Below the pieces are notes generated by a model. That model saw only the letters and a program-made list of their open reading frames with translations, was not told the origin of the DNA and did no database searches. A stretch of DNA of 64,000 nt from Octopus vulgaris (Eukaryota): NCBI GenBank assembly GCA_951406725.2, contig OX597823.1, positions 101,184,001-101,248,000 of the forward strand, given 5' to 3'. Position 1 is the stretch's first letter; every line of letters starts with the position of its first letter. Positions 1 through 64,000 of the stretch are shown here, in pieces. The translations under genes were made by a program, and so were the position numbers.

Positions 1-1102
1 TGGGGGGGCGACCCTCGAGTATCACCGGGTACCTGTGCCCAGCCATTCTCAGGAAGTCCGGGAATTTCATTTGCCCCACGGCTACCGGTGTCCACAGGGT
101 CAAGGTTGCCCTCGACCCCTGCCAGACCGCGGGAGCCACCTTCACACTTAGCAGTCTGGGTCCGCTATCCCCCAGGCCTCGCCGGATGGTCTTTTCGATC
201 CATTCCGCCTCCGTGCCCGGGGGCAGCCCACACACCCAGGCTCTTTTCACTTTTCTGCCACAATACGAGGGGAGGAACAAAATTTCCTCTCCCTCCAGTG
301 GCTCGCTAGCAAATCTGCTAGCTTCCTCGGGGGTACCAAACAGCAACCAGACCGTTGCAAATTTGCTCCCCCGAGAAATAAATTTTATAGTTGGCAGGTA
401 GTCCCCCAACTCTTTCTCTATAGTATTCTTGTCGAAGAGGGCAATGGCTCCACGCGACCTAGAATAGGTTCGTAGGACCACCGTCCTCTTCTCAAGACTT
501 TCAATCCACTGCTTTGGTGGGACGACCTCCCATTCCAAAGCGGTGGTTTCTTTTGTTGCCATGTTTTTTTTTTTTTTTTTTTTTTTAAATAAATGTATTT
601 AGAATAAAACTAAAAAACGAGAAGAAAAGGAAATCCGAAGAATGTCACAATGAAAAACGGAGAGAGTCAAATAAAGTTGAAAAGAAAGTCAAATAAAGTT
701 AAAAAGAAAGTCAAAAACACAGCAAAATCCTTTTGGCCATTTGGTACTCCCGGCCTAAATCGAACCAGGATCGCACAGCTTCCACAAAAATTGGTGTAAA
801 ATTGGTAGTTCTTCACAGCACCATACAATTTTCACAATTCGAAGACGGATACGCCCCCCAAAATTTTCTCAGCGAGAAAATATATCTGCCACATGTCGGC
901 AGAATCAGAATTCTGAATCCAGTAGGACTTCCTGCATGTAAAAAATAATTCTCAACAAAAACTCCCACTGGACCCAGAAAACAGAATCTTACCTTACATG
1001 GGGCTTCCAAAGTTTCAATTCAAGACGGCTTCAAAAGCACATCTTCACTGCTTCAGTAGCAAACACAACACTGACTCGCACATGCGCAGTTAGCAAAGCT
1101 AC
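1..1102 (-). mobile_element. ORF1-only Tx1-related retroelement, array unit A (runs off the left edge)
   Basis: Near-identical to 2980-4087. ATG at 562 opens MATKETT...RGSKFATVWLLF...YPVILEGRPP, apparently uninterrupted to the window edge; ~540-nt 5' UTR with an A-tract directly before the ATG. Confidence 0.85.
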
Positions 1103-2079
1103 TTTATTTTAAATAATTTGCCACTAGGGCAGCACACAGAGTAGTAGCTACGGGCTGGACAAGGACATTAATGGATGATGGTGGTGGTTGATGAAGATGG
1201 TGATGGGAGAAGTCGAAAGCGCCCGCCGACTTTTGCTTCTCTAAAACAATGTTTCAATAAATTTCCTCTCCCTCCAGTGGCTCGCTAGCAAATCTGCTAG
1301 CTTCCTCGGGGGTACCAAACAGCAACCAGACCGTTGCAAATTTGCTCCCCCGAGAAATAAATTTTATAGTTGGCAGGTAGTCCCCCAACTCTTTCTCTAT
1401 AGTATTCTTGTCGAAGAGGGCAATGGCTCCACGCGACCTAGAATAGGTTCGTAGGACCACCGTCCTCTTCTCAAGACTTTCAATCCACTGCTTTGGTGGG
1501 ACGACCTCCCATTCCAAAGCGGTGGTTTCTTTTGTTGCCATGTTTTTTTTTTGTTTTTTTTTTTAAATAAATGTATTTAGAATAAAACTAAAAAACGAGA
1601 AGAAAAGGAAATCCGAAGAATGTCACAATGAAAAACGGAGAGAGTCAAATAAAGTTGAAAAGAAAGTCAAATAAAGTTAAAAAGAAAGTCAAAAACACAG
1701 CAAAATCCTTTTGGCCATTTGGTACTCCCGGCCTAAATCGAACCAGGATCGCACAACTTCCACAAAAATTGGTGTAAAATTGGTAGTTCTTCACAGCACC
1801 ATACAATTTTCACAATTCGAAGACGGATACGCCCCCAAAATTTTCTCAGCGAGAAAATATATCTGCCACATGTCGGCAGAATCAGAATTCTGAATCCAGT
1901 AGGACTTCCTGCATGTAAAAAATAATTCTCAACAAAAACTCCCACTGGACCCAGAAAACAGAATCTTACCTTACATGGGGCTTCCAAAGTTTCAATTCAA
2001 GACGGCTTCAAAAGCACATCTTCACTGCTTCAGTAGCAAACACAACACTGACTCGCACATGCGCAGTTAGCAAAGCTAC
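1103..2079 (-). mobile_element. Array unit B: shortened unit (5' UTR + ORF1 N-terminus fused to 3' UTR)
   Basis: ORF 1254-1541 (95 aa) is the ORF1 N-terminus, joined to the 3' UTR at ~1257-1262 through an AAAT microhomology. Equivalent to a ~978-bp tandem duplication (280-1260 vs 1258-2240). Confidence 0.8.
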
Positions 2080-4087
2080 TTTATTTTAAATAATTTGCCA
2101 CTAGGGCAGCACACAGAGTAGTAGCTACGGGCTGGACAAGGACATTAATGGATGATGGTGGTGGTTGATGAAGATGGTGATGGGAGAAGTCGAAAGCGCC
2201 CGCCGACTTTTGCTTCTCTAAAACAATGTTTCAATAAATACATTTAATAAACAATGATTCAAATTGCATAAAAATGTTCATCAATTCTTCTCGTCAGGTC
2301 CCCGAAGCAAATTGTCTTGCCGCCTGCAGACAACTCTGCGACGACAAGTCGGGGCCTGCAAAGAGAAAGGTAAAGTCTTTCTTTTCAAAGGTCTCTGCGA
2401 CCCTTGACAAAGTATCTTCTGTTACTTTCTCCGCAGCTACCTGCGGAGGCCATAACGGACTCCTTGAGCCGACCGTGTCCTTACGCTCTCGGTCACCCAA
2501 GCCAGTCAAGAATCTTTCAACCTTCTCTCCCTTGTGGTAAAGGAGGAGAAGCATCTCCTCTTCACAGGGAGGGACCTCACACTCCTCCGTCGGTGGCACA
2601 CTTCCCACTGGCGGAGCCTTGTCCGCGGGTGGCACACATCCCACCCGCGGCTCCGTCGGCGACACAGAAACGTCAGTCGTCCGACCTCTCCTTTTTCTCC
2701 TCCTTCTTTTGGGGGAGACTGCTGACCCAGGGGACTCCGTCACCAGACACGGGGGATTGCTATCCCCCTTCGCCCCCTGAGCGTTCTTTGGCGGGCAACC
2801 ATTGTTGCTCGCCTTTCTCTTTCTTTTCGTGGAGGCAACCTCCTCCACGACTTCCATCCATCGTCTCCCCCTCCAATGAGGGGGCGGCGGGCGCCTTTTC
2901 CCCTCTTTGCTCCGGGGCACCACTACGGCCCCTGGGACAATTCTTCCTGATATGTCCGGGCTTCAGGCACAGGTGACACTTGGGGGGGCGACCCTCGAGT
3001 ATCACCGGGTACCTGTGCCCAGCCATTCTCAGGAAGTCCGGGAATTTCATTTCCCCCACGGCTATCGGTGTCCACAGGGTCAAGGTTGCCCTCGACCCCT
3101 GCCAGGCGACCGCAGGAGCCACCTTCACACTTAGCAGTCTGGGTCCGCTATCCCCCAGGCCTCGCCGGATGGTCTTTTCGATCCATTCCGCCTCCGTGCC
3201 CGGGGGCAGCCCACACACCCAGGCTCTTTTCACTTTTCTGCCACAATACGAGGGGAGGAACAAAATTTCCCCTCCCTCCAGTGGCTCGCTAGCAAATCTG
3301 CTAGCTTCCTCGGGGGTACCAAATAGCAACCAGACCGTTGCAAATTTGCTCCCCGAGAAATAAATTTTATAGTTGGCAGGTAGTCCCCCAACTCTTTCTC
3401 TATAGTATTCTTGTCGAAGAGGGCAATGGCTCCACGCGACCTAGAATAGGTTCGTAGGACCACCGTCCTCTTCTCAAGACTTTCAATCCACTGCTTTGGT
3501 GGGACGACCTCCCATTCCAAAGCGGTGGTTTCTTTTGTTGCCATGTTTTTTTTTTTTTTTTGTTTTTTTTTAAATAAATGTATTTAGAATAAAACTAAAA
3601 AACGAGAAGAAAAGGAAATCCGAAGAATGTCACAATGAAAAACGGAGAGAGTCAAATAAAGTTGAAAAGAAAGTCAAATAAAGTTAAAAAGAAAGTCAAA
3701 AACACAGCAAAATCCTTTTGGCCATTTGGTACTCCCGGCCTAAATCGAACCAGGATCGCACAGCTTCCACAAAAATTGGTGTAAAATTGGTAGTTCTTCA
3801 CAGCACCATACAATTTTCACAATTCGAAGACGGATACGCCCCCCAAAATTTTCTCAGCGAGAAAATATATCTGCCACATGTCGGCAGAATCAGAATTCTG
3901 AATCCAGTAGGACTTCCTGCATGTAAAAAATAATTCTCAACAAAAACTCCCACTGGACCCAGAAAACAGAATCTTACCTTACATGGGGCTTCCAAAGTTT
4001 CAATTCAAGACGGCTTCAAAAGCACATCTTCACTGCTTCAGTAGCAAACACAACACTGACTCGCACATGCGCAGTTAGCAAAGCTAC
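2080..4087 (-). mobile_element. ORF1-only Tx1-related retroelement, array unit C (~2.0 kb, complete)
   Basis: 5' UTR 3545-4087, ORF1 2294-3544, ~210-nt 3' UTR ending GCCCTAGTGGC...AAATAAA; no endonuclease or RT sequence. Confidence 0.85.
2294..3544 (-). pseudogene. gag-like ORF1 of unit C, two frameshifts
   Basis: Stitched from ORFs 3230-3544, 2760-3329 and 2294-2923. CCHC knuckle CHLCLKPGHIRKNC and basic KRRRRKRR tract. Lesions: one C missing at ~3351 relative to unit A, and an ATGG duplication at ~2857. Confidence 0.85.
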
Positions 4088-4378
4088 TTTATTTCATTTC
4101 ATTTAATTTGCCACAAGGGCAGTACACAGATAGTAGCTACGGGCTGGACATAGACATTAATGAATGATGGTGATGAAGTGAAGATGTTGATGGGAGAAGA
4201 CGAAAGCGCCCGCCGACCCCCGCTTCTCTAAGACAATGTTCAATGAATACATTTAGTAAAATGTTCAAAAATGTTCAGAATGTTCAAATTACATTTTTTC
4301 AGAGGAGGTAATAAACCTCCTCTTCAACATGTTTAAAAATGTTCAAAATGTTCAAAAAGTGTTTAACAATTCTCCCCG

Positions 4379-5608
4379 TCAGGTCCCCGAAGCAAATTGT
4401 CTTGCCGCCTGCAGACAACTCTGCGGCGACAAGTCGAGGCCTGCAAAGAGAAAAGTAAAATCTTTCCTCTGAAAGGTCTCTGCGACCCTTGTCAAAATAT
4501 CTTCCGTTACTACCTCCGCAGCTACCCGCGGAGGCCATAACGGACTCCTTGAGCCGACCGTGTCCTTGCGTTCTCGGTCACCCAAGCCATTAAAAAACTT
4601 TTCCACCTTCCCTCCCTTGTGGTAAAGGAGGAGAAATAACTCCTCTTCACAGGAAGGGACCTCACACTGATCCGTCAGTAGCACACTTCCTACTGACGGA
4701 GCCCTTTCCGCGGGTGGCACACATCCCACCCGCGGTTCCGTCGGAGACACAGAAACGTCAGACGTCCGACCTCTCCTTTTTCTCCTCCTTCTTTTGGGGG
4801 AGACTGCTAACCCAGGGGACTCCGTCACCAGACACGGGGGAATGCTATCCCCCTCCGCCCCCTGAGCGTTCTTTGGTGGGCAACCGTTGTTGCTCGCCAG
4901 CCTCTTTCTTTTCATGGAGGCAACATCCTCCGTCTCCCCCTCCAATGAGGGGACGGCGGGCACCTTTTCCTTTTCATGTTCCGGGGCGGCACCACGGCCC
5001 CCGGGACACTTCTTCTTAATATGTCCAGACTCCGAGCACCGGTGACACTTGGGGGCGCGTCCCTCAAGCATCACCGGATACTTGGATCCGGCCATCTTCA
5101 AGAAGTCTGGCAAAACCAGACTCTTGGCCGACTGGGTCCACAGAGTCAAGGTAGCCTTTCCTCCTTCCCAGTTAGCCGCAGGCTGCATTTTCACATTCAG
5201 GATCTTGGCGCTACCACCGCTCAGACCCCGGCGGATGGAATCTTCCACCCACTCGGGCTCAAAGCCGGGCGGCAGGCCACAGACCCATAAACGTAACAAT
5301 TTTTCCCCCTTGTAACTGGGGAGAAACAGAATCTCATCGCCCTCAATGGGCTGGCTTGCAAATTTGCAAGCTGCTTCAGCGGAGTCAAATAGCAACCATA
5401 CCGTTGCGTATTTGACTCCCCGTTGAATATGTTTAACGGCTGGCATATAGTTTGCCAGCTCGTTCACAATGGTGTCTCTCGGAAAAACCATTATGGCGTC
5501 GAGTGACTTTGAATATGTCCTCAACACCACGGTCTTTTCCTCGAGTTCGTGCAAATATTTTTTGGGAGGTGTTAATTCCCACACAGTGAATTTCTTTGCC
5601 TGTGCCAT
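4379..5608 (-). CDS. gag-like ORF1 nucleic-acid-binding protein (CCHC zinc knuckle), 409 aa
   Basis: Uninterrupted ORF with CHRCSESGHIKKKC (CX2CX4HX4C). RGVKYATVWLLF / FLPSYKG / GLPPG / YPVMLEGRAPKC align with ORF1 of the Tx1 element at 58686-59105. Confidence 0.88.
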   Translation of the reverse strand: MAQAKKFTVWELTPPKKYLHELEEKTVVLRTYSKSLDAIMVFPRDTIVNELANYMPAVKHIQRGVKYATVWLLFDSAEAACKFASQPIEGDEILFLPSYKGEKLLRLWVCGLPPGFEPEWVEDSIRRGLSGGSAKILNVKMQPAANWEGGKATLTLWTQSAKSLVLPDFLKMAGSKYPVMLEGRAPKCHRCSESGHIKKKCPGGRGAAPEHEKEKVPAVPSLEGETEDVASMKRKRLASNNGCPPKNAQGAEGDSIPPCLVTESPGLAVSPKRRRRKRRGRTSDVSVSPTEPRVGCVPPAERAPSVGSVLLTDQCEVPSCEEELFLLLYHKGGKVEKFFNGLGDRERKDTVGSRSPLWPPRVAAEVVTEDILTRVAETFQRKDFTFLFAGLDLSPQSCLQAARQFASGT

Positions 5609-5955
5609 AACGTAAAATACAACAGTTCAAAATGGTAAACTAAAATTAGACACAGAAAGGAGAATGAAAAAATGCAACAGAAGGGAAGAAATAAAATTGA
5701 AAATGGCAGTTCAAAAAAGTTTTTACAAATAAATAATAGACAGAGAAAGAGAGTTCAATTCAGACAAAGGAATTCAGTTCTTTTTTTTTCCACTTCTTCG
5801 GCCAAAAATTGTAATCCAGGCCAAATGCACTGTTGGTAAAACCCTTGGTAAATAATCCTTGGTGAAACCCTTGGTAAATAATCCTTGGTAATCCGTGGAC
5901 AACACAACGAAAATTTCAACAATAATTTTTTCAGACGGACTATGCCGCTTCAAAA

Positions 5956-6350
5956 ATACAATTTCTTTTCACTCGACACAGGCAGAAAAATTATATCCGG
6001 AGCAAAGTGGAGCCTTATTATTTGCTAAAAAATATTAAATGCTAAAAAACATTCATGCAAGTAATAAAACTTCACTAAACTCGCAAAAACATAAAACGCC
6101 AACCCGTAGTCGATTCGAACGTTCAACAATTCACGTTGAAACAACGCGACATCAATACAATTTCTTTTCACTCGACACAGGCAGAAAAATTATATCTGGA
6201 GCAGAGTGGAGCACTATTATTTGCTAAAAAATATTAAATGCTAAAAAAAAACATTCATGCAAGTAATAAAACTTCACTTCGCTCGCAAAAATACAAAATT
6301 CCTACCTTTAGTCGAGTCAAATGTTCAATAGTTCACGTTAACACGTGGCA
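5956..6350. repeat. Two ~200-bp tandem monomers in the 5' UTR of unit D
   Basis: AATACAATTTCTTTTCACTCGACACAGGCAGAAAAATTATATC... starts at ~5956 and again at ~6155, with homology across the unit. Confidence 0.85.
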
Positions 6351-6380
6351 TTTGCCGGAGCAAAAAACAACACGTCTGTC

Positions 6381-6419
6381 TGGTATGCAAGCTACTTACC
6401 ACACAGCTACTCCTGCGCC
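6381..6419 (-). mobile_element. 5' head of tRNA-derived SINE, cut off by the array
   Basis: Reverse complement GGCGCAGGAGTAGCTGTGTGGTAAGTAGCTTGCATACCA matches the first ~39 nt of the SINEs at 7195 (+) and 37290 (-). Confidence 0.85.
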
Positions 6420-7194
6420 ATAAAATGTCATAAAATGCTTAATCTCTCTTAAATTATACATCATTGTCTCAAAAACGAAAATCACATTTGTTATATTAGA
6501 CCCAGCTATATTAGGGTTAACATGAAAGTGCTCACGTTTGGTTGTAACTTTGTTCATCAGAAACTGATCTTTGAAGCCATGTTCGTCTTTGCATCTACCG
6601 CTTCTTTTCTGGAAACAGTTTTTTTTTTATGGAGCAGATCATATATCTGCCCGATCAGGACTGATCTGGGGTTAAGCAACAGAAAAAAAAGCAACTTTTA
6701 TTGCAACGTCTCTTATTTCTGGCTGCCATCAAATAATTCTTTTCGGGATAAATGGTATAAAGTATCAATTATTTCTCGGCAAGATGACTTTTGAACCACT
6801 GTAGTTATACTATGGATTCCAAAGAGATACAAGTCGATACTAGCGTGTTGTGAACCTAGGAAATCCACAGACTCTCTCTTCCGCGCAACACACACACGCG
6901 CACACACACATGCACACACACGTACGTATACACACAAATACACACACCCATACACATTCAAGATAAGGAATAACTAAGGATGTTCCATAAGCATTATCAA
7001 AACATTCAATTTCCATCGAAGATTCTAGTGGAGTGAGTTTCAAAGAGTGCATCACAAGTGATAATGAAATGGACCGTGGGTTATTTTAGAAATATAATTC
7101 AAGGTTTCAGAAAATCTGTACTGATGTCTTAAAAAGCGTTGTATTCTTAATTTTCAGAAATTTATTGTGCATCATCTCACAAAACTTAGGTATA

Positions 7195-7588
7195 GGCGTA
7201 GGAGTGACTGTGTGGTAAGTAGCTTGCTTACGAACCACATGGTTCCGGGTTCAGTCTCACTGCGTGGCACCTTGGGCAGGTGTCTTCTACTATAGCCCCG
7301 GGTCGACCAAAGCCTTGTGGGTGGATTTGGTAGACGGAAACTGAAAGAAGCCCGTCGTATATATCTGTATATATATATATATGTATGTGTGTATGTTTGT
7401 GTGTCTGTGTTTGTCCCCTCCCCAACTGATGCTGTTGTCTTTACGTCCCCGTCACTTAGCGGTTCGGTAAAAGAGACCGATAGAATAAGTACTAGGCTTA
7501 AAAAGAATATGTTCTGAGGTCGATTTGCTCGACTAAAAGAGGTGCTCCAGCATGGCCACAGCCACATTACTGAAACGAGTAAAAGAGT
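7195..7588 (+). mobile_element. tRNA-derived SINE (family 1), full length
   Basis: A-box-like TGACTGTGTGGTAAG, B-box-like GGTTCAGTCTC, internal TA/TG microsatellite, AAAAGAGTA tail; several homologous copies in the window. Confidence 0.85.
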
Positions 7589-7899
7589 ATACTCACACCG
7601 ATACCTTATAAGGTTGAGTTACGACATTTATAGAAAGAGGATGAGTGGAAAGTAGACACCCTTCTCTCCGCACATACAAACTTGGAGTAGCAATAGCACG
7701 TCACTATGATGAGATCGCGAATAACGATGAAAGGACTCTGACAAATTGATTGATTAACCGAGCAATTAATCAAACAACCGATTATTTAATTGATTAAGTG
7801 GTTAACACTTGACAAATAATAATAAAAGATGTGAAATATAACCAGTGGGCATATTTATAGCATAATGAATCTTTCAAAATCTCTATCATAAACCACGAA

Positions 7900-9260
7900 A
7901 CGATGTTTCGTAGCAATATATATATATACATATCAAAACAAAATGCTCTTATCATCAAAGAGAAACCTCAAATTATCTTAAAAGGTTATCAAATAAAAAT
8001 ATTTTTAGAAGTACAATAACAGTTTCCGAAGAAGCTCAAATTGTTTCTTATGAACTAACTGGAGCGGCTGCACAGAAAAATCAGTTGCATACTTTGGCAG
8101 AGTCGATTATTTTGCATGCATACAGAAAGATTAAAACAATTTTGGGGGATGAAGCCGAACAAGAAATCAAGTAATATTCCTTTCTCAAACGACACACTTG
8201 ATAAACGCATTTTGGAATTGTCTTTTGACATCGAAGAAAATGTATGCCACGATTAGCTTCAACATTCAAGTTTTGCTTTGAAAGTCGATGAAGCAGCAGA
8301 TATTACCAGCAAAGCTCAGCTATTGGCATCCATTCGTTTTATCGAAGATCAAATAGTAAATCAAATTTTTTGTTGCTACAAAGGAATGCTAGACACTAAA
8401 AAAAGGTGAACGCATTATTCCTATTTGAAAAATGAGAGTTATTATGAAAGTCACGGTTGGTACTTGTACCGATGGAAGTCTTTCTATGGTTGGCAATATG
8501 AAGGTTACAAACACATGTAAAAAAAAACCCAGCAATATCCGTATGTTATTAAAACCCACTGCTTTCTAGATAGAGACCTTGATTGTTAAAACATTGGGAG
8601 TTGAATTGAAACTAATTTTATATTAAGTTGTTTAATTTAATTAAAAGCTCGTTTGTTTGGGAAAATTTGCATTCACACAGCTTCGCAGTACTGACGCTTG
8701 TTTTTAACGCATTAAAGTGAGATGGTTGTGAAAGAGAAAAGGAACTCTGAAAGGAGACTTTTTTTCTTTTGTATTTTTTAAAGAAATTAATCAAAAACAC
8801 TTTTGAAATGCCTTCAAAGTGAATATATGGTTGTCTTGCCTGGAATATTTGACAAGCATATTTCAACACCTTAATAGCATGAAAAGGTAAAAAAAGAAAA
8901 AAAAAAGAAAAAAGAAAAGAAAATATCCTTGACTCTACAGATAAATTGGCAGAATTTCAGAAATAAATAGTAACTCGGTAAAGAGAAACTAGAGTTGATA
9001 ATTCTGATATGACTTCCATTATAACTGAGCATTTAACAACGCTAGAAGAGAAAGTGAGCATTATTTTCCCTAATTAAACATTGAACAATATGATTGGAAT
9101 CGACACTCTTTCATGTAAAATCCTGTTATTGTTCATTTAAAATTATCTCAAGAAGAACAGTGTTTTTTTCTTTATCCAATGCTTACGAATTAAAATTTAA
9201 ACGAAGGAACCGGTTTTTGAAAGTTGCTTATCGCATATGAAGAGTAAGCGATGTTTTCAT
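7900..9260 (+). mobile_element. Decayed hAT (Charlie/Buster-like) transposase remnant
   Basis: Manual translation gives FALKVDEAADITSKAQLLASIRFI (~8272), CTDGSLSMVG (~8465), THCFL (~8554) and VRWL (~8717), matching hAT motifs; many stops and frameshifts. Confidence 0.75.
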
Positions 9261-10741
9261 CTATGCATTTGCAGAAACATGTCGTATTCGCAGGCAGTGG
9301 AATGTTTTAAATGGTGCATTAAAAGACATTGATTTAAAACATACATTGCATACAAACAAACATTACTCCTCATAAACGTAAAAATAAGAAACGAAATTTT
9401 ATGTGGTATACCATATAGTTTAAATGTTTGTTTCAACGTTGCCGCGATTTTAATAAACCTTATAAATAAGTAGTTATAGCAGTTTTAGGAACACCATCAG
9501 GTTCTATGAGAATCTGGTTATAAGCACGTAGAAACTCGATTTTAGAAAAACAGAACAACTATCTGAATAAGTTGAAAAATCTTAAATACTAGCAGGTCCC
9601 GTGGAAATTCCACGGTATAAGTCAGTACGTTTGAAAACATTATGGTAGTATATTGAACACAAATAAGAAGTTCCAAAAAATTCTTTTGATATCCTGTTTC
9701 ATAAGGTATTGATTATTTACCTCCTTGTAATAATTTTGACATGTATGATGTGCTTTATAGTTTAAGGAAATAAATGACGAATTAAAAACTTATATATATT
9801 AATTAAATGTCTATTATTTAAAATCTTGTTAAATATCTGTCCCTGTGCCTTATTTATTGGCAGAGAGCAGGACAGCCTTATAGGGAACTGAACTCGTTCC
9901 GAAATGAAAGGAAGGTTGGAGTCATTTGGAGCGAGCTTATATAATTATAAGATCCAGAAAATAGCGTTGAGTTAGTGTTGTACCAAAACCTTCGCTGCTT
10001 CTATAACCAGTAGAAAAAACCCCCATCCCAGTATGAACCTGTAAAACTCTTCCTGTCTATGTAATTACATTAGCACTTTAGAGTAATGTGTCTTTCTAAA
10101 GCTTTAGTTTGTCGAGCTAAAGTCCCTTGTGCAATTAGCAATGAAACAAGAATATATATAGGGCTTTAAAAATATGTCTAGAATTTAAAGCATGACAATA
10201 TTAACAATTATAAAATCTAATGGTAAATTGTAGAAGTAACCCTGCAATTAATGGTTCCAACGCGTGTGATCTTTGTCTCTCTTAGAAATACAACACTGTT
10301 ACAGCATTTTGCAATTGGAACATAAAACCAGAATCCGTGAATTCATGCAGACACTACCATCGCTATTTCCAAATATCAACTGGTTAAAATAGATTATTTC
10401 TTCAAAAGTGAGAAAATTTAAACTTTTCTGTTGCCGCATGATATTTCAACGCCTTTTCGAAAAGAAATATTTCTTCAACAAATTTTGTGTAACGTTCGAA
10501 CTTTATTCAGCTTGACAAGTGCTCTGATGCAAAAATCTAGACACTTAAGTCACTACACAAACTCACATTCTCACAAACATTAAAATTCATTTATAATATT
10601 CTAGTGACGTAGCTGAAGATAAAATGTTTTTGTGTATCTGTCTATTTGTCCACATACATATATACACACACACGCAAACACACCCACCCAAATATAGAAT
10701 TCATATATATATATATGTGAATAAAATTTATATATACAGTA

Positions 10742-10837
<96 letters not shown>

Positions 10838-11392
10838 GTGTCTACACGTTTGGTAGTTTATCTCTGTAAGCCTGTCTTTATTTCTGGTTATCTACATCTC
10901 TGTAGACAGACTCATACAGAGATAGGTGAATTTGAAAGTTAGAATATGAAGATTTTAAGTGATAAATTTAAAATTACCATTAACTTCAAAATTAAAAGTT
11001 AATGATTATTAATTAATGATAAAGAATTTCAGAAATATAAAAAAAGAAAGAAGACACAACACCACCAACAGTACGACGACGACGACGACGATGATGATGA
11101 TCATGATATAGATATGGAAATTCAAGGAATTTGATAAAAGCTAACAGTACGTGAGTGGGTACCGTTGTGCATGATAGTCCTGGAATAGTGGATTAGACTA
11201 AATATACATTAGACAGGAAAACTGGAAGTTTAACTATGCATGGAGTGTTTCTTCCGGAGGCAAATGTCAGTCGTTTGTTGAAGGCTGGAGGGAGAGGACT
11301 TCTGACTGTGTGGTTGGTAATAAAGATCAGCAAACCACCCCGTGTGTAAATATATGTGTGTGTGTGTGTATAATATAAATTATATATATATA

Positions 11393-11517
<125 letters not shown>

Positions 11518-11664
11518 ATATATATGCGCGCATAGCAGAATTTTGGAGGGAAAATTTACGGTCCCAGTCGTTTACTTAGTTTTAACTTATGCACACTTCA
11601 CCCCACTATCTGATGACGCCTGGTCAGAGGTGGAGGTTGATGGCATTTGATAAATCTATCGAAT

Positions 11665-11725
11665 ATGGTGCTGACGAAAGAATTTAGGCACTTTCTAGCC
11701 TACGATCTAGAAACATGTTCACCAT
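11665..11725 (+). ncRNA. Type I hammerhead ribozyme motif in PLE pLTR remnant (~11534-12030)
   Basis: ATGGTG-CTGACGA-[AAGA..TAGGC..GCCTA..TCTA]-GAAAC-AT-GTT-CACCAT: 6-bp helix I, palindromic helix III (ACATGT). Confidence 0.8.
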
Positions 11726-12024
11726 TAACGGTAAGAGATTGTTTGTGTTTATTTACTACTCCGATTTTGCGTATGTGAATCGCAGGGTTGTGTCGTATAT
11801 GGAGCCTCCACTTGTAGAAAATGGAATTAAACAGTCTCTGACTGCCATTTCTAATTCTTTCGGTATGCGGCAGAGCAACCTGTTGCCTGCCGTTTTAATT
11901 ACTACTATATATACTGAACTCTACAGAAGTTCCAGACGCTAAAAGTCATATTTACATACCGAATTTTACCGGTAAATAATCGTTGGTTGTCTAAAAAACC
12001 ACGAAAGAATTTATTTACCCTTTT

Positions 12025-12075
<51 letters not shown>

Positions 12076-12134
12076 GTAACCACTAGACAACGTTCAGAGA
12101 TTTATTATTGCTTGCAGACAGTTTCTCGAAATAT

Positions 12135-12450
12135 ATATAATGGGGAAATTATACAAAATGTATAAATAGACAATGAGTAAAGCAACAGTACAGTTTCAAT
12201 TACCTGTTGTTATCCGTAGATTTATTGCAGGAACTTCATAGTGGTGGAAGTGTTAACAGTATTAATAAAATAGTTGGAAAGAAAAAAGATTTTATTGGGT
12301 ACGACACATGGGTCTGGGTCTCTTCGGGTACATCTATAAAAAGTCTTACGAGAGATTTTCAGATTCGGTTTTACATACCGTTATATATCCATCAGCTTCG
12401 AGGATATGTAAAAGGTAGAGAAACATTGAAACGCAAAACCTTAAATATAT
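12135..12450 (-). mobile_element. PLE pLTR-like remnant, paralogous to 14041-14345
   Basis: Shares long identical blocks with 14041-14345; retains CCGAAGA core and GTGTCGTAC end of a hammerhead on the minus strand (GAAAC lost). Confidence 0.55.
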
Positions 12451-12491
12451 ATTTGCAAACAGGTTTCTCTTCATCGAAAACCGGTGATTAC

Positions 12492-12536
12492 CGTGCGTTG
12501 ACAAGAGGCAAATACCTCGAAACTGCAGTCCGTGCG
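12492..12536 (+). ncRNA. Degenerate hammerhead motif
   Basis: CGTGCG-TTGACAA-GAGG caaata CCTC-GAAAC-TGCA-GTC-CGTGCG: helices I, II and III can form, but the core differs from CUGANGA at two positions. Confidence 0.6.
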
Positions 12537-12845
12537 TATCACTAAGGTTTTCGAGAGAGGGATGACCTCCCCTTGCAAATATCATAAGGGCACAGAAAGT
12601 GTGCCTAAAGCCAGCTGGAGACGATGATCTCCTGGGGCTAAAAGCTACAGTAACACCCACCATTAGTGGTTAGCCATATTGAGATGGCTAGTATACTTTA
12701 CGTTGTCGAGCGGTTACTGTTTACATCTCGTTCAGAGATTTATTATTGCTATATATATATATATATTTTCCTGAGCGCCTAATAATAATAATACTGTAAT
12801 TGTTCCACGTGTTGTTGTTTTTTCTGTTTTCCCGTTTGGATTAAC

Positions 12846-12895
<50 letters not shown>

Positions 12896-12980
12896 CATAC
12901 ATACATACATACATACATACATACATACATACATACATACATACATACATACATACATACATACATACTTACATACATAC

Positions 12981-13099
<119 letters not shown>

Positions 13100-14040
13100 T
13101 ATATATTCATGCGGAGTTGCGTAGTGTACACAAACACACACACACAAACATACATGTATATATGTATATAAATGAGTATCACCGTCTGAAATGAATGACT
13201 GTCAGCAAACTTAGCAATTCTCTCCCAGAGATCAGTCTCATTTCAAACAACAGCGCTAGACAACGTTGAATTTAGAACCGCTGGTGATGTTGTAGGTGGT
13301 GGTCAATAAAAACCTGATCGCATTACAAGTCGGTGAGAATCTCGAGGACAAAATCATTTTCTTTTGAAGTATTGATGAAACATAAACTGTTCATAATATG
13401 TTATACAATAAACGGAAGGCTGCATAAGAGACAGAACACAACGTTCATTGCAACAATAACTGAGAACAAAAAATATCAAAAAGTTAATGTATTAAATGTT
13501 TGCAAACTGTTTTTTATTCAATTATTTTCAAAATGGGTCACCGAGCAATATTGATTTGACAAAATGGGTCAAGCGCGGTAGTAAACGATTGGAAAGCGAT
13601 GATCAACACTCTTGACTTTACCATTAGTCCGATGGTGAGTTGGTTCGACTAGGAAAAGATTTCACCTATTTCAAGATTTAAAACGAAATCTGTTCGTTGT
13701 TTGAGAAAGTTCCAACACAAAAAGATGACCTATTTGTAGAGTAATATAACTCTTTTGTTCGTTAATCAACTGAAAAGGATGGTGACTGATACAATACTCC
13801 CCCTCCTCCATTTTTGCATCACTTGATATCCTTTTTCACTCTATTAATGTTTTATCTATAGAGTGGAAGCAATGACATTAAGATTATGACAGAGAAAAAA
13901 TAAAGGACATCGATATATTGAAGACAATACATTACATACACAAACACACAGACATACGCGCGCATACACTTACATTATGTACATACACATATATTATAGA
14001 CATACGTATATATATATATGTGTGTATATATATATATATA

Positions 14041-14345
14041 TATAATGGGGAAATTATACAAAATGTATAAATAGACAATGAGTAAAGCAACAGTACAGTT
14101 TCAATTACCTGTTGTTATCCGTAGATTTTATTGGGTATCATACCCAATAAAATCTTTTTTCTTTCCAACTATTTTATTAATACTGTTAACCCACATGTTT
14201 CGATCCGTTCTGGGTCTCTTCGGGTACATCTATAAAAAGTCTTACGAGAGATTTTCAGATTCGGTTTTACATACCGTTATATATCCATCAGCTTCGAGGA
14301 TATGTAAAAGGTAGAGAAACATTGAAACGCAAAAAATTTAAATAT
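14041..14345 (-). mobile_element. PLE pLTR-like remnant with partial hammerhead (14191-14227) and internal inversion
   Basis: Minus strand GTAC-CCGAAGA-GACCC agaac GGATC-GAAAC-ATGT; 14141-14190 is inverted relative to 12252-12301. Confidence 0.6.
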
Positions 14346-14470
14346 GAACTTGAAAATTATACATTTCAGTTTAGAGAAAATGGCGTAGTAAGCCTTCGCT
14401 GTTATAACTGTTAAGAGAAAGAAAAAGATGTAGAAGTTGAAAGGAAGATAATACTTATATGTATGTGTGT

Positions 14471-14517
<47 letters not shown>

Positions 14518-15262
14518 TCTGTGATTATGCTTACGGATCTTAAACCGGTGTTATGGAAAAAGCATGACTAAGCCATTTTATCGATAAATTTAGTCCCTCA
14601 ACGAATTAGCATCTTGACATCTGTGCCTCTCAAAATTTTTTGGACACCTCAGAAACTGCTGACCTGAAGAAATAAAACGTGAATATATCAGTCTCTTGCT
14701 TGTCCTCAAACATCTAAAACAGTTGGTCTATGATGTAATTGTATTCTTTGATTCATCATTGGCAACCATTCAATCTATGAGGTAAGGTCAACATTATCAT
14801 ATATATTATAATGAACAAATATGTGCTAATTAATTAAAATTACACCGGTAACGAAAAGAATGTGTCGCTATTACTAGCACAACGATCAATTCTAGTAAAG
14901 AAAGGCAAGAGAAACGGTGATACATCAAAAATAGAATATGGGCAATGCACATGGGAGTGAGTCTGATTTTGGCGGTATTGTAACAACTCTAGAGTAACAA
15001 ATATATTCACACGGTACAGTCTGAAAAATGTGACACTTTCTTTCTTTCTTCCTTCCTTCCTTTCTTTCATTCTTTCTTTCTCGCTTTCTTTCTTTCTCTC
15101 TCTCCCTCTCTCGCTCCTCTCTCTCTTTGCATCTGTATCTACTTATTTACGTATGTATATGCATACATACATTATGTATGTATATATATATATAAATATA
15201 TATTATTCTTTTACTCTTTTACTCGTTTCAGTCATTTGACTGTGGCCATGCTGGAGCACCGC

Positions 15263-15320
<58 letters not shown>

Positions 15321-16553
15321 TAAATACGTACATGAGGAGGAGGAGACCCCCACTTCAGTCATGAATGACCATGGGATTGCACTTAGAAAGTGTTATATAT
15401 ATATATATATATATGTTAATAAAATAGAACATATGCATATATATAAACATATATGTACGTACCTACCTCTACATGTACATATACACGCATATATGTGTAC
15501 AGGACACCAAAAAGACGTCGAACACATAGAGAGACGAAAAACATAGACACAAACCAAGGAACAAGACAAGCAAAAAAAGAGATACAGGACAATAAGCACA
15601 ACGAAAAATCCCCTTCTTCAGTCGCTAAGGTTTCATCTACTAAACGTTTCGAAGGATAATATATATATATAGGACACTTCGTTCAAACTGAAAGTATTAT
15701 CTCACATTACAATAGAGACATAATACTGGAATAGTGTATGAGTTAAGAGATTGCAATGGGCTCGCATTAGGCAAGAAGTTGGAAATTTTTTGGCCAAAGA
15801 CACTGCATGCACCTTGGCTTTTGTATTTGACGACTGTTGCTTTAAGTATTTTATTTCGATTTTCACTGACGTAGTGGTAAGAATAAATCCTGAGGTCAAT
15901 TTTTTCGACTAAAACCGTTTAAGGCGGTGCTCCAGCATGGCTGCAGCCAAATGGCTGAAACAAGTTAAAGAATGCTCACTCACTACCACCCCCACTCAAA
16001 CTAGGCGATATGTATACTTCTTGACATTCTCTGCATGAAAATCAAATGGTATGAACGATGTTGATGCTCGGACAATTAATTTAATGATCCAAATAATTAA
16101 TATTGTCTCTGGGTTTTAATCTATAGGTCTTTCCTCCTGTCACCCGTCTATATTCTGATTTCAAACACAGTTGACTCTTATTTTCTCAGCTCAGCAGCTT
16201 TTTGTCAATATTTGTCCCATATGAACTCTAATTGAGCAGACCAATGAGTAAAGGTGTCCCACGACCAACCCATGTTTTTCTTTTCCCATATGTAGTTGAT
16301 TTACGATTAGATTATCCAAAGTGACGTTTGAACGCTGTATGCGATTTTGGGGATATTTGAGTTACTCTCTCTCTCTCTTTTACTTGTTTTAGTCATTTGA
16401 CTGTGGCCATGCTAGAGCACCACCTTTTCAGCCCTGATCAAGTAGACCTGTGATCAAAGGTGTAGCAGCTTTAACTTAGCCCTTGTGTATCTTTTCACCC
16501 TTAAGGCAGTAGGATATAGCTAAAGGGTATTTGGTTGTTATTTCTAATAGGAC

Positions 16554-16856
16554 TCTCTTTGTACTCTTTTACTTGTTTCAGTCATTTGACTGTGGCCATA
16601 CTGGAGCACCGCCTTTAGTCGAGCAAATCGACCCCAGGACTTATTCTTTGTAAGCCTAGTACTTATTCTATCGGTCTCTTTTGCCGAGCTGCTAAGTTAC
16701 GGGGACGTAAACACACCAGCATCGGTTGTCAAGCGATGTTGGGGGGACAAACACAGACACATAAACATACACACACATACATATACATATGTATATATAC
16801 ATATATACGAAAGGCTTCTTTCAGTTTCCATCTACCAAATCCACTCACAAAGCTTT
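16554..16856 (-). mobile_element. SINE family 1, 3' portion
   Basis: Reverse-complement match to ~7310-7588. Confidence 0.8.
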
Positions 16857-18099
16857 GAGTACTACTTTTAGCACTCAAACTACCTTCATTTGTTTCTCTC
16901 ATTAGTTTATGTTCAGAGAGTTAATGTAACGATGCTTAGCCCTTGCAGCAGAATATTCTAGATTCATCTAAAGTACATTCTATAGAAGTGAAGCAACCTA
17001 GTCAGATTTTGCTCTGGTTAATGCTCTATGAATTGGTGGTTAATCTCCAGACAAAAGAATATCAGGGATTTATCTATTCAGTATAGGATTTACAAAGATG
17101 TAACGCAAAGAAAATTTCAAACATTAAGTTGACAGATATCGTTGCCTGATCATGATGATAGACATAATCCTCATTACAATTACCAAGTTATCATTACCAG
17201 AACAAACAGCACCATAACCACTACAACCACCAAGATCATAATTATTCTCATGAGTCAAGATCCTCTTTGTAGTCGCACATATCGTTAGAAATAGCAGTCA
17301 CATCTCTAAAAGCACAGCCTACCGTCTTAAAAACTCGAAGAACATAACCCAGCACATGGATGCCCGTGAAAGACAGAGGCCCATAGTTGTAATGTATTTT
17401 GCTTGTCGGCATGTCTGACCAGAGGTGTTGGCTAAACACCTCTGTCCAGTTGTTTGACTAAAACCCTTTGAACAAGGTACTCCGGCAGAGTCGCAGTCCA
17501 ATGATTAAAACAAGTGAGCGAAAGAGAAATATCATTTTCCCTCGTCATCGTCTTCTTTTGAATCAAACTCGTACGTATCAAGCCTTCGAACCTTTTATCA
17601 TCTTTGAACTGTGTTCTTCCTTGACTTCAAAAGCAACAATAGCCATCTCGACCTTGCAATGATATTTCTTCAACTTAGTCTCTCCATCCCTCTCCTCCTT
17701 TCCCTTCCCTACACCTTCATAACAGGTTTGTTTACTTCTATCTACATTGTGCTCAACCATAGTATGTAACTGAAATAGAACGACATTGTTTTTCTTACTC
17801 CAAAGAACACCACTATTCATCTATTGACCAATCTATTCAAACACTAAAACGATAGATGTCGTTTGTCTGATTATAATGATAATCATAACCATCACTAGTA
17901 TCACCACACCATTACCACCACTACCACTACCACTACAACCGCCACTACCATAGGCTAACACGTATCATCTTCGTGGTCACCCATTCTGCTAGCTAGCTTT
18001 CATCGATTTCTCAACACTCCTCTTTCTCTCCGCCTCTCTTGAATTCTGAGATCATTCAGAACACGGTAAACGGAACCCATGTTGCTCCTATGGAAAACA

Positions 18100-18560
18100 T
18101 TCGTTCTCAGTGACTTGGATTACTGTTCCTAGTTATGGTCGTCACGAAGCGTCAAACCAATAGGAGAATTCGAAGCAATCCAACACCAATACATCAAGAA
18201 GATTGCTTCGGTGTAACAGATGACCTATTGGGAGAAGCTAAAAGAGCTGCGGTTCTCACATCCGAGAGCGAAAATACGAAAGTAATGTTGTGATTATTAC
18301 ATGGAAGATCCTGGAAGGTCTAGCAACCAGCTTTGGGATTCAAAAGCTTTATCAATCCCTGGACAGGATGCCACTGTATACTACCGATGGCACCGCTTTC
18401 TCCGCCCTGGGCGAGGACCCAATATTGTAATAGTTTAAGGTTCAAAAGCCCATAGCTTTTCAATAGCTTCCGAAACGTCCTCGGAGGTCTATGAGGAGTA
18501 GATGGGGATGTGTTCAAAGGAGATTTAGACAACTTTTATCTAATAAATCAGATGAAACGA
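18100..18560 (+). mobile_element. Decayed 3' end of a CR1/L2-group LINE ORF2
   Basis: YWEKLKELR...IITWKILEGL...FKGDLDNF; same region as the fragment at 25800-26174. Confidence 0.5.
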
Positions 18561-18655
18561 CATCATTGCAAGAAATGAGTCTAAAATAAACGAACATGAA
18601 CGCTAATGGCAATGTCCTAGCATGCCCTCAGCCTCTGCTGAAATCAATAAGTGTA

Positions 18656-18686
<31 letters not shown>

Positions 18687-18816
18687 TGTATGTATGTATG
18701 TATGTATGTATGTATGTATGTATGTATGCATGCATGTATGTATGTATGTATGTATGTATGTATGTATGTATGTATGTATGTATGTATGTATGTATGTATG
18801 TATGTATGTGTGTGTG

Positions 18817-18848
<32 letters not shown>

Positions 18849-18879
18849 TGTATGTATGTATGTATGTATGTATGTATGT

Positions 18880-20508
18880 AGACAGCTTCAGGAGAAGTGT
18901 GTGGAAAAGGGTCTGGATTTGTATCAGGTTTTTGTCGATCTGACAAAAGCCTTTGATACCGTCAATAGAAAAGCATTGTGGAAAGTCCTCCAGAAACTTG
19001 GGTGTCCTGAAAAGTTCCCTGCTTTGGTTAGGTCTTTTCATGAAGACATGAATGGTAGGGTGAATGTAAGAGAGAAAATGTCGGAGCTCATTTCAATACA
19101 AAATGGAGTGAAACAGGGGGATATTCTGGCACCGACCCTATTTTGCGATGGTGTTGTGTATTGCATTCAGAAACTGGAGATACGGTGTTTACATCCATTA
19201 TCGAACCTCTGGCAGCATATTTCACATCAGGCGCTTTGCTGTGAAAACAAAGGTATTTACCTCTATCATGAGAGACCTTTTGTATGCAGATGATTGTAAG
19301 CTAGTAGCACACACAGAAATTGATATGCAACACATTTTGAATGCATTCTCTGATGCTTGCACCGCCTTAGGATTGACAGTCAATCTCAAGAAAACTGTTG
19401 TCATGCATCAACCTGCCCCTGGTAAGCAGTATAGTGTACCAAATATCTATGTGTATGGTAAACGGCTTGATGCAGTTGATCAGTTTGTCTACATGGGAAG
19501 CACTATTAATAGATATAACAATTTGGATGATGAAATTCTTTATAGAATTAGGAAAGCAAGTGTTCCTTTTGGAAGGCTAGAAAAGCGCCTCTGGAGTCGG
19601 CGAGACATATGCAGAAAGACAAAGATAAAGGTGTACAAGGCATGTGTGCTCCCTTCTCTTCTCTATGCCTGCGAGACGTGGGTCACATATCGATACCACC
19701 ACACAACTGGAACGTTTCCATCAGCTGTGTCTCAGACGGATCTATGGCATTGAGTGGAAGGACCGCATCAGTGATCTTGAAATATTGGAAGGCTCTCGGT
19801 GTGAAAGTATAGAAGCTCTTGTGTTAAAGCAAAGGCTCAGATGGAGTGGTCATCTGGTCAGGATGAAGGATTCAAGGATGCCAAAACAACTCTTTTATGG
19901 AGAGTTAGCTAAAGGAGAATGACCTCCACATAAACCAAAAAAGAGGTATAAGGACTTGCTGAAGGCTTCCTTAAGAGATACTTGCATCTCTCCTGACACA
20001 TGGGAAGGCATAGCTATTGATCGTAGTAGGTGGAGAAGGATTGTGCATGAGGGGACAGCCACTTTTCAGAAATCTCGAGTTGCACATGAGAACGTAAGGA
20101 GGGATGTCAGGAAGGGCATCGTTGTTACACTTCCAGATGGGAAGGGTCTTGCTATGATGCTGACATGCAGTGTCAGTAAAGCTGGACTCAAGAGTCATCT
20201 TCGTAGTCATAAAGCGAGACAGATGAGTGACAACGTGGCCACTGGTGGTGGTGTTACATACCATACTAATCATATCTGTCGGGCATGTGGAAGAGAGTGT
20301 AATTCGGCAGGAGGACTTAGGCGACATGCAAAGGTACATGAAGCCCAGTTACAGCTACAGCCGGCTATTACCGGTAAAGGTTTTAGCTGCCAATTCTGTA
20401 CAAGACATTGTAGATCTTTGGCTCGGCTAAAAAGTCACATTCGATTACAGCACCAGTAACAGTTAAGCTTCGTGCAATGGCCATACTCGATAACGAGAGG
20501 GCAGCCAT
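18880..20508 (+). mobile_element. 5'-truncated RTE-clade (BovB-like) LINE, frameshifted, with C-terminal C2H2 zinc fingers
   Basis: RQLQEKC..FVDLTKAFDTVNR, GVKQGDILAPTLF, LLYADDC, YACETW, LRWSGHLVRM..RMPKQLFYGEL; flanked on both sides by (ATGT)n. Confidence 0.92.
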
Positions 20509-22287
20509 AATGTATGTATGTATGTATGCATATACATATATATACACGCAGACACACATACGTACATACATACATACATACATACATACATACATACATA
20601 CATACATACATACATACATACATACATTACATTTACGTACATACATACACACGCGCGCACACAACCTTCCCATAATTATATTTTCATTATGAAATCCAGC
20701 TGATGCTGAGTCATATTTGACCGGAACATTTTATCCCAATAGCAAATTAATGAAAAATGTCATGCTAATGTCGACATCTACTTTTGATTTCCCGAATCCA
20801 TATTACTAATTAAATATTTTCTCGGATAATACGATTAATTTCATCGTGGTAGTTTATTGACTCTAGCCCTGTCATCAGCTGATTATTTTTCCCCTTGCCA
20901 TTTCATATTTGTTTTGTTTCTATTATATTCAATGGTCTGTGTCTCAGGCTTTTTAAAAAATATTAGCTAGATTATTGCTTTCAGTTGCTGTAAGTTTGAC
21001 TAAATATATTGTTGGTTCTTGTTTTATTGCATATGATTAGTGTAGAAAATTTACTGTAAAGCGTGTGGGTTTTTCTTAGCTTTGGACCTAGGAAGAGATC
21101 GGTTTTGTTGAAATATCAAGAATGTCGCTTTACCCAATCGACCCATCTAAACCGAGGGGTAACGAGCAGTGCTGTGACGGTCAACACCAGTACCAATATC
21201 ATCAGAGTAGCAACAACATATCAAAAACAACCAAAAGTTTATAATTCTGCAATCATCATCACCACTTGTAAGAAAGCCATCTCCCTTGCTCACCTAAGCA
21301 ATGAGTTCCTGTGCTGTACACTCACTTGCTAAGGAAAGAGCCTTCACTAAAAAATATAGGGCTTTCATTTTCCGGTTTGATGTGCTGACCCTTCCTGAAG
21401 TAGAGAGTGAAGTAAAACACCCACATCATGCACAAATGTATAAATATGAAAAGCAAAACAACCACTCCACATCGGTGACTGATGACGCGGAGAGTGCCAT
21501 ATTGCATGTATATAAAAGGATAGCGATGGCATTGTATGCCATTGCAGAATAAGCTAAGAGGCGTTCGACCATAGCATGTTCCTCCATGGACTATATGCCA
21601 CTGCCATCATAAATTGGGAGGGAGATAATGAAGGTGATACTGAATGGTGTGTCACTGGATAGAAGCATCATTTTTGATAACGATGCTGGAAGAGCATGGG
21701 AAGTTTATCGACTCAAATAGCACGAATATCAGAAAAAAGCAACTGCAATACCTCTCTCACCGCTACCGACGATGTGATGAAGTGTAATTTAATGTGGTTT
21801 AGTATTATAATGCGGTGCAAATGAAGGCCCGTGGCATAATGGTTGGAGATGTTCAGCTCATGATCAAAACGTCGTGAGTTCAATTTCTGGATTAGGCAAT
21901 GACGTGTTCTTGAGCAAGACACTTCATTTTACTTTGTTCCAATCTACTCGACTGTGACTACCAGTTGGCGGGTGCAGCTCTCTCTTTCTCTTTCCCTCCT
22001 CTCTCTCTTCCTCTTTTCCCCTCCCCCTCTCTCTCTCCTGGCCTTTCTCTTTCTTTATAACTGTCACATCCTGTAAATGCCGCTGGGTCAAGAACGAAGA
22101 GGCTAAGAAGCTAGATATACCTGCTCGTGATCACATGGGCACCCGAAACAGTTAACGAAAGTAAGGTACATGTTACTAAGACGTGCTCACTCGTGAGTGA
22201 CGGTTGGCTGTACGCTAATAATGGTTACTTTTATAAATGTCTGATGCTCTACCGACTCAGCTACGCGAGAAACAGCAGTGTAATTCT

Positions 22288-22617
22288 ATTCTTTACTTGT
22301 TTCAGACTGAAGGCCTTAGTCAAACAAATCGACTCCACTATTTGTACTTTTTAAAGTCAGGTACTTACTTTATCGGTCGCTTTTGCCGGACCGCGATGCT
22401 ACGGAGCCATAAACAAACCAACACCGGTTATCAAGCGGTATGGGTACAAACGTAAACACACGCACATACATAATACACACACACATGTATACAATGGGCT
22501 TCCACACATTTTCTGTTTACCGAATTCAATCACAAGGCATTGGTCCGTCTAGGATGACATAAAACATTTAATCAAGGTGTTACGCAGTGGGATTGAACCC
22601 GAAAACTTGTGGTTGGA
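22288..22617 (-). mobile_element. SINE family 1, diverged copy
   Basis: Degenerate reverse-complement match to 7195-7588. Confidence 0.65.
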
Positions 22618-23077
22618 GTAATTTCAGAATTCTCATGATTTAAATGGGTGGCTAATTTATATTTCAAAGCCACCATTCATTTCATAATTCCAGTATGCTT
22701 GTGATAAGTCATTTGGAAAAAACATGAACATCACGGCCTCCATTTCCTGTGCTTTTTAAAAGAATAAAGAAAGCATTAGATTATGTGCCATTGAAAAGAA
22801 AATGCTATTCTAATATTTCCACACCAAATGTTTCGTTTCCTCGCTACTGGCATCATGTGGAAGTGGAATTTTGCCAAACTTTGACTGCTGTAGTTTGTCT
22901 TGGCACCAGGTATAGTCATCTCAAGATAATTATCTGCTTACATTGATTCCAGAGAAATGTTTAATCAACCAACAAAAGATCAGAAATCAGTGATATCACC
23001 CATACTGAAAAATTCTCTGTCTAGAAGTGAATTCAACATCCTCATTGGCGAATAGTTAAAGCAGTTAGGCTTTAGTT

Positions 23078-23110
<33 letters not shown>

Positions 23111-23879
23111 ATGTGTGTATGTATACACGTATATATTCATATATTTTTCTATCTATATATGTATATATACATAGATACAAACACTCACACCCCCACACAC
23201 ATATATACACATACGCATAAATATATAGGTGTGTGTGTGTGAGCGTACGTGTGTGTGAATGTGTGTGCGCACAAATACGCTCATATGTGTTCTTATACGA
23301 TATCTAAATGTAATTCCCTTCACATGAGTTATATCGTTTTTAATTATCAACAAATTATTTATATTCAACAATGGGAAACAATATGGAGCGCAATATACAG
23401 CTCAGCATGATTAAAATAACAGTTCTGTGTGTGTATGTGAAAACATTTAATGATCATTGCATATTTCATATGTTAAACAGTTATTACCAGCTTTGGCAAG
23501 ACAAGGACTATAATTCCGTGAACTGCTTAAGATATAATTGGCTGCCTCGTCTGTGGAAAACCGATTATCTAAAGTATAGAGATACTAACAAACAAACCGT
23601 ATCATACATAATCGCAGGTGTAGATCTGATATTTTTTAGTCACACATTTATGTATTTAAAGGAATATATTTTTTTGCTGCGTTGCATGAGATACAATAAA
23701 ATTTTATGTTGTAATCTATTGCTATCAGCAATATTCTAAGTACTCTTACAATATTATGAAGTCTCACGACTTTATGATACTGTCAGTTTATTTAATGCCT
23801 CTCCGCTAGTATGGCAGCCATAATTTTGCCCTAAACATTTACCCTAAACTCTTGAAAGTGATCATGGAATTGTGGTCCT

Positions 23880-24030
23880 TAGCTTAACTAACTGACTGAC
23901 TAACTGACTGACTAATTAACTAGCTAACTAACTAACTAACAAATAGCTAGCTAATTAGCTGACTGATTAGCTAGCTGACACACAAATTAGTTAACTAACA
24001 AGCTAGTTAGGTAACTAGCTAACTGAGAAT
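23880..24030. repeat. Degenerate (TAAC/TAGC/TGAC)n tetranucleotide repeat
   Basis: Visible 4-bp periodicity. Confidence 0.8.
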
Positions 24031-24275
24031 ATGTATGTATACATGCATCTTTAGCTATCATAGACTGCGACCATCGCCTTGAAGGATTTAGTCGAACACA
24101 TCAACTCCAGCACTTATTTTTTAGGCCTGGTATCTAATCAGTCGGTCTCATTGCCGAACCGCTAAGTTACAGGAACGTAACAAATCCAACACCGGCTGTC
24201 AAGCGGTTATAGGGGACAAAAGCAAACATAGAGACACATTTGCATTGTGAAGCATGACTGTCAACACTACTACAT

Positions 24276-24318
24276 GAACCCGAAGATTGCAGAATTCAAT
24301 GCATGAAAGTACTAGTTC
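24276..24318 (+). ncRNA. Minimal hammerhead in PLE 3' remnant (24245-24452)
   Basis: GAAC-CCGAAGA-TTGCA gaattcaa TGCAT-GAAAG-TA-CTA-GTTC; helix III palindrome AGTACT; paralogue at 34681. Confidence 0.75.
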
Positions 24319-24473
24319 AATCAGAATGAATATTTAACATTCTACTATTTCATTTTATTTTACTCAATTATAATATATTATCTTATAATATATCATTATA
24401 AGATTGTAAATAAAACGTGAAAATCAGACAAGGTTGGAATTCTTTTTATTAATATATATATATATATATATAT

Positions 24474-25347
24474 ATACGGCATGCGATGGGTAAATTGTCT
24501 CCATTTTATATTTTTTATTTTGTGCATGCACATTATTTGTTTTGGATTTTGTCGACTACACAGTATAGTAGCGTCAGTTGGGCACTGTCTGTAAGAAAAA
24601 CAGCAACATTACGTAATTCACTCTGCAGAAATTTGGAAACGACATGTTGTCCTGCTCGGCATTCGAACCAGTAGCTCCAATACGAAAATTTCAGAGTTTG
24701 GTGGCGTGACTCTGAGGACAGTGCAATCTGAGGGCATGAACCGAGAGTGATAAAAATCAAACATGGTGTTTGGAGTAATCACTAGTGATGGCGACGTTAT
24801 GCCATTCATCTTCCCACGCGAACTCTAACTCAATACGGAAGTCAACATCAAATGCCTGGAGGCGGTAGTGTTCCCCTGGGTGAAGAAATTGGCTGTTGGA
24901 AGACCCATTGTCTGGCAGCAGGACTCTGCACCATGCCACACAAGCAGAACCCACTCATGATTGTCAGACAATTTCTGCGACCACATAACCCCTAAGATCT
25001 GGCCACCTAACTCCCCAGACTGCAACGCCCTTGATTATTATGTGTAAGGCGCAGCTGAGCGAGAGACCAACAAAACTCCTTGTAACACACCAAAGATGAA
25101 CAGAAGGCTAGGATTATGGCAGAATTCACCAAATTAAACGAGGAAACTGCCCAGAAGGGTTGCAGGAGATTCTGAAGTCGTCTGGAGGCCGTGGTTGGAG
25201 TCAATGGCGATTTTATTGAATAAATTCACTCTTTAGTATTTCAAGATATTTTTATGTAATTTTGGTAAATATATCTATTAAAATAAGACGTCGTTGTTAT
25301 TTTCATTTTTGCATAATTTAGACGATAATTTATTCACCAAACCCTAT
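24474..25347 (+). mobile_element. Internally deleted Tc1/mariner element, probably DD37D (maT)
   Basis: MVFGVITSDG...VWQQDSAPCHTS...WPPNSPDCNALDYY; D-to-D spacing counted as 36 in this decayed copy; imperfect terminal inverted repeats in TA runs. Confidence 0.75.
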
Positions 25348-25572
25348 ATATATATAAATCAAATAAAGGTAGAAATTGATATTAATCAATTAAAACCAGT
25401 AGCATAGCATATTTAAAAAGAATCCGAAGATTAAAAATTTTTCCATGCTAGATATAGACGTCAAAATCGCCATTTTCCACGAAGAATGTGTTCTCAAGAA
25501 AAAATTCAGCATAAGACCAAAGTGTAAAATTAAGCAAGACAAATGAAAATATTCGAAATAAAAAACGATTAC

Positions 25573-25635
25573 CTACGTACTAATTAGTTTCACTTGTTAA
25601 TATTTACGTAAACATCTGCAAGATCATCAGCATAG
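25573..25635 (-). ncRNA. Type I hammerhead ribozyme, canonical core, in PLE remnant (~25350-25745)
   Basis: Minus strand CTATG-CTGATGA-TCTTG...CAAGT-GAAAC-TAATTA-GTA-CGTAG; palindromic helix III ACTAATTAGT. Confidence 0.85.
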
Positions 25636-25799
25636 TCTGTCGTTTACGAAACAATTTCCAGAACTAGATACAGGGTGCTTAACCGAAATCCAGCATGTAT
25701 AAAGTTCCACAAGTTATATTTATGTGTATCTTATATATAAAACTTAGATAAAACTTAGATATGTTTCGACCAGAGATTGGTCCAGGCCATGTCTAACTT

Positions 25800-26174
25800 A
25801 ATAGCACCACTTGATAGGATTATTCGAATCCTGTTTAAGTCAAGTTTTGTTCAAGTAGTGAGTTCTTGTTGGGTGAGTTGTATCCAATTATGGGTGGCTT
25901 ATCTGGTATTCTTTGAAGGAATCTATCCAGACTTTGTTTAAAGTTGATGGGATCCTTTTCCTCTTTGATCTCCCTCGGGACAATGTTAAAAAGGGCAGGG
26001 CCTGTTGAGGAAAAGAAATTATGTTGCAGTGTACATGTATGTTGTGATCTTGAATTTGGCAGGGGACGTATGGCCCGTGGTCCAAGTCTTGGATGGACCT
26101 TGAAGCTAATGTTTAGGTCGTTTGGGCAAAGTTGGCGGTATATTTTCCACATCGTACAAATGATGTACCGCTCA
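25800..26174 (-). mobile_element. 3' end of a CR1/L2-group LINE ORF2
   Basis: ERYII..MWKIY...HPRLG...GPALFNIVPREIK...FKQSLDRFLQRIPDKP...NSLL, a typical C-terminus. Confidence 0.7.
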
Positions 26175-26570
26175 CTAGCAGTATCGCCCGGCGTTGCTCG
26201 GGTTTGTAAGGGAAATAACTATATAAGCATTTTTAGAGAGTTATAGCCAAAAAATAGCAAAAAAATGCATTAAAAATGGAAAAAAAATTAAGGTAATTTT
26301 TTTTTAAATCGTTGACACATCGTAGATATTTTTAGAGAGTTACTTCCCTTATATAATAGCGAAAAAATGCATTAAAATGGAAAAATATGATGGTCAATTT
26401 TTTAAAAATCGTAGACTCATCGTAGACGCGCGCTAATACCCAGAAGGGCTCGATATGAATCACGACTATAAGATACCCGCTTTTGGTTAAACTGCACCGC
26501 AAAATGTGGGAGTAGTTACGAATCTAAATCGTAGGAGACAGACACACAACTTTACTTTTATATACAAAGA
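26175..26570 (-). mobile_element. Non-autonomous Helitron
   Basis: Minus strand starts TC and ends CCCGAGCAACGCCGGG hairpin + CTAG; inserted between A and T. Confidence 0.8.
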
Positions 26571-26844
26571 TATAAGCCACGTAGTTATATACACATACTT
26601 TATTATATACACATTCTTAAAAGAAAATGTTATTTTGAGCACAACATTTGTAAAGAATAAAATATTTTTTGGTTTTTCTTTTAAACGGATGCATACATTT
26701 ATTAATAACTATATATAAGTGTCGTCTGTTTATACATAAACACTGTTTCATACTGCAATTATATATACATATATCTATATATAATATTATATAATAAAAT
26801 ATATACAGAATATGTGTATATATTTATGTATGTATAAATATATA

Positions 26845-27696
26845 CTGAAAGAAGCTCGGCTCGCCAATTAATACTACCAAAATTTAACGAGAGAAAGTAA
26901 ATTAAAAACCAATTTACCTTTTCTGTATTGTTATAGCAATTCGACCGTCCGTGTGTCTTTGCAAATGTGTTGGAATGAGAAGTGAGTTGTGTTTGGCGCC
27001 TTTTTTACTAATAACAAACACACACGTGTCTGTATGTAGTTGTTTGAAACGTTTGTGTTTGTCACTGTCATATATGTATGTGTATGCGTGTGTGTGAGGA
27101 ATGACACACACATACTCACGCACGCACACATGTACATCAATGCTTTCGGAGTGAAATGTTAAAATATTGAGTTTTCTCGAATTTTGTCTTAATTGGGGGT
27201 AAAATTGAAAGAAATGTTGTATGGCATGACCCAATGGAAGTACTTTGAAAAATCATGGGTAAACTCTAATTGAAGAAATTGTGTGAGGAGTAAATCGTTA
27301 TGTATTTATTTGTTTCTGTTTGCTGTGGGTTTTTTTAGTAGTGGTTTAAGGTACACTTCTCTCGTTTTATAGAAATAGTTTCACTTTAATCGTTGCACAC
27401 TTGCAAAGAGAAAGGAGTAGAAATTAGAGTGATAGCGTGAGTGAAGCAGATCGCTCCCTTTTTGTGTGTGTGTGTGTGCGTGTGCCCACACTAAGAAAAT
27501 CACTTGACTTACACACCACAATGTGAGTTTTCTCTAAATTTTGCTTAATTGGGGTTGAAATTTTAAAAACTGGACCTGGCACGACCCGATTTATTCTACT
27601 CTTAAAAATGCTAGGTAAATTGTAATTGAAGAAATCCTATATTGTAGATTTCTATAAGAGACAAAGGGAGGCAGATAAAATCTGCCTTTTATAATA

Positions 27697-27699
<3 letters not shown>
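26845..27699 (-). mobile_element. Probable decayed non-autonomous Helitron
   Basis: 5' TCTTATTATAAAAGGCAGATTTTATCTGCC start on the minus strand, internal duplication (27170-27290 vs 27525-27635); 3' end degenerate. Confidence 0.45.
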
Positions 27700-27738
<39 letters not shown>

Positions 27739-27765
27739 TTTATTTTAAGCAGCAGAAAATTCAAC

Positions 27766-27812
27766 AAAATCTGTTACTCTGAGTTTCTCGTTGCCGTTCA
27801 TCAGACAGTTTT
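27766..27812 (-). ncRNA. Minimal hammerhead (inverted-arm copy)
   Basis: Reverse complement of 30931-30977. Confidence 0.75.
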
Positions 27813-29056
27813 TGTTAGAATGGAACCGATATATCAATTCAATCTAGACTCTTACAAACGCTACACCTTTAAAAAGAAATGGACTTGTTTGATTGGCCCT
27901 TTAGAAAAAAACGGTCAATCTTCGAGCGATAAACAAAAAGGTCAAAAATATATGTATATATATATAAAAAAGCTTATAAAAATTATAAAATCCGAGGAAA
28001 AAAACCTTACATTGAATAAAATACATATTGACATTAATGAAGAAAGTATAAATTAATTCATAGGAATTAAACCTGTTATAAATATTACACTGCAATACAT
28101 ATTTTTATTAAAATGTGCATATATATATCAACATACACAAAAAGGATGCGCGCCAACGCCATACATATACAGACGTATGAATATAAATCTAAATATACAC
28201 ATAAATGCATGTGTACATATATACACGCAAAACCATCTCGCACGCAAGTTAAAAATCATGTATGTAGCGATTCTCATATACTGAGTAAGGGGGGGAACGA
28301 AAGAAAGGAAGAGAGAGAAAAAGGAACGAAGGAGGGGTGGGGAAAAAACGAAATAAGAAAAAATTATGTATACAATCTGTGTAACGGCGTTATTGGCATA
28401 TATGGAGACAAGTATACAAACAAGTTCGTATGGATACATACATACAGTCGTGTATATGTGTGCTTAAGCACAAACATACTCTCACTTACACATACACAGA
28501 TACGCATGCTTACAAATACATATCCTCGGCTATACACATACTTACATCAACATTTTAATTTTGACAACATTGCTTTTTTTGAAAAAACATTGCTTTTTTT
28601 AAAAGAATGGGTGCATTAATAAAAATATATACGAAAGACATATAAAATAAAATAACACCCTATTTTGGATCATTTATAAATAATCAAGGTAATATAAATA
28701 ATCAAGGTAATCCTATACAATACAGTAACCTGAAAACAGGGTCGAAGGTTTTTTCTCATGTATATGTAGAAACATAAGACTTTGCTATACGGATTAAGAT
28801 CCGCATAGCTTGGAAAACAAAATCCACTGTAGCGCTCATCGTTCAAGAGTCAAAATCAAAATTTCAAAAATCAAAAATACAAAATATATACTCTATCCAT
28901 ATGGTATATTTATATTCGACATTTTAAATTTAGCCGCGTGCCTACATAAGTTCATTAGCTCGCTTCTTTGATTCAAAGAATTATTGTCTTTGAATAAGAT
29001 GTACATTTTTTCTAATAGACAAAGTTTGCACTTGAAATTATTTTTGTAAGCTCCAT

Positions 29057-29851
29057 AATGCTGCACCTTATTACGATAGCGCATTAAAGAATAGTGGATT
29101 CTCTGAGAAGATCCAGTTCAACCAGCTTAATGCTGATAATAATGCTGCACGAAGAACTAGGACCAGGAAAGTTTTGTGGTTCAACCCGGCTTTCAATTTG
29201 GCCGTAAAGACTAATATAGGTAAGGAATTTTTGAGATTAGTCTCTAAGCATTTTAAGCAGGGTCATAAATTCTATAGGATTTTTAATAGAAGAACCCTAA
29301 AAGTTAGCTATTCTTGTTGCAAAAATTTCGCCTCTTACATTAGCCAACATAATAGGAAGCTAATTGAGATTAGACATGGTGCCGAGCCCATTAAGAAATG
29401 CAATTGCAAAAACGAAAGCTCCTGTCCGTTAGAAGGGAAATGTCTAGTGAAAGGAGTAGTTTATAGAGCCAAGGTGCAAGTGGAAGGCTCATCAGAATAC
29501 AAGACATACACAGGGGCTTCAGAAAATTCATTTAAAACAAGATTTTATTCTCATAAAAATTCATTTAAATACCCAGAGAATAGGAAGAAGACCAGCCTAG
29601 CAAAATATGTCTGGGAACTAAAAGAAAAGGAAGCCCCACCTTTCAACGTGACATGGAGCATTCTGGACAGGGCGGCACCATACAGGCATGGAGCTTACAA
29701 AAATAATTTCAAGTGCAAACTTTGTCTATTAGAAAAAATGTACATCTTATTCAAAGACAATAATTCTTTGAATCAAAGAAGCGAGCTAATGAACTTATGT
29801 AGGCACGCGGCTAAATTTAAAATGTCGAATATAAATATACCATATGGATAG
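29057..29851 (+). CDS. C-terminal part of PLE ORF: linker + GIY-YIG endonuclease
   Basis: Open from 29057: AAPYYDSALKNSG...WFNPAFN..KTNIGKEFL...KVSYSC...CNC..CPLEGKC..GVVYRA...YTGASE..FKTRFYSH..SF...CKLCLLEK...LNQRSE; RT portion absent. Confidence 0.9.
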   Translation, partial: NAAPYYDSALKNSGFSEKIQFNQLNADNNAARRTRTRKVLWFNPAFNLAVKTNIGKEFLRLVSKHFKQGHKFYRIFNRRTLKVSYSCCKNFASYISQHNRKLIEIRHGAEPIKKCNCKNESSCPLEGKCLVKGVVYRAKVQVEGSSEYKTYTGASENSFKTRFYSHKNSFKYPENRKKTSLAKYVWELKEKEAPPFNVTWSILDRAAPYRHGAYKNNFKCKLCLLEKMYILFKDNNSLNQRSELMNLCRHAAKFKMSNINIPYG

Positions 29852-30930
29852 AGTATATATTTTGTATTTTTGATTTTTGAAATTTTGATTTTGACTCTTG
29901 AACGATGAGCGCTACAATGGATTTTGTTTTCCAAGCTATGCGGATCTTAATCCGTATAGCAAAGTCTTATGTTTCTACATATACATGAGAAAAAACCTTC
30001 GACCCTGTTTTCAGGTTACTGTATTGTATAGGATTACCTTGATTATTTATATTACCTTGATTATTTATAAATGATCCAAAATAGGGTGTTATTTTGTTTT
30101 ATATGTCTTTCGTATATATTTTTATTAATGCACCCATTCTTTTAAAAAAGCAATGTTTTTTCAAAAAAAGCAATGTTGTCAAAATTAAAATGTTGATGTA
30201 AGTATGTGTATAGCCGAGGATATGTATTTGTAAGCATGCGTATCTGTGTATGTGTAAGTGAGAGTATGTTTGTGCTTAAGCACACATATACACGACTGTA
30301 TGTATGTATCCATACGAACTTGTTTGTATACTTGTCTCCATATATGCCAATAACGCCGTTACACAGATTGTATACATAATTTTTTCTTATTTCGTTTTTT
30401 CCCCACCCCTCCTTCGTTCCTTTTTCTCTCTCTTCCTTTCTTTCGTTCCCCCCCTTACTCAGTATATGAGAATCGCTACATACATGATTTTTAACTTGCG
30501 TGCGAGATGGTTTTGCGTGTATATATGTACACATGCATTTATGTGTATATTTAGATTTATATTCATACGTCTGTATATGTATGGCGTTGGCGCGCATCCT
30601 TTTTGTGTATGTTAATATATATATGCACATTTTAATAAAAATATGTATTGCAGTGTAATATTTATAACAGGTTTAATTCCTATGAATTAATTTGTACTTT
30701 CTTCATTAATGTCAATATGTATTTTATTCAATGTAAGGTTTTTTTCCTCGGATTTTATAATTTTTATAAGCTTTTTTATATATATATACATATATTTTTG
30801 ACCTTTTTGTTTATCGCTCGAAGATTGACCGTTTTTTTCTAAAGGGCCAATCAAACAAGTCCATTTCTTTTTAAAGGTGTAGCGTTTGTAAGAGTCTAGA
30901 TTGAATTGATATATCGGTTCCATTCTAACA

Positions 30931-30977
30931 AAAACTGTCTGATGAACGGCAACGAGAAACTCAGAGTAACAGATTTT
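30931..30977 (+). ncRNA. Minimal hammerhead in PLE pLTR
   Basis: AAAACTGT-CTGATGA-ACGGCAACGA-GAAAC-TCAGA-GTA-ACAGATTTT; quasi-palindromic helix III ACTCAGAGT; AATAAA ~25 nt downstream. Confidence 0.75.
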
Positions 30978-31074
30978 GTTGAATTTTCTGCTGCTTAAAA
31001 TAAAGCATATTACTCTACCACTGGTATTTGAGTACTCTTTTTTCCACCTTGTTTCACATTTATGTGTTTACTCC

Positions 31075-31142
<68 letters not shown>

Positions 31143-31145
<3 letters not shown>

Positions 31146-32185
31146 TAATCATATCGCGGTTCACCTATCGCGCCCTCTGTGCCTTGCGGATTTTTCTGGC
31201 TAATACATGTAAATTAATACTGTGGACTCCTCTGTATATCGCGGGTTTCTGCGGCCGGTAGGTATTTATATTTTTTTAGATTTCAATTATTTCTGTGGTA
31301 AAATAAGCATTTTCACGCCTAAAAATTAATAAATACGACCTGTCGTATGAGGGCGTAAAAATCGAATTCTTACCGCGGAACACACATTGCTGATCCAGCC
31401 TATGGATCAAGGTGTTATTCATGCTTTTAAGGCGATCTATACAAAAAATTCCCTTCAACACCTGATCGAGGCTATTAGGTCGGATGATAATTTCTAGCTG
31501 AAGGAGTACTGGCGTGGGTACACCATTGCAAATATTCAGTAGGCCATAAAGATGATGTAGAACGAAACTTTGAATGCCAGCTGGAAGAAATTGTGGCCAG
31601 AAGCGGTCCACAACTATAAAGGATTCTCTCCTGACGAAATTCCCCACTCTGCAGTAGATAAGACAGTTGAAGCTGGCAAAATTATTAGGAGATAGCTTCA
31701 CAGATATGACTACCGAGGACGTTAATAACCTGATCGAGGCTCACTCAGGTCCGTTAACGGATGAAAATCTGACAGAGATGATGAAGCCAGCAAAAAGATC
31801 CAAAGGAAGAAGAAGTCGGCATATCACTAGAACGCCACTCAACAAAACAGCAAAAGAACTTTAAAGAATGGCAGAAGATTAGGACCCCAGGTGATTCGTG
31901 TGTTGCAGTTCAGAAATGCAATCGACGTAGCCATGGCAGTTTATAAAACCCCCCTTACACAGAAGAAAGGCACCGCCAGCAACTGCCTATCATAATGTTC
32001 CTCAGACAAAGAGAAGACACGGGTACTCCTAAGAGTTTATAAAAGTTTAAATATTTAAAAATGATAAAATAAATATATAAAAATAATTTAAAGAAAATAT
32101 ACAGTACATACTCTCTTTATTTCGCGGATTTTCACATATAGCGGGGAATTTTGGAACGTAACGCGCCATAGTAGCAGGATTACTG
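31143..32185 (+). mobile_element. Internally deleted pogo/Tigger element
   Basis: TA-CAGTAATC ... GATTACTG-TA termini; EGVKIEFLPRNT..QPMDQGVIHAFKAIY and WKKLWPE motifs. Confidence 0.82.
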
Positions 32186-32255
32186 TATACACACACACAC
32201 ATATATATGTGTGTACCGATGGCGATTTTTTTCCTCTGTCTTTGCTTTTCCTATG

Positions 32256-32288
32256 TTTCTGACGAAGAGCTCCGCTCGAAACGTTAAA
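32256..32288 (+). ncRNA. Minimal hammerhead in PLE 3' remnant (32215-32373)
   Basis: TTT-CTGACGA-A-GAGC tcc GCTC-GAAAC-GTT-AAA; the tail of the same family also occurs at 12766-12848. Confidence 0.75.
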
Positions 32289-32372
32289 TCCTCCTTCTTT
32301 CCTGAGCGTCCAATAACACTATACTTGTTCCACGTCCTCGCGTTGTTGTGTTTTCTCTTTGTTTGGATTAAC

Positions 32373-32471
<99 letters not shown>

Positions 32472-33344
32472 TTAAGCCTCAATATATGGATTCCGGTAGT
32501 ACTCATAAAAAAGACTCCTTGATGTATCATTCTACAAACATATAGAATATATAGTACGATATTTACTTATATATTTGAACTTTTAATCTTTAATTTAATG
32601 TTGTTCATATTTTTCTCTTTAATATCAAACTCAATATTTAGCAAACTCTGTCTCTGTGAATGATAAATATATGATTTTCCTCTTGTTATAACGAAACCAT
32701 CTAATAATTATTTCTTAATATCTGAAATTCCCCTTCTCCTCGAAGAAACCTGACTTATTAATTTATATTAATTTTATTCTTTATTGTCTTCTACACTTTC
32801 TATGAATTCTTAAAAAATCTATGATTTTTCAAAAACAATTAATATCGTTCATATTTTTCTTGTCGATATTAATCCCTGTATTTCGTAAACATTGTCTCTA
32901 AATATTTTTTATTAAGTTTCAGCTTGTTATCATTATTTTTTTCTCTCTTCTTTTACTTTTTACGATCTTTTATTTTCTAGATTTTTAGTAATAAATCTAT
33001 CTCTTTTCTTTTATTATACTAATAATATCTACTAGTCACTTTTTAATTATATTACTAAAATTCCCTTCCATTTATTAGACAATCGACTTATCATTTTATA
33101 TTAATTTTACTATTAGTGACTTCCATAATCTTTAACGTTCTATTTACATATTGACTTTGCGTTCTTTAAACATTACGTCGAGATTTTAGTATTTAACAAA
33201 GATTTTCTTTTAGTTGTGCATTGTTTTAAAAGTTGCTTTTTGCATTTTGCATAATGCAGACATGGAAGTAATTTATTTATTATCAGATATAATAATACAA
33301 ATTATCTTTATAAGCTTTATGTTACGAAACAATTTGTTATAATA

Positions 33345-33900
33345 TTTGTCCCACTCCCGCACTATACGGCCGTTATATTGACGACTGTATCGGTGCGACC
33401 TAATTCTCCCGCGATCATCTAGACTCTCCTTCCTCTCTTTCGTCAAATCTTTCCATCCTGCACTATCTCTGACACCTCTGTCTCCTTTCTTGACATTTCG
33501 GTCAGCATTCATCACTCCACTCTCACCACCTGCATCCACTACAAACACACAGACTCACACTCATACCTCAACTTCTCTTCTTCCTACTCTAAACACACCA
33601 AGCTTTCCATCCCCTATTCCCAATTCCTCCATCTACTCAGGCTTTGCAGTGACGACCATGACTTTGAGACTCAGTCTCAACTCATGGTTCACCACTTCAT
33701 CATACATGGATATCCCCTCACCACTATCCACACCGCCACAGCCAGAGCACGTTCCGTGGACCGTGCATCTGCTCTCTCCTCCCGCACACACCCCTCCATT
33801 TCACACATCTTCCCTAACCGACCCCTCCCCTCCTTCAAACGAGCCCACAACCTACGAGACCTCTTGGTCCACCCAGACGTAACATCACCCTGTCAACACC
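33345..33900 (+). pseudogene. PLE (Neptune-like) reverse transcriptase fragment with internal deletions
   Basis: YGRYIDDCIG (YIDD at 33374-33385), SVSFLDISV, YKHTDSHSYL, SIPYSQFLHLLRLCS, GYP, PLPSFKRAHNLRDLLV. Confidence 0.85.
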
Positions 33901-34680
33901 AGGCGATCTCAATTGGTGTTAGCGGGGTGGAGGCGAAATAGCTATGGATACTGTCTTTCTTCGGCAATGTGAAGAATAATATGAACTTGCTCTTTCTATG
34001 GCGTCAACAGAGAAAGAAAACGGTTTTCAATTATCTGAAAATGACCGAAGCAGCACTTCACCGTTCTCTCCTCTATTTCGTTGACATGTTGCATCATTTT
34101 CAAATTTAATTAAGAAGCATTTTTTTCTCTGTATGAGAAATACCTCTTGGAATCAATCGATAAATCAATAAATCAGTAATCAATACCGAGACAATATTTA
34201 TTCTTTCAAGAGCTTAACAACAATTTATACCAAGATATTAATAAATTCATTTCAGTGGTAAAAGAATCAGATTTCATCCGTTTATTTGGTCTTCGGAGAA
34301 TTTGGGTGACATATGTTTCATCACCACTAGCAACAATAATTAAGGTGCTGACAATGATGATGATGACAATTGAAATATAAAAATATAAAAATCTCTGACA
34401 AAGGCTATTTACAACATTTCTAAAAATAGCCCAACAATTGCTACCTCGGCCAGGGTTAAGATACATGACTCTTGACATGTCCAACAAAGCGTGACGCCTA
34501 AACCAATCAGCTCAACCAACTAATCAGCTTAAGTAATTGAGTGATACTACACACTGATTGGTCAGAATACAGTTTGCAAAACCTAGCAATCTGGAGCCTA
34601 CACAGCTGTATTTAAGGCACAGATTCAATCATCTCGCTACAGTCAAAAATTGTGAAGCATGACTGTCACCACTACTACAT

Positions 34681-34723
34681 GAACCTGAAGATTGCAGAAT
34701 TTAATGCATGAAAGTACTAATTC
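34681..34723 (+). ncRNA. Minimal hammerhead in PLE remnant (~34200-34850)
   Basis: GAAC-CTGAAGA-TTGCA...TGCAT-GAAAG-TA-CTA-ATTC; 34650-34850 is homologous to 24245-24452. Confidence 0.75.
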
Positions 34724-34878
34724 AATCAGAATGAACATTTAACATTCTATTATTTTATTTTATTTTATTATATTATATTATCTTATATCATTATAAGATT
34801 GTAAATAAAACGTGAAAATCAGACAAGGCTGGAATTCCTTTTATTAATATATTCTTCTATACACAATCACACACACCC

Positions 34879-34913
<35 letters not shown>

Positions 34914-34917
<4 letters not shown>

Positions 34918-35060
34918 CGGCAAGAAGAAATTGGAGGGGATCCAGAGGTAGTATGCATCAACTGTTCGACATTATATTATGTCTATATATTTTAAAGAAT
35001 TATGAGAATATATATATATATATACGTATGTAAAGATTGTGTATTACATACATAAGTACC
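34914..35060 (-). repeat. Inverted copy of 37707-37849 (PLE inverted head)
   Basis: Reverse-complement similarity over ~145 bp, starting in a TA run. Confidence 0.8.
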
Positions 35061-35485
35061 CACCCTTCCTAACGCATGAAATATGTATGTCTATGTGTGT
35101 GTATGTATGTTTTTAATTTAATTTAATTATTTTATAATTATTATATGTGAACTAATATCTAAAAGTATTAAGTGTGATTGTTTTGTAAAATAGTTTGTAA
35201 CGTAAAATATTATAGCTAGTGAAAAGATATTCTATAGTTTGTTAATGTTGTTCTCAAAGCTAAATTATGTCTTCACAGATAAATACATTTTTCTTTTATC
35301 TAATCTATTTTTCACCTTAGGTTTTTAACATGATAAATGTATTATAGACACCTGGTCCTACTTTTTAAGTTTCAAATTTAGTTAACGGAGTTTCTTCTCT
35401 TAGAAAAATCATGATTTTATTTCTTCAAGAAATATTGTTTCATTCTATTTGATTATTTATTTAACTATTATTGTTATTATTGTTG

Positions 35486-35563
35486 ACCTGAGAAGTGACT
35501 ATATTTTTAAATAGAATTTAATTGTAATTCGAATTGAAGTCATAGCCACGAAACGTACGTAGT
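35486..35563 (+). ncRNA. Degenerate hammerhead with long helix II
   Basis: AC-CTGAGAA-GTGACTAT...ATAGCCAC-GAAAC-GTAC-GTA-GT; palindromic helix III ACGTACGT; core imperfect. Confidence 0.55.
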
Positions 35564-35637
35564 TTTTACTTTTTGTGATCTAGTTATATGTTTTATAATA
35601 TATTTTATTTTTTCTTTATGATTTGGTTTATGTCTAT

Positions 35638-36650
35638 TGATACGAGCAGGTCAGCAGGGACACTTCTATGACCTACTTTGCTTGGCTTGGAGACTGAAAG
35701 TCTACAATGTAAAGTTATAGTCCTTTGTTCACGAAAGAGTGATGGCTTTTGGAAGGACCCCTACCCTTTTGCCGGTCAAGGAAGGGTCAAAGAAACTACC
35801 TTATAAAAAGGAGCTGTAAGTCTGTAGGTCAGTTCCAGCCGAGAGATTGGGGTAGTAACATGGCGGACGGGATTACGAGAAAGACAGACACACAGTCATG
35901 AGAGATGACAGGCGAGAGTATGACAGTAGAGCGAGGGGATGAGGGGCCAAGGAAGACATACGATAGGATTAAGCAGTTAATAGAGATGGACTACGGTGTG
36001 AGGCATTGGCTGTTGTATGGTATGTGTTTAATTATGTATTGATATGTGAATTGAGTAAAGGACTTGTTGATGTGTTCATTATTGAGTTGTGGTATTTATG
36101 TTCAGAATTGTTGTGGAAAAGAAATGAGACAGTAAAAAGACATTGTGAATTAAGGAAAGAAAAAAAGAATTGTATTGATACGTGTTACAAAAAAAAAGAG
36201 AAAGAAGAAAGAGAGAAAAAGAAAGACTCTGATATAGTCTTTAAAGACTGAAAAGAACTCTGAACTGTATCGTTAATGTGTACGTTAATTGTAACGTGAA
36301 TTATTTGTGACATGAACATTGTATAATGTATTGATTTGTTGTTTTCTTTAAATGCTGTTGTTATATTGCATCTGCATGCTGTTGATTCTGTTGCTTGTAC
36401 TTACCTTGATTTACCTGATGTATCACATTGTATTTGTTGTAATAGTCATATAAACTAGTAGGTTAAATGTAAGCTGATTGCCTCTATGTCTCTTCCTGCT
36501 GTGGTTGTCTCTCTCCTCTCTGAGTTCCGTGGCGAATTCGCCGATCGATCGAGCCTGGTCAATCGTCGTCGCTCGACTTGTTGGGATCCCGGGTTCGAGT
36601 TCGAGCGACGGCAGGTGGGATTCCGTAACAACTTTCGGAGGTCCGTAACA
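35638..36650 (+). mobile_element. Solo LTR (1013 bp), probably Gypsy-type
   Basis: TGATACG...CCGTAACA termini (TG..CA, short inverted repeat), 4-bp TSD CTAT at 35634-35637 and 36651-36654; TATAAAA at ~35802 used to assign strand. Confidence 0.82.
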
Positions 36651-36788
36651 CTATCATTGTTTGAATTACATAATAATGGTTTTTCTCTAATTTATATATA
36701 TTATATATTTATATTGTGAAAATTGATTTAATACTAAATTGAATTTTTCCCTGTAAGCTTGGAATTATACTCCTTAATATTATATATA

Positions 36789-37060
36789 TTCTTTTATTCT
36801 TTTATTTGTTTCAGTCATTTGACTGCTGCTATGCGGGAGTACCACCTTTAGTCGAGTAAATCGACCCCAGGACTTGTAAGCCTAATACTTATTCTATCGG
36901 TGTTTTTTACCGAACCGCTACATTACGGGGACGTAAACACAACAGCATTGTTTGTCAAGCGATGGTGGGGGTACAAACACAGACACACAAGCATATACAC
37001 ACACATACATATGCATATATACATGCATACATACATACATACATACATACATACATACAT

Positions 37061-37128
<68 letters not shown>

Positions 37129-37290
37129 CGACGGGCTTATTTCAGTTTCCGCCTACCAAATCTACTCACAGGCTTTGGTCGGCCCGAGGCTATATAGGAA
37201 GACACTTGCCCAAGATGCCACGCAGTGGGACCGAACCCGAAACCATGTGGTTGGTAAGAAAGCTACTTACCACACAGCCACTCCTGCGCC
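36789..37290 (-). mobile_element. SINE family 1, full length
   Basis: Reverse-complement match to 7195-7588 with an expanded internal microsatellite. Confidence 0.85.
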
Positions 37291-37571
37291 TATATATATA
37301 TACACACACACACACATATATATTTCTCCTTGCATATATCTTTTCATTTCTACAAAGCTGTACTCCTCTCAAACTCTATTGCATACTTCGATTTTACTCT
37401 TATTATTTCTCTTATACAATCTTTAATAGAAATATTGTGCTATACCTACTAATATTTGATTATTTTGTATGTGTGTACATGCGTATATGTATATATGCAT
37501 GTTTGTGTGTGTATATATATGTGGGTGTGTATATGTATGTGGGTATAAACTCTTTAGACCCTCTTATAAAC

Positions 37572-37673
37572 TCTCTGATGAAACCTAGAGGCACACCCGA
37601 GTAACCTAATACACTGAAAAGATGGAAATAACATGTGGGGTACTGTGACCTCTTGGCAGAAACAGCTGTAAGA
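37572..37673 (+). ncRNA. Hammerhead with greatly extended helix II, in PLE remnant (~37325-38005)
   Basis: TCT-CTGATGA-[AACCTAGAGGCACA...TGTGACCTCTTGGCA]-GAAAC-AGCT-GTA-AGA; helix III palindrome ACAGCTGT. Confidence 0.72.
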
Positions 37674-38017
37674 AACTGTTCTTTTCTCTCTATTCTAGAA
37701 ATTACTGGTACTTATGTATGTAAAACACAAGCTTTACATACGTGTATATATTCTCATAATTCTTTAAAATATATAAATAGACATAATATAATGTCGAACA
37801 GTTGATGCATACTACCTCTGGATACCCTCCATTTTCTTCTAGCCGTATAAATTAAAAAGGTAAAACCACTTTTTTACCCTCGCCCAGTTGTTACGTTCAG
37901 TAGTGTAATTGCCACGCAATAACCAACACTTGGGTATTCTACCAGCAGTATTTTGGATAGATACTATCCCTTAGTTGGTTGGCTTCACAACCTCTAATCT
38001 AACTCTCTTTGAATTAC

Positions 38018-38049
<32 letters not shown>

Positions 38050-38306
38050 ATGTATGTATGTATATATATATTCGTAAAAAGCTGATGATTCGCTCATTCG
38101 TTACTCACGATCAGAAGGAAATATAATGAGTATTGTTTCTTGTTTTTTTTTTTATCACTGTGATAAATAGCATGCAGTGAAAAGCTCTGATCAGTTTCGA
38201 ACGAATGAATAAAATATACCGCATACATTGACGAGTTTTTCTTTTTTTTTCACCTATTTGTATATCTAAACGTATATGGGAAAGCAATCTACCATTAATT
38301 ATGCAG

Positions 38307-38345
<39 letters not shown>

Positions 38346-38535
38346 TACATGCATACACACACATACACACCTACGCACGTACACGTACATATACTCATAT
38401 ATATACACACACATATATATGTATATTTCTGTACACACACACACACACATATATATATATACATATGTACATATATAGATACACACATATATATTCATAC
38501 ATACTTATATACACACGCATATACACATATAATAC

Positions 38536-38592
<57 letters not shown>

Positions 38593-39216
38593 CCATTAAC
38601 ACACACGCGCGCACACACAGGTATGCCAAATTACTTTCACTGTTTACAAGTATTATATACATATGTGTATGTATGTGTATGTGTGCGCTCGTGTACATAA
38701 GATGTTTTCTGATCATGTATATATGTATGTGCTTATAATTTTGAGAGCGATGTTGTCACATTCATTTTAGCGTAGAATTTATACACCAACATTCTTAAAA
38801 GGCCTATTTGTTTGGAAAACAGTTTCGGATTTTTGTTTGAACGTAAAAGATTAGGAATCGGCAAAAAACTATTCATTTACAACAAAATTATAAAAATTAT
38901 TTGCATTTTTTTCGGTATCAGAAACTGATTGTTATTTGATGATCTACAGCAGCAGTGGTTTTTCTCTTTCATAAAAATATTTCCTTTGCATTTGAAGTTG
39001 TAAGAATACATTTTGTTTACATTTGTAATTAGATTTTCAGGTTTAATAAATTGAAATTGAAACATCACCATTGATAGATCTCCAGAAAGTAAAACAACTC
39101 TTGCTTTCAAATGTAAACAAAATACACTACAAATGCAAATGTAATACTATGAAAAACGTACGGCAACCTTAAATTTATGATTTAAAAAAATTAAATTGAA
39201 AAAAGTTTGTTGTTGT

Positions 39217-39581
<365 letters not shown>

Positions 39582-39612
39582 TATTATTATTATTATTAGT
39601 AGTAGTAGTAGT

Positions 39613-40079
39613 ATTGAGTGAGAGAGCAGTGCATGCCATCAAAGTGACACTGGCGTAAAATATACGAAGCCCAATATACCCATCATGACTACCCGTCTGA
39701 TAAAGGTACACCAGGCACATGCATCACAACCATATGTGCGCGACATGGTGATCTCATATCAAGATAAACAGCACATGACTTTGCAGGTGGGGCCCAGTTA
39801 GAATTTTCTTCAGCCCATCCCGCTCAAACGGTCCCTGAATAAGGGTTGTTTAAGGATGTTGAAAGAACCACCCATGTTTCCAGAGGTGAACTATTCAAGC
39901 CCCAAAGAATCCCTCTCAACACATGGCTATGATGCTCCCCCACTACTTCTGCTCGTGATCAGAGATGCACATATCGTCAGCCACTAAGGGACATGCTCAA
40001 CTGGTTATGGTCAAACAACTGACAAGCAAATCTGTGGTATTGAGCAGAATATTTGCTGTAGCCCATCTTTTATACCAAG
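39613..40079. repeat. Unclassified ~470-bp segment embedded in (ATT)n
   Basis: Higher-GC block bounded sharply on both sides by ATT/AGT microsatellite; no ORF recognised. Confidence 0.4.
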
Positions 40080-40764
<685 letters not shown>

Positions 40765-41059
40765 CTTCTTCTTCTACTTGTTGTTGTTGTTGTTATTATT
40801 ATTAAGATGGTGAACCGGAAGAATGATTAGCATGCGGGACAAAATGCCGAAATAAATAACCGCAACCGTTCAATTTACCCAAAGCTGAAACACTCATCTA
40901 TTAAGCTACTGCTTCAGTCGAAGGAAACATGAAACTTTCCAAGTTCCTATATTGGAATATGCATAGGCAGCTTCGATAGTTGGTGCCTAAAGGTTAAATC
41001 CATCCTTCGAGATACGTATGAAAGATATAATACTATCTAGTCTATACTACCATTCATTA

Positions 41060-42735
41060 ACCAAATTGCAACGTTGGTAGACTCAACAGGCGTATCGATT
41101 GAGGACCCTTAGCAGAGGCTTTTTCGACAATTTTCAAACAAGATGATGGTCGTGACCCCCCACCCCATTTGATAGATCGGTACCTCCAATGCCTAGATTG
41201 GTCATCACTCGTGACGAAGTCGAACGCGTTATTTAAGGCCTCGATGTCAACAAGGGTCACAGCCCTGACGGCACACACCCACAGGTTATCAAAGCGTTGG
41301 CTCCAGTCATCTGCGAACCTTTAACACTTCTATTCAATATGTCATTGGCGACGGGTGTTGTACCTGCGGACTGGAGAACAGCGATAATCTGCCCGATTTT
41401 CAAGAAAAGGAGCCGCGAAGACCCGCTTAACTACCGACCGGTTTCTCTTATTCAATAATCAGCAAGATGTTCGAAACCATCCCCAAGAAAAGTATGTTGC
41501 TCCACCTCCAAAACACAGCCTCTATCTCTGATTCCCAACACTGCTTCGTGCCGAAGAGATCATGCTTGACCAACTTACTGGTAATGGAAGAATTGATGAC
41601 ACGTATCCTGGATGATGGTGATGCTGTTGACATCGTTTTATTGGACTTTGCCAAAGCTTTTGACTCGGTTAACCACCGCCTATTACTTGTCAAGCTTCAA
41701 GTATATAGTTTCCATCCGGATATTGTACGATGGGTTGGTTCCTTCCTCTCAGATCGCTCCTTCCAAGTCCAAGTTAACGTCTCCAGTGCGAGCAGTGGCG
41801 TGCCTCAAGGTTCAGTGCTTGGGCCGTTATTGTTTTTAGTCTTCATCAATGACTTGCCCGACGACCTTACGCAACACACCCTTCTATTTGCCGATGATGT
41901 CAAACTGGTCGCTCCTCGCAGTGATATTGATGATCTTCGTCGATGCCTCCACCAAGTTTGGAGATGGTCAAACGAATAGGACCTGTGTCTGAACGTGTCA
42001 AAGTGCTGTCATCTGCTTGTTGGCTCCTCTCCTGCAACTCAACTTGATTTCGAGTCGGGTCATCTGCTGCTGGAAAGGACCGACCAGGTAAAGACCTGGG
42101 TATCTTGGTGGATTCTTCCTTTTCGCCTTCGGTCCAATGCGTCCATGCTGCCAACAAAGTACGCGGAGTTCTGTTTTTGATTCGACGGTCATTCGGAATG
42201 CTCACAGCAGCCATATTCCTACCGCTCTATGTCACGCTGGTGAGACCCATGTTGGAGTACGGGATTCAAGCCTCTTCTCCTTATCTCCTCGAAGACATAC
42301 ATCATCTTGAAAGAATCCAGAAGCTGGCTACCCGCATGGTTCTTGGTCTCAAGCATTTGACTTATGAAGAAAGGCTGAAGACGCTCGAAAAACGACGACG
42401 CTGTGGTGATCTCATTCTCGCTCACAACATCATAAGCGGAAAGTGTAAACTCTCGAAAGAGCTGTTCTTCACTCTTGCTCCAGAGCGTCGGCTGCGGGGT
42501 CATTCCGAAAAGCTCTATGCACGATGATTTCATCTCAATCGAAGGCGAGAGGCTTTCTCCGTCCGGGTTGCGGATCCGTGGAATAAGCTGCCAGACGAGA
42601 TAGTGAAGATGCCGACGACCGCTCGGTTCAAAGTCTCTCTTGACCAGAAATAGCCTGAACTCTTTGTATGACCACCCTCCCTGTATACATAACTCCCTGT
42701 CCCCCTCCATGGCCTTGACGAAAATGACGAAAATT
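41060..42735 (+). mobile_element. 5'-truncated CR1-clade LINE (RT domain, disrupted)
   Basis: PADWRTAIICPIFKK..NYRPVSL, LDFAKAFDSVNH, GVPQGSVLGPLLFLVFINDLP, FADDVKL, LVRPMLEYG, LERIQKLATR. Confidence 0.92.
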
Positions 42736-43976
42736 TCCTCACCAAAATGATACGCACCTCAGACAGAACAGTATATATAATTTCTAAGTGCAGGTAGCAG
42801 AACTATTTCATTTACTAGCTTCAACATTGCAAACTTAAATTCAATCATGAAATAAGTAGAAGACCATGGACTAACATCTCGTAAGTAGAAATTAACATTA
42901 TACCGAACTACATCGACTGAGAAAGGTAGCCATTCTACTATACAGCCCTGTCTGGAAATTTTCCCAAAACTGTTATATCGAATTCTGATCAACAGTGTGC
43001 TGTAAGTTAACACTATAGCCAGATCTATTTCTTTTCGACTAGAGATATACTTTTTAGTTCATAGTAATCATAATAACTGCCCCCTCCGAAATCGAAGCGG
43101 CATGTATCAAACCGAAAATGAGAGGATGACAGGAGCAAAGATAACTCAAGGAGAATCAATGCATTTTGATCTGATAGATGGAAAGACAAGTCCATTCTGA
43201 TGGGTGTTTCTCACTGGATGGATAATCTATCTTGGGTCTGAATTGGTGCTGGTCTCTTAAAAGAGAACTAAGAGAAGGTAAAGACGTAACGACCGAATTT
43301 TCCCTTAAATTGAATAAATTGGAATGCCTGCAGTGATTTTCTTAAAAGAATGGACAGATATCGCTGTTTGCTCTCTGTATTCACTCTATACACATAAGCA
43401 CTGAGTTTACAACATTTAAGTGGTTTTTCAGAGGACAGCCGGCGTGCAATGTTAACATAAAGAAGACGTAAAGGGGATCTTTTTGGCCGGCTCGTGTCTT
43501 TGACAAAACTACAGTCTTTGGTAACATGTAGACTGAGGATGGTAGTATATTTATTAGTATACTTTATTAGCATATTTATTAGTAGACCTGTTCGCTTAGG
43601 AAAAGATTTATTTCTTAATTTCCCATGCTTACTGAAGCGTATTTTATTATTTTAACGATCACATTTTCTTTTTTTAGTCTGATTATTTATTGTCGTTATA
43701 TGATAATTAAATTAAAACTTTTTCAATTACGCCTTCAGCTCTGTTTAGCAATTACAATGTGTTAAAGTTAAATTGTATATGTCTTAATGTGAAAATTAGC
43801 ATCATGATAATAAGAAATAACAAATGTGAACCAAATTACGTGGAAGACAGGTTGATAATTGTAGTAAAATGTGCATATTATGATAATAATGTAATATTAT
43901 ATAATCTGTCTAGTTACTGAATATGTCAGTTTAAAGTTATAGAGAAGCTATTCATTTAATAATTTATCGCTGTCAT

Positions 43977-46394
43977 ATAAATAGAGAATACTAAACGAGT
44001 TCCCTATGGATATCGTATTTATTACAACGAGTGGCTTGTAAACGTATCTAACGAGCGAAAGTGAGTTGTAATAAATACGGTATCCATAGGGAATGAGTTT
44101 GGTATTTTATTTATTACACACGAATAAACGACCATATTTTATCAATGTAATAATTAAATTCTTCACATCATGTTGAAGCGCGCATGAATACAGCTTGATT
44201 TCACGTCAGTGACGTCACAATGTGTAACTGTAAAATATGTCATGCCGCAGGAAGATAGTCCGACTTTATAGCGCTAAGTTTTCAGGTGAAATGACTGATA
44301 ACTGATGACTATTTAACATTTTGTTAACATTCAAGTTCACGTTCAAGAAATACATAACACAGATTGAATCTTCAATAACTTTAATAATACTCAAATATGT
44401 TTTCGAGTAGCAATGTCAGTCAGAGTAGAGCAGTCCAGGAAAACTTAACATTCCTCATCATCTGTGAGACGAGGTCGCTTTGCATCTGAACCAAAGAAGT
44501 TCACATTGATTGTTCCCCCATATATTGGAGCCGAGAAAATGGAGTGCAATGAACCAAAGCAAGTGACAGCGTTCCGAGGTTGACTCGACGTAACGTTGAC
44601 GTTCACTTGCACTCGCTGCTGCTGTGTGTGACGGAGGTAGAAGCGAACCAGGCTGGTCGTTGTTGCTACTAAGGATGTTACTGATGACACGATGACAATC
44701 CATGGAAATATTGCTGTAACTATTGATGCTTTGCACATTACGATGTCCAGATATCTGCATGATTTCAGTTGGAGGAATGTTCTGGTCAGCGAGCTTCTGC
44801 ACAAGGTATTTGTGTGCTGAATGGTTCGTGAATCTTCGATTGTCCAAACCAGCTGATTTAGCCATCCTTTTCATAATTGTACCTAGTTTGTTGACACCGA
44901 GCGGTTGACGTTTAAACCAGGGATGAGAATGGGAGGCATCTTTGCAGTTGGTGGCCAAATAAAATAGTGAATCCGGCGATGAATAATCTGATGGTCTCAG
45001 ATCAGCAAAACGCTTGTACAGGTTAACTGGACAACGCTCATCATTCGTCGCCCATGCTTTTGGGTAGATGTTATGTGCATGGTCGAGATTATCACCTTGA
45101 CAAGTTTTGGACTGTCGCTCCCTAAACTGAAGGAATTCCTTGCCTTCATTGTCAACATGCAAAGAAACGTCGCCCCATCGCATGTCGTTGTGAGGTTTGA
45201 CACTCCGGATACCAAAGTGAACGGTGTTGTTCCACCATAGCGTGTTGAGGATGGATTCAGGTGTGTTCGGACCGAGCTGGTCACATTCCCATAGCTTGTT
45301 GATATCATCGTCGGAGAGAGATTCCGCGTGTCGAGGTAGGTTTCCCATTCCTTCACTTTTCAACAGCTTTTGCTTTGTTTTTAGTACGTCATGTAGTTTC
45401 ACGAATGTCCCGTCCGAGAATAGTGACGTCGAGTAGTGTTTTGACTTCAGATATCTTTCAATACTGGATAACATTCCCCTCAAAGATGAAGGTTTAATAG
45501 TTGCTACCGTCCGGCTTTCGTAACGAAATAAAGAAAGTACAGAGAATGTCACAAAGTTCGCTTTTGTCAATAGATTCAATTGGACGCGTGTCGCCATTTG
45601 TCGCCATGAAAGCAAACAATCGTTTAACATCATAGTTTGTTTTCCGAAGAGTATTTTTATTTTGATTACCTTGAACGAATTTATCTATTCCAGAATGATC
45701 ATACCTCGGTTGAAATTCAAGATCATTATGGCTATCATCAAAGAAATCGTCACGAAGAAGATCATTGTACACCTCATCAGGGATGTTAAATGCAGGGTTC
45801 GATGACAATCCACTCGTGGATGACACTGTTTCAGGTACCTTTGTTAACTTGTATCCAGCAACATGTCGAACTTGGCCAGTATTTATCTTCACATTGAACA
45901 TTCTATATGTTCCAAGAGGTTGAACAACGGATAATACTCTTCCCCCATCTTTACCATCAATCTTAACAAAATCATTCACCTTGATATCGATAACATTAGC
46001 CATCTTGTTGATAGATCTACCTGCACTGCAACAGTATCGACGAGCAGACGATATATGTTTGCACTGCAACTGTATCGACGAGCAGACGATATATGTTGTG
46101 ATTTTTTTGGCAACAAAAAATTGAATTACGACCAGAAATGTTTATATTTTATGTGTATATGACTTTAAGTGATATCTGGTATAAAAAAGATAGTATGTTT
46201 GTTTAATTACATGGCTACATTCTACCGGCTCGTGAAAGTTTAGTTGTAACTTATGAATGACAAAAGTAGTGCCGTCACCGTGACCTCGGGTCATCACCAT
46301 GGATTGACCAATCAGAAGCAGCGCTCGCAGTATCTGACATATGTTAGATACCAAAAATATCTCAAAGTGTTCTCACTCACATGTGTGTAATAAA
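43977..46394 (-). mobile_element. Crypton-type (DUF3504 tyrosine recombinase) DNA transposon, ~2.4 kb
   Basis: Recombinase ORF; terminal hairpin 43987-44106; TTTATTACACAC (~44110) inverted at GTGTGTAATAAA (46383-46394); ATAAA direct repeats at both ends. Confidence 0.82.
44445..46003 (-). pseudogene. CryptonA-like tyrosine recombinase (ZMYM/QRICH1/KCTD1-related DUF3504), two frameshifts
   Basis: NKNTLRKT..LRKPDGSNY|KPSSL..SSIERYL..GMGN..LWWNNTVHFGIR..H..FKRQPLGVNKL..TNHSAH..ISGHRNVQSINSY; C-terminal IYGGTINVNF..KRPR; 1-nt insertion at ~45495, second shift near 44640. Confidence 0.87.
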
Positions 46395-46502
46395 CCTATA
46401 AAGTACGTTACATGCTTATGCTATAAAGTGAGAGATATATTATAGTAAGAGTCTGTTGTAGCACAGTATATTCATATCGTTGAATCATACTATTGTACTT
46501 GT

Positions 46503-46790
46503 GGAGGCACATGGCCTAGTGGTTAGAGCATCGGACTCGCGGTCGAAGGATCGCGGGTTCAAATCTCAAACCGGGTGATGTGTGTGTTTATGAGCGAAGC
46601 ACCTAAGCTCCACGCGGCTCCGGCAGAAGGTGATGGCGAACGTCTGCTGACTCTTTCGCCATAACTTTCTCTCACTCTTTCCTCTTGCAGCTCACCTGCG
46701 ACAGACTGGCGTCCCGTCCAGATGAGGAACCTATACGCCAAGGAAACCGGGAAACCCCTATGAGCCAGGCGTGGCTCGAGAAGGAAAGAA
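46503..46790 (+). mobile_element. tRNA-derived SINE (family 2)
   Basis: A box TGGCCTAGTGG and B box GGTTCAAATC followed by a non-tRNA body; body homologous to 54240-54445 (-). Confidence 0.8.
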
Positions 46791-47289
46791 GGAACTATTG
46801 TACTTCTAGACTTTATTGGAATTCTAGAAACTCACAACCATATGAATGTGTTTTCCGTTGTCTTTAGTTCTCGAAACCTCGTTGAAACAGATGAAATAAA
46901 CACCAGAGATGCTTTGCCCCACATAGAAACTGCAGGACCTATTCAGAGGTTTTGTAAGCTCTTCTTCATTGAAACAAGCTAATCAAGTATTTGACAATAA
47001 AAAACGTAATGTTTGCAATATAGTATGCATTCAGTAAAATAAGAGCAGTAGGAAAGAAACGAATTCTCGGGTGCACGATAACGACGGAAAAATGGTGATC
47101 TAATGGATCAGGAAGAGTGACACTCTAGCAGATCGCTACTTAGTGGCAGCGTTCCATCAAGTGATCGACCATATCACCAGAAATGATGGCGATCAATTTT
47201 CAAACAAATGTGAAATTGTAAAAGACACAGCATATTTTGATCTACGCCGTTTCTAAAATCATTCAAAGAAAACTGCATTGCCATCAGAA

Positions 47290-48060
47290 ACTCTGACAAG
47301 CATCAGCAACCGTTAATATATAGACATACAAGAATTTGACGAAGATTTGCAGTCTATTCTCCGCTTTCAGTTTGTTATAAAGAAGAGTAGTGTTCAGTAA
47401 TCCGTTTTCTGTGAACCGAAATTCATCGAAGGAGTTCAGGACAATATGGAAACCGTGCTTTTCCCGTTTAAGAATGAATTGAAAAATGGCTGTTTGTGAA
47501 TATATTGAAAAATACTTAAATTGTCTCAAAGGTATCATTTATCAAAAAACGCCATTCGAACATTCGAATACTGACAACATTGAATAAATCTGCAATGCGG
47601 TTCTACTGAATGGATGTATGATTAATGTTGAGGTAGCAAATAATATGCAAATTGATCGTGTTTCTGTTTATGAAATCAGCCACAACATAATTAGCTTTAG
47701 TCTGTTCGAGATAGATCCTAAAATAACTCGCAGAAGTGGGCAAACAAAATCTTTCTGAAACCTGCTATCGACTTCTCTTGAATCATTATGGTAATGGTCA
47801 CATGTGGCAAAAGGTTGCCATTCCTGACGATTTCTATGAGGGCATTGCCAATACATGCGTACTGTATGTGTATGTGTGTGTGCGGCGTGTGTGTCTGTGG
47901 GATTTCCTGAGCTGTTTCCTTAGAAATAAATAATTTTATAGCATCGTGTATTGAGTAGGATGGGGCAAAATGGGTAAATGTGTAATTCCTGATTTCTCCG
48001 TAAATATTTTGTACTGTTGCATTATCTTTGAGAGTAAACATTGGTCAGCATGGTTGTTGT
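47290..48060 (-). mobile_element. Possible highly decayed piggyBac-like transposase remnant
   Basis: Weak motifs only: SIHDAIKLFISKETAQEI and RF.KILFAHFCE. Confidence 0.3.
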
Positions 48061-49607
48061 TGAGAGATCTTGAAACATGGTCAGCTGACGAGTACATTCA
48101 ACTTTGACCCGATTTGTAATTGAAGTTGCAAATAAAATATTTGGGTAATTTCTTTGGTGTTTAACATTCAAAATTATTTTCTCTGCTGGATTCCAAGGCA
48201 ATGTTTTCCTCGCACTAATGTCTAATTAGTAATTTTCAATTTACAAAAAAACAAAAAACAAAACAAAACAAAAAAAAAACTGATATCCAAAGCGGGGCAA
48301 AATGAATATTAATTAATTTCAATAATTCCTTCTCTTTAACTGTACGGTGCGTGAAAATATCAGGAAGAGTGACACTCTAGCAGATCACAAACATGCTACA
48401 GAGAATATTCTAAGTTGAATTTTTGTATGTAGCTGAGTTTCGTTAATTTCATATTATGTACCATTTTTCCCTGATCCTCTTTCAATCAACCTAGATATTT
48501 AAAATTTTTGTTGTATTTCTGATCTTTCTGATGTCCAAGGATGAATATTGATGTGAATAAATATTTGTGCAAATGTAATTTTGGAGAATTGAAGAGGCAA
48601 ATTTACTTCATTTTGTCGCTCTCATTTTGCCCAACCTAAATTTGATTTTTGTGTGCTTAAAGAGAACGGAGATAATTTTCTGAAATTGTGTTCTGAAAAT
48701 TTTATAATGTCTTTAAAACATTTAGAGAAGCTAATTTGCTTAACTGATATAGTTTTTGTAAAATACTCATCATTAGTATATAATATTTTTTTCTCAAAGT
48801 CAAAAGTGCAATAAATATTAGTACTTGTGTCTCATACAGCACGTTGCATCTACTTTCGTTTTTAATCTTAAACGTGTATGTGTGTGTGTGTATTTGTATA
48901 TATACATATATACATATATGTATACCTGCATACATATATACATACAAACGTGCATACATACATACTTTATACATTATCTCACAGAAGTATGTACATCCCT
49001 AAAACATTTCTGTAAAATTGCCATTACTCTGATAATATCGAAGGAAATCAAACGAAACTTATACTGAATGAAATATATTATACATTCAAAGATTATACAA
49101 ATTAGGAACACAATTAATTTTCAAACGAATCCAGAACCATATGAGTCCTGGAAGTAGAACTATGCCCCGTACTTTCCTGGAAGCCCTGAATTATCAATCC
49201 TGACCAGCCACTTCACTCAATATGTATATATGTAGTCCTCATCAGCCACGCCCCTATATATGTATAATTTTTTTTTTCTTACATTTTTGCATTGTTTTTC
49301 GAAACGTACGTATGCATTGAATCTATTTATAAACAGATGAATTCGACTTAATGGGATTTAAAGTTTCACGGGTCACATTAATAGTAAATGTGTTGAGCCG
49401 CCTTTTCTGTCATTTTCCACTCACTCGTCTACATATGTGTGTGCATGTGTGTGAGTGCGCGCGCACCCCCACCCCTACACACATATACATATATATATGT
49501 ATATGTATATATACATATATATATGCATATGTATATATATATATATGCTTACATTTATATTCATGCATGCATGTATATAAACGCATATATATGTACATAC
49601 ATACATG

Positions 49608-50034
49608 ATGGCTGCCCTCTCGTTATCGAATATGACCATTGCACGAAGCTTAACTGTTATTGGTGCTGTGATCGAATGTGACATTTTAGCCCAGCTAAAG
49701 ATCTACAATGTCTTGTACAGAATTGGCAGCTAAAACCTTTCCTGGCAATAGCCGCCTGTAGTTGTAACTGGGCTTCAAGTACCTTTGCATGTCGTTTAAG
49801 ACCTCCTGCCGAATTATACTTTCTTCCACATGCCTGACAGATATAATTAGTATGGTGTGTAACACCACCACCAGTGGCCAGGTTGCCACTCATCTGTCTC
49901 GCTTTATGACTACGAAGATGACTCTTGAGTCCAGCTTTACTGAGACAGGGTCTTGCACAGACACTGCATGTCAGCATCATAGGAAGATCCTTCCCATCTG
50001 GAAGTGTAACAGCGATGCCCTTCCTGACATCTCT
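49608..50034 (-). mobile_element. 3' fragment of the same RTE family as 18880-20508
   Basis: High identity to ~20098-20508; three C2H2 motifs; flanked by (TACA)n on both sides. Confidence 0.9.
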
Positions 50035-50101
50035 ACATACATGCATACATACATCCTTACATACATGCATACATACATACATACATACATACATACATAC
50101 A

Positions 50102-50132
<31 letters not shown>

Positions 50133-50167
50133 GTATGTATACATGTACATAGATAATCCCTATCACC

Positions 50168-50295
50168 ACCTACAACCACCACCACCACCACCACCACCAC
50201 CACACCACCACCACCACAACCACCACCACCACCACCACCACCACCACCACCACCACCACCACCACCACCACCACCACCACCACCACCACCACCAT
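50168..50295. repeat. (CCA)n microsatellite
   Basis: Direct observation. Confidence 0.95.
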
Positions 50296-50537
50296 GCTGC
50301 CACTGTCCTTAGTTTATCAAATCATCAAAACTGAAATCCCTCCCATGTACATTTCAGGCTTCAAGGAAGGAGTCATCATCATGAATCTGAGGATAGCGAA
50401 CAGGACGACGGTGATGCAGCAGATGATCTGATAAGGTAATTGTTGATATTGTTGGAATGTTTGTGTGTGAGTGTGTGTGAGGGTGTGTGTGTATGTGTGT
50501 GTGTGTAAGTATGTGTGTGCATATATCTATACATACA

Positions 50538-50578
<41 letters not shown>

Positions 50579-50628
50579 GCACATATACATATGAGTATAT
50601 ATAAATAAATAAATATAATATATATGTA

Positions 50629-50663
<35 letters not shown>

Positions 50664-50680
50664 GCATGTATATATGCGTC

Positions 50681-50711
<31 letters not shown>

Positions 50712-50791
50712 GCATGTATATATGCGTCTGTGTGTATATATATGTGTGTGTGTGTGTGTATGTATATATATATATGTTATTATTATTATTA

Positions 50792-50841
<50 letters not shown>

Positions 50842-50977
50842 CATCATTATCATCATCATCAAAGATATATATATATATATAAATATAAATAATATATATG
50901 TATGTGTGTACATATATATATGCATGTATATATGCGTCTGTGTATATATTTGTATATATATGTTATTATTATTACTA

Positions 50978-51054
<77 letters not shown>

Positions 51055-51350
51055 CATTATCATCATCATCATCATCAAAGATAAAAATCTATTTAGGATT
51101 TTATCAGGTAGCTAGCATGTAAAACCTTTTCGGTATAAATTAATACAGAGTATATAATGTTTTTTTAGAAATTATAATAAGGGCAAACGAAGAAAAAAAT
51201 CTTTGTTGTTTATTTCCCTCGCTTTCAGCCCGTGTCTATGTGATAAATAAGGCAGTTTTAGAGCCATTTGACATCATCTTCTAGCATGTGGCACTACCAT
51301 GTAGTTTGCCTTTATCATAATTATATATATATGTATGTGTATATTTATGT

Positions 51351-51381
<31 letters not shown>

Positions 51382-51765
51382 CTAGCAGTATCGCCCGGCG
51401 ATGCTCGGGTTTGTAAGGGAAATAACTATAAAGCATTTTTCGAGAGTTATAGCCAAAAATAGCAAAAAAATGGGGAAAAAAATGATGGTAAATTTTTTTT
51501 GATAGTTAAAAAGGTCGAGTTGCGTCCCCTAGACCATCGGTGGTTTGTGTTTCTGATTGTCGACCCCATGTCGAATTTATCGATCTTTTTCAGAACTGGG
51601 GGAACTTTTCAAAATTTTCGCTGCGTTAGTTTTGAATTATGACATTGGGCTATGTGTGCGTCAAGTTTCATCAGAATCGGTTGAAAGCCGTGGTCAGAGT
51701 GAGGGTACAAGCAAACAGACACACAGAAACACACACAGACAAACTGCCGTTTATATAGAGAGAGA
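51382..51765 (-). mobile_element. Non-autonomous Helitron sharing its 3' end with 26175-26570
   Basis: CTAGCAGTATCGCCCGGCG.TGCTCGGG... homologous for ~120 bp, then diverges; TC start on the minus strand. Confidence 0.75.
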
Positions 51766-52140
51766 TATTAGAAGAAATGAGGTAATCAGAAGATCGGATG
51801 GCTTATATTTACAGATATTTATTTATATATTACGTTTTTTATATATAAATGGCGGTGCCCCAGCATGGCCACAGCTCATGAGCTGAAACTGGAATCAATC
51901 AATCAATCAATCAATATCATATCACTGAGATCATTAGCGCTTTCTCCCATTCTAGTGGGGTTTTCAAATCAAAATAATTCCTTTGTGGGGAATTTTAATC
52001 ATTTTATAGAGTTTCATAGTGGTGGGGAGGAACAAGAGAGCACAAGAGGGTGAGGAGACAGTGAGAGAGAGAACATGTGTGTATGTGTATGTGTATGTGT
52101 GTGTGTGTGTGTGCGCGTTTGTATCTGAGGCGAGTGCTAA

Positions 52141-52256
<116 letters not shown>

Positions 52257-52640
52257 ATGTATGTATGTGTGTATGTATGTATAAGTGTGTGTGTATATGT
52301 GTGCTTGTGTGTTTGTGTGTTTGCATGTATCTATATGTCCACACATATAGATACATGCAAACACAAACACACAAGCACACATATACACACACACTTATAC
52401 ATACATACACACATACGTACATACAGTGTGCCGATCAATTGTCGATGTTGCGGTTATCATAACATATTTGCCCAGTGTTCTGGCTCAAACGTTATCGGGC
52501 CAGATGTTGACATTTCCTCTCTGTAAAGATAAAGTTTATCAAGACTGAAAATAAACCATGTTGGTTTTCCTCCTAAAAAGATACTTACCATTCCATTGAG
52601 GAATCTGGTGTTGTCTTAATGGTATCTGACCGAAGGTATG

Positions 52641-52688
<48 letters not shown>

Positions 52689-52708
52689 TACATACATACA
52701 TACATACA

Positions 52709-53066
<358 letters not shown>

Positions 53067-54239
53067 TGTACACACACACACACACGCACACACACACACA
53101 CACGCACACACACACACACACATACACACACACACACGTATCGCGCGTGAAAACGCACCTCACGCACATAATATTTCGTGTGCATATGCAAATAGGATAC
53201 CTATATTATAAAGTCTCAGTCAGCTCTTGAGGACCATCGATACCACCACCACCACCACCACCACCACCACCACCAGCAACAACACCAACAGTAGCAATAA
53301 TAATATATATCATAGGCCAAAAAGTACTTGTGATGGGATACATGCTGTGACATTCAAGTTTAGCTAGATATGTAACTCGTCAATCATCTTTCAAAGTTCA
53401 ACAGTATTCTACTGTATGTCTATGTTTTAGCCTTGTGTCAGCTTTCAGCTATGACTTCCTCCATGCTAAGAATGCTTCATTGAGAACAGTACATCTTAAA
53501 AGTTAACTTAATTTTTGTGGTTCTTTTCTCCTGTTTTATCCTTTGCCTATCATGTGTATCACATGTGATACATGAAACATATTTCCCTGGTGCGCATGCA
53601 TTATATAAGATAAATATTCCCAATTAGTTTTTCAACTACCGCAGTAACTTGGAAAGCTATGTATGAAAGGAAAGCTATGTATTTTCTATTGATGGATTGA
53701 CAAATAAGACATCCTTTCATGACTTTATGTATAGTTTGGATGTTGTTAGGAATGGATTACCTTTATACGTATTTCAGTCACTCATGTAACGAACAGATCT
53801 CCAGATTGGATTATGTTCATATACAGAGGCCGCCACTGTATTTTAATAACAATTTTTATCTTTCCGTTGGTGAAACAATATTTGTGCAAGTAGTCTTCCA
53901 ATGGTTATATACCTGCCACCTGCAAATGTTTTGTGGTGTATTTAATTTAACAAAAGAATCGTGACAAAATAGCGTTGCAAACGTGTTATTAAAAGAATGA
54001 AAATGATAGCTAAAAAAAAAATGAGAAACACTGTATTTAGTTGGTGTTTATTTTATCGGCTCTGGAAGGATAAACGCCAAAAATTAACTTTGTAGGATCT
54101 GATCTCTGAACATAAACGATTCCAACTAAAGTTAAATAATCATAAGCATCTTGTCCAACGACCTGACAGTTTTAACAAGTCACCGAAAGATATATTTTCG
54201 TTGCCAATCACCACCAAGACTCAGCCAAAGCTATTTGCT

Positions 54240-54445
54240 GTTTGTTCCTTCTCGAGCCATGCCTGGCTCATAAGGACCGGTTTTTCGGTTTCCTTGGCGT
54301 ATAGGTTCCCTATCTGGTCGGGACGCCGGTCCGTTGCAGGTGAACTGCTAGATGCAGGAGGAAAGAATGAAAGTTGTGGCGAAGGAGTCAGCAGAAGTTC
54401 GCCATTACCTTCTACCGGAGCTGCATGGAGCTTAGGTGTTAAACA
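54240..54445 (-). mobile_element. SINE family 2, 3' portion
   Basis: Reverse-complement match to ~46595-46790. Confidence 0.75.
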
Positions 54446-55231
54446 TTTCAACTGTGCCTACGATTTGAACACGCAAATGCAGAATAACAGAGACCTACTC
54501 CTCCTCCTCTCTCTCTCTCTCTCTCTCTCTTAGACTCCCCTTCTTCCCCTTCTTTCCCTGTCTATATGTATGTAGTTCTTCATTCAAGCCATTATCTGCC
54601 TTGGCGTAAGTGTAACATACGGACAAAACAGCCAGAAAAACAGGAACGCGTAGAATAATATAAATTATTATACATAAGTGAACAAAGGAACCTTTATACG
54701 AACCAACGTGGACGCCTCAAGCTTAGAACAATTGCAGGAGCATAGAGACCTGCTGAAAAAATGCATCTTTAATTGTTGAGATTCATAAGTATTTAACTTA
54801 TAAATTATACAATTCAATTTCAAAGTTTAAGCATTCTACTTTTTAAATGTGTGTTTTTTTTTCTCTGAAGATTTCGTCAGCGAACGGTTCGAAATTTGAA
54901 TTTGGGCAACATTTCGCACCCATGAGCAATTACATGCTCAACATAATACTCTGCTGTCTTCCTAAACATTCTTCATTTCAATTCTCCAGGACACTCAGAG
55001 TTTTCAGACCATAAATTAGTCACTTCTACTAGATAACCTTGCGAACAACAACTCATTCTTCAAAGTGGGAAAGTCTTTTTCCCGATGACATCAATAGCAG
55101 ACAAAATCTCCTCCCATCCCTCACAACTGACATTTGTAGATACATGCTTACGTGCTCACATCCCGCATACGCGCCAACACGCTCTGAAACGCGTACGTAC
55201 ATACATAGTCATGTAAACTAACACACACAGT

Positions 55232-55467
55232 ACCTATTTCTTTACTACCCAGAAGGGGCTAAACACAGAGAGGACAAACAAGGACAGACAAATGGATTAA
55301 GTCAATTATATCGACCCCAGTGCGTAACTGGTACTTTATTTATCGACCCCGAAAGGATGAAAGGCAAAGTCGACCTCGGCGGAATTTGAACCCAGAACGT
55401 AGCGGCAGACGAAATACGGCTACGCATTTCGCCCGGTGTGCTAACGTTTCTGCCAGCTCGCCGCCTT
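55232..55467 (-). mobile_element. tRNA-derived SINE (family 3)
   Basis: Minus strand GGCGGCGAGCTGGCAGAAACGTTAG...GGGTTCAAATTCC (B box)...GTAGTAAAGAAATA. Confidence 0.75.
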
Positions 55468-56149
55468 CCATCTAACTCACAATACCATCTAACTCTGCTA
55501 TCATTAACCATTCTTAAATGTTAGAAATTGTAACCCACCATCCACCTTCATTCTCATTAACTCAACCAAGTTCGTTCAACCAACGTGTTTGTTTCTGACT
55601 TTCATAATTAGTTCTACTCTAGGATGCATTTCATCTACAACACACAAAACTCACTCTTCTCTTTCTCGATAAACAGAATGATGTTGAAAGCTTGGTCTTT
55701 TCCTTTCCTTGTGGTAACTGCATTTATTTTAATCCCAACATTTGTAGCCGATGCAGGTCCTCACCGATCTTCAGCGGTTCTCGCTTTTATCTCATAATAA
55801 ATTAATCAGTTAAAGAGAAATTTGAACTAGAAGTGGATATATGTAATTTCACCCATATTTATTTGAATGTTTCCTTTAACAACCTCATTTGTGTCCCATT
55901 TATCATTAATCTCTCTCTCCCTGTCTTCCATCTTAATTTCTTTTCAGCATTTCATTACATCCGCTTTTTATTTTCCCAAATTTCCAAATTCCAACCACTG
56001 AATCTTCCTTCGCAATGAGTTATAACAAATCTCCAACTATCTCCCTTTCTACCTCTGTCTTGTTTAAGTTCTAATTCTTAGTATCTTTTCTTGTTCCTTT
56101 CTCTTTTCCTTTTTCTCTTCAATTTCCAAATACTTTCACTCATATCCCA

Positions 56150-56151
<2 letters not shown>

Positions 56152-56235
<84 letters not shown>

Positions 56236-56257
56236 CATCTATCTATTTATCTGTCTA
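56152..56257. repeat. (ATCT)n microsatellite; also at 57570-57666 and 63702-63799
   Basis: Direct observation; brackets both Tx1 copies. Confidence 0.95.
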
Positions 56258-56258
56258 T

Positions 56259-57569
56259 AGGCACGGACGTGCGCCGTGCCGGGCCGGAGCATCCATGACA
56301 ATCTCCATCTGATGCGCTACATCATAGACAGAGTAGTTAAGGAACCTGGCATGGGTGGGGCCCTGATCAATTTGGATCAATCGAAAGCCTTCGATAGGGT
56401 AGACCATCGATACTTGGATGCAGTCCTGAGAGCGGCTGGTTTCGGTCCCGTCTTCCGTGGCTGGATAGCTGCTTTATACAGAGGCATCCGTTCGGTAATT
56501 CGCGTAAATGGACATCTATCGAGACCTTTCGACATTGCACGTTCGCTTCTCGTCGCTTCTATACGTATTGACTCTTGAGCCACTACTGCGGAAGCTGGCG
56601 ACTCTGAGGGGCCTCCCACGAGAATTGGGATGCGGGACGAGCGTGTCTGCATACGCAGACGACGTCACCATCATAGTGACAAGCCACGAGCACAACGAGC
56701 TGGTCGGCGAGACACTGAAAGACTACGAAGCGGTGACAGGAGCGAAAATCAACCGGGAAAAGTCAGTGGGCTTGCGGCTCGGCACATGGAGAAGCAAGCC
56801 CATGCCGTCCACCAGTACCTCCGTCGTGGGACGCTGGACGAACGGCCCGGTTGAGTTACTCGGGGTCTGGTTCGGTCCGGACCTCCAAATGGAGAAGAAC
56901 TGGAACGAGATAACGAGTAGGGTGGTCACTCTCGCCCGGCAATGCGCCGAGAGGAAACTGTCCCTAAGAGGTCGGGTGGAGGTGGCGAACACGTACATCG
57001 CGTCCATCATCAACTACTGCATGACCGTCGTACCTTGTCCCGACCCTACCATCACCAAACTAGAACGCATTCTCTTCCGCTTCTTGTGGAAAGGATGCGT
57101 CCCGATGGTCAGGCGATCCATTTGCTGTCAACACCCGTTAAAAGGAGGGCTGGGCATGCCGTGGTTGATGATGCGCAGACACACGCTGAGACTGCGACAT
57201 CTCCGGCTCTATGTAGACGACGGTGAACAGGTGTGGTCGCCGTTTGTGAGGCACGCTTTCCCGCAGCTCGTCTCCATGACCGAACTGCAGTCGTGGATCA
57301 AAAAGAGGCCGAGGAAGGGCGAATGGCACCGCGAGTGTCGCGTTGCTCTCAAGCAACTTCATATTGACATTTCTGTGATAACGATCCCTATTGATCTATT
57401 TTTTTCCTTTTCCTTTCATTTTTATCCCCCTCCCTTTTTTTCTCCTCTTTCTTTCCTTTTACGATCCCTTTTGATCGAAAACCAAACCCCCTTTTTATCC
57501 CCAAAAGAAAAGCTCTACCTTGTAATTTGTCCTGTCTGTGTGCAGCCATGTGTGGCTAATAAAGAAACA
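56259..57569 (+). mobile_element. 5'-truncated, internally deleted Tx1-clade LINE
   Basis: PGRSIHDNL..NLDQSKAFDRVDH..SAYADDVT..GAKINREKS..GGLGMP; lacks the RQG motif and the ORF2 C-terminus; 3' end GCCATGTGTGGC-TAATAAA then (ATCT)n. Confidence 0.9.
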
Positions 57570-57654
<85 letters not shown>

Positions 57655-57884
57655 GTTTATCTATCTCTCGACATGGACGGACGCTAGTCAAATGGGCTCC
57701 ACGTAAGTTGGTCACTTTGTACGTTGAAAATTGTTTATTGTCAAATATTTTGTGTTTAAAAGTTGTGCAACAACATCCACTGCAAACCTTGATTAATATC
57801 TACACAAAATTTCGCCCTTTGTGGGCAAAATTAAAAAAATTTTCATAGCCTTCGTGGTTTCATTTAGCCATTTTATTTTCAAAA

Positions 57885-60011
57885 ATGGCTACTGGTCACC
57901 ACGAGGCTGAGATGCAAGTCAAGCGTGACGCCGAGACAAAAAAGCAGGATTCCCTGTCAGCATACGCTGAACCTGACAGTTTGAATGCTACTAACACCAC
58001 CACCACTACCACCACCACCACCACCACCATCAGCTTCGACAACAGCAACAACTACAAAACAAAGGTCGCAAGGCCAAGCACCGTCACCGCCACCGATGAT
58101 TCCACCATCAACACCGACACCACCACCATAGCAGCTTCTGCTACGACAACTGCTTCCTCTGCTAACGATACCACTACCAACAACAACAAAACCAAGGTCG
58201 CAAGGCCAATCCCTGTCACCGCAACCAATGATTCTACCATCAACACCGACACCCTCCTTGACAACGCTTCCGACGTTGAGTTCCCCATACTGCTTTCACC
58301 ACAATTTCATAAAGCAGGGGAAATGGGGGAAAACAACACGAACTCAAAAACTGGTAAACAACCCGACTTCACAGTCATCTACTACTACTACAAACGACTC
58401 TGCCACAAACATCACCACCATCACCACCACCTCCACAAAAAAACAATTTCGCGGAAGCCATACGACCGAAAAGAAGAATCCTAAAATTTACTCACCAACT
58501 AATACAAGACACAAAGTCCTTGCTCACCAAAGAAGGCGACACAATGCATTTAAATATTCCACGGAACATCATAGAAGAAACACAAAAGAAGACCCACCAA
58601 AACAAAAAGACCAGAAAGCATACCTAAAGAAAAAATTGAAAAGTGCATCTCTTCCGTGTGGAAATTCCGAAATTATGTGAATTGGGGAAGTAAATTTGCT
58701 ACCGTGCAAGTTCGCTTCCATACGGAAGAACTAGCAAAAAGTTTTCAACCCTTACTCTGCGCACAGACCAGGTAATAATGGTACCTAGCTTCCTTGGGCG
58801 CAGAGTTACGAAAATTACAATAAACAAGGTGCCGCCAGTAGTGAATACCCAGTGGCTGGTATCGGCCATCTGAAGAAGCAAATATTTTAGAAGAAGCAAA
58901 TATTTTAGAAATAGCTGACATTCCAGAGGAAAGCTGGACTGGTAAAAAACTCGAAATATTGCTTCAAATCTCCCAAGAAGCAATAAACAATTTACCAGCC
59001 AGTGTTCAACTGGCAAAAGATAAAAATTGTATGTAGTGGTGGAGGGCAGGAGGCCAAGATGCTATTTATGCAACAGTGAGGCACACCTGAGATATGAATG
59101 CCCAACTGCTGTCAGAAATAGGCAACAGCAACAGCAACCACTCCCCAAACCTGGAAGGAAACCCCTGCTACCTACACCACCTTCAACTCAAAATACAGGA
59201 AAAACAGCGGACGATACAAAAACTGTTTCCCCCTCACCAACCACATGACCAAGAAGAGAATTACTCCGACATCGCAACTAACAAAGGAAACAACATCACC
59301 ACCAACATCAAAAGACAGACCAACACCAACACCAGCACCAAGAACAACAACCAAAAAACAAATAACAATGACGAAAAGACAAATTCTGCCCCTAATACCC
59401 CAACAACACAAACACCACACAAAACAACAACACCTTCTACAAACACACATATAGATACAAACGCTTTGCCTTTACCCCCTTCTGATTCGTCGGACTCGTC
59501 GTCCAACGACGAAAGTTCGACAGAATGGCAAATAGCCACAGGGAGTAAAAGGAAAATACCAAAAAAGCCCACCAAACAAGTAAGTAAAGCAGGGAGATAT
59601 TTAACTCCGGAAAGCATCCCCTTAAACAATAAAAAAAAATCAATGACCCCGAAAAACCACACACACAACTAACAGCAATAGACACGGACAATAAAAAAAC
59701 TAATGGATTACATTGCATCCAACACGAACATCTGCGAAGATGACTTTAAGACAAATAATCATCTGCGCACCACTCCACTGAAACACATAAGAATTGTACA
59801 CATAACACAAACACAACACCATACACTGAAAACCATATTTCCAAATGCAGTAGGGGGGTTTCAAAAACACCTCTCAAAAAAACTATTCAAACACCTCCTC
59901 AAAGACACTACAAAAGATGAAGAAAAAACTGAAACTTTCGAAATGAGTAAGTCACCTTCCCTCTTGCCTCTTGTCTCTTCCAGTGTAGTGTGTGAAACAC
60001 AAATTTCTTAA
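57885..60011 (+). pseudogene. Tx1 ORF1 (gag-like), multiple frameshifts and stops
   Basis: Thr-rich N-terminus; GSKFATVQVRFHTEE (58686), MVPSFLGRRVTKITINKVPP, YVVVEGRRPRCYLCNSEAHLRYECP. Confidence 0.82.
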
Positions 60012-60020
60012 ACGTCAATT

Positions 60021-63000
60021 ATGCTTAAATTAGGTTGTGTGAATGCGTGTGGCTTGGCGTCGGCTTGGAAACAAGGTTACCTTCTAAACGACATCAAGTC
60101 ACTGAACGTGGATATAGTAGCTATCAGTGAAACCAGACTCAGCAAGCCACGGGCCCTCGCGTCCATGTTTGGCGATCAATTCGACATTTATTTTTCTCCC
60201 TGTCTGCCGAACATGGGTGGTGGAGGTACCGCGGTGCTTTTTTGAAAGAGTCTAAATGTAAAAGTTAGAACAATATTCCTAAACCCGTAGGCTGGTTGTC
60301 TTGGACGTGGATGGCAGAAATGAGTGTGCATTCCGTCTGATGGCAGTTTATGCACCGTCCTTAACGGGTTGGGCGGATTTCTTTAGACGTCTAGAGGTTT
60401 TCCTGGGTACGTCTAGACCTTTACTGTTAGTAGGGGATTGGAACGCTACCTTGGACACGCATATAGATTATGTGGGAATGGATAGGAATAGAAGGGGGTG
60501 TAAGTGCCTCAAAGACCTACTCGGACGTTTCCATTTGTCTGACAGGTTACGACTCGACCATCCGAACGTGCCAACGTGGACTTGGACAAACCGCGTCGGA
60601 TCGTCGAGATCTTATCTAGATAGAATTCTATGCAGGACAGCGGATAGGGATAGTGTAGGATGTCCACAATTTAAAATAGTCAGCTACACAGATCACAAAT
60701 TTGTGACGTGTACGCTTGACTTAGATAAGACACATAGACAGGGTCCCGGTTACTGGAAACTGAACACCTCGCTCTTAGCGCGACAGGTTTACAGGAACCG
60801 GATTAGCGAGCTAATTAAGAAGGCGCTGGCGGGAGCCGTCATTAACAACCGCTGGTGGTTCGCCCTGAAAATGACAATAAAATCGGAATCAATTAGGTTT
60901 AGCAAGGAATTAGCGATAGATCGAAATAGAGTAGAGGGAGACCTGGTTAAGAAATTAGAAGAGGCACTTACCACTGGCAGCGCAACCAGCGTGCTGGCTG
61001 CGAGGATGGCCCTCAACCAACACCTCAACGCCAAGCACGAAGGTTGCGTCGTCAGAGCTAACATGCGTGCCTTAAGGAACGAAAGGAACGAAGCCGCGCG
61101 AGAGGCCTGAGTAGCGGAGGCGCAGCGTGGCAACAGAGCCACCATTCGGTCTCTAATAGATCAACAGGGATGCAGTTTACTCGAACCCGAAAGGATGTGT
61201 GAGGCCTTTCAACAGCACTTTGCTCGACTGTTTGGTGCGAGTGGTGGGTCGGAACGCGGGATGGATTTCAGTGCCTACCTGACCGACCTGCCGCGGCCCT
61301 CAGCAAGAGAAGTGGAGTGTTGTGAAAGTCCCATCACAGCCGCTGACGTGCGGGATGCGATGGCGGGCTGCGCGAGGGATAAGTCGCCTGGATTGGATGG
61401 TTTACCCTACGAACTGTATTGTCAAATGCCAGACTTGTTTGGCGACCTCTTGGCATCAGTCTACTGCAACTGGCAACAAAACGGGAGAATCCCCGGTTTC
61501 GTGAGCCGAGGTGCAGTGACGTTGCTGAAGAAAGACCCAAACAAGGGTAATTTTATAGATAATTTCAGGCCCATCACTCTGCTCAACGTAGATTTGAAAA
61601 TTTTGGCCAAACTAATAGCCGAGAGATTGGCGCTTGTCATTGGTAAACTGGTCGACAGGGCGCAAACATGCGCCGTGCCGGGCAGAACCATACATGACAG
61701 CCTCCATCTGATGCGCTACATTGTGGACAGGGTAGTTAAGGATCCTGGCATGGGTCGACCATCGGTACTTGGCGGCCTTCCTCAGGGCGGCTGGCTTCGG
61801 TCCCGTCTTCCGAAGCTGGATCGCTGCCTTGTATAGCGGCATCCGATCGGTGATTCGGGTGAACGGCCACCTGTCGAAACCGTTTGACATCACGCGTTCG
61901 GTCCGTCAGGGGTGTCCCCTGTCGGCGCTTCTGTATTTATTGACTCGAGCCGCTACTGCGGAAGCTGGCGACACTGAGGTGCATCCCACGGGAACTGGGT
62001 TACGGGACGAGCGTGTCGGCATATGCGGACGATGTCACCGTCATAGTGTCGAGTGAAAAACATCCAGATGATAGGTGATACACTAAGAAAATACGAAACG
62101 GTGACGGGAGCGAAGATTAACCCGGAAAAGTCAGTGGGTTTGCTACTCGGCACCTGGAGAAGCAAGCTAATGCCGTCCGACTGCGGCTCAATAGTGGGAC
62201 GCTGGATGGATGGACCAGTTAAATTGCTCAGGGTCTAGTTCAGTCCGGACCTCCAAATGGATAAGAACTGGGACGAGATCACGAGTAGAGTGGTCGCTCT
62301 CAGCCAAACATGGGCCGAGAGAAAGCTATCTCTAAAAGGTCAGACGGAGGTGGCGAACGCGTACATCGCATCCGTCATCGATTACCGCCTGACCGTCGTG
62401 CCTTGTCCCGACGCCACTATCACCAAACTGGAACGCATACTCTTCCGCTTCCTGTGGAAGGGTGGCGTTCCAATGGTGAGGAGGTCCATTTGCTGTCAAT
62501 ATCTGTTGAACGGAGGACTGGGCATGCCGTGGTTGATGATGCACTGAGACTACGACATCTCTGGAACTTCATCGATGGCGGTGAACAGGTGTGGGCGCCG
62601 TTTGTGAGGCGCGCCTTCCCGCAGCTCGTCTCACTGACCGAACTGCAAACGTGGATCAAGAAGAGACCGAAACTGGGCGATTGGCACCAAGAGTGTCGCC
62701 AAGCTCTACAGCAGCTCTGCCGACCGGGGTCAAACTTGTGCAACTTACAAACGACTAAAGCGTTCTATAGAGGACTAGTGGAGAGGAGGTCCGACGACAC
62801 ACTCGGGGCAAACCTGGGCGTCGACGAGAAATTCCTAACCCGACTGTTCAGGACGACGTTCGGGCCGGGGCCTATGGATAACTTCCAGAAATCCCTGGCT
62901 TGGCAATGCTATCGAGACGCACTACCTGTTCGAGAGAAGAGCTACAGGCACGGTTCGAAAACCATCACCGGACCGACCTGCCCGAGATGCGGTCAGAGCG

Positions 63001-63398
63001 ACGAAACCGTTCTGCACGCACTCGTGCAGTGTCCAGATATTTCAGAGCTGTGGACCTTCGTCGAACAGCTGTTGTCGCGTGTAGGACGGGCCCGCTTATC
63101 GGCCAAGTCTATCGTGAATATCGTTCCACCACCTTCCTTTAAACGGGAAGGGAAAACGGTTTTCGTTACGCTGATGGCTATGGCGAAAGAATGTGCGTGG
63201 TGGACGCGTTTGAAAGGACTGCAAACAAACACCTTCCTCTCTGGTCAGTCTCTCGTCAACTTTTTCAGGTACCACTTGAAAAGGAGGATGAGAATAGAGA
63301 GGAAGGCTTTGTCGAACGATTGTTTTAATAAAAAGTGGGTAAAAGTGGCAAAAATGGTCAGTATGAAAGACGACACTATTTTAAGCGTAAATCTGTAA
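60021..63398 (+). pseudogene. Tx1 ORF2 (APE endonuclease / reverse transcriptase), disrupted
   Basis: NACGL, ISETR, VYAPS, GDWN, SYLDRI, TDHK, GYWKLN, KSPGLDGLPYELY, NFRPITLLNVDLKILAK, VRQGCPLS, YADD, CPRCGQSDETVLHALVQC; several stops; LDQSKAFD block deleted at ~61755. Confidence 0.93.
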
Positions 63399-63515
63399 CC
63401 AAAAGAGACAACGAGAGGTAAGGCGACTTACTCATGTGTTCATTTTCGAACTGTCTGAGGTGACCTTGGTCTTTTTTGTAGGTTTTTCTTTCCAGGGCTA
63501 CACCTAAACTGTGAG

Positions 63516-63553
<38 letters not shown>

Positions 63554-63700
63554 TTTTATACCCCACACAACCCACAGATCCCTATTGATCGAACGTTTTT
63601 TTTCTTTGTGTCCCATCCATCCCACCTCGAAAAGAAAAAAACTCTACATTGTATTTCGTCCATTTTTATTGTGTTTAGCCCTGTGTGGCCACAATAATAA

Positions 63701-63800
<100 letters not shown>

Positions 63801-64000
63801 GCTAGCTAGCTAGCTAGCTAGCTATTCATCTTTGCTTTTGTCTCTCCTCTGTCACATTCACTTTTCTTTCTCCCATTCTTATATATGAGTGTTTCATTAT
63901 AGTTTGGCTCTCTTATCTCGCTCCCACACACACACTTTCTCTCACTTTCTCGCTTTTTACCCATAACTTTTTTCTCTCTCCCCCATGCTCTTTGTCTTGT

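Follow-up and report, generated by a model that had tools for sequence, protein, structure and literature searches.

Several LINEs of the Tx1 clade are known to insert into other transposons: Tx1L into Tx1D in Xenopus and, in crocodilians, Tx1-Mar into Mariner-N4_AMi, Tx1-8_Crp/Tx1-4_AMi into LTR elements, and Tx1-9_AMi into Harbinger, U2 genes and microsatellites being further targets described for the clade (PMC4494074). The system from Octopus vulgaris presented here, which was met in a window of 64,000 nt on C10, 101,184,001 to 101,248,000 (the whole stretch of DNA first described), resembles these elements in consisting of a two-ORF APE-RT LINE at a fixed position in an interspersed repeat, with stacked insertions and with non-autonomous partners that appear to be moved to the same site; as in the case of Kibi/Koshi, it also has relatives flanked by microsatellites. 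Unlike in the transposon-targeting Tx1 LINEs, the target is the head of a SINE, offering more than 57,000 dispersed sites and used at one base and with a single orientation; where those LINEs have SINEU as partners, the partners here are families coding for ORF1, and the full-length copies carry a 5' copy of the target.

Non-autonomous LINEs reduced to ORF1 have been described as HAL1 in the L1 clade, HeT-A in the Jockey clade, and Ag-Sponge in the CR1 clade (PMC5786205), and HeT-A forms mixed head-to-tail arrays with its helper (PMC4700185). The octopus units share with all three an ORF1 under selection and a LINE-type 3' end in the absence of ORF2, and with HeT-A the head-to-tail arrays. However, their ORF1 is of the Tx1 type (RRM-RRM-CCHC) and seems to have arisen at least twice; moreover, in contrast to HeT-A, an internal target set by an endonuclease takes the place of chromosome ends, and the putative promoter lies at the 5' end rather than in the 3' UTR.

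A strict single site within a multicopy sequence is also used by R2 and R1 (rDNA), Keno/Utopia (U2 snRNA), and Dada (tRNA/snRNA genes). The 5' joins of R2 use upstream target homology. Contrary to all these elements, the octopus LINE is aimed at a dispersed parasite and not at a functional RNA gene, and the homology, lying downstream of the nick, would rebuild the site; it also differs from R2 and Utopia in holding an APE instead of a restriction-like endonuclease. In R2-type systems, the 5' join can be templated by target sequence that the RNA contains (PMC5035012), and such a role is conceivable for the target copy of the octopus elements as well. L1-Tx1 elements have been reported from cephalopods, in passages that mention no targets (PMC8967140, PMC10294476). 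Tx1 elements aimed at other transposons are already known, and our literature search returned no SINE-targeting LINE and nothing on the octopus system, whose families may already be catalogued in Repbase; a SINE head as a target was not found in print.

The array holds nine ORF1-only units over 17 kb, namely A, B1 to B5, C, B6, and a B/D chimera, as seen once 20 kb left of the window had been added. Each unit measures 1.0–2.3 kb and comprises a 5' UTR, one ORF of ~410 aa, and a short 3' UTR, ORF2 being absent from all nine. The host and the part of the array inside the window are made up as follows:

6398..6419, minus strand: first 22 nt of the host SINE head, with the A-box-like motif TGGCTGTGTGG (here TAGCTGTGTGG); the join point was placed from truncated copies.
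7195..7600, plus strand: intact SINE copy of the same family, serving as the reference, its target being empty (T|A at 7216|7217).
6382..6397, minus strand: 5' copy of the 16-nt target, AAGTAGCTTGCATACC, which differs from the host 3' copy (..GCTAACC) and is common to an independent insertion on C23.
4090..6397, minus strand: unit A, an ORF1-only element of 2308 bp with a ~200-bp tandem duplication in its 5' UTR (5955-6137 / 6154-6339).
4074..4089, minus strand: junction between A and B1, holding the extra T peculiar to this array, AAGTAGCTTTGCTAAC (exact motif match).
2082..4089, minus strand: unit B1, ORF1-only, 2008 bp, with a frameshifted ORF.
1105..2081, minus strand: unit B2, 977 bp, with an internal deletion.
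1..1104, minus strand: 5' part of unit B3, with an intact ORF1 of 414 aa, continuing left past the window.

The insertion point lies between 6398 and 6397 on the minus strand (GTGGT|AAGTAG). According to the preliminary description, made from the window alone, the array joins the first 39 nt of a SINE. The match itself is real: the minus strand from 6419 to 6381 (GGCGCAGGAGTAGCTGTGTGGTAAGTAGCTTGCATACCA) agrees with the heads of the intact copies at 7195 (plus strand) and ~37290 (minus strand), and an 18-mer of the head has three matches, with 0.04 expected by chance. However, only 22 nt (6419–6398) surely belong to the host; the following 16 nt (6397–6382) copy the target and are of mixed origin, and base 39 already belongs to the element. 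The internal junctions that it had put at ~1102, ~2079, and ~4087 were 2 nt off and otherwise correct, AAGTAGCTTTGCTAAC occurring exactly three times, with starts at 4089, 2081, and 1104 on the minus strand (0.04 expected), and the motif GTGTTGT(G/T)TTTGCT that it had pointed out does occur in units A and B close to their 5' end. It had also set a leftward extension beforehand as a test, predicting that the rest of the SINE would come after the last 3' tail, and this is what was found: after B3 come B4, B5, C (with a 408-aa ORF1 of a distinct family), B6, and the B/D chimera, and the tail of this ninth unit is followed by AAGTAGCTTGCTAACCAGCCACATGGTTCCGGG and SINE positions 27–399, with 84% identity to the copy at 7191 (C10, from ~101,173,336 downward). 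The SINE body thus begins ~10.66 kb left of base 1. As a separate observation, unit A and the insertion on C23 (L036:1353-1415) share, besides the GCATACC variant of the target copy, an uncommon AT before the head (6420-6421; usually TA), which may be due to chance or to an RNA that included the whole head.

The host is a candidate for the tRNA-derived octopus OR2 / CORE-SINE. Its putative A-box-like and B-box-like motifs, found by eye, each deviate by one base from the tRNA consensus; ARAGORN detected no tRNA in the SINE, and two copies gave no Rfam tRNA match at E<=10. In the octopus, OR2 has been described as a CORE SINE, and tRNA-SINEs dominate the repeats (PMC4758252, PMC8967140, PMC10294476). 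The 2.8-Gb genome holds 57,456 exact empty target sites, in which A (28,847) and T (28,609) are equally common at target position 13. Diverged families with the 5' copy AAGAAGCTTGCTTCC (L150, L159, L161, L173, L174, L183) lie within a matching third SINE subfamily, which suggests that the targeting system has tracked several SINE waves.

Genome-wide, the elements keep to this one site. A search with the 5' UTR of unit A gave 48 matches, and 30 loci, which collapse to 23 distinct 5' junctions, were all on site (18 after a SINE head and five after the tail of another unit). With its 3' UTR (41 matches, 30 examined), 16 of the 30 3' ends run into the target and the SINE body, three of them being one triplicated segment, 13 into the next unit, and one elsewhere. 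A flank-blind sample was taken from the first 100 of 1,553 tail motifs genome-wide (control pattern, two). Seventy-eight of these tails are at the target, 66 followed by target and SINE body and 12 by the target and something else (in nine cases another unit), and the 22 off target comprise 13 that lead into trinucleotide repeats and nine others (four with homology to units); all 14 autonomous tails in the sample are on target. The enrichment for this SINE position that the preliminary description had asked of the copies' flanks is therefore evident, since the chance of hitting the target is ~1e-5 per insertion (57,456 exact empty sites in 2.8 Gb), and exact tail-target-body junctions number 469 (209 + 260). 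Its central proposal, fixed-site targeting just after the A-box-like motif, is borne out by the 23 5' junctions, the sampled tails, and the SINE body at the left end of the array; insertion at one base and in one orientation is observed, and we regard it as virtually certain.

The presence of a head upstream and a body downstream of nearly every full-length copy would also be expected without any targeting, if SINE and LINE formed a composite that was copied as a unit, or if the LINE had captured a SINE head to serve as its Pol III promoter and was copied together with it. However, 5'-truncated copies of all lengths, from 51 to 5,439 bp, sit between SINE head and body, and one young family (~98% identical) is found in different SINE subfamilies; these two facts rule out a hitch-hiking composite. 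In addition, at least six distinct families share the single site, and T runs would stop Pol III within 31–117 nt. An origin without targeting is accordingly regarded as extremely improbable, and targeted insertion is retained.

The LINE that would provide the enzymes was found by searching for tail, target, and SINE body, which gave 209 loci; among the first 30, an ORF2-type end is present in 11. Complete copies measure 5.45 kb and hold ORF1 and ORF2; in one of them an ORF2 of 1133 aa is intact, with APE (PF03372, E 2e-11), RT (PF00078, E 4e-27), and zf-RVT (PF13966, E 1e-8) domains. This LINE and the ORF1-only units have only ~45 nt in common, at the 3' end, which in unit A reads:

4109..4121, minus strand: 3' hairpin TGCC-N5-GGCA, also present in the autonomous LINE; an A-rich end comes after it (..AAATA at 4090).

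The hairpin GCC-N5-GGC is present in 52 of 56 distinct tails, many of which were collected through that very motif, and one family shows a compensatory pair. The units themselves, having ORF1 only, are non-autonomous and depend on a separate LINE for their movement, and we infer that this particular L1/Tx1-type LINE is the helper because tail and site are shared (the ORF1s of A/B/D being only 26% identical to its own).

The closest relative of ORF2 among solved structures is L1 ORF2p (E 1e-63), far above R2, which fixes the L1 group only. An assignment to the Tx1 clade is likely, judging from the Tx1-like anatomy. ORF2 combines APE, RT, and a C-terminal zinc motif without RNase H, which is likewise true of L1; ORF1 is of the RRM + CCHC type and not Transposase_22, a type linked to Tx1 in non-mammalian animals (PMC5203782); and the target preference (78 of the first 100 tails, autonomous tails 14/14) lies above the threshold of the Kojima 2015 rule (>20% of flanks). 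In a tree of RT sequences with 36 database matches, the helper groups with two Argonauta/NCBI proteins and with the microsatellite-flanked relative from the window (support 0.995). A word search with the full-length ORF2 gave nothing at E<=1e-30 and the ESM Atlas only generic APE-RT clusters; RT-region and HMMER searches found relatives, nearly all unnamed, with close homologues in Argonauta.

Relatives of the helper stand in tandem in the window itself, on the plus strand, as a truncated copy (56261-57570) and a full-length, frameshifted one (57671-63703); their ORF2 pieces are mostly 56–75% identical, (ATCT)n lies on both sides, and they end in GCC..GGC..AATAAA, so that they likely represent a microsatellite-targeted sister family. 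Tails that have this hairpin and run into ATT/ATC/TTC/GTT repeats (L119, L121, L124, L126, L136, L144/L149, L155, L158, L160, L172, L182, L185), several of them at loci with ORF2 ends 41–48% identical to the helper's, probably belong to sister families as well. At 41524-41910 (plus strand), a weak RT similarity (28%, E 9e-9) marks an unrelated LINE fragment.

The protein left to the non-autonomous units is represented in unit A by the following feature:

4379..5608, minus strand: intact ORF1 of 409 aa, under purifying selection, with two predicted RRM domains, a CCHC knuckle, and a tail that is basic and of low complexity.

ORF1 proteins match zf-CCHC, above the curated cut-off in the autonomous ORF1 only, and fall into CCHC/ZCCHC3-like clusters of the ESM Atlas at 0.90–0.92. 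A fold model of the N-terminal part (pLDDT 80, from an alignment of 20 rows) has tandem-RRM proteins as its best match (E 6e-5, TM ~0.3). Between the ORF1-only families A, B, and D, dN/dS is 0.10–0.21, which indicates that these elements have long been mobile as ORF1-coding units. Mobile as such, with ORF1 only and a LINE-derived 3' end, they work like HAL1; they are not HAL1, since the mammalian-type ORF1 (Transposase_22) is absent and theirs is of the CCHC type. Identity to the ORF1 of the helper amounts to 26% for families A/B/D/E and 38% for C, which suggests at least two separate origins of the ORF1-only families. Contigs from four sequencing runs, whose RNA status is a guess, cover unit A; neither transcription nor its start can be deduced from them. 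Derivatives lacking an ORF also exist at the target site, namely a 106-bp element made of the first 63 and the last 43 nt of D (L065) and an internally deleted copy of family A within a triplicated segment of 12.5 kb on C23 (L036-L038).

The 16-nt target copy at the 5' end is highly likely to be of mixed origin, one part being a true duplication and another part being carried by the element. Among the first 100 matches to a pattern for autonomous 5' ends, which overlooks most of those preceded by a tail, 56 places were obtained, 53 of them autonomous (52 after a head, one after a tail) and three unrelated. At position 13, these at least 53 autonomous 5' ends have A in 49 cases and T in three, the base being absent in one. 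A tail to pair with the 5' end was found in 26 of 39 short stretches, 13 holding none and the three T-type 5' ends staying unpaired; in all 14 pairs with T in the 3' target, the 5' copy has A (one of the 14 lacks a SINE body after the target copy). The family A variant TCTTACC and the GCATACC of unit A recur at unrelated loci, the latter on C23, and GGA replaces GGT before the join in four of 18 head junctions compared to 203 of 57,659 empty sites (0.35%). Taken together, the 14 A-type copies, the recurring variants, and the excess of GGA argue that the RNA carries target sequence, and the distal part of the copy in unit A would be element-borne because it differs from the host 3' copy and is shared with C23.

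These observations weigh against reading the 16-nt repeat as an ordinary target-site duplication, with an element that lacks any target copy and starts after the repeat, as neither A-type copies at 14 of 14 T-type targets, nor variants recurring at unrelated loci, nor the excess of GGA would be expected from it. Nevertheless, true duplications do occur: in truncated copies, the match to the copy's own 3' target is 0, 1, 2, 2, 6, 6, 7, 9, 10, 11, 15, and 16 nt long, and the last two of these matches extend to private variants (this list omits the old copy L120, where a mismatch at position 7 interrupts the 16-nt match, and L029 gave no pair). Furthermore, the extra T of the window array was copied from the local target, and the three autonomous 5' ends with T at position 13, two of which hold further private variants, carry target-type variants, so that all 16 nt may sometimes derive from the target. 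An ordinary duplication as the whole explanation is therefore very unlikely, and the mixed origin is preferred. The suspicion of the preliminary description that the junction motif is element-borne holds for the distal part (14/14 pairs) and fails as a full account, given that truncated copies duplicate 0–16 nt of their own target and that the extra T is specific to the locus and not to family B; its idea that the target is regenerated at insertion is supported.

One-base insertions at the junction were more frequent on T-type targets (10/14 vs 5/22, Fisher p=0.006, in a mixed sample), which is suggestive, and a tree of 29 autonomous 5' regions, bearing on whether such indels are inherited or recurrent, revealed mosaic copies. 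Family D and the autonomous family (e.g. L097, L108, L111) also hold, ~29 nt in from the 5' end, what looks like an older, second relic of the target (TTGCTTACC, TTGCTTCY); RGACG lies 29 nt beyond it, which suggests that 5' ends were extended in modules of 29 nt. At L059 and L143, the junction holds an inverted copy of the SINE head, possibly through fold-back or template switching to flanking DNA during integration.

The extra T also serves as a marker of how arrays grow. An extra-T junction after a tail is found at 12 places genome-wide, five in the window array, six in one array on C5, and one on C3. The C5 array reads head, six B units, D, body, and has the extra T at all seven 5' junctions and none in the host target; in the window array, the extra T is present in C and B1–B5 and missing from B6, the last unit, and the outermost unit A. 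B units of other arrays do not carry it. Its spread outward across families indicates that it arose at an inner unit and was copied outward, as predicted for insertions at the head junction with duplication, and a tandem pair of autonomous copies shows the same outward passage of a junction variant. Arrays thus likely grow outward on the head side, and the earlier idea of growth by repeated insertion holds, by the polarity of the extra T in two arrays, for the step in which an existing unit receives its first neighbour, if not for later ones.

Re-targeting alone does not fully explain the arrays, since stacking exceeds its expectation: another unit follows nine of the 78 on-target tails compared to at most 2% by random re-use, the units of one array not being independent. 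This excess, the runs of five or six B units in the window array and on C5, and the fact that B1, B3, B4, and B5 are mosaics of each other would all fit arrays built at the same target mainly by single events or local DNA expansion, through an RT that reaches the 5' end of one RNA and continues on the 3' end of another (the completed cDNA resembling a nicked target at its end), multi-unit read-through RNAs, or unequal crossing-over. However, inheritance through RNA or jumping would not hand the extra T of an inner unit that belongs to a different family (C here, D on C5) on to every B unit outside it, with B units in other arrays lacking it, and B4 differs at six positions from a unit on another chromosome compared to 10–16 from its neighbours, B6 being an older sublineage (42–48 differences). 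Single events as the main source are rather unlikely, and head-side growth is preferred; local preference, template jumping, or unequal crossing-over probably contribute, and local expansion may be partly responsible for the rows of almost identical B units.

Transcription from the Pol III promoter fragment of the SINE, which the preliminary description had entertained, is unlikely and was rejected: no B box was found within the first 270 nt of any unit, and every unit has a run of four or more T 31–117 nt in, where Pol III would stop. A Pol II promoter of the DPE type is suggested by the following motif:

6371..6377, minus strand: AGACGTG, DPE-like motif of unit A with a putative function, at position 21 in family A and at 29 or 58 in most other families.

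In 106 filled heads, which include truncated copies and some degraded SINEs, RGACG is at position 29 in 20 and at position 58 in 27, despite different spacers, and at 20–21 in family A (14 cases); family C has no DPE-like motif within 70 nt, and family B shows an initiator-like TCAGT 28 nt before RGACG. Insect LINE promoters hold a DPE with the core CGTG at +28 to +32 (PMC4748587). A Pol II start at the insertion point, i.e., the nick, is a candidate for families with one module that we put slightly below an even chance; families with two modules might just as well start internally, near +30, which would leave their 5' copy without an explanation. Families B, C, and D also bear GCGCATG-type motifs at +16 to +28, which we presume to be NRF1-like.

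Putting these elements together, it is quite probable that the nine ORF1-only units were placed one after another at one base of the SINE head by the endonuclease and RT of the autonomous L1/Tx1-type LINE. ORF2p would recognise the 3' hairpin, nick the bottom strand at GTGGT|AAG, and prime on the A-rich end of the RNA, the top strand being cut up to ~16 nt further on. The RNA would begin with its own 16-nt target copy, probably from a DPE-type Pol II promoter starting at the insertion point, and the end of a full-length cDNA would anneal to the overhang, whose proximal ~10 nt would usually be kept and whose distal part would be rewritten from the cDNA; truncated cDNAs, lacking the 16-nt match, would join after trimming of 0–16 nt. 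Top-strand cut, annealing, and rewriting are proposed here from junction patterns only. The new head junction would again be a complete target on which later copies can land, extending the array on the head side, and local expansion may lengthen runs of one family.

More tentatively, this would make the SINE head a landing pad that renews itself, the Pol II start coinciding with the LINE's own cut site and each full-length RNA starting with a target copy that splints the 5' join and rebuilds the site. Independently born ORF1-only families would live off this pad and stack outward, and the 5' copy would have been updated as SINE subfamilies changed, as suggested by the relics of older copies 29 nt inside the 5' ends of two families.

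The SINE head joins the strict targets of LINEs with hundreds of cases instead of a handful, and the LINE is a parasite of a parasite with ORF1-only dependants of its own. Due to the tens of thousands of variant targets, each insertion records which bases at the 5' join derive from the chromosome and which from the RNA, which bears on a long-open step of LINE integration, the top-strand cut and 5' attachment, and the junction variants provide a polarity marker for the growth of head-to-tail arrays. With an intact ORF2 and a substrate of only 16 nt, the endonuclease lends itself to direct testing, and the conserved ORF1-only families bear on the idea that ORF1p must come in cis.
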